Part shown: in pieces, positions 1 to 64,000 of the stretch | Numbering within the stretch: the stretch's first letter is position 1 | How the letters are laid out: each line of letters opens with the position of its first letter | Source: Leptospiraceae bacterium | GTDB lineage: Bacteria > Spirochaetota > Leptospiria > Leptospirales > Leptonemataceae | DNA: 64,000 nt | Reading direction: 5' to 3' | Assembly (NCBI GenBank): GCA_040217195.1 | Contig: JAVJNR010000006.1 | Location: forward strand, 64,001 to 128,000 | The notes under the pieces: generated by a model | What the model was told of the DNA's origin: nothing | The model's input: only the letters and a program-made list of their open reading frames with translations | Database searches by the model: none | Made by a program: the position numbers and the translations under genes

Positions 1-1
1 T

Positions 2-613
2 CGGATTGGCATGCACTAGACTATGCGTTTCCTGCGGACGCCATTGAAGCAGTGCATGCTGGGCTTCCAGGCAGGCTTCACTATCTCTTCGCAAGAACGA
101 GTTCATTCCGCGAAGCACCAGATCCACCGTGGAAATTCCATAAAACTGTTCGTCCAGAGTTACTACGAAAGGGTCAAAACGGTTTTCTTCCGGACGAGCC
201 ATCAAAGCGCTGGATGCTTCGCTCAGTGTGGCATGCGCATCCATGATCACCGGGCCGGTACGCATCATGGATTTCAATTTTACATCAGGGCGCAGCATTA
301 GCTCTCGACTGTAATGGTTCTTACTTAGAATGGCCAGAAACTGGTTTCGCAGAGTGTAGCCGCTGATCCTGCCCTGATTGTCCTGAACGGGTAGATAGTG
401 CAGGTTTGGATAATTTCTATAGAGCTCATAGGTTTGTACGGCCGGATCATCTTCGCAGGGAAGGTTATAGTCATAGCCGGAAAGTTCCTGCAGGCGATGT
501 ACGGTAAGTACCTTTCGTCCCACCTCAAAGGCAGAGAAGATGGGCAATGGTCCTGAACTACCGGGATCTCTGAGCGCTTCTGTGTATTGGTCTGCGATGG
601 CAGTACTCTGCAT
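2..613 (-). CDS. CBS-domain signalling protein, N-terminal part (runs off left edge; possibly fused to a PP2C/SpoIIE-type output)
   Basis: Not in the ORF track because it has no stop in the window. Hand translation of the minus strand from ATG at 613 is open to the edge: MQSTAIADQY...YLPVQDNQGRISGY...PVIMDAHATLSEASSALMARPEENRFDPFVVTLDEQFYGISTVDLVLRG...DSEACLEAQHALL. This reads as a CBS pair followed by a linker like those preceding SpoIIE domains. Confidence 0.7.
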   Translation of the reverse strand, partial: MQSTAIADQYTEALRDPGSSGPLPIFSAFEVGRKVLTVHRLQELSGYDYNLPCEDDPAVQTYELYRNYPNLHYLPVQDNQGRISGYTLRNQFLAILSKNHYSRELMLRPDVKLKSMMRTGPVIMDAHATLSEASSALMARPEENRFDPFVVTLDEQFYGISTVDLVLRGMNSFLRRDSEACLEAQHALLQWRPQETHSLVHANP

Positions 614-630
614 GCTACCAGTGAGGTTCT

Positions 631-685
631 ATTCTGTTACACTGTTATGACTGTTTGTGCATCTATGTTTAACACTTTGCTTACA
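631..685 (-). promoter_or_regulatory. Candidate OmpR/PhoB-type direct-repeat site (Pho-box-like)
   Basis: Minus strand reads TGTAAGCAAAG TGTTAAACATA GATGCACAAAC AGTCATAACAG TGTAACAGAAT, an 11-nt register with GTCAT/GTAAC half-sites just upstream of the CBS gene. Confidence 0.35.
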
Positions 686-910
686 ATTTGCATGCAACCT
701 GTCCTGTGTACAGGTGCTGTTCTCCTTCCGGGGGCCCCGAATTCTTTCTCCCGTCATGGTTTTTCACTCTTTGAGATCCAAAAAAACTGATTGGGCCCCA
801 CTGTCGGGCCTGGACGTTTCCGTGGATTGATACCTGGAAGGGGAGCTGGTCCGGTTGTTTCGTTGCGGGTTTTTACTTGTAGATACCGGCCCCTGACCGC
901 TTCTGCATCC

Positions 911-1672
911 ATGAGCGAAAAACCATTTAAAGGAAAAGTGGCTCTAGTCACTGGTTCTGCGCGAGGTATTGGACGATCCATTGCCGAGGATTTTGCAGAA
1001 TGGGGAGCCGACCAGGTAATCCTGGATATGAATCAAGAGGACTGCGATAAGACTGCGCAGGAAATCTCTTCACAGTTTGGTGTGAAAGCTGTAGGTGTAG
1101 CCTGCAATGTTACGAATAAGGAGCAGGTAGGCCAGGCTGCGGATAAGATCAAGGCCGAGTTCGGTGGCCTGAATTTCCTGGTAAACAATGCCGGTATCCT
1201 CAGGGACAATCTTCTGATTCGTATGAAGGAAGAAGACTGGGATATTGTTATGGATGTGAATCTCAAGGGGCCATTTCTGGTTACCCAGGGCATGCTTCGC
1301 ATGCTGATGAAAGCGGAAGGCGGTGGTCGAATCGTGAATATCAGCTCCGTTTCTGGCCTGGTGGGTCAGGCAGGTCAGGCCAACTATTCCTCAAGTAAGA
1401 GCGGATTGATTGGCTTTACGAAAGTTGTGGCTCGTGAGTACGCATCCAAAGGCTTGCTTTGTAATGCTATTTGTCCGGGCTATGTTCAAACCGATCTGAC
1501 CGGAGGGCTAACCGAGGAAGTTCAGGAAATGCTGAAAGAATCCATCCCTCTGGGGCGTGCTGGTCGCGTGGAGGACATTTCTCGTGTGGTTCGATTCCTC
1601 TGCTCCGACGACGCTTCCTTTATAACAGGAAACGTGATCCGAGTGGATGGCGGAACAGCCATAGGAATGTAA
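911..1672 (+). CDS. fabG: 3-oxoacyl-ACP reductase (SDR family)
   Basis: TGSARGIG, NNAGILRD, GQAGQANYSSSK (YxxxK) and ITGNVIRVDGG. Start moved to ATG 911 (MSEKPFKGK). Confidence 0.9.
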   Translation: MSEKPFKGKVALVTGSARGIGRSIAEDFAEWGADQVILDMNQEDCDKTAQEISSQFGVKAVGVACNVTNKEQVGQAADKIKAEFGGLNFLVNNAGILRDNLLIRMKEEDWDIVMDVNLKGPFLVTQGMLRMLMKAEGGGRIVNISSVSGLVGQAGQANYSSSKSGLIGFTKVVAREYASKGLLCNAICPGYVQTDLTGGLTEEVQEMLKESIPLGRAGRVEDISRVVRFLCSDDASFITGNVIRVDGGTAIGM

Positions 1673-1780
1673 TCTGTATGAAAGTTATTCACGGTCGGCC
1701 TGTATTATTGCAACGCCGGCCGTGAATAAATGCAGCATAAAACGCTTGCCATATTGTATCGATCATTACAGGGTCCGGGA

Positions 1781-2827
1781 ATGGACCGAGAACTGCTGTA
1801 TCCGGAGCGATCCCTACCATTAAAATTCGAGCCTGAAGAACCGAAAGAAAGGACTCTGACTGGCCTGTTGGATTGGATACAAAAGAATCGATTACAGTTA
1901 AATGAGCTTCTGGTGCTCCATGGTGCTCTGCTATTCAGAGGGTTTCCGGTCTGGGAACCAGAAGAATTTGAAGCTGTGGCCCGTGCCCTGGAGCCGGACC
2001 TAAAAAATGCCGCATACCATGGCACAGCCCCCAGAAATAGCCTCACCGATTACGTTCAGAGTTCTGTAGAGCTCCCCGGGTATTACCCCATTCCCCAGCA
2101 CATAGAGATGAGCTATCTGAAGAACAAGGCCAATCGGTTGTTCTTCTGGTCCATGCTCCCGGCCCGGAGTGGTGGGGAGACTCCAGTCACAGACTTCCGC
2201 CAGGTGTACAGGGATCTTCCTGCTGAAGTGGTTGAAGCTTTCGAAACTCGTAACGTTAAGATTATTAGGAACTACAGTGGACCCGGGGAAAAGAGCCGGT
2301 TTGATTTACTTCAATTTAAAGGCTGGGATGAGATTTTTCATACAACCGAGAGGGAAGAAGTGGAGCGTCAATGTGCGCTTAGCGGCACTACGCCAGTCTG
2401 GAAAAAAGAGAATTCGCTATGTTTGATCAACAATCAATCCGCCGTGCGATCCCATCCTGATACCGGCGAACCGGTCTGGCATAACCATTCCCAGGCCTTT
2501 CATATCTCTACCGCTGTAGCTGAATACCGAAGATTAATCAAGTATACAAAGAAGCCGGCTCTTTTCTTTTTTATGCTTCTTGCAGGTGTCATGAACCGGC
2601 TACAAACACTTCGAAAACCCAGAGAAGACCTGGCATTACATTGCCAGTTTGAAGACGGAGGCGAAATTCCAGATTCCTACATGGAAGCTGTGAGGGATGC
2701 AATCTGGAAGAATACCGTAATCTTTCCCTGGCAGAAGGGCGATGTGCTGGCAATCGATAATCATTCCACGGCTCATGGACGAATGCCGTTTCGCGGACCG
2801 CGAAAGACTGCTCTGTGCTACGCATAA
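1781..2827 (+). CDS. TauD/TfdA-family Fe(II)/2-oxoglutarate dioxygenase (SyrP/clavaminate-synthase-like)
   Basis: HGALLFRGF, HxE motif (PQHIEMSY), GGETP and WQKGDVLAIDNHSTAHGRMPF. Start is 1781 or 1730. Confidence 0.85.
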   Translation: MDRELLYPERSLPLKFEPEEPKERTLTGLLDWIQKNRLQLNELLVLHGALLFRGFPVWEPEEFEAVARALEPDLKNAAYHGTAPRNSLTDYVQSSVELPGYYPIPQHIEMSYLKNKANRLFFWSMLPARSGGETPVTDFRQVYRDLPAEVVEAFETRNVKIIRNYSGPGEKSRFDLLQFKGWDEIFHTTEREEVERQCALSGTTPVWKKENSLCLINNQSAVRSHPDTGEPVWHNHSQAFHISTAVAEYRRLIKYTKKPALFFFMLLAGVMNRLQTLRKPREDLALHCQFEDGGEIPDSYMEAVRDAIWKNTVIFPWQKGDVLAIDNHSTAHGRMPFRGPRKTALCYA

Positions 2828-2829
2828 AT

Positions 2830-3768
2830 ATGTCAAACCTACAGGACGTACAACTCAACCTTAATATCGAAGCATTGCTTCTGTTAAACCTGATACTTGC
2901 GATTATCATGTTTGGCGTAGCTCTGGACCTGCGATTCCGGGACTTCAAGATAGTATTCCATCTCCCCAGGGCTCCGTTGATCGGTCTGGTGGCCCAATTT
3001 CTGTTGCTGCCGGCTTTTACCTATCTGTTGGTTCAGATATTAGATCCTGAGCCCGGCATGGCTCTTGGAATGATCCTGGTCGCAACCTGTCCGGGGGGGA
3101 ATGTTTCTAACGTAATGACGCATCTGGCTCGTGGAAACACCGCTCTATCTGTTAGTATGACTGCTATTTCTTCGGCTGCTGCGGTAATTCTTACTCCGAT
3201 TAATTTTGCCTTCTGGGGTTCTCTGGATCCTGCACATGCGGCTTTGCTTCAGGAGCTGGATGTCAATCCGTTGCAGATCTTTTTTAGCGTGGTTCTGGTG
3301 CTCGGTGTTCCGCTTTTAATCGGTATGACCGTGGCGGCTCGATATCCGAAATTCGCCGCTCGCGCTCGAAACCACATTCGATATCTATCATACTTCTTCT
3401 TTCTTGGATTTATTGCTGTAGCGTTCGGTATGAATGGGGACTACTTTGTTGAATTCATTGGACTTATCTTCCTGGGTGTGTTTCTGCATAATGCAATGGG
3501 CTTCGCACTGGGGTATGGGTCGGCCCGCCTTCTTGGCATCCAGAAACGTGATGCCCGGGCCATCAGCCTGGAAACGGGAATACAGAATGCAGGTCTGGCT
3601 CTGGCGCTGGTTCTGACCTACTTTTCTGAGCAGGGAGGCATGGCGATTATTGCTGGCTGGTACGGAATCTGGGAATTAATTGCCGGGCTCATTCTTGCTG
3701 CCATTTGGGCAAGAAGGGCTCCCGCAACAGAGGATTCCGATTTGCTCAATAAGTCCCAGGGCAAATGA
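2830..3768 (+). CDS. Bile acid:sodium symporter (BASS) family transporter
   Basis: IMFGVAL, CPGGNVSN, ARGNTALSVSMT and SLETGIQNAGLA motifs, with many TM helices. ATG lies 2 nt after the TauD stop. Confidence 0.9.
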   Translation: MSNLQDVQLNLNIEALLLLNLILAIIMFGVALDLRFRDFKIVFHLPRAPLIGLVAQFLLLPAFTYLLVQILDPEPGMALGMILVATCPGGNVSNVMTHLARGNTALSVSMTAISSAAAVILTPINFAFWGSLDPAHAALLQELDVNPLQIFFSVVLVLGVPLLIGMTVAARYPKFAARARNHIRYLSYFFFLGFIAVAFGMNGDYFVEFIGLIFLGVFLHNAMGFALGYGSARLLGIQKRDARAISLETGIQNAGLALALVLTYFSEQGGMAIIAGWYGIWELIAGLILAAIWARRAPATEDSDLLNKSQGK

Positions 3769-3841
3769 GGAAACCTCGGGTCAGAGCAGGGCAAGCATGT
3801 CCAGCTACGATAGATTCTCCTGCGTGTTCAGGCTGAATCGA

Positions 3842-4189
3842 TTAAATAGCCTCTTCGCCTCGTTCACCGGTGCGAATTCGAATGCACTGTTCCATGGGAA
3901 TTATGAAGATCTTTCCATCCCCAATCTTTCCTCCCCCGGCGGTGCGGGCCGATTCAATCAGTGCCTCCACTGCATTTTCGGCCAGATCATCCGGTACAGC
4001 AATTTCAAGACGCAGCTTTTTTACTAGATGGATGAATACTTCGCGACCGCGAAATACCTCTCTATATCCCTTTTGCTGACCGTACCCCTGTGCATCGGAA
4101 ACCGTCAGTCTATAGATTTCATGCCGGTTCAATGCATCTCGCACTTCTTCCAGACGATGCGGCTGTATTATCGCTATGATTAGTTTCAT
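3842..4189 (-). CDS. P-II nitrogen regulatory protein (GlnB/GlnK family)
   Basis: MKLIIAIIQP, QGYGQQKG and GKIGDGKIF...IRIRTGERGEEAI signatures. Confidence 0.95.
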   Translation of the reverse strand: MKLIIAIIQPHRLEEVRDALNRHEIYRLTVSDAQGYGQQKGYREVFRGREVFIHLVKKLRLEIAVPDDLAENAVEALIESARTAGGGKIGDGKIFIIPMEQCIRIRTGERGEEAI

Positions 4190-4383
4190 AGACCCCCTCG
4201 CTTAGTTTCACTTACTTCCTTCTGCCGCAGGCGGTATTCTGATTCGATGGCCTTCGATAGATCCACAGACGATTCCGCTCTTTTTTATTTTATATAGTTC
4301 TAATTCCGGACAGCTACCTCGCAGCTACTATTCATCCAATAAACCAGATTCAAATCCACAGAAATGCAATCAGGATTTCTCGA

Positions 4384-5460
4384 TCAATCCGAGACCTGAA
4401 GTCCCATGGCTCGCAATTCCCGTTTAATCACTGCCAGACCGATACTGGGATCCAGCTTCTTGATCTGTTCGGCCTGGCCCTGCCTTACGTTCTCCTGGAT
4501 CTCTTCGGATTCAAGTACAAAAGAAAGTGTTTCAGCAATGGCCGGGTAATCTCTTCCATTAATCAAGATGCCTCCCGAGCCCAGGGTTTCCGGTACAGCG
4601 GCTGCAGCTCTTGCAACAACCGGAATCTCCATATGCATGCATTCAGCCAGAGGAACACAAAAGCCTTCATGATCGCTCATGGAGAAAAACAATTGAGCTG
4701 CCTCATAGCAAGCCATCACTTCCTGGTCTGACACCATACCGGTAAACACTACATCCCGATTCAAATTCAGTTCTGTAATAAGGTTACGTATCTCTGCCGT
4801 GTAGGCACGAACCCCGGGATGAAAGGATCCCACACATATGAGCTTCGCATCTGGCTGAATCTTTTTTAGAAAATAGAAGGACTTGATCAAGTCCTGATGC
4901 ATTTTATTTGGAAAGATTCTACCGACGAATACTATGTTCGTATTCCCAGGCTGCAGATAGGGCAATGCCGATTTTTCATGCTGCTTCCGGGGCCGTGGAA
5001 AGAATACAGGCTTTACTGCAATGTTTTCATAACCCAGCTTTCGCAGTTCCCCTGCATTGTAATTGGATACAGTTATGACTCTGGAAAAATGGGGCTTTAG
5101 ATCTCTCAGTGTTTCTCTGGCCTGGTCCAGGGCATCTGCCAGTCTTCGATTATAGGGCCTTACATATTTGCCAGGGGTTATATTATGGAATACCATGAGC
5201 TTCTGCCCTGTCAGACGAGGAAGCCGGTCCAGCATGCGAGTGAAGAAAGAATAATGGTAGATTAGTATTGAATCTGCTGCCGGCCGGTAATTGCTGAAGT
5301 GGCGGACCCTGGAGGCATCCTTCTCCGCAAAGTTTTCGCTAAAGATATCCGATTGGTATCCCTGCTTTCGCAGAAAGTCCTGAATGATCAATGCTTCATT
5401 GGATATCGCATCACCGGCAGCAAAACCGGCGCAGAATTGGTCAACGGAGAAGCGAGGCAT
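4384..5460 (-). CDS. Glycosyltransferase family 4 (GT-B)
   Basis: GDAISN, FHNITP, FVGRIFPNK and SDHEGFCVPLAEC (ExF...E motif). Confidence 0.85.
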   Translation of the reverse strand: MPRFSVDQFCAGFAAGDAISNEALIIQDFLRKQGYQSDIFSENFAEKDASRVRHFSNYRPAADSILIYHYSFFTRMLDRLPRLTGQKLMVFHNITPGKYVRPYNRRLADALDQARETLRDLKPHFSRVITVSNYNAGELRKLGYENIAVKPVFFPRPRKQHEKSALPYLQPGNTNIVFVGRIFPNKMHQDLIKSFYFLKKIQPDAKLICVGSFHPGVRAYTAEIRNLITELNLNRDVVFTGMVSDQEVMACYEAAQLFFSMSDHEGFCVPLAECMHMEIPVVARAAAAVPETLGSGGILINGRDYPAIAETLSFVLESEEIQENVRQGQAEQIKKLDPSIGLAVIKRELRAMGLQVSD

Positions 5461-5470
5461 GGGGATAGGG

Positions 5471-5881
5471 TCAGGGAAATTCCTGGGCTGTGCGAATGCT
5501 TTTGCAATCAGGGTTGGACTTCAGAGCATCCAGTCTGGCGGTGCAATCTTCCGAGGCCTCCAGAGTATCGCTGCATCTGGTATATCGATCGAGAATGGTG
5601 CCTTCATCCATTAGTTCCTGCAGACCTGCAATCTTCTGATATTGCCCGGAAAGACATAGATCTCGGTCCATTCGTTGCAAGAACAGATCCCTTTTCTGAG
5701 GCTGATCCTTCATTTTCTGGGCCATATCTTCTTTCAGGCATTCAACTATAGCGTTGCAGAATCGATCTGCAGTTGCCTGATACCTGGCTTCGATAGATGG
5801 ATCAGGTTTTTCCACGCACCCGGCCAGGAACATGATGCAACCTGCCAGGAGTAATGATGTGCCACGAATCACTGGGTTCAT
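5471..5881 (-). CDS. Cys-rich leptospiral-type lipoprotein, function unknown
   Basis: Start moved to MNPVIRG. Signal peptide with FLAGC lipobox and a helical Cys pattern (FCNAIVEC...DLC...RC...DC...PDC). The longer ORF would overlap the globin gene. Confidence 0.65.
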   Translation of the reverse strand: MNPVIRGTSLLLAGCIMFLAGCVEKPDPSIEARYQATADRFCNAIVECLKEDMAQKMKDQPQKRDLFLQRMDRDLCLSGQYQKIAGLQELMDEGTILDRYTRCSDTLEASEDCTARLDALKSNPDCKSIRTAQEFP

Positions 5882-5995
5882 ATATCCGTTGCAGGTTCGC
5901 TGAGCCAGCACTTGAGGCAAGTAGATAATATTTGAACCACAGCGCTGATCAGGGACCTGAATTGACTTCAACAATGCTGCCGGGAAACTGTCCCT

Positions 5996-6445
5996 GTGCA
6001 GGATATCTATGTCCCTCCAGGCGGTCCACCCCAGGGTGCACCGCCACCTCGAGAAATCTTCAGCATCCTTGGCGAGTCTGGCATCCGCTCTTTGCTTCGA
6101 GCCCATTATCGAAATCTGGCCAGGTCCCCGATTCACTTTCTGTTCCCCTCGGAAGAGGATGCACTGATGGCTGCGGCCGATAAATCAGCGGACTTTTTTA
6201 TACAGCTGATGGGTGGGCCGCCACTGTTTGTGCAAAAACATGGCCCTCCCAGAATGCGTGCCAGGCACATGCCCTTTGAGGTTACGGAATCCGGCCGGCA
6301 GGAATGGCTTAAATGCTTTCAGGAGGCTCTGGAGGAAGAGTCCTTTCCGGCGGAGCATCGGCAGGCATTTGATGCATTCCTGGATTCCTTTTCTGCCTGG
6401 ATGGTGAATTCCCGGGGCTCTGATCTGGGAGAGGGGTACCGATAG
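5996..6445 (+). CDS. Truncated (2/2) hemoglobin, group II-like
   Basis: FFIQLMGGPPLF..HGPPRMRARHMPF and EWLKCF...WMVN motifs. Confidence 0.85.
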   Translation: MQDIYVPPGGPPQGAPPPREIFSILGESGIRSLLRAHYRNLARSPIHFLFPSEEDALMAAADKSADFFIQLMGGPPLFVQKHGPPRMRARHMPFEVTESGRQEWLKCFQEALEEESFPAEHRQAFDAFLDSFSAWMVNSRGSDLGEGYR

Positions 6446-6566
6446 GCTGCATTAGAGCTTCCTATCGGTTCGGGTTGCTCCGGTCATCCGAATGTCCTAC
6501 CTTTCAGGTCGCATCCAAAGCGCCGTATTTCCTTGACCTACCATAGCCCTTCGGAAGCATTCCTGC

Positions 6567-8510
6567 ATGGAGAAGGATTCTCTCTACTACCTGGTCCGGG
6601 ATACCGTGGCCACCTATGCAGAACGACCCTGTTACTGGGTGAAGGCTGACGGTCAGAACTTTTCTGCTGTCACTTACTTCAACTGGCGGGCCGATATGAA
6701 ACGCTTTCAGGCCTATTTGCTTTATGATATTGAAGTGGCCCATGGCGAAAAGGTGGGCTTGCTATGCGACAATCGATACGAGTGGAATCTTGTTAGCCTG
6801 GGAATCGATGGCATTGGCGCTATCGATGTTCCCCGGGGATGCGATGCCACAGACCAGGATATTGAATATATACTGAATCATACGGAATGCCCTGTGCTGG
6901 TGGTGGAGCATGAAAGGATGCTTAAGACCATCCTGAAGCTACTTCCTAAACTGGGATCTTTAAAGCATATTATATCCATTGATCCTCCCGAAAAACATAA
7001 GAAGCTGGAGGACCACCACGCTGTACTGAAGAATGCAGGTATTCAGCATCACTTTCTGGTGGATATGCTCGATCGAGGCGAAGAGCTTCTCAATGAGCAT
7101 GGAGAAGCTCTACTGAAGCGCCGAGGTGAGGCTATTGCTCCTAACGACCTTGCTACTATAATCTATACCAGCGGTACAACTGGAACTCCTAAAGGTGTAA
7201 TGCTGGAACATCGTAGTTTTTGCTGGGAAGTATCTCAGATGCAGCAAGTGCTTCCCATGAGCGAGGAAGACCGGGTTGTTATTTTTCTTCCTCCCTGGCA
7301 TATAGCTGAGCGATTGCTGGAAGTAACATTGATTGCCTGTGGTTCCAGTATGGCAAATTCATCCATTATTCAGCTGGCCGGTGACCTATCGGCTGTGAAG
7401 CCAACCTGCCTGGTAAGTGTTCCCCGGGTCTGGGAACAGTTGCATAAAAGAGTAATGGATAATGTGCGCAAGCAGCCAGAGAAGAAGCAAAAGCTCTTCC
7501 AGTTTGCAACCAATGTGGCTCAGACTAGAATGGACATAGTGGATGCACTTTCGGATCGCTTCGCGGAGACCGAAGAGGTGACTTCTCAGGAAAGATTAAT
7601 CCGAAAGATTATCGCTATGGCTCTTCTGATTCCGTTTGGTATTCTTAACGTTGCTGCGCAGCTAATACTCAAGAAAGTCAAAAGCATCTTTGGCGGCAGG
7701 ATGAAGTTTGCCATCTCCGGAGCGGGCGCGCTGCCCGAGCATGTGGCCGTATTCTTTCGATCCATCGGTATACCCATTCTTGATGGCTATGGTATGACTG
7801 AAACCACGGGTGTTGCAGCCATTGGAAGATTGCCCTGGCCTCGTCGAAGCTGTGTAGGAGAACCGCTGCCGGGCGCGCAAATCCAGCTAAGGGATGATCA
7901 GGGCCGTCCAATTACACAGCCCGGCCAGAAAGGTGTGGCGTGGCATAAGGGACCTCATGTAATGAGAGGCTATTACAAGAATAAAGAAAAGACCGATGAG
8001 ATCCTAAAAGATCGATGGCTTAACTCCGGTGATATCTTTATGTGGACTACTGCAGGCGAAATCAAGTTTGCCGGTAGAGCAAAAGATACAATTGTTCTTG
8101 GTGGCGGCGAGAATGTCGAGCCAGGGCCCATTGAGATCAAACTTGGTGCAAGCGAATTCGTTTCACAGGTTATGGTGGTGGGCCAGGACAAGAAAACCCT
8201 GGGAGCTCTTATTGTTCCCAATGTGGACAGGGTAAAAGAAGAGCTGGGGGACTCATTACAGGTGCCGGAGGATCTGGCGGCCTGGAACGAAAGTAAAGAG
8301 CTCCACAAATTCTTTGCCAGCATTGTGAAAGATGCGGTTAGCACCCAAAACGGATTCAAAGCTTTCGAGAAAGTCACAACTTTCGCTTTCCTTCCCAAAG
8401 AACTGGAAAAGGGAAAAGAGATGACCGAAACCATGAAGATCAAGCGAAACGTTGTGCTGGAGCAATATGAATCTCTAATTGAACATATGTACAACCATCA
8501 CGGAGTTTGA
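6567..8510 (+). CDS. Long-chain fatty acid-CoA ligase (AMP-dependent synthetase)
   Basis: IIYTSGTTGTPKGVML, DGYGMTE, SGD, GRAKDTIVL.GGENVEP and TMKIKR. Confidence 0.9.
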   Translation: MEKDSLYYLVRDTVATYAERPCYWVKADGQNFSAVTYFNWRADMKRFQAYLLYDIEVAHGEKVGLLCDNRYEWNLVSLGIDGIGAIDVPRGCDATDQDIEYILNHTECPVLVVEHERMLKTILKLLPKLGSLKHIISIDPPEKHKKLEDHHAVLKNAGIQHHFLVDMLDRGEELLNEHGEALLKRRGEAIAPNDLATIIYTSGTTGTPKGVMLEHRSFCWEVSQMQQVLPMSEEDRVVIFLPPWHIAERLLEVTLIACGSSMANSSIIQLAGDLSAVKPTCLVSVPRVWEQLHKRVMDNVRKQPEKKQKLFQFATNVAQTRMDIVDALSDRFAETEEVTSQERLIRKIIAMALLIPFGILNVAAQLILKKVKSIFGGRMKFAISGAGALPEHVAVFFRSIGIPILDGYGMTETTGVAAIGRLPWPRRSCVGEPLPGAQIQLRDDQGRPITQPGQKGVAWHKGPHVMRGYYKNKEKTDEILKDRWLNSGDIFMWTTAGEIKFAGRAKDTIVLGGGENVEPGPIEIKLGASEFVSQVMVVGQDKKTLGALIVPNVDRVKEELGDSLQVPEDLAAWNESKELHKFFASIVKDAVSTQNGFKAFEKVTTFAFLPKELEKGKEMTETMKIKRNVVLEQYESLIEHMYNHHGV

Positions 8511-8620
8511 TGCGCAGGCCGGATGCGTAAACTTAGCATTCGCATCTGTGCTTCGCACGCTTGCAGCCTGTAACCTGGAAATCTCTGGAAAGCACAGCCA
8601 GTTCAAAAATTCTAGTCTTC

Positions 8621-9412
8621 GTGAGCATCTTTACAATCATTTCCCCCGCGAAGCGTCTGGGTAGTATAGAGCGAACGGCGAAGATGCCCCATGAGTCTAC
8701 CGTTCCTGAGTTTGAAAGCAGAGCGCAAAATCTTGCCTCGGTGCTATCCAGAAAAACCGTCCCTCAGCTCATGGAATTAATGAGTATCAGCAAAAACCTG
8801 GGCGAATTGAACCTGGAGCGATATAAAACGTTTCCTGCGAATCTGGAAAGCTCTCATGCAAAAGAAGCCATACTTCAGTTCCAGGGCGATGTATTCCAGG
8901 GTCTTGAGCTAGCCAGCTATGGGGCAAGAGACAATAAGTATCTGAAAGATCACCTGGGGATTCTATCTGGAATGTATGGTATTCTAAGACCATTTGATAA
9001 GATGCATCCATATCGCCTGGAAATGGGATCTCGTTTATCTGTGGATGGTGCTGCAAACCTTTATCAATTCTGGGGACATCGGATTACAGATGCTTTGAAT
9101 ACCAGACTGAAGGAGTCTGGATCCAGGGTACTTATGAATCTGGCCTCGGAAGAGTATTCCAGGAGTGTGGATTTTTCCAGCATTCAGGCCTCCATAGCCT
9201 CCGTGGACTTTCTGGATTTTCGAAATGGAAAGTGGAAAGTTATATCCACCAATGCCAAGCGCGCACGAGGGATAATGCTAAATTGGATTATCACGACTCG
9301 CCCGGCATCCATATCTGCCCTAAAGAAGTTCAAGGATGGTTACGAATTTTCCGAGGAAGTGGCCGACTCAAATGGAGTGCACAGACTGATTTTTCATAGG
9401 ATGGAGTCCTAG
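8621..9412 (+). CDS. yaaA: YaaA family peroxide-stress/DNA-binding protein
   Basis: IISPAK, GDVF.GL, SGMYGILRP.D...YRLEMG, NLASEEY and AKRARG. GTG start at 8621 is likely. Confidence 0.85.
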   Translation: MSIFTIISPAKRLGSIERTAKMPHESTVPEFESRAQNLASVLSRKTVPQLMELMSISKNLGELNLERYKTFPANLESSHAKEAILQFQGDVFQGLELASYGARDNKYLKDHLGILSGMYGILRPFDKMHPYRLEMGSRLSVDGAANLYQFWGHRITDALNTRLKESGSRVLMNLASEEYSRSVDFSSIQASIASVDFLDFRNGKWKVISTNAKRARGIMLNWIITTRPASISALKKFKDGYEFSEEVADSNGVHRLIFHRMES

Positions 9413-9428
9413 GAAGTTCCGGGGAGCT

Positions 9429-10628
9429 CTAGGCCACTGTGCTTCGCCTTGCTTCGGCCCGGGCGATGATCTGCTTTTGAATCTCCGATGTGCCGCCGCC
9501 GATTTCTGAGATTTTTATATCTCTATAGAGTCTGCTCACTTTGTATTCATCCATATATCCGGCGCCGCCGTGGATCTGAACAGCCAGGTTTGTGCATTCC
9601 CGGGCGTACTGAGAAGTCATCAATTTAAGTTCCGAGGCCCGGGCAGACATCTCCAGAGTCTCTCCATTATGTTGCATCTTTCCGGCGCCCTGAGCCTGAT
9701 CAAAGAGCCAGGCGGTCTCTAGTAGCATCCACCGGGAAGCTTCCAGTCTTGTTTTAATGTCTGCCAGCATAAAGGCTACACTTTGATGTTTGGCAATCAT
9801 TCTGCCAAAGGACTTTCGCTTTCTTGCAAATCCCCGGCTTTCATCCAGACAGGCTTCCATCACTCCCAGGCAATAGGCGCCCATGGAAAGTCGTTCCAAG
9901 TCAAAAACCTTCATGGTCTGTCGAAATCCAGCCCCTGGTTTGCCCAGGATCTGGGATTCGGAGATAGATACGTTGTCAAAGAATAACTCCCCTGTGGGAG
10001 ATCCCCTGAGTCCCATTTTCTTCAGTGCTTTGCCTCTGGAAACACCCTTCGCTGCAAGATCTACAATGCACAAGGTCAGTCCGGAAGCTCCGGTTGGCTT
10101 GTGTCCATCTTTGCAGTACCTTGCCAGGACCAGAGCGAAATCCGCATTCGGTGCATTTGTGATATAGGACTTACTACCATTCAATAACAGGTGGGAATCA
10201 TGCCGAACGAGTGTAGTGGCCAGACTGGCCACATCGCTGCCAGAACCGGACTCGGTCACAGCCAGGCTTCCTACGCTTTCCCCGGAGATTAGAGAGGGAA
10301 GATATTTACGCTTTTGGTCTTCGCTGCCAAAATGGGCGATGGGCAGTCCAAAAAGGCCTGCGGAAGCACCTGCAGAGAAGAAAGTGGAACCACAATGATA
10401 GGCCAGAATGGACTGGGCCAGTACTGTAGTGAGAAACGTTGCATCCTGGCCACCAAATTCCGATGGATGCAACAGTCCCAGGTATCCAGCTGAGCCCAGT
10501 TTTTTCAGTATTTCGCTGCTAATACCTTCATGCTCAATACAATCTACATTCGGCGCAATTTCCTCTTCGCAGAATCTTCGAAAGGTATTCTGAAATTCTA
10601 ATTGTTCATCGCTCAGGCTCAAGTTCAT
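9429..10628 (-). CDS. Acyl-CoA dehydrogenase (isovaleryl-CoA DH-like catalytic Glu position)
   Basis: TESGSGSD, NGSKSYITN, KMGLRGSPT, DLERL, QIHGGAGY and IGGGTSEIQ. Confidence 0.9.
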   Translation of the reverse strand: MNLSLSDEQLEFQNTFRRFCEEEIAPNVDCIEHEGISSEILKKLGSAGYLGLLHPSEFGGQDATFLTTVLAQSILAYHCGSTFFSAGASAGLFGLPIAHFGSEDQKRKYLPSLISGESVGSLAVTESGSGSDVASLATTLVRHDSHLLLNGSKSYITNAPNADFALVLARYCKDGHKPTGASGLTLCIVDLAAKGVSRGKALKKMGLRGSPTGELFFDNVSISESQILGKPGAGFRQTMKVFDLERLSMGAYCLGVMEACLDESRGFARKRKSFGRMIAKHQSVAFMLADIKTRLEASRWMLLETAWLFDQAQGAGKMQHNGETLEMSARASELKLMTSQYARECTNLAVQIHGGAGYMDEYKVSRLYRDIKISEIGGGTSEIQKQIIARAEARRSTVA

Positions 10629-10732
10629 TGTATTCTCCAGATTCGGTCAGGGATTTAAAGAGATGAGTTGGGTCGCTTCAATCAGTGCTTTGCTTGGAAG
10701 AACTTCCTGGAGCTATCCTTTATTTGGCGCGC

Positions 10733-11884
10733 TCAGGATGCCAGATTGGCTGCAATGATGGAGCGCATCACTTCGGACGTTCCTCCGCCCAGAGTGCCCA
10801 GTCGAGCATCCCTGTAAGCTCGCTCCACAGGATACTCATGGATAAAGCAATAACCGCCAAAGATCTGGCCCATATCATAACCTAACTCAATGGCTGCTTC
10901 TGTGGCATAGAGCTTGGCGATGGAGCTTTCTACAGGTGTGGGAATTCCTTGATCCTTTTTGGACGCGCTGCTATATACCAGTAGTCGGGAGGCATCGATT
11001 TTCATTCTTGCTCGTGCGATCTTATCTTGAATGGCCTGGAAGTTCACTATCGCTTCTCCAAACTGTTTGCGTGCCTTCGCATACTTAATCGCCTCCGCCA
11101 GCATATACTGCATGAAGCCAACGCCGCTGGCAACAAGTACGGTTCTTTCCCATTCAAGGGTAGCACGACCCACACGAAGAAATTCAGTATTCTCCCTGGA
11201 AATCATATTCTCCTCTGGTACTTCCATATCTTGAAAGATAAGCTCACTGGTGGTGCTGGTACGCATGCCCATCTTATTCAATTTACGACCAACGCTGAAT
11301 CCTTTGAAGCTTTTCTCTACAATGAATACGCTAATGCCCATGGGGCCCCGACCTTTATCCGTCACTGCCATGACAGTGAATACATCGCCAATGGGACCAT
11401 TCGTAATGAACATCTTTGAACCATTTAAGATGTAGCGATCGCCCTTCTTTACAGCACGAGTTTCCATGCTACCGGCTGCATCGCTTCCTGAACCGGGCTC
11501 GGTCAATCCCAGGCCAGCGATCCATTCGCCGGTTGCCAGACGAGGTAGATATCGTTGTTTTTGATCTTCGCTGCCGCATAGAACAATGGGCATACTACCT
11601 ATGATCGTATGAGCTCCCCAGGCCAGGGTCAGTCCGCCATCGGTGGACCCGCGGGAAAAGGCCTCCGTAGCAAGGGTGGTGGTTAAACAGTTGGCTCCCT
11701 GTCCTCCGTATTCTTCCGGAAATGGCAGCCCTAAAAGCCCCATGTCTCCCATTTTTTTCCAGATCTCCGGATCCCATCGGCCTTCCAGATCCCTTTGTTC
11801 TGTACTTGGGCGAATCTCATTTTTTGCGAACTCGTACACAGAATCGCGAAAATCCACCAGTTCTTGAGGAAGAGTGAAGTTCAT
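10733..11884 (-). CDS. Acyl-CoA dehydrogenase
   Basis: TEPGSGSD, NGSKMFITNG, KMGMRTS, EWERT, QIFGGY and LGGGTSEV. Confidence 0.9.
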   Translation of the reverse strand: MNFTLPQELVDFRDSVYEFAKNEIRPSTEQRDLEGRWDPEIWKKMGDMGLLGLPFPEEYGGQGANCLTTTLATEAFSRGSTDGGLTLAWGAHTIIGSMPIVLCGSEDQKQRYLPRLATGEWIAGLGLTEPGSGSDAAGSMETRAVKKGDRYILNGSKMFITNGPIGDVFTVMAVTDKGRGPMGISVFIVEKSFKGFSVGRKLNKMGMRTSTTSELIFQDMEVPEENMISRENTEFLRVGRATLEWERTVLVASGVGFMQYMLAEAIKYAKARKQFGEAIVNFQAIQDKIARARMKIDASRLLVYSSASKKDQGIPTPVESSIAKLYATEAAIELGYDMGQIFGGYCFIHEYPVERAYRDARLGTLGGGTSEVMRSIIAANLAS

Positions 11885-11899
11885 GGTTGCATTGCCCGG

Positions 11900-12535
11900 C
11901 TATCTGCCGAAGGACCCTCCATGAATGATTTTCCTTAGCTTCTTTCTTATCTCTTTAATGTCCGATGTGCTGGGCTTGCTATTTCGATAGATGCCCTGGA
12001 CCAGAGCTGTGAGGGTCAATTCCACAGCTCCGAAAAATGCAATGCTTAATAGTTCCGTATCTGTGTCGCTGTCTATGTCGCCGGCCTTCTTGCCGGATTC
12101 AACAATGCCCTGAATTTGGTGCAGAATTGCTCTTGCACTTGCCATTTCACTATCAGGATCCACATTTCCTGAGCGCACCACTTCCTGGACCAGAAGATGA
12201 ATCATCTCCGGATTTGCCAGGTAGGTATCCAGCATATAGTCGCTAATTCGTCCCAGCTTTTCGGTAAGTGATTCCTTCTCCTGGCCAATTCGCGCGATTC
12301 GATCACTGAACCTGGTTGCAACACTTTCCAGAATGGTTTCCAGAACCTTCTCTTTGGAACCGAAGTAATGATATACCAGACCATAGGCAACGTCTGCCTC
12401 GGATGCAATATCTGAAATTCGGGTGCCATGATACCCTTTACGGGCCATCACCTTCACGGCTGCCCGCAAAATCTTATCCTGACTGCCCCTTGCCTGGGAT
12501 TCTTTTGCCTGTCCTCTTGCCACTGTGGGAACCAT
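11900..12535 (-). CDS. TetR/AcrR family transcriptional regulator
   Basis: HTH KGYHGTRISDIASEADVAYGLVYHYFGSKE. Co-oriented with the two acyl-CoA dehydrogenases. Start uncertain. Confidence 0.9.
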   Translation of the reverse strand: MVPTVARGQAKESQARGSQDKILRAAVKVMARKGYHGTRISDIASEADVAYGLVYHYFGSKEKVLETILESVATRFSDRIARIGQEKESLTEKLGRISDYMLDTYLANPEMIHLLVQEVVRSGNVDPDSEMASARAILHQIQGIVESGKKAGDIDSDTDTELLSIAFFGAVELTLTALVQGIYRNSKPSTSDIKEIRKKLRKIIHGGSFGR

Positions 12536-12537
12536 TA

Positions 12538-12562
12538 GACTGATTGACAAATCAGTCAATCA
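12538..12562. promoter_or_regulatory. Two overlapping perfect palindromes, probable TetR operator
   Basis: GACTGATT-N4-AATCAGTC (12538-12557) and TGATTGAC-N6-GTCAATCA (12541-12562), directly upstream of the TetR ATG. Confidence 0.6.
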
Positions 12563-12757
12563 AAAATCTGAATTAGTCACAAATCCGGGAATGCGAGCTT
12601 CTGCAGTCTATTGGAAATTTCACCCTGTTCAGAAGTATGTCTGGCATGAGGTCTCCCAAATACCGACCAGTACTTGAGTTTTTTGCTGCACTGTATTAGA
12701 TTAATAGGAATCCACCCCGAAAGAAGCGGGGTGTAGCAAGACATATAGGAGATTGCA

Positions 12758-13570
12758 ATGCGAACTAGTCGGAAAGTAACAATAACAGGCCTGACCGGAG
12801 CCCTCATGGCTCTGCATTTATTCTCGGTAGGTTGTCAGAAAGAGCCTCTGGTGGAAGGAACGGATCTGGAATATGAGCAAGATGGAAAGCCCTACCTGGG
12901 TTACCTGGCAGTGGATAAAAACCAGGAAGGAAAAAGGCCTGGCATTCTATTGATCCATGAATGGACCGGCCTGGGTGACTATGTAAAGAGAAGAGCCGAT
13001 CAGCTGGCAGCTATGGGATATACGGTATTTGCCATGGATATGTATGGAGAAGGGATTCGGGCTTCCAATCATGATGAAGCGGCGGAGCTAATGACTCAGT
13101 ACAATGAAGATCGTCCTACGATGCGGGCAAGAATGGATCGAGCCATGGAAGTACTGAAAGAGCAGGGAACTGTGGATGGCGACCGAATTGCAGTCATTGG
13201 CTATTGCTTTGGGGGCGGTGCAGCCATTGAATACGCTTTGAGCGGAGGCGAAGTTGATGCCATCGTTAGCTTTCATGGAATGCTTGCCTCTCCCAATCTG
13301 GAAAAGGATGTGGAAAACATTAAAGCATCCATTCAGATTCACCACGGTTCGGATGATGGATTCGTTCCATCAGAAGTCGTAAATAATCTAAAGTCTAATC
13401 TGGAAAAGGCCGGCGTTGACTTCAAGTTCTTCAGTTATCTCGGAGCCGTGCATGGTTTTACTCGGGCCAGCGCTGGCAACGATAAGGAATCCGGAATTGC
13501 CTATAACAAGGAAGCGGATGAGAAATCCTGGGAAAGAATGACAGAGTTTCTGGATTCTGAATTGAAATAA
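12758..13570 (+). CDS. Dienelactone hydrolase family lipoprotein
   Basis: Lipobox SVGC, HEWTG, GYCFGG nucleophile, HHGSDD and AVHGFT. SD GGAG upstream. Confidence 0.9.
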   Translation: MRTSRKVTITGLTGALMALHLFSVGCQKEPLVEGTDLEYEQDGKPYLGYLAVDKNQEGKRPGILLIHEWTGLGDYVKRRADQLAAMGYTVFAMDMYGEGIRASNHDEAAELMTQYNEDRPTMRARMDRAMEVLKEQGTVDGDRIAVIGYCFGGGAAIEYALSGGEVDAIVSFHGMLASPNLEKDVENIKASIQIHHGSDDGFVPSEVVNNLKSNLEKAGVDFKFFSYLGAVHGFTRASAGNDKESGIAYNKEADEKSWERMTEFLDSELK

Positions 13571-13596
13571 TCAGATCGTAGAATGAATCGCAGAGC

Positions 13597-13618
13597 GGGC
13601 CGGCCAGAGTACCGGCCC
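13597..13618. terminator. GC-rich hairpin between convergent genes
   Basis: GGGCCGG-N8-CCGGCCC with only a weak U-tract. Confidence 0.4.
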
Positions 13619-13651
13619 CGTTCTTGTACGTGGTTCGTTAAACGCTACCGA

Positions 13652-14371
13652 TCAATCGTCGCCGCCGAAGAATCCCAGACGAACCAGGAAATAAAGCAAC
13701 GTTGCTATGGAAGTGGCTGCTGCGGCCACATAGGTCCATGCGGCTGCATTTAGAACCTGGCTTACAGCCTTTTGTTCTTGAGGCGAACCCATTCCAATTT
13801 CTGGAAGTACCTTCTTGGCCCGACTGGAAGCATCCAGTTCCACAGGAACGGTCACCAATTGAAAAAGCACCACTGCACTGAATAGAATGACTCCTGCCCA
13901 GGTTATGTAATAACCCAGGGGGCTCTGCATGAACATCATCAATCCTCCGCCCACAAGTATGAGAATCCAGCTCATATTGGAGCCAAATCCGGCAAGTGGC
14001 ACAATTGCAGAGCGAAATCCGAGCAGCGGGTAATCAACCTTATGCTGCACGGCATGTCCCGCTTCATGGGCCGCCACTCCTGCAGCAGCGATACTTGTGG
14101 ATGAATAGGTATCATCCGACAGTCTCAAAGTCTTGCTTGTGGGATCGTAATGATCTGCCAGTGAGCCCCGAATATGCTCAACCTTTACGTTGTGTAGTCC
14201 TTCGCGATCAAGCAGCATTCTTGCCACCTGGGCTCCGGTCAGGCCTCCACTATTCCTGTAGCTGGACCATTTCTTGAACGATGATTTAACCTTAAAGCTG
14301 GCCCACATGCTCAACAAAAGGCATGGACCGATGAATACAAAGTATAGAGGGTCGAAAAAACCTAATCCCAT
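13652..14371 (-). CDS. YugP-like membrane zinc metallopeptidase
   Basis: DHYDP..K.LRLS, AAHEAGHA.QH (HExxH), VPVELDASSRA and AAAWTYVAA. Confidence 0.9.
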   Translation of the reverse strand: MGLGFFDPLYFVFIGPCLLLSMWASFKVKSSFKKWSSYRNSGGLTGAQVARMLLDREGLHNVKVEHIRGSLADHYDPTSKTLRLSDDTYSSTSIAAAGVAAHEAGHAVQHKVDYPLLGFRSAIVPLAGFGSNMSWILILVGGGLMMFMQSPLGYYITWAGVILFSAVVLFQLVTVPVELDASSRAKKVLPEIGMGSPQEQKAVSQVLNAAAWTYVAAAATSIATLLYFLVRLGFFGGDD

Positions 14372-14579
14372 TAATTTCTCCTATTTGCTAATGACTATAC
14401 TGCGCCAGCATCCGGCCGGCAACCAAATTTGCTGAAACGTAAACTCTGTGTCTATATGGTTGAGGATTCTTCTATAATAAGTCGCCAATTAGTTGCTCCT
14501 GTCAAAGTCTGAATTATGGTGCTGGCTCAGAGGGCACGATTCACTAGAGTGTATCTATGAAGCCGGGAAAGGAGCTGGT

Positions 14580-15635
14580 CTAGATTATCAGCGGAATGCT
14601 TCTGGGCACCACAGAGAATAGAAGCATCCTGGCTGCCGGGGCTCCTTCAACGCCCATCATGGGTAATAGTTCTCCGTCAGTTTCTGAATCCATAGTAATG
14701 GTAGGTATTAAAAGGATTCTCTTGGCCTGAAAGGATTGCAAGCCCGGGATTTGATCTACCAGGCCATCATAGAAGTGCCTGCTGTCCGATATCATCTTAT
14801 GCGTGGGTGCAGGGGTCATATGAACTGCATGAAAGTAGCCATCGTCCAGGTAAGCCGGAGGAGCCCAGAGCATTCCACCACCGTTGTATCGGCCATTGCA
14901 GACAAATAGGTTAAGCAGGGGACCGGAGAGCTCTTCCCAGGGGCTATTCTCATCCCTGCAATAAAGTACCCGGGCACTGGTGCTCTTGTAAGATAGGAAG
15001 GTCTTTAGGCTGTGATAATAGTAGGCAAATGCTCCCGATTGAATCCTGGATCGAAACAGGCTGCGAACAATATGCCCGCTCATTCCGCTGGAGGCGATGT
15101 TGATAAATAGTCTTCTCTGGATTTGAGTTTCTTTCTTTAGATCTCGAATCGTTCTTTCCAGTTCCCTTCGCTGCTTCGCATTCCTGGGTAAGCCCAGGTT
15201 CATTATTGGAAGCAACTCCACCTGTCCAATGTCTGCCCAGATCCATCGATTCTGTTGAAGGGCCACATCGTAGCCGTCCGAGAGTTCTCTTAGAGTCCGA
15301 ATAAAGTCGGCCCCGGAATTTAGATCCACAACTCCCAGAGGCACCTTTCGCGATAGAATTCGGTTTCCGTCGAAATAGCCGTTCAATACTTCGTTGATTG
15401 TTCCATCGCCCCCGGCTGCGATGATTTGATCATGGGTACGTCCAAGCAATGCTTCGCGAGTTCGATGACTGGCATCCTGGGGACCTCTTGTTATGTACAG
15501 ATCGAAGTCTGTGAGCTTTTCGCGCAAAGCAGCTTTGACCCGCTCAAATTCTGACAGTCCATCTCCCCGACTTGCAGCGGGGTTCAGAATGATCAGCCGT
15601 CTGGGCTGGCTAGGTTTCTTACGAAAAAAGAACAT
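14580..15635 (-). CDS. Diacylglycerol/lipid kinase family protein (YegS/DgkB-like)
   Basis: ILNPAAS, AAGGDGTINEVLNG, SGADF, NGRYNGGG and DGE. Start uncertain (15635 or 15674). Confidence 0.85.
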   Translation of the reverse strand: MFFFRKKPSQPRRLIILNPAASRGDGLSEFERVKAALREKLTDFDLYITRGPQDASHRTREALLGRTHDQIIAAGGDGTINEVLNGYFDGNRILSRKVPLGVVDLNSGADFIRTLRELSDGYDVALQQNRWIWADIGQVELLPIMNLGLPRNAKQRRELERTIRDLKKETQIQRRLFINIASSGMSGHIVRSLFRSRIQSGAFAYYYHSLKTFLSYKSTSARVLYCRDENSPWEELSGPLLNLFVCNGRYNGGGMLWAPPAYLDDGYFHAVHMTPAPTHKMISDSRHFYDGLVDQIPGLQSFQAKRILLIPTITMDSETDGELLPMMGVEGAPAARMLLFSVVPRSIPLII

Positions 15636-15900
15636 CCAGGATAACTCACCGATACAGCCCGAAATCATCCCCATGAAGTGGATGTGGTTTGCCTTTACCA
15701 GACAATGGGCATTATTTTAAATGCAGTTGAGGGGCCGAATTGCCCTTGAGCCAACGGAATGTGCGGGGCCCCGCCGGATCTGTCAACAATTTAGGCCCGG
15801 TAATATCTGTTAGGTGGAAGCTGAAAATTTTATCTTTCCCTAAAATCTCTGCTGGAGAAGAGGGGATCCTGGTCCTGAATAGGACCGAAGGAGCATTTAC

Positions 15901-16230
15901 GTGCTAGACACAATACCTGAAGACATCCAATACAACAATACATCGCTTATCATTCGCTGGAAAGATGGGAAAGAGTGCTCCTATGATCTGCTCCAGCTAA
16001 GGCGAAAATGTCCCTGCGCACAATGCAGGGGAGGTCATGGTCCTGTGGCCAATCGCCAGACAAATTCCATCGAGCAGATTCGCCTGGTGTCCTGGAAAAA
16101 AGTGGGCCGTTATGCATTACAGCTTACTTTTTCAGACAATCACGATCTTGGCATCTTTACCTATGATTTATTGCGGAAAGGATGCGAAGAGGGAAAAGGC
16201 TACGTCCCACCGGATGAACGCGACCAGTAG
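15901..16230 (+). CDS. DUF971 / GBBH-like N-terminal domain protein
   Basis: LRRKCPCAQC, VGRYALQLTFSDNHDLGIFTYDLL. GGAG SD before a GTG start. Confidence 0.85.
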   Translation: MLDTIPEDIQYNNTSLIIRWKDGKECSYDLLQLRRKCPCAQCRGGHGPVANRQTNSIEQIRLVSWKKVGRYALQLTFSDNHDLGIFTYDLLRKGCEEGKGYVPPDERDQ

Positions 16231-16265
16231 CTCGCGGAATCTTTTTCGATTGTGCAACAAGCATT

Positions 16266-16550
16266 CTAAGCATTTTCACCGGGAAGCCAATCATTTAACT
16301 CCGGAGAAATCATGGGCCGGAAGGCCTCCACATAGGCGCCATTGTGCCATTGTAGATAAGCCAGGATGTAGTCGCCTGTATCTTCTCTGCGATACAGAAT
16401 TCCTTCCCAGCCGCGGTCTACCAATTGCATGACCTGGAGGGTTTTACCATCCCATTCTATGCTTCGTATCTGCGGATTCTTTGAATCTCCGCTCACGGTA
16501 GTGTGGAGTCCTTTTCCTGGTTCTGGATAATCAATCTGTTTGCCAGCCAT
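16266..16550 (-). CDS. Small hypothetical protein
   Basis: Protein-like 94-aa frame from MAGKQIDY. It fills the gap but overlaps the TetR 3' end by 58 nt; a later start is possible. Confidence 0.45.
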   Translation of the reverse strand: MAGKQIDYPEPGKGLHTTVSGDSKNPQIRSIEWDGKTLQVMQLVDRGWEGILYRREDTGDYILAYLQWHNGAYVEAFRPMISPELNDWLPGENA

Positions 16551-17113
16551 TGTATTAAGCCTTTCAAGTCTTCCCTTGTATAAACATTGCCGAGAGGACC
16601 CTTTTGCGGAGTTCCCGCCAGGGGAAAGAAAGAAGAAGTGCAAATCGCAATCCATTTTGCATCCTCCTGTGGCCGAATGACTGAATTGGACGCTCTGGCC
16701 TGCTTGAGAATTTCTTCGATTGTTGTCAGAAACTGCTTCTGAGCTATTTCAGGTGTTTCGGGGGCCCATCGAAACACAGCCTCGGCCAACTCCATGGGGC
16801 CCTTCTGGTTTTCTCCAAAGGGCTGCCAAATATCGAAAAATCCCAGCAAATAGGCATTCAATTTTGACAGGGGCTTCTTTTTGCTATCCAGGATTTCCCT
16901 GGAGAATTCACGATGGCGATCCGCAAATGCAAAAGCAACCTTGCGAACAATGGATTTCTTATCCTTGAAATAGGTGTAGACCGTTCCAACGCCCACTCCG
17001 GCCTGGGTAGCTATGTCCTGGATTGTCGTTCCCTTTACCCCTTTGTTCAGGAACAGGTGGATGGCTGCATCCACCAGGGCTTGATCCTTGTCTCCGCTGC
17101 GAGGTCTAACCAT
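16493..17113 (-). CDS. TetR/AcrR family transcriptional regulator
   Basis: HTH KGVKGTTIQDIATQAGVGVGTVYTYFKDK. Confidence 0.9.
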   Translation of the reverse strand: MVRPRSGDKDQALVDAAIHLFLNKGVKGTTIQDIATQAGVGVGTVYTYFKDKKSIVRKVAFAFADRHREFSREILDSKKKPLSKLNAYLLGFFDIWQPFGENQKGPMELAEAVFRWAPETPEIAQKQFLTTIEEILKQARASNSVIRPQEDAKWIAICTSSFFPLAGTPQKGPLGNVYTREDLKGLIQWLANRLIIQNQEKDSTLP

Positions 17114-17168
17114 AGAATGCCCGTATCAAAATCGCCTCTATTCTCAAGAATACAAAAGGATCCCTGAT

Positions 17169-17516
17169 CTATGATTGGGACGATTCGCTCTGAAAGTAAA
17201 GAAACATTGGAAAGCTAAATGCCAGGCTACCCAGAAATGCAAGAACCAGATAAATCAATACCTGGAGTAAGGATCCTGTTCTTTTAAAGACATACCAGAG
17301 AAACAATGCCAGTAGCATCATCGCTTCAATCATAAATGCCTGTGCCACAGGGTTGGCCATTGCCCGGGCATTTAGCTCTGGCTGAGTCATTAGCGCATGA
17401 AGATAGATTCCATTTGGGCCAATGGCAGCAGCGATTGCAATTAGTAGCAGAACAATGCGCAGGGATTTACTGAGAACTATCTTATTTCCTGAAATGGGCT
17501 GGGTGTGAATTTCCAT
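17169..17516 (-). CDS. Small 3-TM membrane protein (DUF2834-like)
   Basis: Three hydrophobic helices, ANPVAQAFMIEA and GSLAFSFPMFLY. Confidence 0.6.
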   Translation of the reverse strand: MEIHTQPISGNKIVLSKSLRIVLLLIAIAAAIGPNGIYLHALMTQPELNARAMANPVAQAFMIEAMMLLALFLWYVFKRTGSLLQVLIYLVLAFLGSLAFSFPMFLYFQSESSQS

Positions 17517-17686
17517 TAGTGAATATTCGGGAATATTTATTCATTAATCAAGCCCTTTTTACGGAATAATTAATGGCTGAAAATCTGATACGGAAGACAA
17601 GGATTTGGGTAGGATTTACCTGTGGAAGCCTGGCGTCCATTGGCTGTAACGATTATAGGAGGGAATACCGAGGAAAAGAAATACTG

Positions 17687-17760
17687 TGCGCCCAGGAGGA
17701 TTCGAACCTCCGACCTTTTGATTCGTAGTCAAACACTCTATCCAGCTGAGCTATGGGCGC
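17687..17760 (-). tRNA. tRNA-Arg (anticodon ACG)
   Basis: GCGCCCATAGCTCAGCTGGATAGAGTGTTTGACTACGAATCAAAAGGTCGGAGGTTCGAATCCTCCTGGGCGCA folds to a full cloverleaf. CCA is not encoded. Confidence 0.97.
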
Positions 17761-17936
17761 CGCTGATGAATAAAAATAATTGGTGCCCTGTACGGTCAAC
17801 CGGAATGCCAGTTCAAGGATAGCTTTGAGCGGTGAGGATCCATAGTGTGCCGGATAATAGCGGTTCCGGCTTCCATAGAATTACACTGTTGACAATTATC
17901 CGGTACCGGGCCCCAATCTAATGGAGAAATCATAGT

Positions 17937-18743
17937 ATGAATACGCGGAGTAATTCCATGAGTCAAAGCAGTACGGGCCACAAGAAGGGCACAGGCAATC
18001 GTATCTGGCTCGGTGTTCTGATCATTCTTTGCCTGGTCCTGGCAGGTTTTGCTGCTCTGGCCAGTGTGGCCTATTGGAGACTTCAAAGGGAAAGCCGAAC
18101 TAGAATAGTGCATCTGGAGCGAGAGGTGGAATCCAGGCAGGAGCAAATGAATCGGATGCTGAAGGACCAGACCGGTCTGGAGGCCAGTCTGGAAGAAATG
18201 CAACTGGCCCTGGAGCAATTACGTAAAAGGCAGCAAGCGGCCGAGAGTAGATTGGAGAAGTTCAAGTCATTGCTACAGTCATTGCAAACCATGAGGGATG
18301 CAGGATCCCTTACGGTTAAAGTAGTGGATGGACGTGCTGTACTGGCTCTGCCCATCGATATACTATTTCCATCCGGTTCCAGCAATCTATCGCCGCGCGG
18401 TAAAAAGGCTATTCAGGATCTTGCAAAGGTGCTTAAAGAAATCGAAGACCAGAGATTTCAAATCGAGGGTCATACCGATACAGATCCAATTGCTCTGAGG
18501 GGTTATACGAACTGGGAACTTGCATCGGAACGATCTCTGGTTGTGTTACATACAATGATCGCATCTGGAATGGAAGCAAATCGCATCAGTGCGGCCAGTT
18601 ACGGGGCCACTCGGCCCGTTGTGGAAAATCGAAGCCCTGCGAATAAGGCGCTCAATCGCAGGATTGAAATTGTTCTGGTTCCGGATCTATCGGATTTACC
18701 TGGAGCTACTCAGATGCAGGAAATGCTGGATGCACTGGAATGA
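17937..18743 (+). CDS. OmpA/MotB-family peptidoglycan-binding membrane protein
   Basis: N-terminal TM, coiled coil, then ILFPSGS, IEGHTD, NWELASERS, YGATRP and NRRIEI. Confidence 0.85.
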   Translation: MNTRSNSMSQSSTGHKKGTGNRIWLGVLIILCLVLAGFAALASVAYWRLQRESRTRIVHLEREVESRQEQMNRMLKDQTGLEASLEEMQLALEQLRKRQQAAESRLEKFKSLLQSLQTMRDAGSLTVKVVDGRAVLALPIDILFPSGSSNLSPRGKKAIQDLAKVLKEIEDQRFQIEGHTDTDPIALRGYTNWELASERSLVVLHTMIASGMEANRISAASYGATRPVVENRSPANKALNRRIEIVLVPDLSDLPGATQMQEMLDALE

Positions 18744-18791
18744 AATACTGATTAGAACCCACGGGGGATTTGTCCTGCGAAGCAGGAAGGA

Positions 18792-19340
18792 TCAAAAGTC
18801 GATGGCCAGTCCTGGAAGTAGTCCCACGACTATGAAACTTATGGCCAGGCTATAGCCGCTTAAAAAGCTAAAGAAGCTCCATTTCAACCAGTAGAATTTT
18901 CGGCCCAGGATCATGGTGCTCATACGATAAAGGTCGTGCGCCACATGTTTTCCAATTTCATTGGTATCGGAAAGTGCATCGGCCATTTCTTTAACGTAAG
19001 TATCTTCATCGTAATCTTGAATGGAAGAAAAGTGCAGCAGATAATGGAACCTGTCGCCTTTCTTTGTATATTTCTTCGGTAGTAGCGAAATAATAGCGAA
19101 CAGAATGCTCAGCAAGGCTGTTATTACCGCCACCAGGATACTGGGCAGAAAATCCTGGCGACCCACTCCGCTTAATGAGATGGGAATCAGAAATGAGTTA
19201 ATGGTCAGGATTGCATAGGCCCGGCGATCGGCGAAGCCAATGTAGCTCAAATGCTTGGCAATGAGTGCGCTCAGAATAGACCCGCGAAAGGCCGCGGGCC
19301 ATTTCCAATCATCTGCAGTTTGCGGGGACGTTTTGGACAT
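18792..19340 (-). CDS. DUF5706 / Pycsar-effector-like membrane protein
   Basis: H...FADRRAYAIL, two TM helices ending in SLLP, LLHFSSI, then DLY.....LGRKFYWLKWSF and a C-terminal TM. This pattern is typical of the PycTM-type family. Confidence 0.7.
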   Translation of the reverse strand: MSKTSPQTADDWKWPAAFRGSILSALIAKHLSYIGFADRRAYAILTINSFLIPISLSGVGRQDFLPSILVAVITALLSILFAIISLLPKKYTKKGDRFHYLLHFSSIQDYDEDTYVKEMADALSDTNEIGKHVAHDLYRMSTMILGRKFYWLKWSFFSFLSGYSLAISFIVVGLLPGLAIDF

Positions 19341-19404
19341 AGCTTTTGGTCCACCGTAATGAGAGATTTAGCTCTATCTACTAAAAATCGAAATCAGGTT
19401 GTTT

Positions 19405-20442
19405 CTATTTAGGAACATGCCGCGCCAGAAATCGATCATTGGTATTATTCCAGAGGTCGACCAGGGCTTTACGTTTCTGATTTAGCTCGCTGTTGATTGC
19501 GTTGGCCCGGTTGACCAGTGAATTATACTCATTTACCAGACGGTTATAGGAATCCACCTGAGCCTGTGTCCTGCTCGATGCATCTACAGACTCCAGCGAC
19601 TGCTGGGCTCTTTCAAGCTGATCCTTTTTTAATGCCAGGTCCACGAATACGGCAGTCTTTTCTGCTTCTTCATCATAGAATTGCATTACCTGCCGGGCCA
19701 CGCGCAACAGAGAATCATCTCCTTTGTGAGCTTTAATACTCTGTAGCTTTTCTAGACCTTCTCTGGCATACTCCTGTAGAGACTCCCTGTTTTGTTCGAT
19801 GCCACTTATATCGTCCTTGTCCAGGGCTTCCATCAAGTAGACTTCCTGCTTGTAAGGCTTAAAATAGATGAGAAAGATATCGCTTTGATATCCCATAGCA
19901 GCGCTGGCCAGACTTAGCTTTCGACCGGTCTCATCGTCCCGTTCTACCAGGTTTATATTGTAGTCGGAAGCGAATTTCTCTTCTACTGCAGCGGCGTCGT
20001 CGGCTGCTTCGTCCAGGCGAAGATTGGCCTGTCGACGGGCTTCCATGTAGGCCTCCATCGTATCGTAGGACTCCTCGGCGATCTTCTTTAGATCCACCAG
20101 GCGGCCATAGTCCTCATTCAAGATCGCATACATGGTTTCCAGTAGTTCCAGCGTGGATTCTCTGTATCGATCATCGCCTTTATACGGGGCTAGTCTCTGC
20201 ACCCTCTGGATTGCATCTCTTACGGAATTAATTAAATTGCGTCTTTTTCGTTCCAGGTCTGCAGGGTCCTTGCTATGCGCGACGCTCTGCATGTAAGTAA
20301 GCATATTACCGCGAATGGGTTCCACAGGCTGGCCAACCTCTTTCATATGGGCCAGTGCACCTGCAGGGGTTCCATCCGGCGCCGGAATGGTGGCGCAATG
20401 AACCAGCAAGAATGCAGTGATCAATATCAGTGCCTTTTTCAT
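19405..20442 (-). CDS. Helical lipoprotein (LIC11966-like surface protein)
   Basis: Lipobox LVHC, all-alpha composition, AEESYDTMEAY and FA..YNINL motifs. Confidence 0.65.
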   Translation of the reverse strand: MKKALILITAFLLVHCATIPAPDGTPAGALAHMKEVGQPVEPIRGNMLTYMQSVAHSKDPADLERKRRNLINSVRDAIQRVQRLAPYKGDDRYRESTLELLETMYAILNEDYGRLVDLKKIAEESYDTMEAYMEARRQANLRLDEAADDAAAVEEKFASDYNINLVERDDETGRKLSLASAAMGYQSDIFLIYFKPYKQEVYLMEALDKDDISGIEQNRESLQEYAREGLEKLQSIKAHKGDDSLLRVARQVMQFYDEEAEKTAVFVDLALKKDQLERAQQSLESVDASSRTQAQVDSYNRLVNEYNSLVNRANAINSELNQKRKALVDLWNNTNDRFLARHVPK

Positions 20443-22476
20443 CTATCTACTCCTTCCTTTTTTGTCCGTCAGTTCGATATAATCGTTTAATATATAGAAT
20501 GCTTCTTCCAGGTAGGGATCACCCTGCAGTTGTTTGATTCGTTCTTCGTATAAGTTCCTGGTATATGGATCTACGGTCTGGGAAGCCCGGTCATAGGACT
20601 GAACCGATGCCTGAAATGCGGAGACCCGGTAATCCCCGGCAGACATTCCAGCCTGAAGAGCCAATCGAATGGGCTCCATCTCTTCGTAGAACTCGTCCGG
20701 TTCCAGGGTTACTGATTCGGGCATGCTGCCCAGGGCTTCCAGATTCTCCAGAAGGTTTATTACGATGCGAAAACCGTCTGAATCGTCCACTCTGTCTTCG
20801 CTACGGTCCCGGAGTTCAGACAGTGGTAGTTCCGGACCTTTTTCGTATGGTAATCGCTTTTCTATATCGTCTGCTTCCAGAACGGAAGGTAGATCGCCTT
20901 CGCGGTAAACAAAAGGGGAATATTGAGGAAGTGCAATATGAGGTTCAACTCCCACTCCCTGGTGGCTCTTGCCCTGTAGATTATAAAAGATTCTGGTAGT
21001 AATATTCAGGTAACCCGGGGAACCGATGGCCGGATCTCTGAATGGAAGCATCCTCTGAGCTGTGGCCTTGCCAAAAGTTCTTCGACCGACAATTAAAGCC
21101 CGGTTGTAATCCTTCATGGTTCCGGCAAAGAATTCGGAAGCGGAAGCACTTTGCTCGTTTACCAGAACCAGAAGTGGATCTCTGTAAACGGCACCTCGAT
21201 TCGGGTCTTTGAAGATCTCCACCTGGTCTCCCTGGACCCCGAAGAATAACGGACCGGAGTCTATGAACAGTCCGCATAGATCTTCTGCTTCTGCCAGAGA
21301 ACCACCGCCATTATTTCGAAGATCAAGAATCAGACCATCGATTCCTTCCCGGCGTAGCTTGATAATTTCGGCGGCTACATCGCTTGCACTGGCAGGTAAC
21401 TCTTCGGATTCCCAGGATTGATAGAAAGAGGGAAGATAAATATAGCCAAGCTTTCGTTCGCCTCTTAGAATAAAGCCGGTAACAATGTTCTCTTCCAATC
21501 TTACTGTTTCTTTTTGTAGTGTTACCTGAATGATTATTCCGTCTGGCTTACGAATTTTGAATACTCCTGGACCGGAGTTATGGGAGCTTAAAATTTCCTG
21601 AAGCTCTGTGGGACCCAGGTCTGCTCCATAGATTCTCTCTTTCCTGGCCGGGAAACGCACTTCAATGATTACATCCCTGGGATTGATCTGACCGGACTTC
21701 CAGGCGGATCCACCTGGCACAATTCTAGCAATCTCGATTTCATTCAATGCATTGGAGCGAAGCACCAGGCCAAAGGATTTGCCCGTGGAAGAGAGACTCT
21801 GTTGAAACCGATCCATATCTTCCGGGCTAAGAACGGCCGTATGCGGATCGAAGCGACTGAGAAGAGCTCTACAATATAAAAAGTAGAGATATCTCTGCAA
21901 TCCTTCCGGGGGGCTCAGGCCCTTTTGCAAACTACGAATTCTGGATCGAATCACTTGCTCTTTAGTTTCTGAGAATTCGTCGGTGATGAGTTCTTTAAAC
22001 TGCTGCTTGTTGGTTGGAAGATGTTCCAGATAGATTCGTCGCAATATTTCGAACTTAACAAGCATACCCAATCGATGCCGCAGTTCAATTTCATCCGTAT
22101 AGTCTACATCAGAGAGCTCAAGTTCGCCGGTAAAATCCAGCCGGGATGATTTAAGTCCGGTTAGAGTACTAATTGCATGGCGCACACGAAGAGAATAGAG
22201 GTTACGAACAAGAACCAAAAACTCAAGGCTGGCCTTTCCCCGGTTTTGTTCTTCCGATTCCATGAATACATCTATGTCTTTTTCTGTGAAGATACTTCTG
22301 GTTGGATCAAGTTGTCTGAAAAAAAGGTCCAGTGCCGCTTCATAGTCGCTGGAGGACAGATTCGGAGCCTGAACATGGGCTCGATTGGCCAGCTCTACCG
22401 GTGGAAATAGGATCTCAGCGGTATCCGCTCTTAATAGAAATGGAATGAACAGAATTACAATTAATGAACGACGCAT
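20443..22476 (-). CDS. Carboxyl-terminal processing protease (S41, Prc/Tsp-type)
   Basis: LDP..S.F, FDPHT, PDZ region, GYIYLPSFY, DLRNNGGGSL, SASASE (catalytic Ser) and TFGKAT.Q (Lys). Confidence 0.9.
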   Translation of the reverse strand: MRRSLIVILFIPFLLRADTAEILFPPVELANRAHVQAPNLSSSDYEAALDLFFRQLDPTRSIFTEKDIDVFMESEEQNRGKASLEFLVLVRNLYSLRVRHAISTLTGLKSSRLDFTGELELSDVDYTDEIELRHRLGMLVKFEILRRIYLEHLPTNKQQFKELITDEFSETKEQVIRSRIRSLQKGLSPPEGLQRYLYFLYCRALLSRFDPHTAVLSPEDMDRFQQSLSSTGKSFGLVLRSNALNEIEIARIVPGGSAWKSGQINPRDVIIEVRFPARKERIYGADLGPTELQEILSSHNSGPGVFKIRKPDGIIIQVTLQKETVRLEENIVTGFILRGERKLGYIYLPSFYQSWESEELPASASDVAAEIIKLRREGIDGLILDLRNNGGGSLAEAEDLCGLFIDSGPLFFGVQGDQVEIFKDPNRGAVYRDPLLVLVNEQSASASEFFAGTMKDYNRALIVGRRTFGKATAQRMLPFRDPAIGSPGYLNITTRIFYNLQGKSHQGVGVEPHIALPQYSPFVYREGDLPSVLEADDIEKRLPYEKGPELPLSELRDRSEDRVDDSDGFRIVINLLENLEALGSMPESVTLEPDEFYEEMEPIRLALQAGMSAGDYRVSAFQASVQSYDRASQTVDPYTRNLYEERIKQLQGDPYLEEAFYILNDYIELTDKKGRSR

Positions 22477-22597
22477 GAAAACCCACTAAATTCAGATGGC
22501 CATGTAGCCTGTACTACAGACTCTAAATAATCAATGAATTTTCAGTTTCTTTTTGCGGATCCATTCTTGGGACAAATTGGTAGTCTGATCTGAGAAA

Positions 22598-24352
22598 TTA
22601 GCCTTCTTCTTGCCAGCAATTCCTTCTTCTGACCAGGCGGTCATCATTCCAGAGTGCAGAACGCTGAATCAACTCTTCCACAGTAATCCCGTATCTTTCC
22701 TCCAACATTTCAATGGCCGGGGAGCCCGCCTGCTTATGCGATTTTAGTTTATCAAGTCTCTGTTCTATGTCCGGTACCATGGCAAGAAGAGCTGGATCCC
22801 ATCTGGAAATAGTTCCATATGGAGTGGACATGATTTCATCGTAGCGATGATCGCCTGTGCTGCAAAACAACACATCCTTGGCCAGGACCTCCAGTGTGCC
22901 AATGGAATGCTCATGACCTGGGCGGAATCGCAATAGAATTGGCAATCGGGCTACATATGCATCGCTAATGCCCTGTTCATCGATGATATGTACATAAGGT
23001 CCGGCGGACAGGCCCACATATCCCAGGCCCATGCCTTCCATACAGGTTGCTTCCGCCTGGCTATTGGCTATTCGAAAGGTACGATAATTGAGGCAAGATT
23101 GCAGCTCGGATAGCTCCTGACCACGCTTTCCCCAGGGATGGTTCGTAGCCTGCAACAAGCCCGGTCCTTTAGTCTCGAATTTTTGTACAAAGTGAAACCG
23201 TTCGTTAGCAATAAAGCCCCGGGACTGAGGAATGGGGATGAACATAGCCACGATACTTGCGATGGCAAAAACGGCCAGGACTCTGGATGGATGAGCATCC
23301 CAGCGCGAAAGAAATCCATTCCATCTTGCAGGCAATGGAATGGTGAACAATCTACGCGCAAGCCAGGCCATCATAATTAATTCTGGTAATAGGAATCGAA
23401 AGGCCATGAAGTCACCGCCCAGGCGCATCACATAAATGATCATTAGAAGGGGCGCCCCAAGGTCACGAACCAGGCGAAACCAGTTCGTGGATCTTCGGGC
23501 TGGATCTTCTGTGGTGGGAGCATTGTAGTAGGTCAAATAAGCATAAGCCAGTAGAAGCAGAATCAAGATCCAGGCAGTAGGCGCAAATGCGATGGAGTGT
23601 GCCAGGTACTTAATTCCCTGAATCCAGTAGCTATCCAATCCGGCTTTTGCATAATATGTGTTCGGGAATAGCTCCCCGTAGTACAGATACCGAAACAGAT
23701 GCCAGGAGCCAGCGACTATTAGAACTGCGAATGCCGCTCGACCGGCCCGACCAATTAGTTGCAGCCGATTCAAATGCTTCTGGCGGAGCAATTCCCAGAT
23801 AAAAAAGAAACCATACCAGACAGCAAACAAACCAAGTTCAGGCCGAATAAGGTAAAGTAGCCCCAGGTAAAAACCCAGAAGCCCCGGTCTTTCTGCAGGT
23901 CGATTTTGTTCCAGCATCAAGTAGAACAATCCCAGTACAAATGCTAGAAGTCCTAGCTCCATGCCGGAGGCAGCAAATTGCCGAAACCCCGGATGAGCAG
24001 CCAGCAAGAAGGGAATCAGCAGATGAAGGTAACGAAATGGGGTTGAATCGCCTTCCGGGCGCGATGGAGTCCGAATCAGAAGAAGCAAGCCTGCCAATCC
24101 CAAAACGGCGCCCAGGAATACGGCTGTTATGGAAGAATTCAGCCCAAAGCCTCTAAAAATCACCAGAATCAAAAACCAGAGTGGATGGGTGTATACCTCT
24201 GTTTGTTCTCCGGGGTTAAAAACTGGTCCCATTGTATGGTAAAGGTTTTCCACAGCTCTGAGGGTGATGGCGGCATCCTCTGCCAGCCAGGCTTCGCTAA
24301 GCAAACCAAACGTAGAAAGCAGGATCAGGACGGTTAAGATTACTGGGCGCAC
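22598..24352 (-). CDS. GT-C-fold membrane glycosyltransferase (arabinofuranosyltransferase AftB-like)
   Basis: EDAAITLR...N...G.VFNPGE..E.YTHPLW, SGME, IRPE, YYGELFPNTYYAK, GGDFM..RFLLP and RPGH, with many TM helices. Confidence 0.7.
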   Translation of the reverse strand: MRPVILTVLILLSTFGLLSEAWLAEDAAITLRAVENLYHTMGPVFNPGEQTEVYTHPLWFLILVIFRGFGLNSSITAVFLGAVLGLAGLLLLIRTPSRPEGDSTPFRYLHLLIPFLLAAHPGFRQFAASGMELGLLAFVLGLFYLMLEQNRPAERPGLLGFYLGLLYLIRPELGLFAVWYGFFFIWELLRQKHLNRLQLIGRAGRAAFAVLIVAGSWHLFRYLYYGELFPNTYYAKAGLDSYWIQGIKYLAHSIAFAPTAWILILLLLAYAYLTYYNAPTTEDPARRSTNWFRLVRDLGAPLLMIIYVMRLGGDFMAFRFLLPELIMMAWLARRLFTIPLPARWNGFLSRWDAHPSRVLAVFAIASIVAMFIPIPQSRGFIANERFHFVQKFETKGPGLLQATNHPWGKRGQELSELQSCLNYRTFRIANSQAEATCMEGMGLGYVGLSAGPYVHIIDEQGISDAYVARLPILLRFRPGHEHSIGTLEVLAKDVLFCSTGDHRYDEIMSTPYGTISRWDPALLAMVPDIEQRLDKLKSHKQAGSPAIEMLEERYGITVEELIQRSALWNDDRLVRRRNCWQEEG

Positions 24353-24461
24353 ATCTCCCTATGGTTGGTGCCGATTTCCCTGGAAACCGATTTTTTCGCC
24401 CTGTGCCCCGCAGCATAAATCTATTTTGGGCTGGAAAGTTCTGCAGCCTTCTGCTACCTTG

Positions 24462-24497
24462 TTTACAGATAAGGGGTCAGGCCTAGACTGACCTCTT
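24462..24497 (+). promoter_or_regulatory. Probable sigma-70 promoter of ssrA overlapped by an inverted repeat
   Basis: TTTACA-N16-TAGACT about 10 nt before the mature 5' end. AAGGGGTCAG-N7-CTGACCTCTT spans the -10. Confidence 0.45.
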
Positions 24498-24499
24498 CA

Positions 24500-24845
24500 G
24501 GGGACGAAAAGGTTTCGACTGCTGTGATTTCGAGATCCAGGTCGCATGCGGAGTTGAGGAGCTTCTTAAAACCTCACCTTATAAGTGCTAACAACGAACA
24601 CGCACTGGCTGCATAATTAATGTGGTCACGCTCCCTGTAGTTTCCCTTCCGGGGCTACAGACGAGTGTCAATTTACGGAAGGTCTGCTAACTTGGTTCGG
24701 ATAGCGATTTAGCAGGAACATACTATTCGAAACGTCAGGTTGTGGTTTGTTGCTGCACCGATGCCTGCCGTAACGAGCAGCGACTAAGCATGTAGTGGCC
24801 TGTTTTTCGCGCCGTAGGACGCGGGTTCGACTCCCGCCGTCTCCA
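24500..24845 (+). ncRNA. ssrA: tmRNA (transfer-messenger RNA)
   Basis: 5' GGGGACGAAAAGGTTTCGAC pairs with 3' CGTCTCCA, with the G3.U alanine identity pair. T-arm GCGGGTTCGACTCCCGC. Tag frame GCT AAC AAC GAA CAC GCA CTG GCT GCA TAA = ANNEHALAA*. Confidence 0.97.
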
Positions 24846-24989
24846 CACTTGCAGGATAAATCTGCCATTGATAACGGCGTCCGTCGCGCTCCGCGAACGA
24901 CTCCCGCCGTCTCCAATTCGCTGCGCTCATTTGTTGGGCCGCCGCCAGGTCGTCGACCACTCCGTGGGCGACTCCCGCCGTCTCCACAG

Positions 24990-25089
24990 CGCAAGTGGGG
25001 GTAGTCGAGCGGCGAAGGCCGCGCCTCCTTGCACGGACTCCGCCGCGCTCGCCCGTCCTGGGCTCGCGTTTCGACCACCCCCACTTGCG
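24990..25089 (-). repeat. Palindromic element A1 (Y-shaped, two GGA loops on minus strand)
   Basis: Terminal IR CGCAAGTGGGGGT(A/G)GTCGA, 18/19 match. Internal hairpins GCCC-AGGAC-GGGC and CCGTGC-AAGGAG-GCGCGG. Confidence 0.85.
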
Positions 25090-25198
25090 GGGGGCCTCGG
25101 GGATGTGGACCTTTATTTGCATTCCCTTTATGGATCTGGTCAAACTGATAGCGAGCAAAGATCCCACTGTTTTGGTAAGGACTAGCCTGATAAAACTA

Positions 25199-25295
25199 GA
25201 CGTTAAACCCGTATCGAGCCACACCCAGGGATGGGTGTAGCCCTGGCTCGGTACAGGGATGTGCCGTGCCAGGGCCGAGATGCGGGTTCAACGTC
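25199..25295 (+). repeat. Palindromic element B1 (Y-shaped, two GGA loops on plus strand)
   Basis: Terminal IR GACGTTAAACCCGTATC / GATGCGGGTTCAACGTC. Hairpins ACACCC-AGGGAT-GGGTGT and GCCCTGGC..CGGTAC-AGGGAT-GTGCCG..GCCAGGGC. Confidence 0.85.
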
Positions 25296-25319
25296 CGGCG
25301 ACTCCCGCCGTCTCCACAG

Positions 25320-25418
25320 CGCAAGTGGGGGTAGCCGAGCGGCGAAGGCCGCGCCTCCGTGGACGGACTCCCACACGCTCGTGCTTCCTGCACTCGCCTT
25401 TCGATCTATCCCATCTGC
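25320..25418 (-). repeat. Palindromic element A2 (second, diverged or chimeric copy of A)
   Basis: First ~39 nt nearly identical to A1. Distal half diverged, with hairpin GTGC-AGGAA-GCAC. Confidence 0.8.
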
Positions 25419-25519
25419 TGGTGTTAATAGCCTCCCTTCTTGTCTAATGATGGCCTGGGTTCGACCGAGCACGGAATAAGACCGTACCTGCTTCGAGCAA
25501 GTTTGTCATTCCAAACATG

Positions 25520-25610
25520 GACGTTGAACCTGTATCGAGCCGCTCCCACGGATGGGAGCAGTCTGTGCTCGGAACAGGGAGGTGCCGCGCGCAGACCGAG
25601 AGGGGCGGGT
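25520..25610 (+). repeat. Palindromic element B2 (second copy of B)
   Basis: GACGTTGAACCTGTATCGAGCC, then GCTCCC-ACGGAT-GGGAGC and GTCTGTGC..CGGAAC-AGGGAG-GTGCCG..GCGCAGAC. Confidence 0.8.
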
Positions 25611-25778
25611 AGGCCCAGTAACAGCATCGAAGGATATCCGCAACTTGCCAACTATTGTGTCCAAAATGCCTTGACAGTAACTTTGAATCCACCTCTTTTC
25701 ATGGGAACCATTCGAGCATCAAATAGTGTTGCGTGCAGTTCTACGCGATCCCATGCAATGCATCGAGGTACTCCATCC

Positions 25779-27056
25779 ATGAACGACATTCAGAAAGAGG
25801 GTATTGAGAAGCAGTTCCGCCAGGAGCTGCTGCGAAAGCTTACTCTTGGTGTCCGTCTGGGGTCAATGCTGATAGTCTTTGCCTTCTTTAGTTTTGCATT
25901 TATTGACAGAGTTTTTGATCCGGCCTACCCGGAACTACTGATGCGAATCCGAATTATACTGGTTTCCCTGGGTATTACGATTTTTCTGCTGAGCTTTGTC
26001 CCGTTATTTCGCAACTACTTGCCCATGCGCTTATTGAGTTTCGTTCTGGTTCTTATATCCGGCGGAGGTGTGGCCGTATTGACGGAGCTTACCGGTGGCT
26101 CCGTTAGTCCCTACTGGGCCATGATTATTGTTACGTTCTTCGGTGCCACATTGCTCTTGAATTTCTCTGTGGCCGGTTCGTTCACAGTCTATCTGCTGGT
26201 GTTCATTTTCTACGATGCCTTGCTAATCTACTCCGGAGAAAAGATAGGGACTATAAGTTTTGTAAGTAGCAATGCAGGTATCCTTCTGTCCATTGTTGTG
26301 AGTGTTACTGGTAGTGGCTATCTGCGCATACTCATGCACAGGGATTTCGAATCGAGGCATAGTCTGAATCGTGCATACGACGAGCTGAGTGGGCTGCACG
26401 AGGAACTCAGGGATGAAAAGGAACAGAGCGAAAGACTTTTGCTCAATGTATTACCCGAGCAAATAGCGGCGAGACTACGATCCAGGCAGGAGATCATTGC
26501 CGATCGATTTGACGAGGTGACTATTTTGTTTGCCGATATTGTGGGATTCACCACCTACTCCGACGGAAAGCCACCCGATGAAATCATTATAGTTCTGAAC
26601 CAGATATTCTCTATCTTTGACGAATTGACTGAAGTGCACAACCTGGAAAAGATCAAGACCGTGGGCGATGCTTACATGGTCGTGGGAGGACTTCCGGAGC
26701 CGAGCACGGACCATGCGCAATCGGTGGCATTGATGGCCCTTGAAATGCTTGCTCAGATACGGGATTTTAACTCTCGCAGCAGATCAGACTTCCATCTTCG
26801 TATTGGTATTAACTCCGGTGAGGCGGTGGCCGGAGTCATTGGAAATAAGAAATTCATATACGATATCTGGGGCGACTCTGTGAATATTGCCAGCCGCATG
26901 GAATCCACCGGCATTCCAGATCGAATACAGATCACAGAATCTACCCGTGCCAGACTGGATCATGATTTCTTGATCGAAGAACGCGGCATTGTGGAAGTGA
27001 AAGGTAAAAGACCCATGCGCACATTTTTCTTAAATGCGCCGCGAATACCCGCCTGA
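25779..27056 (+). CDS. Membrane-bound class III adenylate cyclase
   Basis: About 6 TM helices, SERLLLNVLP, FADIVGFT, EKIKTVGDAYM and YDIWGDSVNIASRMES (the K/D pair indicates ATP specificity). SD GAGGT before ATG 25779. Confidence 0.92.
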   Translation: MNDIQKEGIEKQFRQELLRKLTLGVRLGSMLIVFAFFSFAFIDRVFDPAYPELLMRIRIILVSLGITIFLLSFVPLFRNYLPMRLLSFVLVLISGGGVAVLTELTGGSVSPYWAMIIVTFFGATLLLNFSVAGSFTVYLLVFIFYDALLIYSGEKIGTISFVSSNAGILLSIVVSVTGSGYLRILMHRDFESRHSLNRAYDELSGLHEELRDEKEQSERLLLNVLPEQIAARLRSRQEIIADRFDEVTILFADIVGFTTYSDGKPPDEIIIVLNQIFSIFDELTEVHNLEKIKTVGDAYMVVGGLPEPSTDHAQSVALMALEMLAQIRDFNSRSRSDFHLRIGINSGEAVAGVIGNKKFIYDIWGDSVNIASRMESTGIPDRIQITESTRARLDHDFLIEERGIVEVKGKRPMRTFFLNAPRIPA

Positions 27057-27260
27057 TCTATCGAAATACTGAGTCTCTTGGGACGTTGAACAGAACTGCT
27101 GGTAAGCCAAAGGAGCATGCCCAGCCTGCAAGGGCTCCTGATAATTGCAAGCAGGCAGCATTGGGCGCTTTGTTTCGCTCTGTGCCGGGCCAGTGAACCG
27201 GTGTTTTCTTGTTGGATCTGTAGGTCTAGTTTTCTGGCCCGTTTCGCGCAGGTGTCGGTC

Positions 27261-27515
27261 TTAGCTTCTCGCCGAGTTAACTTGTGATACAAATTCGTCG
27301 ACCAGACCGCGATTTTCAGGATCGATATCCATAAGGTTGCATACCTGGTTGTGCCCCTTGATTTTGATCCAGAGTTGGCCCTTTTTGTTTTCTTCAACTT
27401 CTAGGTTCTGTACATGACTTATGTGTATTCGCATGTTTCCTGCGTTGTAGAAGTTTTCAATAACTCTCCCGTCAAAAGATAGGATGTAACCTGCTGAATT
27501 TGTGAGCTCAATCAT
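27261..27515 (-). CDS. Small hypothetical protein (possible PH-like fold)
   Basis: 84-aa beta-rich frame with a C-terminal helix. GGAG SD before MIELTNS. Confidence 0.6.
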   Translation of the reverse strand: MIELTNSAGYILSFDGRVIENFYNAGNMRIHISHVQNLEVEENKKGQLWIKIKGHNQVCNLMDIDPENRGLVDEFVSQVNSARS

Positions 27516-27662
27516 GAATATCTCCAATGGCGCCCGGATCTGGTGGACGTTGCAAAAGATCCTGGGCGATTAAGAAATGAAAATCAAGTACATTATATGG
27601 TGGACCCGGCGCAGGGGATGAATGGGGGATCCTCTCCGCAATTGCCCTGGGATGAGCCGCTC

Positions 27663-30308
27663 CTACCAGCTTACCCCGCTATCGTTGGATTTCGCAAATC
27701 GAATCTCATCGGTACTGTAGGTAGTATAGGCTACATATAGATCGGTGCCGGCGGCAACAATAGCCGTGGCCGTGCCGGTCTGGCCGGTGGTATCTATAAC
27801 TCGGAAGTTCCAGGAACCTCCATCGTCCGTGGAGTAAGCCAGTTTGAGTTCGAATGTAGTATTATCAAAGTATGTGATGTAAATATTGGTGCCGTCCAGA
27901 GCCAGGGAGCTGTAGTCCCCCACATCGCCGGTGGAATCCACACCCTGAGTGGCCCAGGTGCCTCCAGTATCTGTGGAGCTGGCAAGCATCAGGTCTCCCG
28001 GTACAGAATCGTAGTAGCTGAAGTGAGCACGGGTTCCGTCCATCTTGAGCGATGTGGGCTCCGGAAAGTTTCCGCCAGCGGCTACCACCACTGGCGCATC
28101 CCAGGCACCTCCATCGTCCGTGCTTCGAACGAATTCCCATTGATCATTTACATTGTCGAAATAGGAGATACCCACCACCGGGGGGCCTCCGCTGGCTTTA
28201 TCCAGGGAGATTCCGCCGGCAAAATCAGTACCTGCAATATCTACCGGCGGATTCCAGGAAGCCCCGGAATCCGTGGACTGAGTATAGCTGATTCTCTGCG
28301 TTGTTGCATTTCTGTAGGCCAGATGGAGGGTAGCGCCATCCTTATCCAGGGAGGCCCAATCGCCAACATCGGATCCGCCGCCGTCCACTGTCTGAAGCGA
28401 GAAGCTGGCTCCTCCGTCCGTGGAAATGGCCATCTTCACGTCGCGATTTGTGAAATCATAATAGGCGATATAGATGCCGCTACCGTCCACCACCATGGAA
28501 TTGAACTGACCTACGTTGCCCAGGTTGTCCACAGTGCTCAAAGTCCAGGTCACTCCGCCATCGGTGGATCGAGCGAACTTCAGGGTATCGGTGGCATCAT
28601 CGTAGTAGGCGATGTAGACATTGGATCCATCCACTCCAATGGAATTGTAGTAAAAGCTGGCTCCGGTCACTGTATCCACTGTAAGGGTTCCATGTCCGGC
28701 ATCGGTTATGGATACAGCAATATTTGAAATTGTGAGCGGATTGTAGTTCGTATCGGCACTGGAGACAGAATGGGAGATACTACCGTTATGCGGTGCCTCC
28801 AGCAATGAGTCGTCCAGGCCGCTGATGGTCACAGTCTGGGCTATGTTCCAGGTTCCTGCAGTGAATGTAAAGGTGCAACTTGTAGCCGGCGCTCCACAAC
28901 TACCGCCGTTTACCCTGGTCTGCGCATCTGCATTGACGGTTATGGTTACGTTTCCGGTGGGCTCGCTCGTAAGCACCAGTGTATAAGTATCTGTGGCTCC
29001 CCCTTCTGTTACATCGGTACTGCCACTGCTTTGCGTTACCGTGATTCCTGCTGAATCATCATCGGTTATGGATGTATTGATGCTGGCCAGAGCATAGCCG
29101 TTATAATCCGGATCCCCGCTGGTTACCGAATGACTGATGGTGGCACTATGGGGGCCTTCGACCAGGGCATCGTCCACGGGCGAAACGGTGACCATTTGTC
29201 CTGTACTCCAGTTGGCGGCGGTAAAGGAAAATGTGCAGCTCGCTGCAGGTGCGCCGCAGCTACCTCCGGTTATCAAGGTCTGTGCATCGGCATTTACTGT
29301 GATGGTAACGCCTGCCGTGGGCTCACTTGTAAGCACCAGACCATAGGTATCTGTGGTGGAACCTTCCGTTACCGCAGTATTTCCGCCGCTTTCCGTGGCG
29401 GTAATCCCTGCGGAGTCATTGTCGGTGATAGACATGCTAACGGCTGTGGCTGGCAGGCTATTATAATCCGTATCCAGACTGGTTACCGCATGAGTTATTG
29501 TGCCGGTGTGTGGACCTTCGGAAAGTGCATCATCTATGGCTGTAATGGTAACTGTTTGCGGTGTGGACCAGCACTGAGCCCCGGGGCAGGTCCCATCGAA
29601 CGTTAGAGTTGCTGAGGCACCGCCATTCACCTGGGTCTGTAGATCCGCCGTTGCCGTAACGGTTACAGGTGAACCGGGCGCACTGGTGAGCGCTACAGTG
29701 TATGTGTCTGTTCCTCCCTCGGTGGCATTGGTACTGCCGCCGGATTCAACCACGGAAACCCCCGGCGAATCGTTGTCCGTTATGGAGACGTTCAGACTAT
29801 CAATCGTTATTCCCGAGTAATCTCCGTCAGTGCTGGTGGCCGTGTGGCTTATTGTGCTGGTATGTGGATTGGCCTCAATAGAGGCATCGTCCACGGCCGC
29901 GATAGTGAAGGTTTGTGCACTGCTCCAGCAATTGGCACCGGGACAGGTAGAATCAAAGGAAATGGTCATGGGAGAGGCAGTGGTCCCGTTTACGGTGATC
30001 TGTGTGCCATCGAAGATTATGTCTATTGAGACCGGGCTCGCCGGCTCGGTGTTCAGCTCAATGGTATAGGTGTCCGTGGCTCCGGCTTCCACCACATTTA
30101 TGGCACCTCCGTTGGGCGTTACAATGACAGCCGGAGTTCCCGGGGCCACATCGCAGTTCTGGCAACTCAGAAGCAAAGATTCCAGGGCCCTGTCCACGGC
30201 AGGATCGTCAGGAAAGGAATTGATACCACAGGCCGGCAGGAATGCCAGCAATGTACAGAAGTACCACTTGTTCGGTATTCTGCTCCAGGATTTTGGAGGT
30301 AAGGTCAC
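27663..30308 (-). CDS. Large surface lipoprotein: four Calx-beta/Ig-like repeats plus a BNR/Asp-box beta-propeller
   Basis: Lipobox LPAC. Four ~120-aa repeats (E.G.TDTY..L...P...W...Q...DD...E.PH...ITD.D) and seven S.D.G..W/F Asp boxes. Confidence 0.85.
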   Translation of the reverse strand: MTLPPKSWSRIPNKWYFCTLLAFLPACGINSFPDDPAVDRALESLLLSCQNCDVAPGTPAVIVTPNGGAINVVEAGATDTYTIELNTEPASPVSIDIIFDGTQITVNGTTASPMTISFDSTCPGANCWSSAQTFTIAAVDDASIEANPHTSTISHTATSTDGDYSGITIDSLNVSITDNDSPGVSVVESGGSTNATEGGTDTYTVALTSAPGSPVTVTATADLQTQVNGGASATLTFDGTCPGAQCWSTPQTVTITAIDDALSEGPHTGTITHAVTSLDTDYNSLPATAVSMSITDNDSAGITATESGGNTAVTEGSTTDTYGLVLTSEPTAGVTITVNADAQTLITGGSCGAPAASCTFSFTAANWSTGQMVTVSPVDDALVEGPHSATISHSVTSGDPDYNGYALASINTSITDDDSAGITVTQSSGSTDVTEGGATDTYTLVLTSEPTGNVTITVNADAQTRVNGGSCGAPATSCTFTFTAGTWNIAQTVTISGLDDSLLEAPHNGSISHSVSSADTNYNPLTISNIAVSITDAGHGTLTVDTVTGASFYYNSIGVDGSNVYIAYYDDATDTLKFARSTDGGVTWTLSTVDNLGNVGQFNSMVVDGSGIYIAYYDFTNRDVKMAISTDGGASFSLQTVDGGGSDVGDWASLDKDGATLHLAYRNATTQRISYTQSTDSGASWNPPVDIAGTDFAGGISLDKASGGPPVVGISYFDNVNDQWEFVRSTDDGGAWDAPVVVAAGGNFPEPTSLKMDGTRAHFSYYDSVPGDLMLASSTDTGGTWATQGVDSTGDVGDYSSLALDGTNIYITYFDNTTFELKLAYSTDDGGSWNFRVIDTTGQTGTATAIVAAGTDLYVAYTTYSTDEIRFAKSNDSGVSW

Positions 30309-30599
30309 AATACTATGATAGTAAAACCGATCTGATCATGTAAATTGCATATTTTTTAATCCGGTAGATTTGTGCTGCTTTGTTCGCCAGTTCCTGCATG
30401 CTCCCGGGCCAACGTCTGGCTACGGCAGCGTTGGGTGCTTTCCAGGTAATTAGCAGTAAAGCTGGCCGGTTAGTTTTTGCATGGATTAAATCCTGGAGCA
30501 AACTGTGGTGGGCAGGTTTCGCACTGCCCTTTGGCGCTCAGGATCGTGGCAGAACCTGGAAACGGACTGGATCTGCCCGAATTCAGTAGGCAAGCCCAA

Positions 30600-31415
30600 T
30601 CAGAAATCTATCGGGCGATAGTTTCCAAATCTATTCTTGAAATCTCCCGGAATAAATCGAAACGGCTGCACTATATGCATTTTCGAGCTCAGTACCTCTT
30701 TCTCGCCATTGAAGACCAGCAACTGAGCGGTTTCCTTTTCAAATACGTATAAATACGATCCGGATTTGAATTCATAGGTATGGAATCGCATGGTACCCAG
30801 AACATCAAGGCTCCCTCCTTCAATGATCAGTTCTGGTTTTTGACTTTGTTTATTGTCTGCTGGCCACGCAGTATAGCGATAGCCACTCTTTGTACCATCA
30901 ATTCTTATTATTCTGCGATTATCGCGTGCGATTAGAACAGGTTGCAATAATTCTTTCAATGATGAGTGCAATTGACGTTTTTCCTCTTCGATAAGGTGTG
31001 CCTGCAATTTCGATTCAAATTCGCTCTGGTTATTGATCACATACAAATATCCATCATAATGGGCCCAGATAACCCCCTGGTTCAGCATGATCCCTCGCCA
31101 GCCCACCGCACTCCAATTCTTATTGATACTGGAGCTTGCTATTTCGTTGATCAATTCTCGATCAAAAACATGCTCAAACCTCTGAAGCATTTCGCCTGCA
31201 TTTTGGACCGGGGGGATGGGATAATGGCGACGCAACGGATAATGGATGAGTCCAGCCATGGTCCGCCTATCATTCTTGCGGGCTGCATGGATAAACTGGC
31301 TTAGTACTTTCGCATTTTCATTCGCAATCGCGTAATCAGGAAATTCCTCACCAGTCAGGCTAATGCTACCTGATACAATGGTCAAAATTAGTATTGATAA
31401 CAGCTGCTTTCTCAT
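30600..31415 (-). CDS. Secreted hypothetical protein
   Basis: Signal peptide, YPLRR.YPIP and W..VGWRGIML..G.IW. SD upstream. Confidence 0.7.
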   Translation of the reverse strand: MRKQLLSILILTIVSGSISLTGEEFPDYAIANENAKVLSQFIHAARKNDRRTMAGLIHYPLRRHYPIPPVQNAGEMLQRFEHVFDRELINEIASSSINKNWSAVGWRGIMLNQGVIWAHYDGYLYVINNQSEFESKLQAHLIEEEKRQLHSSLKELLQPVLIARDNRRIIRIDGTKSGYRYTAWPADNKQSQKPELIIEGGSLDVLGTMRFHTYEFKSGSYLYVFEKETAQLLVFNGEKEVLSSKMHIVQPFRFIPGDFKNRFGNYRPIDF

Positions 31416-31477
31416 TTCTCATCCCCCTCCACCGGGTTTGCATTGACGTTTGCTGAAAGCCAGATAAATTTCGGTGG

Positions 31478-32329
31478 ATGTACTGTAAAAAATTCGGGCT
31501 ACTCTTCCTACTTTCATCAGTGTTCTGGCCATTGTTCGCCTGTCAGCCAGAACCCTGGAAAATCCCATCCGAACTAGAAATAGAAAGCGAATACCTGACT
31601 GTCGAGCAGGCATCTGTGGCACTCTTTGGTAGCTACGACAAGGAAAATCAAGAATCAACCTGGAACATGAGAAAAGACAGAGATTTTTTTGATCGGATCA
31701 AGGGTCATGAGCTGACAGTGGCCCCTGATCAAGATATTATTCTCACAACTCAGTATCGCAGTGCTGATGTTAGCCGGAAGCACTCCGTAGCTTTACTGTA
31801 TACCACTTCATTTGGTATCATGGATACGATAGAAAATAGTCAAGCTTACGGAATTGTCAGTGTTTTGGATTCTCAGAAGTCAGAGTCCACATGGAAGCTC
31901 ATTCAACAGTCACACATCATCATCGAATTGGCTCACCTTCACTATGAAAGGCTTGATAATTGGGATGAAGTTGGGAAGCTAGAAATCGGTAAAGACAACG
32001 TGGCATTCCATATTTACACACCTGGAGGAGGAATCGCTGGTGTGCACCACGGACATTCGCACTTAATTGCTAAAGTGGGTCAAACTTATAGAAATGTTTT
32101 TACTTATGCGAAGAACGATTCGTACTGTCCTTACTCCGATGGTCACGATCTCGTGTCTGACCAATCATGTGCGGGCATGGAAGCTTCTATAGAAGTTTTG
32201 AGCTGTAACCGGCAACTGTGCCCAATCGAACTTACCGTCGACGGTAGTATGGCTCCAAACCTGGGAAAGGAAGAGTTCGCTCCAGGTGTTTATAGATTTG
32301 ATGGGAAGGAATATGTTAGGCAGCCTTGA
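31478..32329 (+). CDS. Hypothetical lipoprotein
   Basis: 283-aa ORF with signal peptide and LFAC lipobox, ending in YRFDGKEY. Confidence 0.7.
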   Translation: MYCKKFGLLFLLSSVFWPLFACQPEPWKIPSELEIESEYLTVEQASVALFGSYDKENQESTWNMRKDRDFFDRIKGHELTVAPDQDIILTTQYRSADVSRKHSVALLYTTSFGIMDTIENSQAYGIVSVLDSQKSESTWKLIQQSHIIIELAHLHYERLDNWDEVGKLEIGKDNVAFHIYTPGGGIAGVHHGHSHLIAKVGQTYRNVFTYAKNDSYCPYSDGHDLVSDQSCAGMEASIEVLSCNRQLCPIELTVDGSMAPNLGKEEFAPGVYRFDGKEYVRQP

Positions 32330-32621
32330 CACAAGCATTATTGATAGGGCAGGGCAACCGTCCAGGGCTTTGCTCACATTGGCCGACGTTGTTTCTACTA
32401 CCGCCGTTCCGTTCGCAGGACGTTGTTCTTTGTTTGGCTTCAAGACTCAGTCGATGGGCTCTCCAGTGCCACCGCTACGGCTCGCGGTGGTGCAGACAAT
32501 TCGAATGGTCCACCGGATGGCTTGTTTGCATTCGAACTACATTGGGAATCCAGATCGGAAAGGCCCGCTGTCAGAGTCCCAATGGTCGGAGAAATACTGA
32601 ATGCGAATAGGTATTTGAGCT

Positions 32622-33359
32622 CTACCGCAACCCGTAGTACAGATTCACGATGATGCCTTTTACCATCTTCTCCATTTCTTCGCCGGTTTCCTGTGCCTGC
32701 CCGTGCTCCGCTGCAACCTGGCGCCTGCTGTTTGCTTTTTTGGCCCTTCTGTTTTTTCCGTCGGCACCGTCTTTCTGTGCGGCACTTTTCCTTTGTTTTG
32801 CATTCATGGCAGGCGCAGGAAACTGACCATCCAGAAGCAACATGGAAAGTCCGTGCACAATGGACCAGGCGGCCAGGGTTTTTTGTTTCGCATCGCCCTC
32901 AGCTATTAGACCGGCTCTCTGACAGAGCCTTACGCTCATTAACAGTTCCCGGTACGATTTTCGGGAGGCGGAGGCCAACGCCGGATAATCTTTAAAACTT
33001 AGCCCGGCGCCACCATACATGATCCTGGAGTACTCAGGGTTTTCCAGGGCAAACTTTACGTAGGTCCAGCCAAGGTTAAGGAACCGTAGGTTAGGATCTG
33101 TGCCCGAGATAGCGATGGCTTCGGATTGGTACGCATGCAGTCGATGGAATCCATCTCTGGCAATGGCGGCCAGAAGTGCATTCTTATCGTCGTAGTGGCG
33201 GTAGGCGGCCGTATGGCTCACACCGGCAGCACGGGCCACCTTTCGCAGACTCAGATCATGCAGTCCTTCTTTGCGCAAAAGGCGGGTGCCTTCTTCCACT
33301 AGAAGCTTGTCCAGATTGCCTACGTGGTATTCCCTTTGAGCGGGGGAGGATCGGGACAT
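32622..33359 (-). CDS. TetR family regulator (WHG-type C-terminus)
   Basis: YHVGNL, LSLRKVARAAGVSHTAAYRHY and AWSIVHGLS. Confidence 0.9.
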   Translation of the reverse strand: MSRSSPAQREYHVGNLDKLLVEEGTRLLRKEGLHDLSLRKVARAAGVSHTAAYRHYDDKNALLAAIARDGFHRLHAYQSEAIAISGTDPNLRFLNLGWTYVKFALENPEYSRIMYGGAGLSFKDYPALASASRKSYRELLMSVRLCQRAGLIAEGDAKQKTLAAWSIVHGLSMLLLDGQFPAPAMNAKQRKSAAQKDGADGKNRRAKKANSRRQVAAEHGQAQETGEEMEKMVKGIIVNLYYGLR

Positions 33360-33397
33360 GGCCCATTCTAGCGGCCGCTTCACAGGATGCAATAAAA

Positions 33398-33459
33398 ATG
33401 TCACCAGTGGAAACTTTTGATTGACGGAATCTGGGCGCAGATGTTACCAATGGTGACAT
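33398..33459. promoter_or_regulatory. Two related 19-bp operator palindromes flanking a TTGACG -35 box
   Basis: ATGTCACCA-G-TGGAAACTT (33398-33416) and ATGTTACCA-A-TGGTGACAT (33441-33459). The second overlaps the ATG at 33458. Confidence 0.65.
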
Positions 33460-35074
33460 GAAGGGATCTGAAGAGAAAAACTACGACATAATCATCATTG
33501 GCTCCGGAATGGGGGCTCTGGCCACCGGAAGTATCATGGCTCAGTTTCGTAATAAGCGAGTTCTGATGCTGGAAAGGCACTATGTAATGGGCGGATTTAC
33601 CCATGAATTCGGCCGCAAAAGAAAATACTCCTGGGATGTAGGGATTCATTACGTGGGCGATATGTATGAAGGAGCCATGCTTCGTCGATTGTTCGACATA
33701 GTTACTAAATCAGGCGTGAAGTGGAACCCGATGCCGGATGTATTCGAAAAGTTCGTCTATCCTGATTTTACCTTCGAAGTGCCCATCTCGGAAGAAGATT
33801 ACCGCACCAAGATTATAGATATGTTTCCAGAAGAGAAAGAAGCCATTGAGGCCTATTTTGACGATGTGCACAAGGTGAATCAATGGTTCGGCCGTCATAA
33901 TATGAAATCTTCAGAACCCTACGTAGACAAGGTGCGAGCCGGTATTCAGATTCAGGGGTTCGATACTGCGGACATTACTACCGGGCAGTATATGGAAAAG
34001 AACTTCAAAAGCGAAAAGCTTCGAGCATTGCTTTGTTCTCAATGGGGCGACTACGGAATACCACCGGCCCAGAGCTCCTTTGTGATTCATTGCAGCGTGG
34101 CCTGTCACTATTTCAAGGGAGGCTACTTTCCTGTGGGTGGTTCGGGAACCATTGCAGAGAGTGTTAAGCCTATAATAGAAGAAAATGGAGGATGTGTACT
34201 TCTTTCGCATGAAGTGGAGGAAATCCTGGTCGAGGATGGCAAAGCTTGTGGTGTAAGAGTTAAGAATCTGGTTCCGCGAAAAGAAGATGATCCGGTTACA
34301 GAATACTATGCTCCTGTAGTAATCTCAAACGCCGGAGCTTACACTACCTACAACAAATTACTGGACGCTTCTATTCCGGTTCCGTTTCGTAAGCAGCTAA
34401 ACGACTTCTATCAGAATCACCCGGTGGTGGCCAATGTAACCCTGTATCTGGGACTAAAAGAGGATCCTCGTAAGATGGGCTTCTATGGAGAAAATCACTG
34501 GATCTATTCTAGCTACGATCACGATGCAAATTTCGCAGCCGGACAGAACTGGGTAGGGGATCAGAAGGAAATCCTGGGAGCCTATCTTTCCTTTCCTTCG
34601 CTAAAGAATCCAGAAGCTAAGAGTCATACTGCGGAGATTATTGGACTTACCGATTTTTCTTCCTTTCAATCCTGGGATGACACCTCCTGGAAAAAAAGAG
34701 GTGATGACTATGAAGCTTTGAAAGAGGAGATTACCAGCAAACTTCTGGCCTTCATTGATAGTCACTATCCGGGATTTTCTGCCACCATCGATTATCAGGA
34801 GCTGTCCACTCCACTTTCCGTAAAGCATTTCACAGGACATCCCCAGGGCTCTATATATGGCGTGCCAGCCGTCCGTGAGCGATTCTTGTCCAGTGAAGCT
34901 CCCTGGTGCCAGGCGCACACTCCTGTGGAGGGGCTTTACTTAACTGGTGCGGATGTTAGCTCCCCCGGAATTGCCGGAGCCTTGATGGGTGCCATGGCCA
35001 CTGTAGGCGTGCTTCCAGAGGGTCTGAGTTTCATTCGACTATTGAAAGCAGCGAACGATGCGGTGCCTGCATAA
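33458..35074 (+). CDS. Phytoene desaturase / retinol-saturase-like FAD oxidoreductase
   Basis: IIGSGMGAL, ERHY.MGGFTHEF, WDVGIHYVG, GGYFPVGGS, STPLS, G.IYG and LYLTGAD. Confidence 0.88.
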   Translation: MKGSEEKNYDIIIIGSGMGALATGSIMAQFRNKRVLMLERHYVMGGFTHEFGRKRKYSWDVGIHYVGDMYEGAMLRRLFDIVTKSGVKWNPMPDVFEKFVYPDFTFEVPISEEDYRTKIIDMFPEEKEAIEAYFDDVHKVNQWFGRHNMKSSEPYVDKVRAGIQIQGFDTADITTGQYMEKNFKSEKLRALLCSQWGDYGIPPAQSSFVIHCSVACHYFKGGYFPVGGSGTIAESVKPIIEENGGCVLLSHEVEEILVEDGKACGVRVKNLVPRKEDDPVTEYYAPVVISNAGAYTTYNKLLDASIPVPFRKQLNDFYQNHPVVANVTLYLGLKEDPRKMGFYGENHWIYSSYDHDANFAAGQNWVGDQKEILGAYLSFPSLKNPEAKSHTAEIIGLTDFSSFQSWDDTSWKKRGDDYEALKEEITSKLLAFIDSHYPGFSATIDYQELSTPLSVKHFTGHPQGSIYGVPAVRERFLSSEAPWCQAHTPVEGLYLTGADVSSPGIAGALMGAMATVGVLPEGLSFIRLLKAANDAVPA

Positions 35075-35125
35075 AAAATCAATTCGTATACTTGCCATGT
35101 ACAAAGCGGAAGAGCCAATAGTTCT

Positions 35126-36136
35126 ATGAGTTCTACAAATACACAGATTAAGTTAGCAGCCCGGCCCACTGGAATGCCAGGTCCGGATTGCTGGAAATTG
35201 GATACGGCGGATCGACCTTCTGCTGGGGAAGGAGAGGTTTTGCTCCAAATTCTTCAGATTTCTCTGGATCCGGCCATGCGTGGATGGATGAATGAGGCCA
35301 GATCCTACGTCCCTCCAGTTCGAATTAACCAGGTCATGCGCGCACTGACTCTCAGTCGAGTGGTGGAGTCCAATGCTCCAGAATTCAAGGTAGGTGATCT
35401 GGTGACTGGTTCCCAGGGAGTACAGGAATTCGCAGTGGCCAAGCCCGCGGATTTGACAAAGGTGGATTCCAGCATTGCTGATCCGTCCCGGTATCTAAGC
35501 GTTCTGGGTATGACCGGAATGACAGCTTATTTTGGTCTGTTCGACGTTGGTCAGCCGAAGCCGGACGATGTAGTGGTTGTTTCCGGAGCAGCAGGCGCTG
35601 TGGGGCAGATTGTAGGTCAGCTGGCTAAGATCCATGGATGCAAAACCATTGGGATTGCTGGCGGCGAAGAAAAATGCAAATTCCTTACGGATGAAATCGG
35701 ATTCGACCATTCCATCGATTACAAATCCCAGAATGTGGCCAAAGAAATTCGCCGTTATGCGAAAAAGGGCCTGGATGTCTATTTCGATAACGTTGGCGGC
35801 GAAATTCTGGAAGCAGCTCTATTCAATCTGAATCGCGGCGCTCGAATTGTCATTTGTGGTGCCATCTCCCAGTATAATACTACGGATGTGCAAGGACCTC
35901 GAAACTACCTTTCACTGCTAGTGAACCGAGCGCGAATGGAAGGTATGGTTGTATTTGATTATGCCGATCGTTACGGCGAAGCCGTACAGAAGATGGCCGG
36001 CTGGTTAAAAGAAGGCAAATTGAAGTCCAGAGAAGATATAGTAAAAGGTAAGGTTGCGGATTTTCCGGATACATTTCTAAAACTATTCTCAGGCGCGAAC
36101 CTGGGAAAGCTGATTCTAGAAATCGAAAGTCTTTAG
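35126..36136 (+). CDS. NADP-dependent oxidoreductase (CurA/PTGR, MDR family)
   Basis: SLDPAMRGWM, GMTGMTAYFGL, VSGAAGAVG, GIAGG and YFDNVGG. Confidence 0.92.
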   Translation: MSSTNTQIKLAARPTGMPGPDCWKLDTADRPSAGEGEVLLQILQISLDPAMRGWMNEARSYVPPVRINQVMRALTLSRVVESNAPEFKVGDLVTGSQGVQEFAVAKPADLTKVDSSIADPSRYLSVLGMTGMTAYFGLFDVGQPKPDDVVVVSGAAGAVGQIVGQLAKIHGCKTIGIAGGEEKCKFLTDEIGFDHSIDYKSQNVAKEIRRYAKKGLDVYFDNVGGEILEAALFNLNRGARIVICGAISQYNTTDVQGPRNYLSLLVNRARMEGMVVFDYADRYGEAVQKMAGWLKEGKLKSREDIVKGKVADFPDTFLKLFSGANLGKLILEIESL

Positions 36137-36387
36137 CCCAGGATCATCTGCGGAAGCAGGTTCTGCACATCATGGCCGATCGCCTGAAGCGAAGGCCATG
36201 GTGTGTCTCTGTCTGACGGAGATTTAACCTTCTCTTATTCTTACCTAATTCCACGGCCTGTTCATGGCCTGGAAGTCCTGCCCTGAAGCCGCGGAACTCT
36301 ATTTGTCCTCCAACATCGCTTTTTCCATGAGCGTATTTTAACCACAGTGAAGGTAGCCATTGATCCGAAGGAAACTCAATTCTTGGC

Positions 36388-36440
36388 TTGACATCTCCTG
36401 GGGTTTTCCCTATCATTAGAAAAAATCCTAATGATAGGGA
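36388..36440 (+). promoter_or_regulatory. Sigma-70 promoter with a 13-bp perfect inverted-repeat operator
   Basis: TTGACA (36388-93)-N17-TATCAT (36411-16). TCCCTATCATTAG-N8-CTAATGATAGGGA (36407-36440) covers the -10 and the predicted start site. Confidence 0.75.
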
Positions 36441-36478
36441 GGGGCCCGGAAATCCTGTTTCTCTCTGAGAGGAGTCGT

Positions 36479-37693
36479 ATGAAACGCCTATCGCGGTTGA
36501 TTGCCCGATTTTGCTCGCGGATCGTAGCTTGGTGGAACGCCTTATGGTTTGCCGTGCCCCATGTCCAGCGTTGGAATCCTGCGGTAGGCAGGAAAGAGGA
36601 CCTTCAAAAACTGCTCGATGAAGTGCGGCAGGAAACTGGAATGCCCGGGGTTACAGTAGCTCTCGTGCACGGCGATTTAATAGTTTCGGCCGCCTCAGGC
36701 GAACTGGTGCTGGGGGAAGGCTCCGAGTTGCGCACGGATCATAGATTACATATTGGATCTGTCACCAAGGGGTTCACTGCATTGTTAATTGCGCATATGC
36801 TAGATCGTGGTGAGCTATCTCTGGAATCGACCATGGGTGAATTGTTACCCGAAATGGATTTGCATCCGAATTTCCGGCTGGTAACAATTCATCAGCTGCT
36901 AGTAAATCAGGCTGGATTGATTGGATATCATAATTCAGAAGCGGAAACGGTGGAGGATCTTGCATTTCTCGAAAAGGAGTTGCCCAAAATGAATCTGTCC
37001 CCCGGCGAGGAAAGGGAGTCCATTGCCCGCTACTTCTTAAATCGAGCCCCGTTTTATGAGCCTGGCAGACGCGCGCTGTATTCCAATGTGGGCTGGTCCC
37101 TGCTGGGTTTCATCGCAGAAAGGATGTCGGGCGAAAGCTTTGAATCCCTGTTACGCAAGCGGATCCTTCAGCCCCTGGAAATGGCTGATGTGGGAATAGG
37201 TGGATGGCCGGCTTCAACCTCAGATCCCGAACAGCCCCGGGGGCACTATACGGAAGGGAATGGGTACCGCCCACAACCGCTGGATGATCCTTATCGACTA
37301 CAGGCATGGTTGAATCCTGCTGGTGGTTTGCATATGACCGTGCAAGACCTTGCTCTCTATGCCCGGGATACGCTACGGGGACTCAGGGGCGAAAAAGCAC
37401 TATTGGCGAAAAGGAACTACAATCTAATTCACTCGGTACAGCTCGCAGTGCCGGTACGAGAGCTGTATCCTGGGATGAGTAGCTCGGCAACTTTAAGAAT
37501 GGGCTACGGATGGGCTCTTCTTGAGACCAATCGCGGTACCATAAGCGCGGGGGAAGGAAGTGCCGGAACGTTTTTTGCCAGCACCATGGTCTTTCCCTAT
37601 TTGAATGTTGCGGTGGTTTCTATAACGAACTGCGGCGATCGTAAGGCTTCAGTTCAACTGATCAAGAAGCTGACTGGTATCCGCTGGGGATAA
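36479..37693 (+). CDS. Serine hydrolase, beta-lactamase/class C-like family
   Basis: IGSVTK (SxxK), YSNVGW and PAGGL. Confidence 0.88.
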   Translation: MKRLSRLIARFCSRIVAWWNALWFAVPHVQRWNPAVGRKEDLQKLLDEVRQETGMPGVTVALVHGDLIVSAASGELVLGEGSELRTDHRLHIGSVTKGFTALLIAHMLDRGELSLESTMGELLPEMDLHPNFRLVTIHQLLVNQAGLIGYHNSEAETVEDLAFLEKELPKMNLSPGEERESIARYFLNRAPFYEPGRRALYSNVGWSLLGFIAERMSGESFESLLRKRILQPLEMADVGIGGWPASTSDPEQPRGHYTEGNGYRPQPLDDPYRLQAWLNPAGGLHMTVQDLALYARDTLRGLRGEKALLAKRNYNLIHSVQLAVPVRELYPGMSSSATLRMGYGWALLETNRGTISAGEGSAGTFFASTMVFPYLNVAVVSITNCGDRKASVQLIKKLTGIRWG

Positions 37694-37695
37694 GC

Positions 37696-38241
37696 ATGCA
37701 ACAGAAGCGACTACATCGTATTACGGCAGAACTAGAAGCTGCAGCATACTTGCATGAACGGAGGGTGGCTATACTCAGGCTGTTGACTGAGCCAGCCACC
37801 CTGTCGCAGGTGGCTGCCGAATTAGGAGTGCATCCGGCCAACCTTTCGCATCACTTTGAGCGTCTCAAGAAAGGAGGATTGATTCAACTTGTGGAGGAGC
37901 GGGACACCGGAAGAGTCATTGAGAAGTATTATCAATCTATTGCACGTAGATTCGAAGTTCATCCCGGGGGAATTTCGCGAGGGGCCAGAAGGGCGCTTTC
38001 TACTCTCCATGGGGCTCTGGGAATCGCTATGGATTCAATAAAGAAGAATGAGCAGGAGGTAATATGTTTCCTTAGACAGAACCGCCTGACGGATAGCCAG
38101 CGAAAAGAGTTCTTTCAGAGACTCAAGGGTTTGGTCGAGGAGTTTGAAGAAAGATCTGAACCGTCTTCTTCGCAAGAGGGGGAAAAGCAAAACGAAGGGC
38201 GACTCTTTGAAATCAATGCCAGTATATATCCAGCGGATTAG
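37696..38241 (+). CDS. ArsR-like winged-helix regulator
   Basis: R.AILRLL.EPATLSQVAAELG....NLSHH...L...GLI.LVEER.....EKYY. Starts 2 nt after the hydrolase stop. Confidence 0.82.
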   Translation: MQQKRLHRITAELEAAAYLHERRVAILRLLTEPATLSQVAAELGVHPANLSHHFERLKKGGLIQLVEERDTGRVIEKYYQSIARRFEVHPGGISRGARRALSTLHGALGIAMDSIKKNEQEVICFLRQNRLTDSQRKEFFQRLKGLVEEFEERSEPSSSQEGEKQNEGRLFEINASIYPAD

Positions 38242-38338
38242 TCTATCGCTACCTGGCTGGTACAATCTTATTGGAGAACGAAAGGACTGCGCGGCGTCGT
38301 CGATTTTCGGCGGTCAGAGCTTTTTTAGCAAAAATCTG

Positions 38339-38935
38339 CTATTGAATCGAGCTGCGAAATAGTTGTTCTGCATCGTCGAAATACTCCAACTTTCCAGTAA
38401 TCTTCCACATCGTGATTGCCCCTTGATGGGCCAGTAGCATCCGTCTGGCCAGAGAAGCCGCTGTATGCTTTCTTTCCAGCCTTCCAACGCTCATTTCTTT
38501 GCGAAGATAGGCAATAAGTTGCGTTTGCCATTTCTGTCCAATCGATTGAATAAAATTCTGCATGGACTCCTCTTCGGCAGGAGTTTGGAGTGCAAAATTA
38601 GCAACCGGGCATCCATTGTATTCATCCGGTTTTTTGGCCAGGTCCCTGGTGAAATGCATCCATCTGGAAAAGAAGTCAGATACAGAATCCGCCTGATCTC
38701 CGGCCTGGAAGATTTCGCTTAGAATCAGATCATTTCTTCTCTGTAAATACTCTCTGGCCAGACCTTCCTTTCCCTGGAAATAATTATAGAGCCCCGGTTT
38801 GTTGGTCCCTGCGTTTTGAACGATTTGCTGAATACCTGTATTTACATAGCCCTGGCGGTAGAAAAGGGCATCCGCCTCTTTTAGAATTCTCTGATCTAGC
38901 CCGGTTTTTTTTCGCCCCACGTCATTATCCCTCAA
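38339..38935 (-). CDS. TetR/AcrR family regulator
   Basis: LFYRQGYVNTGIQQIV..AG..K.GLYNYF.GKE and NGCP. Start uncertain (GTG 38920 possible). Confidence 0.9.
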   Translation of the reverse strand: MRDNDVGRKKTGLDQRILKEADALFYRQGYVNTGIQQIVQNAGTNKPGLYNYFQGKEGLAREYLQRRNDLILSEIFQAGDQADSVSDFFSRWMHFTRDLAKKPDEYNGCPVANFALQTPAEEESMQNFIQSIGQKWQTQLIAYLRKEMSVGRLERKHTAASLARRMLLAHQGAITMWKITGKLEYFDDAEQLFRSSIQ

Positions 38936-38956
38936 AAAATCGTTTGACCAATATGG

Positions 38957-38997
38957 TACCGATCGGTTCTGTTATGTAGATAGCTTACCACTCGGTA
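38957..38997. promoter_or_regulatory. Two related palindromes, probable TetR operators
   Basis: TACCGATCGGTT (38957-68) and TACCACTCGGTA (38986-97) in the divergent intergenic region. Confidence 0.55.
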
Positions 38998-39060
38998 CTA
39001 TTATAATGGCTGAGTGGTAGGAGCCAAGTTTTTTCTATAGATAATTTGAAGGAGTGGAAT

Positions 39061-39558
39061 ATGTCGCAGCAAGAACTACAGAAGTATCCAGAGTCTATGG
39101 TAAGGATTCGATTCCCGGATTGTGATCCATTCGGACATCTCAACAATGGCCGATACCTGGATTATTTCATTACAGCCCGAGAGGAGCATGTCCAGGAGCA
39201 TTACGGCCTGAATCTATTCGGAGACCGTTTCCAGAATCAAAACTGGGTTGTTCGACAGAGCATGGTTTCTCATCTTATGCCGGCCAAAATGAATGAGCGG
39301 GTTTGTGTTCAGACTCGGCTCATAGACTTTTCCAGAAGCTCCCTGCTCGTCGAAGGCATCATGAGAGATGAGACCAGAGAAAGGGTGCTGGCCGTCTCCT
39401 GGGTGGATTTGCGTTACATTGATCTAGTGGGAGCCCGTCCGCTACGCCATGAAAATGATTTAATGGAGATATTCGAATCGGTGCATGTTCCAGCAGACTT
39501 TCATTTTGGCCAGGAAAAGAACCGAATCCGAGATATTCGCAGAGCTCAGGCAGCCTGA
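39061..39558 (+). CDS. Acyl-CoA thioesterase (4HBT / hot-dog fold)
   Basis: IRFPDCDPFGHLNNGRYLDYF..ARE. SD AGGAG upstream. Confidence 0.88.
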   Translation: MSQQELQKYPESMVRIRFPDCDPFGHLNNGRYLDYFITAREEHVQEHYGLNLFGDRFQNQNWVVRQSMVSHLMPAKMNERVCVQTRLIDFSRSSLLVEGIMRDETRERVLAVSWVDLRYIDLVGARPLRHENDLMEIFESVHVPADFHFGQEKNRIRDIRRAQAA

Positions 39559-39604
39559 TGGCTTGATGATACATCCGAGGGCTCTGCTGCCGGGCCAGCT
39601 CTGT

Positions 39605-40477
39605 TTACTCATTGGAAGTAGACGTATCCAGAGTTGGTCCGGAATCATCCTTGAGAAAAACCCCGGAAAGAGCACGATTCATGGATTGGGTTGCCAGATA
39701 GATAAACCGCCTCACCGCATCCTGGATCTGTAACCCTTCTGGCCTTATGTTGGAGATACAATTCCTGCGTTCATCGGTTGTGCCCGACCGCGGTGCATAA
39801 GTCATATAAAGACCCATACTGTCCGGTGAGCTCAGGCCAGGCCGTTCTCCGATTAGTACGGCTACCAGCGCAGAATTGAGGATTTCTCCGACGGGGTCGC
39901 CAATGGCCACGCGTCCCTGTTCTACAATGCAAACTGGTCCAATGCGAAGGTCTTTCTTTTCATTCTGCAATAGGTTCTGGAAGGCTGCAATAAATGAAAC
40001 GGAATGATTCTGCACGGCTCTGGCCGATAGTCCGTCTGCAATAACAAATACTATGTCGAATCGAAAACCGCTGTCGTTGGGCGCCTTTTCCAGTTCCAGA
40101 TGATCTTTGAGACTCTGCTTACTTGCATCATTTAGCTTTCGACCCAGATCCGGCCGCTTCAGGTACAGGGAGCGGTGGCCGGCCTCACTGGAAAGCTTCA
40201 AGCAGTGCAGCCCTATCTTTTGCAGATCTTCTTGCAGACCTGTAGCATCCATGGAGCTGTGAATTGCATCTCTGGCTCTGGAATGATCCAGCTGAAAAGA
40301 AAGCATGGCACTGGTAGGTTGCGATGCACCGCTTCGTCCCAGCGCGATACGGGCAGCAGTGAGGGATTTCAATGCAGTCCAGGTTTCGCCGGATTTTTCT
40401 ACGAACTCATTTCTGGAAGCGGATCTTAATTGATCCCCGGGCGAATCGTTCCCAAGTATTTCCTTACCTGAACTCAT
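39605..40477 (-). CDS. eutC: Ethanolamine ammonia-lyase light chain
   Basis: T.ARIALGRSG, DH.RARDA, YL.RPDLGR, ADGLS, LIGERPGL and RNCISNI. Confidence 0.95.
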   Translation of the reverse strand: MSSGKEILGNDSPGDQLRSASRNEFVEKSGETWTALKSLTAARIALGRSGASQPTSAMLSFQLDHSRARDAIHSSMDATGLQEDLQKIGLHCLKLSSEAGHRSLYLKRPDLGRKLNDASKQSLKDHLELEKAPNDSGFRFDIVFVIADGLSARAVQNHSVSFIAAFQNLLQNEKKDLRIGPVCIVEQGRVAIGDPVGEILNSALVAVLIGERPGLSSPDSMGLYMTYAPRSGTTDERRNCISNIRPEGLQIQDAVRRFIYLATQSMNRALSGVFLKDDSGPTLDTSTSNE

Positions 40478-41859
40478 TTTTTTAGCTCCGAAATGGCTCC
40501 AAAGAATTCTGGTAGCCGTTTTCGTGCTGTGTCTCTGGAATTCGGGTCCAGGCCAATAGATTCCAGCCAGGACTGAAATTCAGGAGCCGCTTTCAGTCCC
40601 AATAACTTGCGAATGTACATTGCATCATGGAAAGAGGTGCTCTGGTAGTTTAGCATGATATCGTCCGCCCCGGGAACTCCCATAATATAGGTAACGCCTG
40701 CAGCTCCCAGCAAAGTGAGCAATATGTCCATATCGTCCTGGTCTGCTTCTGCATGGTTGGTGTAGCAGACATCCACACCCATGGGCAGTCCCAAAAGCTT
40801 TCCGCAGAAATGATCCTCAATGCCGGCACGGATGATCTGTTTCGCATCGAATAGATACTCCGGACCGATAAAACCTACTACGGTGTTGACCAGAAGCGGA
40901 TTATAGCGTCTGGCCACAGCATAGGCTCGCACTTCCAGGGTTTGCTGGTCTATTCCGTGGTGAGCATCGGCGCTGAGAGCGCTGCCCTGGCCTGTTTCAA
41001 AGTACATAACGTTATTGCCCACGGTGCCCCGGTTCAACTCCATTGCCATTTGGTTGGCATCGTGTAGCATAGATAACTCAACTCCAAAGCTTCGGTTCAC
41101 CGCCTCTGTGCCCCCAATAGATTGAAACACAAGATCAACCGGTGCTCCTCTGGCCATTGCATCCATGGTGGATGTAACGTGAGTCAGTATACAGCTTTGA
41201 ACAGGGATCGAATAGGTTTGACGTAATTGATCCAGTAGCTCCAGTAACCTGGTTACCGTAGGCAGGTTATCAGTGGCCGGATTGATTCCAATGACTGCAT
41301 CGCCGCAACCGTACATCAATCCATCCAGGGTGCTGGCCAGAATTCCCTTTTCATTGTCAGTAGGATGGTTGGGCTGCAGGCGAACTGCAAGAGTACCTGG
41401 CTGGCCCAGCGTTGTGCGAAACGAAGTGATTACCTGGCATTTCTTGCTTACCAGAATCATGTCCTGTATTCGCATGATCTTGCTTACAGCAGCCACCATT
41501 TCCGGTGTTAGCCCGGGGCCCACCGATGCAAGATCCCGGGAAGAGGTCTTTTCCGAAAGTAGCCATTCCCGAAACTCGCCCACCGACAGATTGTGCAACG
41601 GAAGGAAAGCCTCTGGCTCATGATCTTCTAGAATTAGCTGACTGACAGAATCCTGTTCCGGAGGCAGCAAAGGCTCTTTGAGAAATTGTAGTAGGGGCAG
41701 GTCTGCCAGGATTAACTGAGCAGCCACCCTCTCTTCTGCGGTGGAAGCGGACACCCCGGCCAATTCATCGCCGGACCTCAGGGGGGTGGCCCGTGCCATC
41801 AGGGATTTCAGATCCGGGAAGGTGTAGGTCCGGTGACCCAGCCGAATAGAGCGTTGCAT
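40474..41859 (-). CDS. eutB: Ethanolamine ammonia-lyase heavy chain
   Basis: RSGDELAG, RLQPNHPTD, GDAVIGINP, YFETGQGS, VVGFIGPEY and DVCYTNH. Overlaps eutC by 4 nt. Confidence 0.96.
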   Translation of the reverse strand: MQRSIRLGHRTYTFPDLKSLMARATPLRSGDELAGVSASTAEERVAAQLILADLPLLQFLKEPLLPPEQDSVSQLILEDHEPEAFLPLHNLSVGEFREWLLSEKTSSRDLASVGPGLTPEMVAAVSKIMRIQDMILVSKKCQVITSFRTTLGQPGTLAVRLQPNHPTDNEKGILASTLDGLMYGCGDAVIGINPATDNLPTVTRLLELLDQLRQTYSIPVQSCILTHVTSTMDAMARGAPVDLVFQSIGGTEAVNRSFGVELSMLHDANQMAMELNRGTVGNNVMYFETGQGSALSADAHHGIDQQTLEVRAYAVARRYNPLLVNTVVGFIGPEYLFDAKQIIRAGIEDHFCGKLLGLPMGVDVCYTNHAEADQDDMDILLTLLGAAGVTYIMGVPGADDIMLNYQSTSFHDAMYIRKLLGLKAAPEFQSWLESIGLDPNSRDTARKRLPEFFGAISELKK

Positions 41860-41879
41860 ACGAAATCTAAGCAAGTTCC

Positions 41880-43550
41880 ATGCCGGTGATTAAAGCTTTT
41901 TTCAATTTTCGCTTGTTGCCTTTTCCGTTTTTAATAACGGTTCGTTTTATGAAATCAGCGGTTCTTTTTCCAAACTCTGTACCTAGGGTACAAAGTCGGG
42001 CGGAAATCTCTGCGATGGGTCTGCAGGGCAGACAGTCCGGGAGCAAAATTCACGGCGAATGCCAGAAATCCTGCCATTTTCCGGGAAGATTTGGCCTGAT
42101 CTTGCTTCTAATCTTATTCGCTGCTATTCTGTCCCCCTCTGGAACTCTGGTAGCGGAAACTACCATAAACTTTCACAGATTGAGCTTTCAATTACCAGGC
42201 GACTGGCAATTGCGCAATCAGGGAAAAATTCTAACCGCAAGCCGTGCCTCGCAACCCGGCACATTGATTATGATTACAGAGCCTTCCGATCTAAGGACCT
42301 GGACAATACGCGGTTTTCTGGAAAATGGAATGGTCTCAATGGAAAGGCAGGAGCAACGAAAACTGGTAAAAGCTTTTCCAGAGCAAGTAGCGGAAGGACT
42401 CACTAAACGAGGTACAGGTTTTGCTTTTCAGGGCCGGGTAACCAGGGATGCGAAGGGGGCCATACGATACGCTGCCTACTATGCTTTCGCAGCAGGAGCC
42501 AGGTTTCAAACCGTAATAATCTTCGCAGATAGCCCCACCAGGCTGGAAGGTATTATCAAGTTATTTGGACCGGCATTTGATGAGCTCAAGGTATCGTTTT
42601 CGCCCACTTCCGTGCGGCCGGCATCCGGGACCAGGCATGGTTTTTTCAACTATACATTGCAGCATCCGGCCCACTGGAAACAGGTTGAATCTCCCTATGC
42701 AAATCTTTCAGTCTATTCCCCTCGGAAGCTTCCAGGTAGCGACTATGTATTTGGTGATACGAATAACTTTGTTGTAGAATACGAGCTGCAGCCTGGAAAT
42801 CCGGTAAGCCCGGTGGCAGCACTGGCTTCCTACCTATCCAATCGCTCCACTACATACTATAAATCCTGGTCCAGCGCAGAGGATGCTCTGCGAATCACTC
42901 GAATTGATGAAATACAGCTACCGGATGGCCGTCAACTGGTGGGCCTGGCATTGGTTCAAACCAACGATGATCGCTTCTATCTGGGCGCCTGGATGATTTC
43001 AGGACCTGGTTACAGTTTGATAATCGCATCTGGCTTTAAGCTATTTCGGTACGATCTAATCAAGAGGGGCAGCACGGCTGCTATTGAGAATCGAGCATGG
43101 TATAACTTCTACGACAGTCTGCCATCCATCGCCTCCACCGTAAATTGGGACAATTCCATGATTCAGCGGTCTGAATCATCTGAGAAATTCCTGCTGGGGC
43201 AGGGTTCCCTGCGTTACCATCGGGAGGCGAATATTTCTGGATCCGGGATCTCCGTCTTTAGCAGCAATCGTGTGCAATGGGATTTTCTCAAAAATAACCG
43301 GGTGCGCTATAAGATGGATAAATTCTCCTCTTTTAATAGCTACGAATACAACCCGGCAACAAATCAGCAAGATACATCGTCCGGCTATTTGACCCGTAAG
43401 GATCAGGCCGGAGAAAACATTTTTCAAGTCTGGAAATCGAGTGCAGAGGAGTACATTATTGTTATACGTCCAGCCGGTGTGGCCACCTTTCATCGTCTGA
43501 CTACCAGCCCGTTCACTATTGATGGATTTCGCCATGGTTGCTGCCGTTAG
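41880..43550 (+). CDS. Secreted hypothetical protein (true start probably downstream, e.g. 42015)
   Basis: Long ORF with a hydrophobic signal-like segment FGLILLLILFAAIL and two similar motifs, SFQLPGDW and TLQHPAHW. Confidence 0.7.
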   Translation: MPVIKAFFNFRLLPFPFLITVRFMKSAVLFPNSVPRVQSRAEISAMGLQGRQSGSKIHGECQKSCHFPGRFGLILLLILFAAILSPSGTLVAETTINFHRLSFQLPGDWQLRNQGKILTASRASQPGTLIMITEPSDLRTWTIRGFLENGMVSMERQEQRKLVKAFPEQVAEGLTKRGTGFAFQGRVTRDAKGAIRYAAYYAFAAGARFQTVIIFADSPTRLEGIIKLFGPAFDELKVSFSPTSVRPASGTRHGFFNYTLQHPAHWKQVESPYANLSVYSPRKLPGSDYVFGDTNNFVVEYELQPGNPVSPVAALASYLSNRSTTYYKSWSSAEDALRITRIDEIQLPDGRQLVGLALVQTNDDRFYLGAWMISGPGYSLIIASGFKLFRYDLIKRGSTAAIENRAWYNFYDSLPSIASTVNWDNSMIQRSESSEKFLLGQGSLRYHREANISGSGISVFSSNRVQWDFLKNNRVRYKMDKFSSFNSYEYNPATNQQDTSSGYLTRKDQAGENIFQVWKSSAEEYIIVIRPAGVATFHRLTTSPFTIDGFRHGCCR

Positions 43551-43609
43551 CGTCGAGCCACGGCTTACTTGCCAGCCACCGGGCAATCTGCACAATGGTG
43601 TCCGGGATC

Positions 43610-46351
43610 ATGGAGCACAAGACCAACTGGCATACACTGCCTATAGAAGAAATCACTGATATTTATCAAGTGAACCCGGAGTCCGGGCTATCAAGCGAAG
43701 AGGCCAGTCAAAGGCTTTCCAGGGATGGTGCGAATTTACTCGAAGAAAGTAAGAGTCGTCCTCTGTGGCTCAAATTTCTGGATCAATTCAGAAGTTTCCT
43801 GACTGCTGTTCTTCTGGGGGCCGGGGCCCTGGCCTGGGCCATTGGAGATCTGAAGGATGCGGTAGTCATTCTAATAGTAGTTCTTTTCAATGCATGCCTT
43901 GGATTCTACCAGGAGCATAGAGCGGAAGCCACGCTGGCGGCCTTGAAGAATATGCTGATTCCTACGGCTCGTGTACGCCGGGACGGTAGTGTTCTGGAAA
44001 TCCAATCTAGAGATATCGTGTCCGGCGACCTGGTGCTGCTTGAAGCGGGCGAACAGGTACCTGCTGACGGTCGCATTTATCATGCATTCAATCTGGAAGT
44101 TCAGGAAGCCTCCCTGACCGGGGAATCTGTGGCAGTACCAAAAACAGAAACCAGGTTAAAGGAAGCAGACCTTTCGCTGGCTGAACGAAGTAACATGCTC
44201 TTTATGAATACAATGCTGAGCAAAGGCAGAGCGGAGATGCTTGTAGTGGGTACCGGCATGGACACAGAAATGGGACGCATTGCCGGTATGCTCTCCGAAC
44301 AGGCCAGGAGCGAAACTCCATTACAGAGACAACTGGATGCCCTGGGTAAGCGTCTGGCCCTTATCGCAGGAATTGTTGTTCTGGGGATATTTGGAATTAC
44401 TCTCTGGCAGGGCGCTCCCTGGGATCAGGCAGCCATGACATCGGTGGCTCTGGCCGTTGCTTCTGTGCCCGAGGGTTTGCCTGCAGTGGTTACTGTTACT
44501 CTGGCCATTGGAATGTGGAGGATGGCCAGGAAAAAGGCAATTCTCAAGAATCTTTCGTCCGTTGAAACCCTGGGATCCACCAATGTAATCTGCACTGACA
44601 AAACCGGTACCTTAACTTTAAATGAAATGACTGCCCGTGCAGGATGGTACTGTGGAGAGCTCTTTCGAGTGACCGGGCAGGGCTATGGCCCCGAAGGTTC
44701 TATTTCGCGATCCAATCTGAAACCGTTACTTCTTCCTATTGCGCTTTGTAACGATGCGCGGATTCAGGAAGATCAGCTAATAGGAGATCCAACGGAAGGT
44801 GGGCTGTACGCTCTTGCCCAAAAAGGAGGGGTGGACCCTCTGGAAGCGATGGAGCGGCATCCAAGAGTTGGGGAGATACCTTTCGATTCTGAAAATAAGT
44901 ACATGGCCACCTTTCATCGGGAAAATGGATTCATGATGATGTACATAAAGGGCGCTCCCGACGTATTGCTTGCAAAATGCTCCAGAATAATTCAGGAAAG
45001 GGAACCCGGCCAATCCCGTGATTCTGGCCAGGATGATACTGACATTCAAGAAGTGACATTGAGCGATGCTCATCGCGAAGCGATTCTAAAGGCTAACGAT
45101 GAAATGGCTTCGGAAGCGTTAAGGATTATTGCTGTGGCCAGTCGGCAAATTCCTGCTCATGAGTATGATCAGAAAGGACCGGACAGCTTTCAAGAGGACT
45201 GGACTTTCCTGGGTCTTGTGGGGCTGATGGATCCTCCCAGAAGCGAAGCGAAGGAAGCCATTCGCAATTGCAAAGATGCAGGTATTATGGTTAAGATGAT
45301 AACCGGCGACCATAGAGCAACTGCGGCGGCTATAGCTAAAGAGCTTCATCTGGATGGAGAAGTGATTACCGGAGCAGAGCTCGATGAAATGGACGATGAG
45401 CAGATGCGAATGCGAATTGATGATATTTCGGTTTTCGCTCGAGTATCTCCGGAACACAAAGTTCGTATTGTAAAGACTTTACAGAGTAATCATCATATTA
45501 CTGCCATGACGGGCGATGGAGTAAACGATGCTCCAGCGCTGAAAGCGGCCAACATTGGAGTCGCTATGGGTAATGGAACAGCCGTGACCCGGGAAGCTTC
45601 CAATCTGGTCCTAACTGATAACAATTTTGTTACCATCAAAGATGCCGTGGAGCAAGGTCGGATCATTTATGACAACATAGTTAAATTCGTAAGATTCCAG
45701 TTATCCACCAACATAGCTGCTATCCTGACCGTGCTTGGAGCTACACTTCTGGGAACTTCCATGCCCTTTACTGCTATCCAGCTACTGTGGATCAATATCA
45801 TAATGGACGGTCCACCTGCCATGACTCTGGGTGTTGAGCCAGGCGGACGCAACTTAATGAAGGAGCCGCCCCGAAAAGCAGAAGTGCCAATTCTAAATAT
45901 GAAACGATTTCTGCGTTTACTGGGATATGGCCTGATCATGATGACCGGAACCTTACTGGTTTTGCAATTTGGTCTACAGCACGGTAACCAGAAGTATGCA
46001 AGTACTCTCGCATTTACAACGTTTGTGTTATTCCAACTCTTCAATGTATTCAATGCCAGAGCAGAAAACAGAAGTGCTTTTGGCTCTAACTTCTTTCGCA
46101 ACTGGCGTTTGTGGATTGCCCTGGTTCTTGTTCTGATCCTTCAGATTATTGTAATCCATTGGCCTCTGGCCGGAGACCTGTTTTCTACTACCAGTCTTTC
46201 GTTGAAAGATTGGCTAATCGCTGCTACAGTGGCTTCCTCGGTGCTGATTTTGGATGAGGTATTTAAACTGTGTGTCAGAGTTCTGCGCTCTGCCTCCTTA
46301 ACAGCCAGAGCGAAATCCTGGCTGCAAAACTCTGCAAGGCGGCCGTTCTGA
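43610..46351 (+). CDS. Cation-transporting P-type ATPase (type IIA, Ca2+-like)
   Basis: LTGES, VPEGLP, DKTGTLT, KGAPD, MITGD, TGDGVNDAPAL and QLLWINIIMDG. Confidence 0.95.
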   Translation: MEHKTNWHTLPIEEITDIYQVNPESGLSSEEASQRLSRDGANLLEESKSRPLWLKFLDQFRSFLTAVLLGAGALAWAIGDLKDAVVILIVVLFNACLGFYQEHRAEATLAALKNMLIPTARVRRDGSVLEIQSRDIVSGDLVLLEAGEQVPADGRIYHAFNLEVQEASLTGESVAVPKTETRLKEADLSLAERSNMLFMNTMLSKGRAEMLVVGTGMDTEMGRIAGMLSEQARSETPLQRQLDALGKRLALIAGIVVLGIFGITLWQGAPWDQAAMTSVALAVASVPEGLPAVVTVTLAIGMWRMARKKAILKNLSSVETLGSTNVICTDKTGTLTLNEMTARAGWYCGELFRVTGQGYGPEGSISRSNLKPLLLPIALCNDARIQEDQLIGDPTEGGLYALAQKGGVDPLEAMERHPRVGEIPFDSENKYMATFHRENGFMMMYIKGAPDVLLAKCSRIIQEREPGQSRDSGQDDTDIQEVTLSDAHREAILKANDEMASEALRIIAVASRQIPAHEYDQKGPDSFQEDWTFLGLVGLMDPPRSEAKEAIRNCKDAGIMVKMITGDHRATAAAIAKELHLDGEVITGAELDEMDDEQMRMRIDDISVFARVSPEHKVRIVKTLQSNHHITAMTGDGVNDAPALKAANIGVAMGNGTAVTREASNLVLTDNNFVTIKDAVEQGRIIYDNIVKFVRFQLSTNIAAILTVLGATLLGTSMPFTAIQLLWINIIMDGPPAMTLGVEPGGRNLMKEPPRKAEVPILNMKRFLRLLGYGLIMMTGTLLVLQFGLQHGNQKYASTLAFTTFVLFQLFNVFNARAENRSAFGSNFFRNWRLWIALVLVLILQIIVIHWPLAGDLFSTTSLSLKDWLIAATVASSVLILDEVFKLCVRVLRSASLTARAKSWLQNSARRPF

Positions 46352-46412
46352 GATTTATCGGAATCGAATTTGATTTCCCTTGCACCCACCGGCTGGCGCC
46401 TGGAACTAAACT

Positions 46413-47108
46413 ATGGAATCAGTGGTGGTGAACTGGAGTGGGGGGAAAGATTCATGCTTTGCCCTTTACAGGACCCTGGAAGCAGGTTGGAAGGTTGAAA
46501 GCCTCTTAACAACTTTGCAGCAAGAGACGAGCGAGCTACCCAGTCGGGTTTCGCACCATGAGGTGCCAGAAACACTTCTAGATAAACAGGCCCTGATGTT
46601 GGGGCTACAATTGCATAAAGTATTTCTTCCGGATCAGCCATCCAATGAGAAGTACGAATCAATCATGCGCGATGCGATGAATGTTTGGTCGCATAAAGGA
46701 CTGAATCGGGCTGTGTTTGGAGACATTTTCCTGGAAGATCTGAAGAAATTCAGAGAGCAGAAACTGGAAAGCATTGGATGGAAAGCTCAGTTTCCATTAT
46801 GGAAATATGACACTGCAGAGATGGCCAGAGAATTCATAGATCTTGGTTTTAGAGCAGTGATCGTAAGTGTGGATGGGCAGAAATTAGGAAGCGAATTTTG
46901 TGGCCGTATCTTTGATTCAGATTTTTTGAACGATATTCCGAAGTCCGTGGATCCCTGCGGAGAGTACGGAGAATTCCATACATTCGTATTCGATGGTCCA
47001 ATGTTTCAGCAACCTGTAGAATGGGCAAAAGGGCCGGTGTACTCCAGGACCTACAGTTATCAGGGTGCGGATCTCATTTATCATTACCAGACTTTGAAGC
47101 CTGTCTGA
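46413..47108 (+). CDS. Diphthine-ammonia ligase-like PP-loop ATPase (DUF71)
   Basis: WSGGKDS, FGDIFL, FPLW and DPCGEYGEFHTFVFDGP. Confidence 0.9.
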   Translation: MESVVVNWSGGKDSCFALYRTLEAGWKVESLLTTLQQETSELPSRVSHHEVPETLLDKQALMLGLQLHKVFLPDQPSNEKYESIMRDAMNVWSHKGLNRAVFGDIFLEDLKKFREQKLESIGWKAQFPLWKYDTAEMAREFIDLGFRAVIVSVDGQKLGSEFCGRIFDSDFLNDIPKSVDPCGEYGEFHTFVFDGPMFQQPVEWAKGPVYSRTYSYQGADLIYHYQTLKPV

Positions 47109-47120
47109 GGCTTTTTATTT
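47097..47120 (+). terminator. Candidate intrinsic terminator
   Basis: AAGCCT-GTCTG-AGGCTT followed by TTTATTT, overlapping the stop codon. Confidence 0.45.
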
Positions 47121-47227
47121 CGGAAGCTCTTATGTCGTTTTAAGTTCAGTTCTGTCCGGCGAAAGCTATAGGAAAATCCAGAGGAATACTGGAATCAATT
47201 TATTATTTCATTGCCATCCTGGTCACG

Positions 47228-47623
47228 ATGAAACGAGATTATTCTATGAAGAGCTCTTCGGTTATACTCATAGGTTTTGTAATACTGTTTTTCACCGGGC
47301 AATGCGCCTTTATGGTAAAAGATAATCGAAGGCTAACCAATTCTCTGGATTACGTAGTTAGTCCGGAATCCACCATGGGCAAAGTGCTTCTTTCGCCTGT
47401 GTTCGTTCCTGTGGGGGCTGTAAGCCTGGCAGCGGATGCAATTGTAATTCATCCTGTGGCCGTGATTCCGGAAGCCCTGGATGATACCTACGAAACAATC
47501 TGGCAGGATCCGGAAGGAAGCATTATCTGGCAGACCTTTCTATTTGTACCCAAAGTTGTCTTTTCGCCGGTCTTCTTTAGCTTCGACTGGTTCTTTAGAT
47601 CCATTTTTGATATAGGGGCATAA
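47228..47623 (+). CDS. Hypothetical lipoprotein (paralog of the N-terminal domain of the next gene)
   Basis: Signal plus TGQC lipobox, P..VPVG....DA...HPV..IPEAL.DT motif. Start 47228 or 47246. Confidence 0.7.
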   Translation: MKRDYSMKSSSVILIGFVILFFTGQCAFMVKDNRRLTNSLDYVVSPESTMGKVLLSPVFVPVGAVSLAADAIVIHPVAVIPEALDDTYETIWQDPEGSIIWQTFLFVPKVVFSPVFFSFDWFFRSIFDIGA

Positions 47624-47627
47624 GTCA

Positions 47628-48581
47628 GTGACAAACTCCATAAAGAATTCAGTAAGCGAAGAGTCCAGGCAACAGCCCAATCGTCGATCTTCTTCTAACA
47701 ATGCCGGAAGACTCTGGTCACTGAAAAAGTTTCTGGTATGTATTCTAATATTTAGTGTTTCTAGCTGTGCTGTGTTTGACCGTCGAAATACAATCCTGGT
47801 CAATGCGGTGGAGGAACACATGGTGCCGGAGACTCAGCCGTCCAGATTACTTCTGGCTCCCATATACATTCCGGTGGGGCTCATGGCAGGCGTCCTGGAT
47901 GCCTTTGTAGTGCATCCGGTGAGAATGATTCCGGAGGCTCTTAAAGATACGGATGATGCACTCTGGGAATTCTCGGATGAATCGGGATATGTTACTCATG
48001 CCGGTTCCATCGTGTATCGCGGAGCTTTTTCGCCTGTATTTTTTGCAGCAGTGTGGCTGGCCAGAAGTGCCTTCATTGGCCTGGATGGTGCGGAAACCGA
48101 AGCGCCGGCCGACCGACCGGGAGGCAGTTATGAGGATTTTCTGAGAACTGGTAATAAACCCGGGTTGATATACGATCTGGAAAATTGCTCTGTGGAAGCT
48201 CCGTCCACTGCATTGTTGGTTAAGACCTACCAGGCATTTTCTGCGGAGCTTTCTGATGCAGACCTGGGAGATGGCTACGGAAATCCCGGGTTTCGGGCTG
48301 TGCTCTGTTTGATGGAACGTAAGGATGAGCAGTCCTTTCAATTCTTCAAGGCGAGATTAACGGACAGTAATGACGGCCAGCTTCGCTGGATTCACAATAA
48401 TGCCATTAACTACTTTAGACTGAAGGATTCGGAGAGGGCAGCCCGGGTATTGCTGGAAGCACTGAATGTGCCCGGACATAGCCTGGAATTGAATATGAGC
48501 ATCCTTCGTGGCCTCATGTATATGCAAGATGAGGGAGCGCAGCGCCTGATCTTGCGCTCCATACAGCGCTCCGGGGGCTGA
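47628..48581 (+). CDS. Hypothetical lipoprotein with an extra helical C-terminal domain
   Basis: VSSC lipobox and the same motif as the upstream gene. Start uncertain. Confidence 0.7.
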   Translation: MTNSIKNSVSEESRQQPNRRSSSNNAGRLWSLKKFLVCILIFSVSSCAVFDRRNTILVNAVEEHMVPETQPSRLLLAPIYIPVGLMAGVLDAFVVHPVRMIPEALKDTDDALWEFSDESGYVTHAGSIVYRGAFSPVFFAAVWLARSAFIGLDGAETEAPADRPGGSYEDFLRTGNKPGLIYDLENCSVEAPSTALLVKTYQAFSAELSDADLGDGYGNPGFRAVLCLMERKDEQSFQFFKARLTDSNDGQLRWIHNNAINYFRLKDSERAARVLLEALNVPGHSLELNMSILRGLMYMQDEGAQRLILRSIQRSGG

Positions 48582-48683
48582 GGTATGGAAGGAATTACCT
48601 TGGCTGTAAACTCCAGGTCGGTTCCAGGACTACAAAAAAGGGCAGCTGGCAGGTCTGAATCCAGGAACTGGAAGAGTCGATAA

Positions 48684-49994
48684 TTGAATATGCTTCGGCC
48701 TCTGCACATTTTTCTATTCTTGCTCTGTCCGGCTATCCTTCTGGCCAATAGTCCGGATTCTGATCATACATCCGAAGCGGTCAGTGGAAAGAAGAATCGA
48801 TGGAGGGCCCTGGGGCAATCTACCCGGATCTTTTCCCCGGATGATTTCACTATTGGAGAACCAGAACAATTAACCTTTCGTCTGGAAGGTGTACGGATGG
48901 ATGCTTATTCCAGGGGATTCGCTCAGGGCGATATTGTTTACCTGGAGATTATTCGACCGCCAAATGTGCACGGATTCTACAGCTACCTATACAACAAGGA
49001 TGGTGAGGCCTTACCTCTGACCCGAACCAAATGGGGCTACAGGATCTTATTACCCATCGGCGCTCAGGATGAGCGGGAAAAGATAGAGCTGGTATGGAAG
49101 CAATCTGTATCGGATTGGTACGGCAGAGCCCGAATTGAGATCCCAATCAATGAGAAGTCATTTCCTCAGACCAGATGGTACAATCGGGTAAGTCAGCTTC
49201 TTCCAGATAGTGCTCCTCCGTTCGTCGGAGGCGAGGAACTGGAGTCTCAGTCCGACAGGAATGTCCAGGCGTCGATGGACAACTCCAGGGACGATTCTGA
49301 AGGATCCGAGACTTCGGAGGTACAGGATCTGGATGAAAATCCAGGGGAAGAGCTGGCCTCTGATTCGGATGCCAGTCCAGAAGGCCAGAAGCAAGAGCTA
49401 CTGGCTCAAAAGCAAAAAGCCCAGGAGACCAGAGAGGAACAATTGGCCCGGGAGGAGGAGAGTGAGGAGAAGCTCTCCAATTTCATGAAGAAGATTACCC
49501 TGGAAAAGAGTCTTCGCAGTCAGGTTTTCGAGCGCCAGGGGAATGATCTAATTACCAGCCGTCTTTCTCATCCCAGGGATATGCATTATATTACCAGCCA
49601 GTGCTTCACCAGCCGCCTGAAGATCTCCTACAAGTACGTGAATGGAAAGAAAGTGGAGGTTGGCCGCAGGGTAGTAATGCATAATGGTGTGGATCTCCGG
49701 GGACGCCCGGGCACTCCCATCTATGCCATTGCAGACGGTCAGGTTGTGCTCGCTCGATCCATGCATTTCGAGGGAAATTTCACAGTGATTGACCATGGAC
49801 TGGGAGTCTTTTCAGGGTACATGCATCAAAGTAATCTACGGGTTCAGGTTGGACAGTATGTCCGGGCCGGGGAACGGATAGGAGACGTTGGCAACACCGG
49901 CTATTCCACGGGACCGCATCTTCATCTGGCACTCTGGATTCGAGGCATTCCTGTGGACCCTCTCAGTCTTTATTCACTTCCTATTCGGGAGTAA
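48684..49994 (+). CDS. M23 family metallopeptidase
   Basis: Signal peptide, HNGVD (HxxxD), GN...IDHG, YMH and STGPHLH. Acidic low-complexity linker. Confidence 0.9.
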   Translation: MNMLRPLHIFLFLLCPAILLANSPDSDHTSEAVSGKKNRWRALGQSTRIFSPDDFTIGEPEQLTFRLEGVRMDAYSRGFAQGDIVYLEIIRPPNVHGFYSYLYNKDGEALPLTRTKWGYRILLPIGAQDEREKIELVWKQSVSDWYGRARIEIPINEKSFPQTRWYNRVSQLLPDSAPPFVGGEELESQSDRNVQASMDNSRDDSEGSETSEVQDLDENPGEELASDSDASPEGQKQELLAQKQKAQETREEQLAREEESEEKLSNFMKKITLEKSLRSQVFERQGNDLITSRLSHPRDMHYITSQCFTSRLKISYKYVNGKKVEVGRRVVMHNGVDLRGRPGTPIYAIADGQVVLARSMHFEGNFTVIDHGLGVFSGYMHQSNLRVQVGQYVRAGERIGDVGNTGYSTGPHLHLALWIRGIPVDPLSLYSLPIRE

Positions 49995-50172
49995 TTCTAA
50001 GTCGCTGGATTTCGATTCTCTCCACCTCAAAAAACCGGCAATGGTAGAGCTCCGAAACTCCTCCCTTGACCTTATTGCTACTTATGATCAATATTAAAAG
50101 AGACATAATTTTCTGCTTGCTCCCAGAAAAAACCCGGGGCAGGCTAGGCTTTTCGCCGTCTGTTTTTCGTGC

Positions 50173-50538
50173 ATGAATGATCCTGCAAGATATGAATTGG
50201 AAGTACTTCCCTGGCCCAACGCATTACTGGTCCGGGCCCGGGGAAATCTGGACATCTACACGAGCCCGGAATTCAGATTAGCTCTGGACGATTCTCGTAA
50301 GGAAGGGAAAAGGCATTTCATTCTGGATTTGTCCGGAGTTGACTATATAGATAGTACCGGCCTGGGTTCCCTGGCTTCCTTTATGGATGCTGTAAAAAAG
50401 GAAAAAGGCTCACTTCGACTGTCTGGCCTACGAGGCGTTGTACATAAGGCCTTTGTGTTTACCAATTTACTGGATCTTTTTTCGGTTCATGAGTCGGTAG
50501 AGGGGGCCCTGGAATCCATGGGTAAGGAGCTTTCTTAG
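50173..50538 (+). CDS. STAS-domain anti-sigma factor antagonist
   Basis: GNLDIYTS and ILDLSGVDYIDSTGLG (phospho-Ser motif). Confidence 0.9.
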   Translation: MNDPARYELEVLPWPNALLVRARGNLDIYTSPEFRLALDDSRKEGKRHFILDLSGVDYIDSTGLGSLASFMDAVKKEKGSLRLSGLRGVVHKAFVFTNLLDLFSVHESVEGALESMGKELS

Positions 50539-50707
50539 AGTTTTTGAATTTCCGTCTGCCGATCCAGGCATATTCAGGAATCTCAGTGCACAGGGAGCGT
50601 GAGTGCAGGGCCGAAAGCCTTATTGAATTCGGTGTCAACAGCCAACGACCCATCCCTGGATTACTGAAAATCTAAATCTACTGAGCCCATATTCCAGTGG
50701 TTATAGA

Positions 50708-52042
50708 TCAATTCGATACACCACCTTTTCGTTCTTCTGCCATTGACTGAACGCTCTGTGCGAACTCTGGATAGCGCTGTAAAATTTCTTCGAATGTCTT
50801 ACGATCCAGGGTATACACATCGCAGTAATCGGTTGCTTTAACCGAAGCATTTCTGGGCGCATGATGGAGCAAAGCCACTTCTCCAAAGAACTGACCATCA
50901 GATAAAGTGGCGATGGAGTTCCTGTTGCGGTCCAGAATCTCGACTGTGCCTTTGCTGATCATATACATCTCTGTTCCAGGGTCTCCGTACTGGAAAATCA
51001 TATCGCCCGGAGTATATACCTGGGGTGTAAGGCTTAGAACAATTTCCCTTACAAGGCTGGCCGGAGCGCCCTTAAGGATTGGCATTTTTTCAAGAATATC
51101 TTGGTTTAGAGAAAGGGCTACTTCCATCTGTAAAGATCTGGGCAGATCTTTTAGAAATGAGAATTCATCGTATCCCAGGCGACTCTCCCAGAGATAGTTA
51201 TAATAGTTGCGGATTCTTTCCTGAAGTCTTGAGGGCAGATTTCTATATCTGAGAAAAGCATTCACCGTATCCATTTTCTGCTGAAAATGGGCTCGCGCCA
51301 CGTCTATGTTTGCCAGTAAATGAGCGACGTTACCAATAATGTATCCGTACATTCCGGCGCCTACAATCATGATTACGATTGCATAGACGGTTTGATGATT
51401 GTTGGACGGTACCACATCTCCGTATCCAACGGTGGTAAGAGTTGTAAATGCCCAGTAAATACCACGAACGTACCTGGTTAAAGAATCCGGAGCATCCGGA
51501 ATTCCTCCCATGGCCACCCAGCCGCATCCTACCCAGTGGCCGATCAAAGTAACCCAGAAACCAAAGAAGATTAGACGCATTATTGCCGGATTCAACAGGT
51601 CCCGATGCCCCAGTCGATGTAGCAATTGAGCCAGTCGAACAAGTCGAAGCAATCGGATGAGTCGAAGCATTCTCAAGGCTCGCAGTAGAGTAGGCGAAAT
51701 GAGTCTTGCAAGATTTGCTTCAGGTTCTCCAAGACTGTGAATCAGGATAAGATCAAATGGTACGGCGGCGAGAAAATCTACGATAAACCAACTAGAGAGA
51801 TACTTCCTTGCTACAATCTTTGGATCACTGATCAGTCTACCTTCCAGGACTATGCAAGTTCGAAAGTTTATGAAAATATCCGATGCGAAAACAGAGATTA
51901 CTATTAGGTCCAGAATAAGAATCCAGCCCTGGGCCGGATATCCAATGACCAGTCGTAAAGGAACCTCTATGGAAGCATAGGTCGTAACCAGGATAAGAAG
52001 GATTTCCCAGGTTTGCCTGAATGAATGCGAGGGATGGAGCAT
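50708..52042 (-). CDS. Cyclic-nucleotide-gated K+ channel (SthK/LliK-like)
   Basis: S1-S4 with RALRMLRLIRLLRLVR, pore TLTTVGYGD, C-linker, and CNBD FFGEVAL....RNASV. Confidence 0.93.
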   Translation of the reverse strand: MLHPSHSFRQTWEILLILVTTYASIEVPLRLVIGYPAQGWILILDLIVISVFASDIFINFRTCIVLEGRLISDPKIVARKYLSSWFIVDFLAAVPFDLILIHSLGEPEANLARLISPTLLRALRMLRLIRLLRLVRLAQLLHRLGHRDLLNPAIMRLIFFGFWVTLIGHWVGCGWVAMGGIPDAPDSLTRYVRGIYWAFTTLTTVGYGDVVPSNNHQTVYAIVIMIVGAGMYGYIIGNVAHLLANIDVARAHFQQKMDTVNAFLRYRNLPSRLQERIRNYYNYLWESRLGYDEFSFLKDLPRSLQMEVALSLNQDILEKMPILKGAPASLVREIVLSLTPQVYTPGDMIFQYGDPGTEMYMISKGTVEILDRNRNSIATLSDGQFFGEVALLHHAPRNASVKATDYCDVYTLDRKTFEEILQRYPEFAQSVQSMAEERKGGVSN

Positions 52043-52060
52043 GGATCGACAGGCCTGGAA

Positions 52061-53233
52061 TTAGATCAGCTCATCCAGAGATACCTTTTTACTGGAATCC
52101 ATCGGTCGACCATGATCCGAACCTCCGATTTCCATTTCCCGGTTCTTCTTTTCGTAATGTGCTACTATCCTTTCCTTTAAAGGTAGCCATCTTCGATTGT
52201 AGATACTGGCCAGTCGGGAAATCTCATCCTGTGGTCGGTCCGTGAATTCAGGAATGGCCAGATTATAGTTCCATTGCCTGAGACCTCGGTCCATCATATA
52301 GACCGGTTCGGCCACGCTTTGAACAAACAATCGGCCATACAGTAGAACATATCCAAAAAGCAAGAACATGATGATTGCCAACAAACAAAGAATGAGTAGT
52401 GCCAGGTTTGCATCGGCGCGAAAGTAGGAAAGCCTGGCAGTGTACCCATCTGGAAGCTCCAGGCCAATCTGTGGACTCCATTCAGGAATGCTGTCTTTCG
52501 TCTCGTATAGAGTCTGCCCGTCTTGATCTTTCAGAAAAACGATGGCCGGAAATGCGGATGCGAACAGAGTGGGATTGGGCTTCTCGTAAGCCTGGCGATT
52601 TCCATCGTTCAGATATTCGGCCAGTGAATTTTGTACTTCGAGCTTATACACTGCATGGCCCGGTACCGGAGACACGGGCAGTAGTTGTAATAGAAACACT
52701 GAGAAAATCAGAGTCGTAACGGTTATGGTTGCTACAGTGGCTACATGATGATTTGTCATCTGCGATTCTGTATATTGCACCGGACCAAGTATGCGAAGCA
52801 TACGAATCAGTCGCAGGGCCCGGGTAACTCGTACCGCTTTTGCGGTCTTGAGTAGAACCATATACTGAGGCAGATGCTCTACCTGTCCGTCCGCGCTAAA
52901 GAAAATCAGGTAGATGGCCGGTCCGGATACCAGGGCAGCCAGAGGTACCGAGGATACGAAATCAATCCATCCTCTCTGGCGGGTAAAGTATAGCAGGAAT
53001 CGGCCTTCCTTGAGAGAAACGGTGGACCTTGCCAGAAACTCCAATGAGAAGATTAGATCAAAAGCAAAGGCTCCCAGAATCAGGTCTCGATGTGTACTGG
53101 TATCCCATGCCAGTAAAATGGCCAGTTCTTCCACACACAGGTGGCAAATGGCAAGAAAGATCATAATCAATATTATGATCTCAAAACTATGGGGAAAATG
53201 ATCCTCTGGGTACTTCCTTTTATGGGCAGCCAT
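52061..53233 (-). CDS. Voltage-sensor-like domain plus extracytoplasmic domain plus HAMP-like membrane protein, with no pore or catalytic domain
   Basis: FDLIFSLEFLAR (S2), GWIDFVS (S3) and KTAKAVRVTRALRLIRMLR (S4), then two more TMs and EPVYMM...DEISRLASIYN. Confidence 0.75.
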   Translation of the reverse strand: MAAHKRKYPEDHFPHSFEIIILIMIFLAICHLCVEELAILLAWDTSTHRDLILGAFAFDLIFSLEFLARSTVSLKEGRFLLYFTRQRGWIDFVSSVPLAALVSGPAIYLIFFSADGQVEHLPQYMVLLKTAKAVRVTRALRLIRMLRILGPVQYTESQMTNHHVATVATITVTTLIFSVFLLQLLPVSPVPGHAVYKLEVQNSLAEYLNDGNRQAYEKPNPTLFASAFPAIVFLKDQDGQTLYETKDSIPEWSPQIGLELPDGYTARLSYFRADANLALLILCLLAIIMFLLFGYVLLYGRLFVQSVAEPVYMMDRGLRQWNYNLAIPEFTDRPQDEISRLASIYNRRWLPLKERIVAHYEKKNREMEIGGSDHGRPMDSSKKVSLDELI

Positions 53234-53426
53234 GTCCCGCTCCTGTCCATTCTAACTGTCTTCCTTGCAGGAAGAGTCTAACATTCAGTGGCCCAACCTG
53301 GCTCCACGGATTATCCCCGGGTAGGCTCAAAGATGTATTTCAGGGAGTCCTGTGATTACGAAGACTCCCTGTTACTGGACATCGACCAATTCTGGCTGTA
53401 GGTTCTTACTTTTTCCGGGATATGGT

Positions 53427-54206
53427 TCAGATATAGCCTTTGAACCAGTAGGCCAGGGTTCCAATATACTCTTTTAACCCGATCCAGGTTTTCTGGATTC
53501 CGTGAGCGGACGGAAACAATGCCTCCGGTCCTGCAAAAAAAGTGGATGAGCGATAATCCGTAGGCACAGGAACCACTTCCAGGTCTGTTAATTCATTAAA
53601 TACGGCAACGGATCTGGGCATATGAAATGCCGAGGTAACCAGAAAGACTCGATTCCATCCCAGCTCCTCTGCTATCTGAGCGCTGTAGATAGCATTTTCG
53701 GCTGTGTTTCTGGACTGGCTTTCTGCGATAATCTGCTCTTCCCGGGCCATGTCTTGCTCCAGAAGCCAGGATTTCAGGAGCGTGGATTCAGCAGGGCCTC
53801 CTTGAAAAATCAATCCACTTCCACCAGAAAGAATCATGATGGGGGCTTTTCCAGCTCTCAGGATGGCCAGTCCTGCAAATAGTCGATTGGCCCCATCGGT
53901 GAATTCAGGTACATCCCCCCGCTGAGCTACTGGATCCATCATTCCGCCAAGAACAATAATCCCATCTGCATTCTGATGCTCAGTAACAGTGATGCTGTAC
54001 TGATCCTCAAGAGACCCCAGAATCCAGTCTGCACATACATCTGTGGACAGAAAACCAAAGAGCAGGAATCCAGCCAGAAATAGGCGTCTGGTCTTTTTTC
54101 GCTCAGTACCTTTGGTGGCCCGCCATCCCAGGATCAATAGCAGAAAGTACGCCGCCGGATACAGACTAAACAGAAGAGTGAAAAGCTTGGATAGATAGAA
54201 GAACAT
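53427..54206 (-). CDS. YdcF/ElyC (DUF218) family protein
   Basis: IIVLGGM, LSGG, ESQSRNTAENA, LVTSAFHMPRS and KEYIG. Confidence 0.9.
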   Translation of the reverse strand: MFFYLSKLFTLLFSLYPAAYFLLLILGWRATKGTERKKTRRLFLAGFLLFGFLSTDVCADWILGSLEDQYSITVTEHQNADGIIVLGGMMDPVAQRGDVPEFTDGANRLFAGLAILRAGKAPIMILSGGSGLIFQGGPAESTLLKSWLLEQDMAREEQIIAESQSRNTAENAIYSAQIAEELGWNRVFLVTSAFHMPRSVAVFNELTDLEVVPVPTDYRSSTFFAGPEALFPSAHGIQKTWIGLKEYIGTLAYWFKGYI

Positions 54207-54406
54207 GGCCCAGCTTTCCGGGCTGAATCGTTAGATCAATCCTGGTAGAAAATTTTGGTCCTTTTTAGGAATGCGCAGATCGAACCGAATTCAGCCGGAT
54301 TGTCGGGCATTGAGGCGACCACGGCGAATCCCCCGGACTTAAAAACAGAGGCACCAGAGGACCCAGAAAGCCAACATCCGAGTATTTTTTCATATCCATC
54401 AAAATC

Positions 54407-54441
54407 TGGCGATTTTTTAGCCAGGCTGGCATGAAATACGC
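54407..54441 (+). promoter_or_regulatory. Two candidate sigma-54 -24/-12 elements
   Basis: TGGCGATTTTTTAGC (54407-21) and TGGCATGAAATACGC (54427-41), both with exact GG-N10-GC spacing. Confidence 0.35.
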
Positions 54442-54559
54442 TATACTATATACAAAAAGGCATCGTTTTGTTTAAATTCTGGGCATATTGGCCGGAGCAG
54501 TAAATCCTGCCCGGTTAGACGCGCCTATATATTCGGCAGAATGTCTTTAAAGAGGGCAC

Positions 54560-56671
54560 ATGACCGTTAAGATTACAGACCTGGCAGCACACTTTGTAGA
54601 AGAGATTACCTCTGCCATGAGTCGGATTGAGGACCCGGAAGAAATTCTAGATGGGTTGCTCTCCGACTGTATTGAGGCCACCCAGGCCGACTCCGGAAGC
54701 ATCATGCTGCTTGATTCCTCCGGTGAGTATCTGGAAGCCCGAGTTGTGCGTGGACTGAACCTGGTTGGCGGTAAGCTGAGATTAAAGCTCGGAGAGGGGG
54801 TCACCGGCTGGGTAGCCCGGGAAGGGAAGTATCGTCTGGTGAGTAATGCCAGCGAAGAGCAGGATTACATTCGATTAAAAGAAGATCTGCAATCTGAGCT
54901 GGCTGTTCCAATGATGGCCCGTGGTCAACTGATGGGAGTCCTCTCTGTGGATGCCAGGCGGCCAGGAGCGTTCACCCAGGAAGATGCAGATTTCCTGAGA
55001 ATCATGTCCAATCTGGCGGCTCAAATCTTTGTTCGCCTGGAAGACAACCGACTACTGAAGATACGGGATCGATTTCATCAAGTAATGATGGAGATTTCCC
55101 GCGTTGTATCTCATTCCCTGAAACTAAAGGAAGTATTCCGTGAAATCATGCAGATCACGGAGAAAGCCTTTCGACTGAATCGAAGTACGTTATTCCTGTA
55201 CAATTCAGAGGAAGGTTTGCTCAAGATCGCCGCTGCAAGTGGATTGGACGAGCGAGAGACATTATCCATTACCTACAGTTCAGGCGAAGGGATTACCGGT
55301 GGAGTGTTCCAGAGCAAGAAAGCTATCTTTATTCCCAGCGTTAAGAATGAAACCGGCTTTTTGAATCGAATGAAGACCGTTCCAGAAAGCGGCGATATGG
55401 GCTATTTTTGCTGTCCCATTTTCTCTGGAACCGAAGTGGTTGGAGTGTTTTCCACTTTCACGCATCCACAAACCGGTGTGGATCCAGACTCGGTACTTGA
55501 GTTTCTGGAAATTCTGGGCTCAATCATCTCCCAGGCAATTACGATTCAAAGACTTGTTCAAGAAGAGACCAGAGTCATTACCCATGAAAACCTGAAACTA
55601 AAGCAGGAGCTTTCCAGTCGCTATCAATTTGGAAGCTTAATAGGCCGTTCTTCATCCATGCTTCGACTGTTCGAAAAGGTAAGGATTATCGCGGATTCCA
55701 GAGCTTCGGTTCTACTGACAGGCGAATCCGGAACCGGTAAGGAATTGATTGCAAGTGCTATTCATTACAATAGTCCTCGGCGTGAGCGACCATTCATTAA
55801 GATCAATTGCGCAGCCATTCCTGAGAATCTTCTGGAAAGCGAACTATTCGGTCACCGTAAAGGGGCATTTACTGGAGCGGTAGGCGATAAGAAAGGTAAA
55901 TTCGAAATCGCCGATGGAGGAACCATCTTCCTGGATGAAATTGGGGAGATGGATCTAAATCTACAGTCCAAGCTACTGCGCGTACTTCAGGAAAGGGAAA
56001 TTGAGCCTGTGGGCGGTCGCACCCGCCAGGTAGACATTCGAGTCATTGCTGCAACCAATGCCGAACTGGAAGAGCTAATTGCACAAAAGCTGTTTAGGCC
56101 TGATCTCTATTATCGTCTGAATGTAATTAATCTCAGAATTCCTGCACTTCGTGATCGCCGAGAGGATACAGTTCTTCTGGTACATCACTTTATTGATAAG
56201 TACAACAAAGAAAATGAGAAGAAGATTACCAGTATTTCGCATGATGCCATGCGAATGCTGGAGAATCATGACTGGCCGGGAAATGTTCGGGAATTGGAGA
56301 ATGTTATTGAGCGTGCTGTGGTAATGGCTCAAAATACAATTCTTGATGTTGAGGATTTTACAGATATTACTTTGCCATTTTCTGCCGAGAAGACTGCAGC
56401 GACGGAACCAGAAGTTGTAAGTAATGAACCAGAGGAAATACAGGAAAGTGGACCGGAGACCACTTCAGCGGTTGCGGCTCTGATTTCTGAGGAAGAGCTG
56501 GATAATATGGAAGGCAAGGTTTATGAAACCGTAATTTCAGAAGTGGAGCGCCGGCTAATCGTCATGGCCTTAAAGCGGTTTCGCTATACTAAGACCAGGG
56601 CGGCCCGATTCCTTGGAATCAACCGAAACACCCTGGATAAAAAAATTAAAGAACTGGAAATAGACTATTAA
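54560..56671 (+). CDS. Sigma-54-dependent enhancer-binding protein (GAF-GAF-AAA+-Fis HTH)
   Basis: Two GAF domains, [39 protein letters not shown] and [12 protein letters not shown]. Confidence 0.95.
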
Positions 56672-56683
56672 ACAGGTCCTGGA

Positions 56684-59600
56684 TCATGGGCGAATCCAGC
56701 GCGAAGTGACAAGCCGGTACCCATACACAGAATTACTGTAGCTCAGGTCTCGGATCATCAATGCATATGCGTGCACATATCGTTGATGCAATCCGCTCTC
56801 CGGCAATGAACGATCGTAAAAATGTTTCACAAAGAAGGCATGGGCCGTGCCCGCAGGCCTTACAATGCTCAGCAATCCAGGCGCATCTGTGTTTTCTCCC
56901 AGTCTGATAAGGAAATCCCTGAGCTGAGCACGATTCAGGTCCACCAGGTAAGTATCGGAAAGGAAAAATGGAAGGCCCCGATTGTTATAGATGGGTTGGT
57001 GCGGATTGCCTGAAAAATGATGGTACAGAGAAGGGTTGCCCACGGAAGTATTTTCCAGGGCACTTAGTTCCATATCGCCCATCCTCCCAATTAGATTCGC
57101 ACTTTGTCCGGGATAGACACCCGGGCGACCGGATACTGACACACGAAAGTTCCCTTTCAGCGCCAGATCACCACGAAACGGTTCTGCGCCCGCAATCGTT
57201 GCTGGGTCCAGAACCTGATATAACTGATCTCCGGTACGAGGAATAATGGGAGCCAGGGCATGGGCCGTGGGGAACCAGAAATAATGAGGAACATCGGTGC
57301 GTCCTGGAAGAATAGAGCGATAAAAGTCTGATAGTGTGGTTGCCAGTTGATCATGGGGCTGGTTATTGCGAATCCGTTGCTTGAATTCTTCCAGGTTCGC
57401 TCGCATTTCTCGTGCGCTGGCACCCAGGTCTTTTTGTTCCAGGCCTCGGGATGTAAGGATAATCGAATAGAACTTATCACCCGCATCTACAAGTACTGTA
57501 AGCGATTGATTCTCTGGAATGGTGCGAATTATCATTCCAGCAATATCTAACATGGGCGGCAGTTTGTCTCCGGCGCCCAGTATCGAATCCTGATAGAACT
57601 CCAGATTCGCCAGGGTCTTCCAGTTGTTGTCTTGTATAGCCCTTCGCTTGAGCAGAAAAAGCGCTATACTTCGTTCCTGTTGCAGGTTCGGAATGCCGGC
57701 CCCTTTTTCCAGTTCCCGGACTATTTTATCATAGTCCCGTCTATCAGGAGCGCCGGGCAGTCCAATGAGCATGTCTGCCATTTTTCGCACTGGCGTTACT
57801 GTCATAAATTCGCCCAGCAATGGATCTGAGATGGGCTTATCGTAGAGTCTGTACCATACAGCCAATCTTCCTCTTCGCACATTATCGCTTTCCAGGGAGC
57901 CTTCCCGGTATTCCAGGTGCTTCGCATAGAAGCGATATCCAGTGTCTGGATCCATCTTATTCAAATAGGACTCGGAAGCAACAAGTGCAAACCAGGAAGC
58001 CCGAGCTCTTGAATAGGCTGCCTCCGCATTGATAAGATCCATTAGCATTCCCGCTATCTGCAGTCCCGGATCTATATCCACGGACTGAATGAGCAAATGA
58101 AACATCAAAGCTCGATCAACGCTGGAAAGATACAGGCAGCTGGTTTCTCCGTCATCTGACAGGCCTACCAGGTCTGTTATCTGTCTGCCGTCGGGCAATA
58201 CCTTCTGAATGGCCGTGAATGCATTGGCCTCGGAAAGATCCTCTTCTTTTACAGGGATGCAGCGAAGCTGCTCAAAGGATATGGAATTTCCTGTGCGACT
58301 ATTCTTCCACTGATTCAATAATTGCTTTCTATGTTCTCCCTGCTCCTCGGGTACAGTGGGAGGGAGGTTCGCTACCAGGTCATCAAAGAACTTCCAGCGA
58401 CCGGCCAGGGATTCTGCCAGCAGAAAGGCTGTATCTGTGCGAACTGATCCCGGAATGCGAAAATCCGATTTCTGAAGCAACGCTGCCTGGATCTGTGCCT
58501 CACCGGCCAGTTCACGGCTCTGCGAATCAAAGTCATTTTGTAGTAATTGATTGGCCCGGTCCGTGGCACCATGATGAATCAGGTGTCTGGCTGCTCCTTT
58601 TCTGTCTTCCGGTCCCTGCAAATAGCTTTCCAGCCCATCCGGCGAAAGCCTGGCTTCTTTTAGCGCTGTGGCGGGGGAAGGGGAGCTTTCCAGGATGGCC
58701 AACGAAAGGTAATTTCTCAGTCGCCCCACCATGTCGCCGGCCAATTCCGGATACTTCTCTGAAAACTCTCTGGATAGTTCATTTCCGGCCTGGATCTGGC
58801 CGGCTTCATAGAGTCCACGAATACGCTCCGAGTATAGGAGCAGGGCATCTGCCGGGTCCTGGCCCAGGTTCAGAGACTCGGGAAAGAAGAATAGGCCATC
58901 TTGAGAGTTCAGTCTGGCCAGAGAACGATTTAATATGCTGGCTGCTTCCAGGCTTTCCGGTCCATTCAGCAATTGTCGCAAGGATAGAGCCCTGGATGCC
59001 AGTAATGCTGCTTTCTCATTCTCTCTTTCGCTCAACGCGGCTCGGGCCTGTTGCTCCGAAGCGCTGGCATCCTGCAGAATGTAGGACTCCATGGCGCTGG
59101 CATCAAAACCGGATACTCCGAAAATAGGGGCTCCAGACTTTGCATAGCTATCCTTCCCGGCCATGGTCAGGATCTGTTGATACTGATCATCATCGGCCAC
59201 GGCTACCGTGGCTCCTCCCGATGCTCGAAACACCTCATAGGCATTCCGAATAGACTGGAACCTCTGAACCGGATCTTCTTCATCTGGATGCAAGAATAGT
59301 ATGGAGGCCTGACCCGGCTCACGGATGGCCTGCCGGAGGTTATAGCCTGGATCTTTGCGCCCTGCGAAGAGCTCGAAAGCAGGAGTGGACTCATGCACCA
59401 GATGATTGCTTCGATTCACGGGTGCACTACCTGCATTCCAAATATTTCGGCGCCCCTGAGCACCCTTTAGATCCCGGGGACTGCCAATAAATCCAAGGGC
59501 GTCTTCGAGATCCATAATCGTGCTGGTAAATACAGGCTCCGGCAGATCGCTTCTGAGGTCTGGAATTCGAACATGTAGATCCCATACGAAGGATCTGTGA

Positions 59601-62600
59601 TCCGGTATTACGATCAGTTCACTGGCCTTTTCTGGGAGGCATTGCTTTAAGAACTCATCTATTTCCTGATCCTTAAATGGGCGAAAGGTAACCTGTCGAT
59701 CGAATACCAGACATCCGCCGCCAGGCTGATTTACAAAAAACTGAATTAAGACCTTATTAGCAGAAGGGGCGGGAATGGTTTCATCCAGTATCAGGAATGG
59801 TTTTAATAGCGGTCGCGCCTGCACCAGGCTTTGCTGGACGTAGGACAGATCATTTCGCAATTCCTGATTATATCTGGCAAGGTCTTCAAAATTCTTGTGC
59901 TGCAATCGCAGAACGGATTCCTGTCTGGAGCTACGGGAAAGTGTTGAAAGTATATTCAACATCACTCGATGTTGCTCGTCTTCAATGCCATTGGCTAACT
60001 GCAATGGATATCGAAGAAACTGATTTTGCAAATTGCTCTGACGCTTTAATTCAAGTACCTGAAGTGCTCGGCGCGGCGCTCCCTCTTTTATATAGAAACG
60101 CGCCAGACTGTCGAAATAGTCCGGAAGTCTACTCGAAACACGATGACGTAAATCCGGAAACTGCAGCAAGATGCTCAGAGATTTTTCATAGTTTCGGCGA
60201 GCTTCTGCCGGTTCCTTTCTGGCGGCGAAAGCATCGCCCAGGGTACGGTAGGTGGCCCAGTACTCTCGCAATGCATTGTACTCATAGGTTTCATCTGCCA
60301 GGTCACGGAGCTCGTTGATAGCCTCGGATGTCTTGTTCAGCAATAGCTGCGTTCTGGCCAGATTCAGTCTGGCACGCATGGCCTGAAATCCAGGTACCTG
60401 CCCTCGAGCGGCCAGGGCTTTTAATGCATCATTAAATAATTGTTCTGCCTTACTGGCCGATTCTGTGGAGTCGGATGTGTTATTGGCACTGGCCTGTTGC
60501 AATGCAATGTAATAGTAGGTCTGGCCTTCCAGAACCAGAAAGTCCACCACTCGCTGATTCACTCGTTCTTCTACAATGGGATCATCCCGTCGTTCGTCGT
60601 AGCTGAAATCTGGATCTTCTGTAACTTTTTCTTCTATATAGTCCTCTTTGATTTCTTCCCTGTATCGCTCCTGCTGAGTGCGCAATAGAGCCACAGAATC
60701 CTGCAGTCTATCAATTGTGGCATAAGGATGGCCTGCTTCGGAGGCCATGAATAGTACAACGTATGAGTTCTTGAAGTTGGTGAAGAAACTATCCAGAAAA
60801 TTCCAGTCCAGGGCTTTCTCTGCTGCCTCCTGGAACACTTCATGAGCCTGGTCAAACTTCTGTAGATTGACCAGGTTGAGTGCCTTCTGATTCTCAGAGG
60901 AAAGAACACCCTGCTTGCCCAGAATTACATCCCCGTCCTCGGATTCGAATACATCCTTTCGCTTCTCAATCAAGGCCAGGGCCCGATCCAGGTCTCCCAG
61001 CAAAACGGCATTTTCTAGCTGGATTCCCAGGGAAAGCTCATACTGTCGCAGGCTGGAAAAGCCATAGGGTGTACGTCCTTCGCCTATAACGGAGAAATCC
61101 TCGCCGTAACCCAGAATACAGTCCAGAGCACGACCACCGATCGTCTGAGGCTGGTACCGACTGTCTTCTCGATCCAGCCCTCGATTCAAGCTAACCTTCT
61201 CCGCCAGTTCAGCTGAGCTGTCTGAAGCGGAATACATTCCGGCGGATTGATAACTCATGGCCATGAAGTTCAGTAATCCGGACCGGGCCACGCCGTCCGG
61301 TACCTGGGGCTTCTGGCGATACAGAATATATTCTGCCTCCCGGTAAGAAGAGATGGCTTCTCTATATTGGCCGGCTTCGCTCAGGGCCAGTCCTCGCAGA
61401 GAGGAAATTAGTGCCAGGCGATAACGACTCTGCAATAGTTTTTGCTCTGTTTCCTTTAACAGTCGGTCCAGGTAGGCCGGATAATCCTGTCCGGATGTGC
61501 GAAACTTCAGTTCCGTAAATCGCTGGAAAGTGGGACGATACTCATTGACTTCGAAGATCTGGCGGGCCTTCTGCAAATCTTCAGCGGCGCGAATTACCTG
61601 CCCCTCATAATAAGCAGATCGCCCGCGATTGAAGAAATACAGCGCTTCCTGAAGATAGCCTGAAAACAGCCGATGAGAACTCTGGTCCTTTAGTTCTTCA
61701 ACCAGTCTGTAATGCTCGGAAGCCCTTTTAAAGTTCAGCAACTTGAAATGATTGTTGGCCAGGTTCAGATTCAGTAGAGCCTTACTTACCGGATCTGCAT
61801 TTTGACCCAGCCTGGTAAGAGCCTGGTTGTATAGCTCAATGTTTTTTTCATATAACCTGTCCGGAAAATAGGCTACATACAGATCGCGATAATAAGCTCC
61901 GTCCTGATATTCTGCAGGTCTGGCTCCGGTGATTGTTCGAAATGCTTGCTCAATTAGATCAGGCTCAATGAGCAACCGGGAATCCCGGCGTTCATCTACA
62001 TATTGATATAACCAGCCTAGAAGCAGATAGGCATCCACATTGTCCGGCTCTACGTAGAGGATGTACTGCAGCTGATATTCGGCTTCTTTCAGATCTCGAA
62101 GCACCGCTTCCTTCTTTTCTCGTAAAAAGCCATTGCTTAGATCCTGGCCTTCTTTGAGCAGGCCATCGTAGAATTGTTCTCGTTCTACTGACTTCTGGAC
62201 CAGGGCGTATGCGTAACCGTAAAGCAATGAATGATCAAAGAACTGCCTGGCCTCCGGCGATGCGTAGCGATAACCATAGACTACTTCATTGAAGATCCGG
62301 GCTTCAAATGGATCCCCTTCGCTGAGTAGATCTGTCAGGGGCGCTGTAGGATCCAGTTCAATCTTCTGTCTTTCCCAGGAGAGCCTCTTCTTATTTCGCT
62401 CCACAGCAAGATCTACTTTCATTCGATGAAAGAATACAGCTTTCCGTTTGTACAGTGCCGGGAACAGATCTGCCTTCTTTACGAAAAGGAAGAGAATGTT
62501 CATACTGTTTGCGTTGGCATAGCTGGACAAATAAAGCAAATCCGCAGCCACCTGCGCATCCTGGAAGGGCAAATCCACGGTCTTGCCTGAGAAGAAATCC

Positions 62601-64000
62601 TGATTGCTACTACAAAAATTCTGATACTGGCGTAGATAGTCCGGAATGCCCAGGCTGCGTAGAAGAGGCATGGCAGATGAATCCGGGGCGCAAAAATCTC
62701 TTAAGACCTCTCGATCACTGAGCTTCAAAGAAAGTGATTCCCGACTAAGGTCCAGTTCCACTACAGCCAGGCCCACACCAAACCTTCGTTCGCTTCTCTC
62801 TTCCAGGTCTACGTAAATGGATCTGGCTGTGTCACGATAGGTGCGAATAATCTGTTCCGAATCCTCTACAATACCCTGAAACTCCTGGGCTGAAATGTCT
62901 ACTCCTGAATCCGGGGTATAGGAACCACCGTACATTAGCTTTGCGCTATAAGCGGCCGTGCTATTTTGTAGAGACTCTTCGGCGAAAGCGATGGTCTGCC
63001 ATCCGCGAAGGAACAGTCCTGTTTTCTCCGGTACGCCTTCCAATCCTTTCCTGCTGGCTTCAATGGCCTTTTCATACTGACGGTCATTGTGAAGCAGGCG
63101 CCCTCTGGCAATATTCAGTGCTGATTCGATAGATTTCTGGGATTCTGGCAATAGACTGTCTATGGCAGCCAGTCCATTGGCAGGAAGCATTCCTTCAAAT
63201 TCACTAAAAATGGAAGAAAGGATCTTTTCCCTGATAGAGCCTGGCAATTCTTGATCGTTGAGAAGGGTTCTAAATATTTCTGGTATTCGCTTCCTTGTGC
63301 TGAGCGCTAGCTCTCCCTGCAGCGTAGAGGCTTCGTACTTGCGAAAGTAATCCGGATAGTCTCTGTTCAGCTTTTCCAGAGTGAGCAATGCACCCTGTGG
63401 ATTTCCAGAATCCTTCTGCGCCCGGGCTAATTCTTCCAGTAGATACGGGCTGGCGATTTTTCTCTTTTCTTCGCTTAACCGGGAAGGCACTGAATTTAGC
63501 GCATTCTGTAGAATGGCTGCACGGGTGGCGGGGCTACGGGGGACGGAATACAGGTTTCGGTCCAGCTCCACCATGGGATTGTCCTGCAGCGCTTTGGCAA
63601 TCCTTCGGTCCACCGACTGCGCTTCATCCTGGGCACCTGCTTTTTTGAGAGCTGTGCGAAGCTTGAGCAGGGATTTCCCTTCGAATAGAAAGAAATGTGG
63701 AGATTCCGAGTGGTAAAGTCTCACCGCCTCCAGGGCCAGTGCATATCGATCTGGATATTCATCGTAGTCATCGGCCAGGGCATATTGTTGATCCACACGA
63801 GGTTGCCCTGGAATCATACCCGATCGCGGGGTAACGTAAATGTTGACTGTATTGTACAGGTCTGCTGCATACAGTATGGTGCCCTGTTCAAATCCGGAAA
63901 AAGCAAGTGAGTAAATGGGAACGCTGCTTTCAATCAGTCTGAAACGTTCGGGAATGGGGCGATTGCTGATTACGTCTTTTACACTGATCCCCGCCACAGA
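56684..64000 (-). CDS. Giant TPR-repeat protein with degenerate CHAT-like domains (5' end beyond the right edge)
   Basis: Open frame of more than 2400 aa with multiple TPR-like helices (e.g. VDAYLLLGWLYQY, LNLANNHFKLLNF..A...Y) and two CHAT-like segments. Confidence 0.75.
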   Translation of the reverse strand, partial: SVAGISVKDVISNRPIPERFRLIESSVPIYSLAFSGFEQGTILYAADLYNTVNIYVTPRSGMIPGQPRVDQQYALADDYDEYPDRYALALEAVRLYHSESPHFFLFEGKSLLKLRTALKKAGAQDEAQSVDRRIAKALQDNPMVELDRNLYSVPRSPATRAAILQNALNSVPSRLSEEKRKIASPYLLEELARAQKDSGNPQGALLTLEKLNRDYPDYFRKYEASTLQGELALSTRKRIPEIFRTLLNDQELPGSIREKILSSIFSEFEGMLPANGLAAIDSLLPESQKSIESALNIARGRLLHNDRQYEKAIEASRKGLEGVPEKTGLFLRGWQTIAFAEESLQNSTAAYSAKLMYGGSYTPDSGVDISAQEFQGIVEDSEQIIRTYRDTARSIYVDLEERSERRFGVGLAVVELDLSRESLSLKLSDREVLRDFCAPDSSAMPLLRSLGIPDYLRQYQNFCSSNQDFFSGKTVDLPFQDAQVAADLLYLSSYANANSMNILFLFVKKADLFPALYKRKAVFFHRMKVDLAVERNKKRLSWERQKIELDPTAPLTDLLSEGDPFEARIFNEVVYGYRYASPEARQFFDHSLLYGYAYALVQKSVEREQFYDGLLKEGQDLSNGFLREKKEAVLRDLKEAEYQLQYILYVEPDNVDAYLLLGWLYQYVDERRDSRLLIEPDLIEQAFRTITGARPAEYQDGAYYRDLYVAYFPDRLYEKNIELYNQALTRLGQNADPVSKALLNLNLANNHFKLLNFKRASEHYRLVEELKDQSSHRLFSGYLQEALYFFNRGRSAYYEGQVIRAAEDLQKARQIFEVNEYRPTFQRFTELKFRTSGQDYPAYLDRLLKETEQKLLQSRYRLALISSLRGLALSEAGQYREAISSYREAEYILYRQKPQVPDGVARSGLLNFMAMSYQSAGMYSASDSSAELAEKVSLNRGLDREDSRYQPQTIGGRALDCILGYGEDFSVIGEGRTPYGFSSLRQYELSLGIQLENAVLLGDLDRALALIEKRKDVFESEDGDVILGKQGVLSSENQKALNLVNLQKFDQAHEVFQEAAEKALDWNFLDSFFTNFKNSYVVLFMASEAGHPYATIDRLQDSVALLRTQQERYREEIKEDYIEEKVTEDPDFSYDERRDDPIVEERVNQRVVDFLVLEGQTYYYIALQQASANNTSDSTESASKAEQLFNDALKALAARGQVPGFQAMRARLNLARTQLLLNKTSEAINELRDLADETYEYNALREYWATYRTLGDAFAARKEPAEARRNYEKSLSILLQFPDLRHRVSSRLPDYFDSLARFYIKEGAPRRALQVLELKRQSNLQNQFLRYPLQLANGIEDEQHRVMLNILSTLSRSSRQESVLRLQHKNFEDLARYNQELRNDLSYVQQSLVQARPLLKPFLILDETIPAPSANKVLIQFFVNQPGGGCLVFDRQVTFRPFKDQEIDEFLKQCLPEKASELIVIPDHRSFVWDLHVRIPDLRSDLPEPVFTSTIMDLEDALGFIGSPRDLKGAQGRRNIWNAGSAPVNRSNHLVHESTPAFELFAGRKDPGYNLRQAIREPGQASILFLHPDEEDPVQRFQSIRNAYEVFRASGGATVAVADDDQYQQILTMAGKDSYAKSGAPIFGVSGFDASAMESYILQDASASEQQARAALSERENEKAALLASRALSLRQLLNGPESLEAASILNRSLARLNSQDGLFFFPESLNLGQDPADALLLYSERIRGLYEAGQIQAGNELSREFSEKYPELAGDMVGRLRNYLSLAILESSPSPATALKEARLSPDGLESYLQGPEDRKGAARHLIHHGATDRANQLLQNDFDSQSRELAGEAQIQAALLQKSDFRIPGSVRTDTAFLLAESLAGRWKFFDDLVANLPPTVPEEQGEHRKQLLNQWKNSRTGNSISFEQLRCIPVKEEDLSEANAFTAIQKVLPDGRQITDLVGLSDDGETSCLYLSSVDRALMFHLLIQSVDIDPGLQIAGMLMDLINAEAAYSRARASWFALVASESYLNKMDPDTGYRFYAKHLEYREGSLESDNVRRGRLAVWYRLYDKPISDPLLGEFMTVTPVRKMADMLIGLPGAPDRRDYDKIVRELEKGAGIPNLQQERSIALFLLKRRAIQDNNWKTLANLEFYQDSILGAGDKLPPMLDIAGMIIRTIPENQSLTVLVDAGDKFYSIILTSRGLEQKDLGASAREMRANLEEFKQRIRNNQPHDQLATTLSDFYRSILPGRTDVPHYFWFPTAHALAPIIPRTGDQLYQVLDPATIAGAEPFRGDLALKGNFRVSVSGRPGVYPGQSANLIGRMGDMELSALENTSVGNPSLYHHFSGNPHQPIYNNRGLPFFLSDTYLVDLNRAQLRDFLIRLGENTDAPGLLSIVRPAGTAHAFFVKHFYDRSLPESGLHQRYVHAYALMIRDLSYSNSVYGYRLVTSRWIRP

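Follow-up and report, generated by a model that had tools for sequence, protein, structure and literature searches.

A tandem array of TwoAYGGAY-like cassettes behind the tmRNA gene of a Leptospiraceae bacterium

The region behind the tmRNA gene ssrA in the window, by which we mean the whole 64,000-nucleotide stretch of DNA analysed here, is divided into cassettes by copies of the tmRNA gene end, and the large cassettes carry Y-shaped elements with GGA hairpin loops. Cassette boundaries, the fold and the strand that adopts it, the spread of the family, its fixed polarity and the differences seen among species and inside one population are established below. The family docks at tRNA and tmRNA genes and is likely a mobile variant of the TwoAYGGAY kind. 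The explanation that we prefer, and which on balance we consider probable, is a tandem array of gene-less TwoAYGGAY-type cassettes behind ssrA, in which an enzyme acting in trans would insert and shuffle the units by recombination at the T-loop. We know of no tested function for TwoAYGGAY since 2010, the two standing ideas being a CsrA sponge and a mobile element. Here the cassettes that contain the motif adjoin a single-copy gene and have defined boundaries of an integrase-like kind, in a layout common to two bacterial families.

Layout of the array

An 18-mer of the tmRNA gene end (24828-24845) recurs at 24898, 24969 and 25299, and these are its only further occurrences in the genome of 4.6 Mb. 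The copies delimit units of 70, 71 and 330 bp and an open last unit, with these features (a dot marks features without an assigned strand):

24462..24489, +, sigma-70-like promoter match (9/12) ahead of ssrA
24500..24846, +, ssrA (tmRNA, tag ANNEHALAA), docking site of the array
24828..24845, +, native att-like 18-mer, from tmRNA T-loop position 3 to the discriminator base
24846..24915, +, 70-bp mini-cassette, like a collapsed A-type element, with closing 18-mer copy at 24898-24915
24916..24986, +, 71-bp mini-cassette with closing 18-mer copy at 24969-24986
24987..25316,., 330-bp cassette consisting of A1, spacer, B1 and the 18-mer copy at 25299-25316
24987..25091, -, A1, intact Y with a basal stem of 19 bp
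25054-25060, -, CAGGACG loop of the A1 short arm, an arm that contains tandem GA pairs
25024-25031, -, CAAGGAGG loop of the A1 long arm
25092..25196,., spacer 1, which varies between sister species
25197..25298, +, B1, intact Y whose two loops, at 25226-25233 and 25254-25261, are both CAGGGATG
25317..25421, -, A2, mosaic Y made of halves of two variants with mismatched stems; loops CAGGAAG and CACGGAGG
25422..25517,., spacer 2
25518..25619, +, B2, both GGA hairpins present (25547-25554, 25575-25582), outer stem broken, without closing 18-mer
25779..27056, +, adenylate/guanylate cyclase gene, the downstream flank; sister species have another gene after the array

Each large cassette combines one Y antisense to ssrA (A) with one in the sense orientation (B), and the array holds four GGA loops on each strand. 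In the 330-bp unit A1 and B1 are divergent, and each stem ends no more than 2-3 bases from an 18-mer. Among related genomes (G numbers, G000 being that of the window), the 70-bp mini-cassette, which is the first unit of the window array, is the second in G001, and the 71-bp mini-cassette is the first in G001, G002, G003 and G005 and is missing from G004. A consensus scan found neither a sigma-70 match nor a terminator match within the array. Spacer 1 was considered as a decayed GIY-YIG gene and rejected, the overlapping 105-aa frame having no Pfam match. Small hairpins with GNA triloops (GGA, GAA, GCA), a form typical of stable ssDNA hairpins, stand directly before att copies in the window (24940-24968) and in relatives, and covary between species.

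Fold and conservation of the elements

The original prediction described four Y-shaped elements with compensatory stem changes, and all eight loops and the three stem pairs that it listed are present in the sequence. A1 and B1 are intact Ys as described (z -8.4 and -8.5, with 0/200 equally stable shuffles each); the other two copies are recombinant. A2 and B2 give z values of -1.7 and -1.6, and 11/200 and 14/200 of their shuffles fold as well. The 3' half of A2 is identical to A1 at 43/45 positions, and its 5' half, which agrees with A1 at 43/60, is an 89% match to a half-element in G004. In B2 the 3' arm of the outer stem has been replaced, and the model match is limited to positions 14-91 of the element. 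The loop sequences of the window copies are AGGAC, AAGGAG, AGGGAT, AGGAA, ACGGAG, ACGGAT and AGGGAG, and the A short arm contains a GA/GA internal loop. Between 24990 and 25610, CANGGANG occurs 7 times, whereas its rate in the window would predict 0.6 (Poisson p 3e-6).

In an alignment of 15 A-type copies from seven genomes the CA(N)GGANG loops are invariant despite a mean identity of 60%; among family copies the first loop is mostly a 5-base AGGAN and the second ANGGAN. Pairing reaches 78% in this alignment versus 38-47% in slid controls, and both partners vary in 38 of the 40 base pairs, which greatly exceeds what shuffled and slid controls give, so that the covariation originally claimed is strong. 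It is nevertheless no proof of an RNA role, because the structure used for pair scoring was taken from one member and because template switching can also produce compensatory-type changes in DNA hairpins. On the GGA strand, G-T outnumbers A-C by 67:7 (77/95 distinct copies scored), and the two loops are spaced 28-30 nt apart in 72/82 two-loop copies; one strand is therefore the folded one. The sense element B1 scores 46.5 bits with the A-type model.

Spread and docking at tRNA and tmRNA genes

A model built from A (R1) matched 27/42 family genomes, with at least 1 to 81 copies per genome, and it gave 13 copies in the window genome, which together with the strong covariation fits the structured, MITE-like repeat family that had been proposed as one possibility. 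Nine of the 13 copies in G000 lie in arrays behind tmRNA, tRNA-Ser, tRNA-Val and tRNA-Met, and these make up about 1.2% of the genome. In a sample of the phylum, 6/121 genomes had matches, four of them in genus g22 of a sister family, a figure obtained with a model biased toward the family of the window genome. A pattern scan of genomes returned 3 records, each labelled as a spirochaete MAG, and a metagenome scan with a 15-mer, which was too short, gave one real locus among 119 checked, repeating the G004 array. There was no blastn match in phages and plasmids, and viral pattern scans gave 0 matches.

Model matches lie behind the 3' end in 24/30 tRNA and tmRNA loci, and the first element is antisense in all 24, the 30 loci being kin, partly picked by the model and not independent. 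T-loop duplications, 14-20 bases of the RNA end in length, number 20 copies in 16/30 of the loci; every one starts at T-loop position 3-7 and none further 5', in a search whose core began after the T-loop. They occur at ssrA, tRNA-Ser, tRNA-Asp and tRNA-His and in two families. In genus g22, units of 334-383 bp at ssrA and tRNA-His show the same order of antisense Y, spacer, sense GGA module and duplicated end. Eight loci have a Y without a T-loop duplication, the repeat in tRNA-Met and tRNA-Val arrays is the element's own end rather than the tRNA end, and the tRNA-Asp locus of G000 has 321-bp units with the sense module only. In the high-copy genomes G042, G022, G014 and G043 the majority of copies lie away from tRNAs.

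Several further arrangements of GGA hairpins were observed. In G022 (L076) and G042 (L106) Ys lie near flagellin genes, a known CsrA target, one about 200 bp upstream in sense orientation and the other downstream in antisense. The window genome contains other tandem arrays of GGA hairpins, mostly sense and directly upstream of genes, that have no R1 match (C8:70903-71215, C8:152101-152272, C8:156729-156954, C6:115171-115566, C10:787761-788107, C10:691488-691836, C5:193606-193914 and C10:52675-52871), and at C1:3371 and C1:44014 a two-GGA module is found within long frames of repeated genes that look toxin-like by inspection. Behind tRNA-Asn (L056, C10:274420-274760) there are five tandem hairpin units of about 63 bp that have neither GGA loops nor a duplication of the tRNA end.

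Turnover and cargo

From the 42 family genomes 30 ssrA loci were fetched, of which 8 have duplications, and the sets and orders of cassettes differ among G000-G005, G009 and G046. In DNA run X1 one contig joins 25082 to 25416 and so is one unit shorter, and run X3 has other joints; both come from assembled contigs, possibly of close strains. Neither a circle nor a clean empty-site pair within one strain was seen among the assembled contigs. Joints and mosaics fall inside stems.

Genes are present between some of the elements, and two cases point to movement of cargo. In G002 and G004 a gene of ~2000 aa is flanked by two Ys, and the corresponding site of G000 lacks it. The tRNA-Met array of the window genome (L052, C7:240-1720) has units of about 250, 166, 168 and 770 bp with a Y at the start of each, and one of its units contains a PIN-domain gene with a small upstream gene, a vapBC-like pair that is also present in a non-tRNA array of G005 (L101). 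In G043 (L095, L096, L097) arrays of toxin-tip/immunity-like genes contain near-identical Ys at intervals of 1-3.5 kb, many of them in frame; one colicin-D-like domain was seen there and some loops contain tandem (microsatellite) expansions. The gene that follows the ssrA array is a Hen1-like RNA repair methyltransferase in G004 (L060) and G003 (L040) and others in G000, G002 and G005.

A hypothetical model for movement, and its rivals

No partner enzyme was found: 113 neighbouring frames contained one DDE transposase and no integrase, HUH nuclease or reverse transcriptase. None of the four tyrosine recombinases of G000 is at an array, and its two GIY-YIG genes are far from every model match. 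The element-bearing G043, G048 and G049 have just two tyrosine recombinases each, probably XerC and XerD. Elsewhere in the window genome (L018, C6:2246-4023) an integron-integrase-like tyrosine recombinase is followed by a site that by inspection looks like attC and by a small gene; this locus is unrelated to the GGA Ys, and no model match lies near the IntI-like gene (C6:2980-4023).

We propose that a putative cassette circle carrying the segment from T-loop to discriminator base would recombine with ssrA. As with tyrosine-integrase islands, the event would restore ssrA and leave a copy of the gene end stranded. The two Ys, whose 3' feet point toward the att copies, could serve as folded ends or as a mobility signal, and recombination between neighbouring Ys may produce the mosaics, half-elements and 70-bp remnants. 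If the GGA strand were transcribed, a CsrA dimer could bridge both loops, which would result in loop conservation. The cassette junctions are precise enough for circle PCR and integration assays.

It is conceivable, if unlikely, that there is no dedicated enzyme, and that hairpins beside RNA gene ends change by slippage, template switching or RecA-type exchange with the gene end as homology. This would fit with the failure to find a partner enzyme, with the mosaics and the joints inside stems, and with the loop-internal microsatellite expansions in G043, and insertion with long target duplications but without mobility genes is known (PMC2853133). The published cases, however, used a threshold of >30 bp (PMC2853133), whereas the duplications here are short, start within a narrow window of the T-loop and occur at four different RNA genes, and polarity is fixed in 24/24 loci. 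Far less plausible is retro-mobility, in which a reverse transcriptase would copy RNA of the GGA strand, using the 3' end of the tRNA or tmRNA as primer and the 18-mer as the site where it binds. Such a process would account for the position of the RNA 3' end complement, which on the GGA strand follows the Y immediately on its 3' side, and for the copies of G042, which are sharp at the 3' end and variable on the 5' side, but there is no CCA at the junctions, and RVT_1 was found in only 15/42 genomes and is absent from G000, G002, G004 and G022. We give equally little credence to a REP/REPIN family moved by a RAYT (Y1 HUH) transposase. Divergent doublets and dispersed intergenic copies resemble such a family, 17/24 of the copies away from tRNAs are oriented toward the end of a convergent gene (p 0.06, not significant, and dependent on crude ORF calls), and REP arrays adjoin TwoAYGGAY in P. 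fluorescens SBW25 (bioRxiv 10.64898/2026.09.22.753630). The REP/RAYT form of the original prediction is nonetheless unsupported, since the Y1 transposase (PF01797) is absent from 41/42 genomes, the single match being in an element-free genome. HUH insertion, moreover, is not known to leave a target duplication.

The CsrA question

The original prediction was of a CsrA-titrating RNA that hitch-hikes on ssrA transcription. The csrA gene on which this depends is indeed present, downstream of genes that by inspection are flgL-like and fliW-like. As a rival to mobility, the array would be a host CsrA-sponge locus, B being produced from the ssrA precursor and A from an antisense promoter of its own, with the array setting the sponge dose. 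The CA(N)GGANG motif is invariant in both types of loop, csrA is found in 39/42 genomes, no terminator match separates ssrA from B1, the sense GGA module is retained in the sister family, and in EMSA the CsrA of L. biflexa binds a GGA hexaloop but not an AAA mutant (PMC8668096). Against this, the GGA loops of A1 and A2, like those of the first element in all 24 matched loci, are on the strand opposite to ssrA and its read-through, so that a hitch-hiking sponge can be at most half right, for the B elements, and the spacers have no sigma-70 match from which A might be transcribed. Two of the four window copies are broken, and 15/42 genomes have no model match although their csrA is mostly intact. 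Throughout, csrA stays single while element copies vary from 1 to at least 81, and element copy number does not track it. The fliW-like gene beside csrA is the protein-antagonist arrangement treated in PMC8668096, which also speaks against an RNA sponge. We therefore regard the sponge locus as a rather improbable account of the array.

The strand layout itself provides a clean test of the sponge idea. In RNA runs X8 and X20 the contigs cover tmRNA alone, but DNA contigs break there too, so that the RNA contigs are uninformative on transcription of the array. Under the preferred cassette explanation, CsrA titration from the ssrA locus would be a by-product confined to the sense B elements. We are nevertheless quite confident in predicting that CsrA will bind RNA of the GGA strand in vitro, and the invariance of the CsrA-type loops suggests a role as RNA, which a DNA-only mechanism does not need. 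A CsrA-like ncRNA was predicted earlier in L. biflexa, where the first part of Table S6 leaves it unlabelled and gives tmRNA as inactive (PMC4863578), so that the table was set aside.

Relation to known systems

The elements do not constitute a new family as had been suggested, their architecture being that of the TwoAYGGAY RNA motif, Rfam RF01731 (PMC2864571, PMC4333381, bioRxiv 10.64898/2026.09.22.753630), which has already been proposed as CsrA-binding (PMC4333381) and as mobile-like (bioRxiv 10.64898/2026.09.22.753630). A1 and B1 share with it two GGA-loop hairpins on a common basal stem and tandem GA pairs in one arm (PMC4333381), as well as variable copy number and divergent doublets, which account for 68.4% in Pseudomonas (bioRxiv 10.64898/2026.09.22.753630). 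They differ in that the window copies do not have AYGGAY in both loops, although some relatives do carry it. RF01731 has no match in the window at E<=10, where Rfam searches (gathering, E<=10) returned only tmRNA, tRNA and chance matches, and its best score in the genome is 19.5 bits versus a cut-off of 43; a homologue in G037 reaches 45.5 bits and other homologues 27-39, so that 1/5 genomes tested passes. The window copies are therefore TwoAYGGAY-like and probably related, and are not filed as members. The main text of the preprint makes no mention of docking at tRNA or tmRNA genes with T-loop duplications (bioRxiv 10.64898/2026.09.22.753630), and no description of TwoAYGGAY-type cassettes at tRNA ends was found in the literature searched, the coverage of which is incomplete.

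Genomic islands moved by tyrosine integrases at T-loop att sites of tRNA genes and ssrA have the same direct repeat from T-loop to 3' end, restored gene and tandem accretion downstream, and attB sites that start in the T-loop are known for island integrases (10.1101/2020.11.02.365908). The cassettes described here are, in contrast, 70-380 bp long, without a tyrosine integrase of their own or adjacent, mostly gene-less, and have folded ends with CsrA-type loops. The resemblance to CsrB, RsmY and RsmZ consists in a host with CsrA and in GGA within 5- and 6-base hairpin loops, a pairing that suits a CsrA dimer. In known sponges many sites share a single transcript that has a promoter and a terminator of its own, whereas the present modules have two sites each, lie on opposite strands without a promoter or terminator match of their own, and are unstable between strains. 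REP/REPIN-RAYT systems and the Ssn repeats and SRM (PMC11893778) are likewise dispersed structured repeats with inverted doublets, but there is no RAYT here and the GIY-YIG genes are distant from the copies; for Ssn repeats, tRNA is unmentioned in the available part of that report (PMC11893778).

Like integron attC arrays, the arrays described here are tandem units bounded by strand-asymmetric hairpins, with a toxin-antitoxin-like cassette present in different arrays; they differ in lacking an adjacent integrase and, by inspection, a GTTRRRY core, and in having a tRNA or tmRNA end as anchor. A bolder and, in our judgement, improbable extension of the preferred explanation is to see in TwoAYGGAY-type Ys the recombination ends of a hitherto undescribed integron-like cassette system at tRNA and tmRNA 3' ends, in which a host recombinase would act on the folded strand, toxin-antitoxin-type cargo would pass between arrays, and movement would be coupled to the state of the cell through CsrA on the transcribed Y. 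If that reading were true, it would represent a gene-less cassette system that employs a host RNA-binding regulator.
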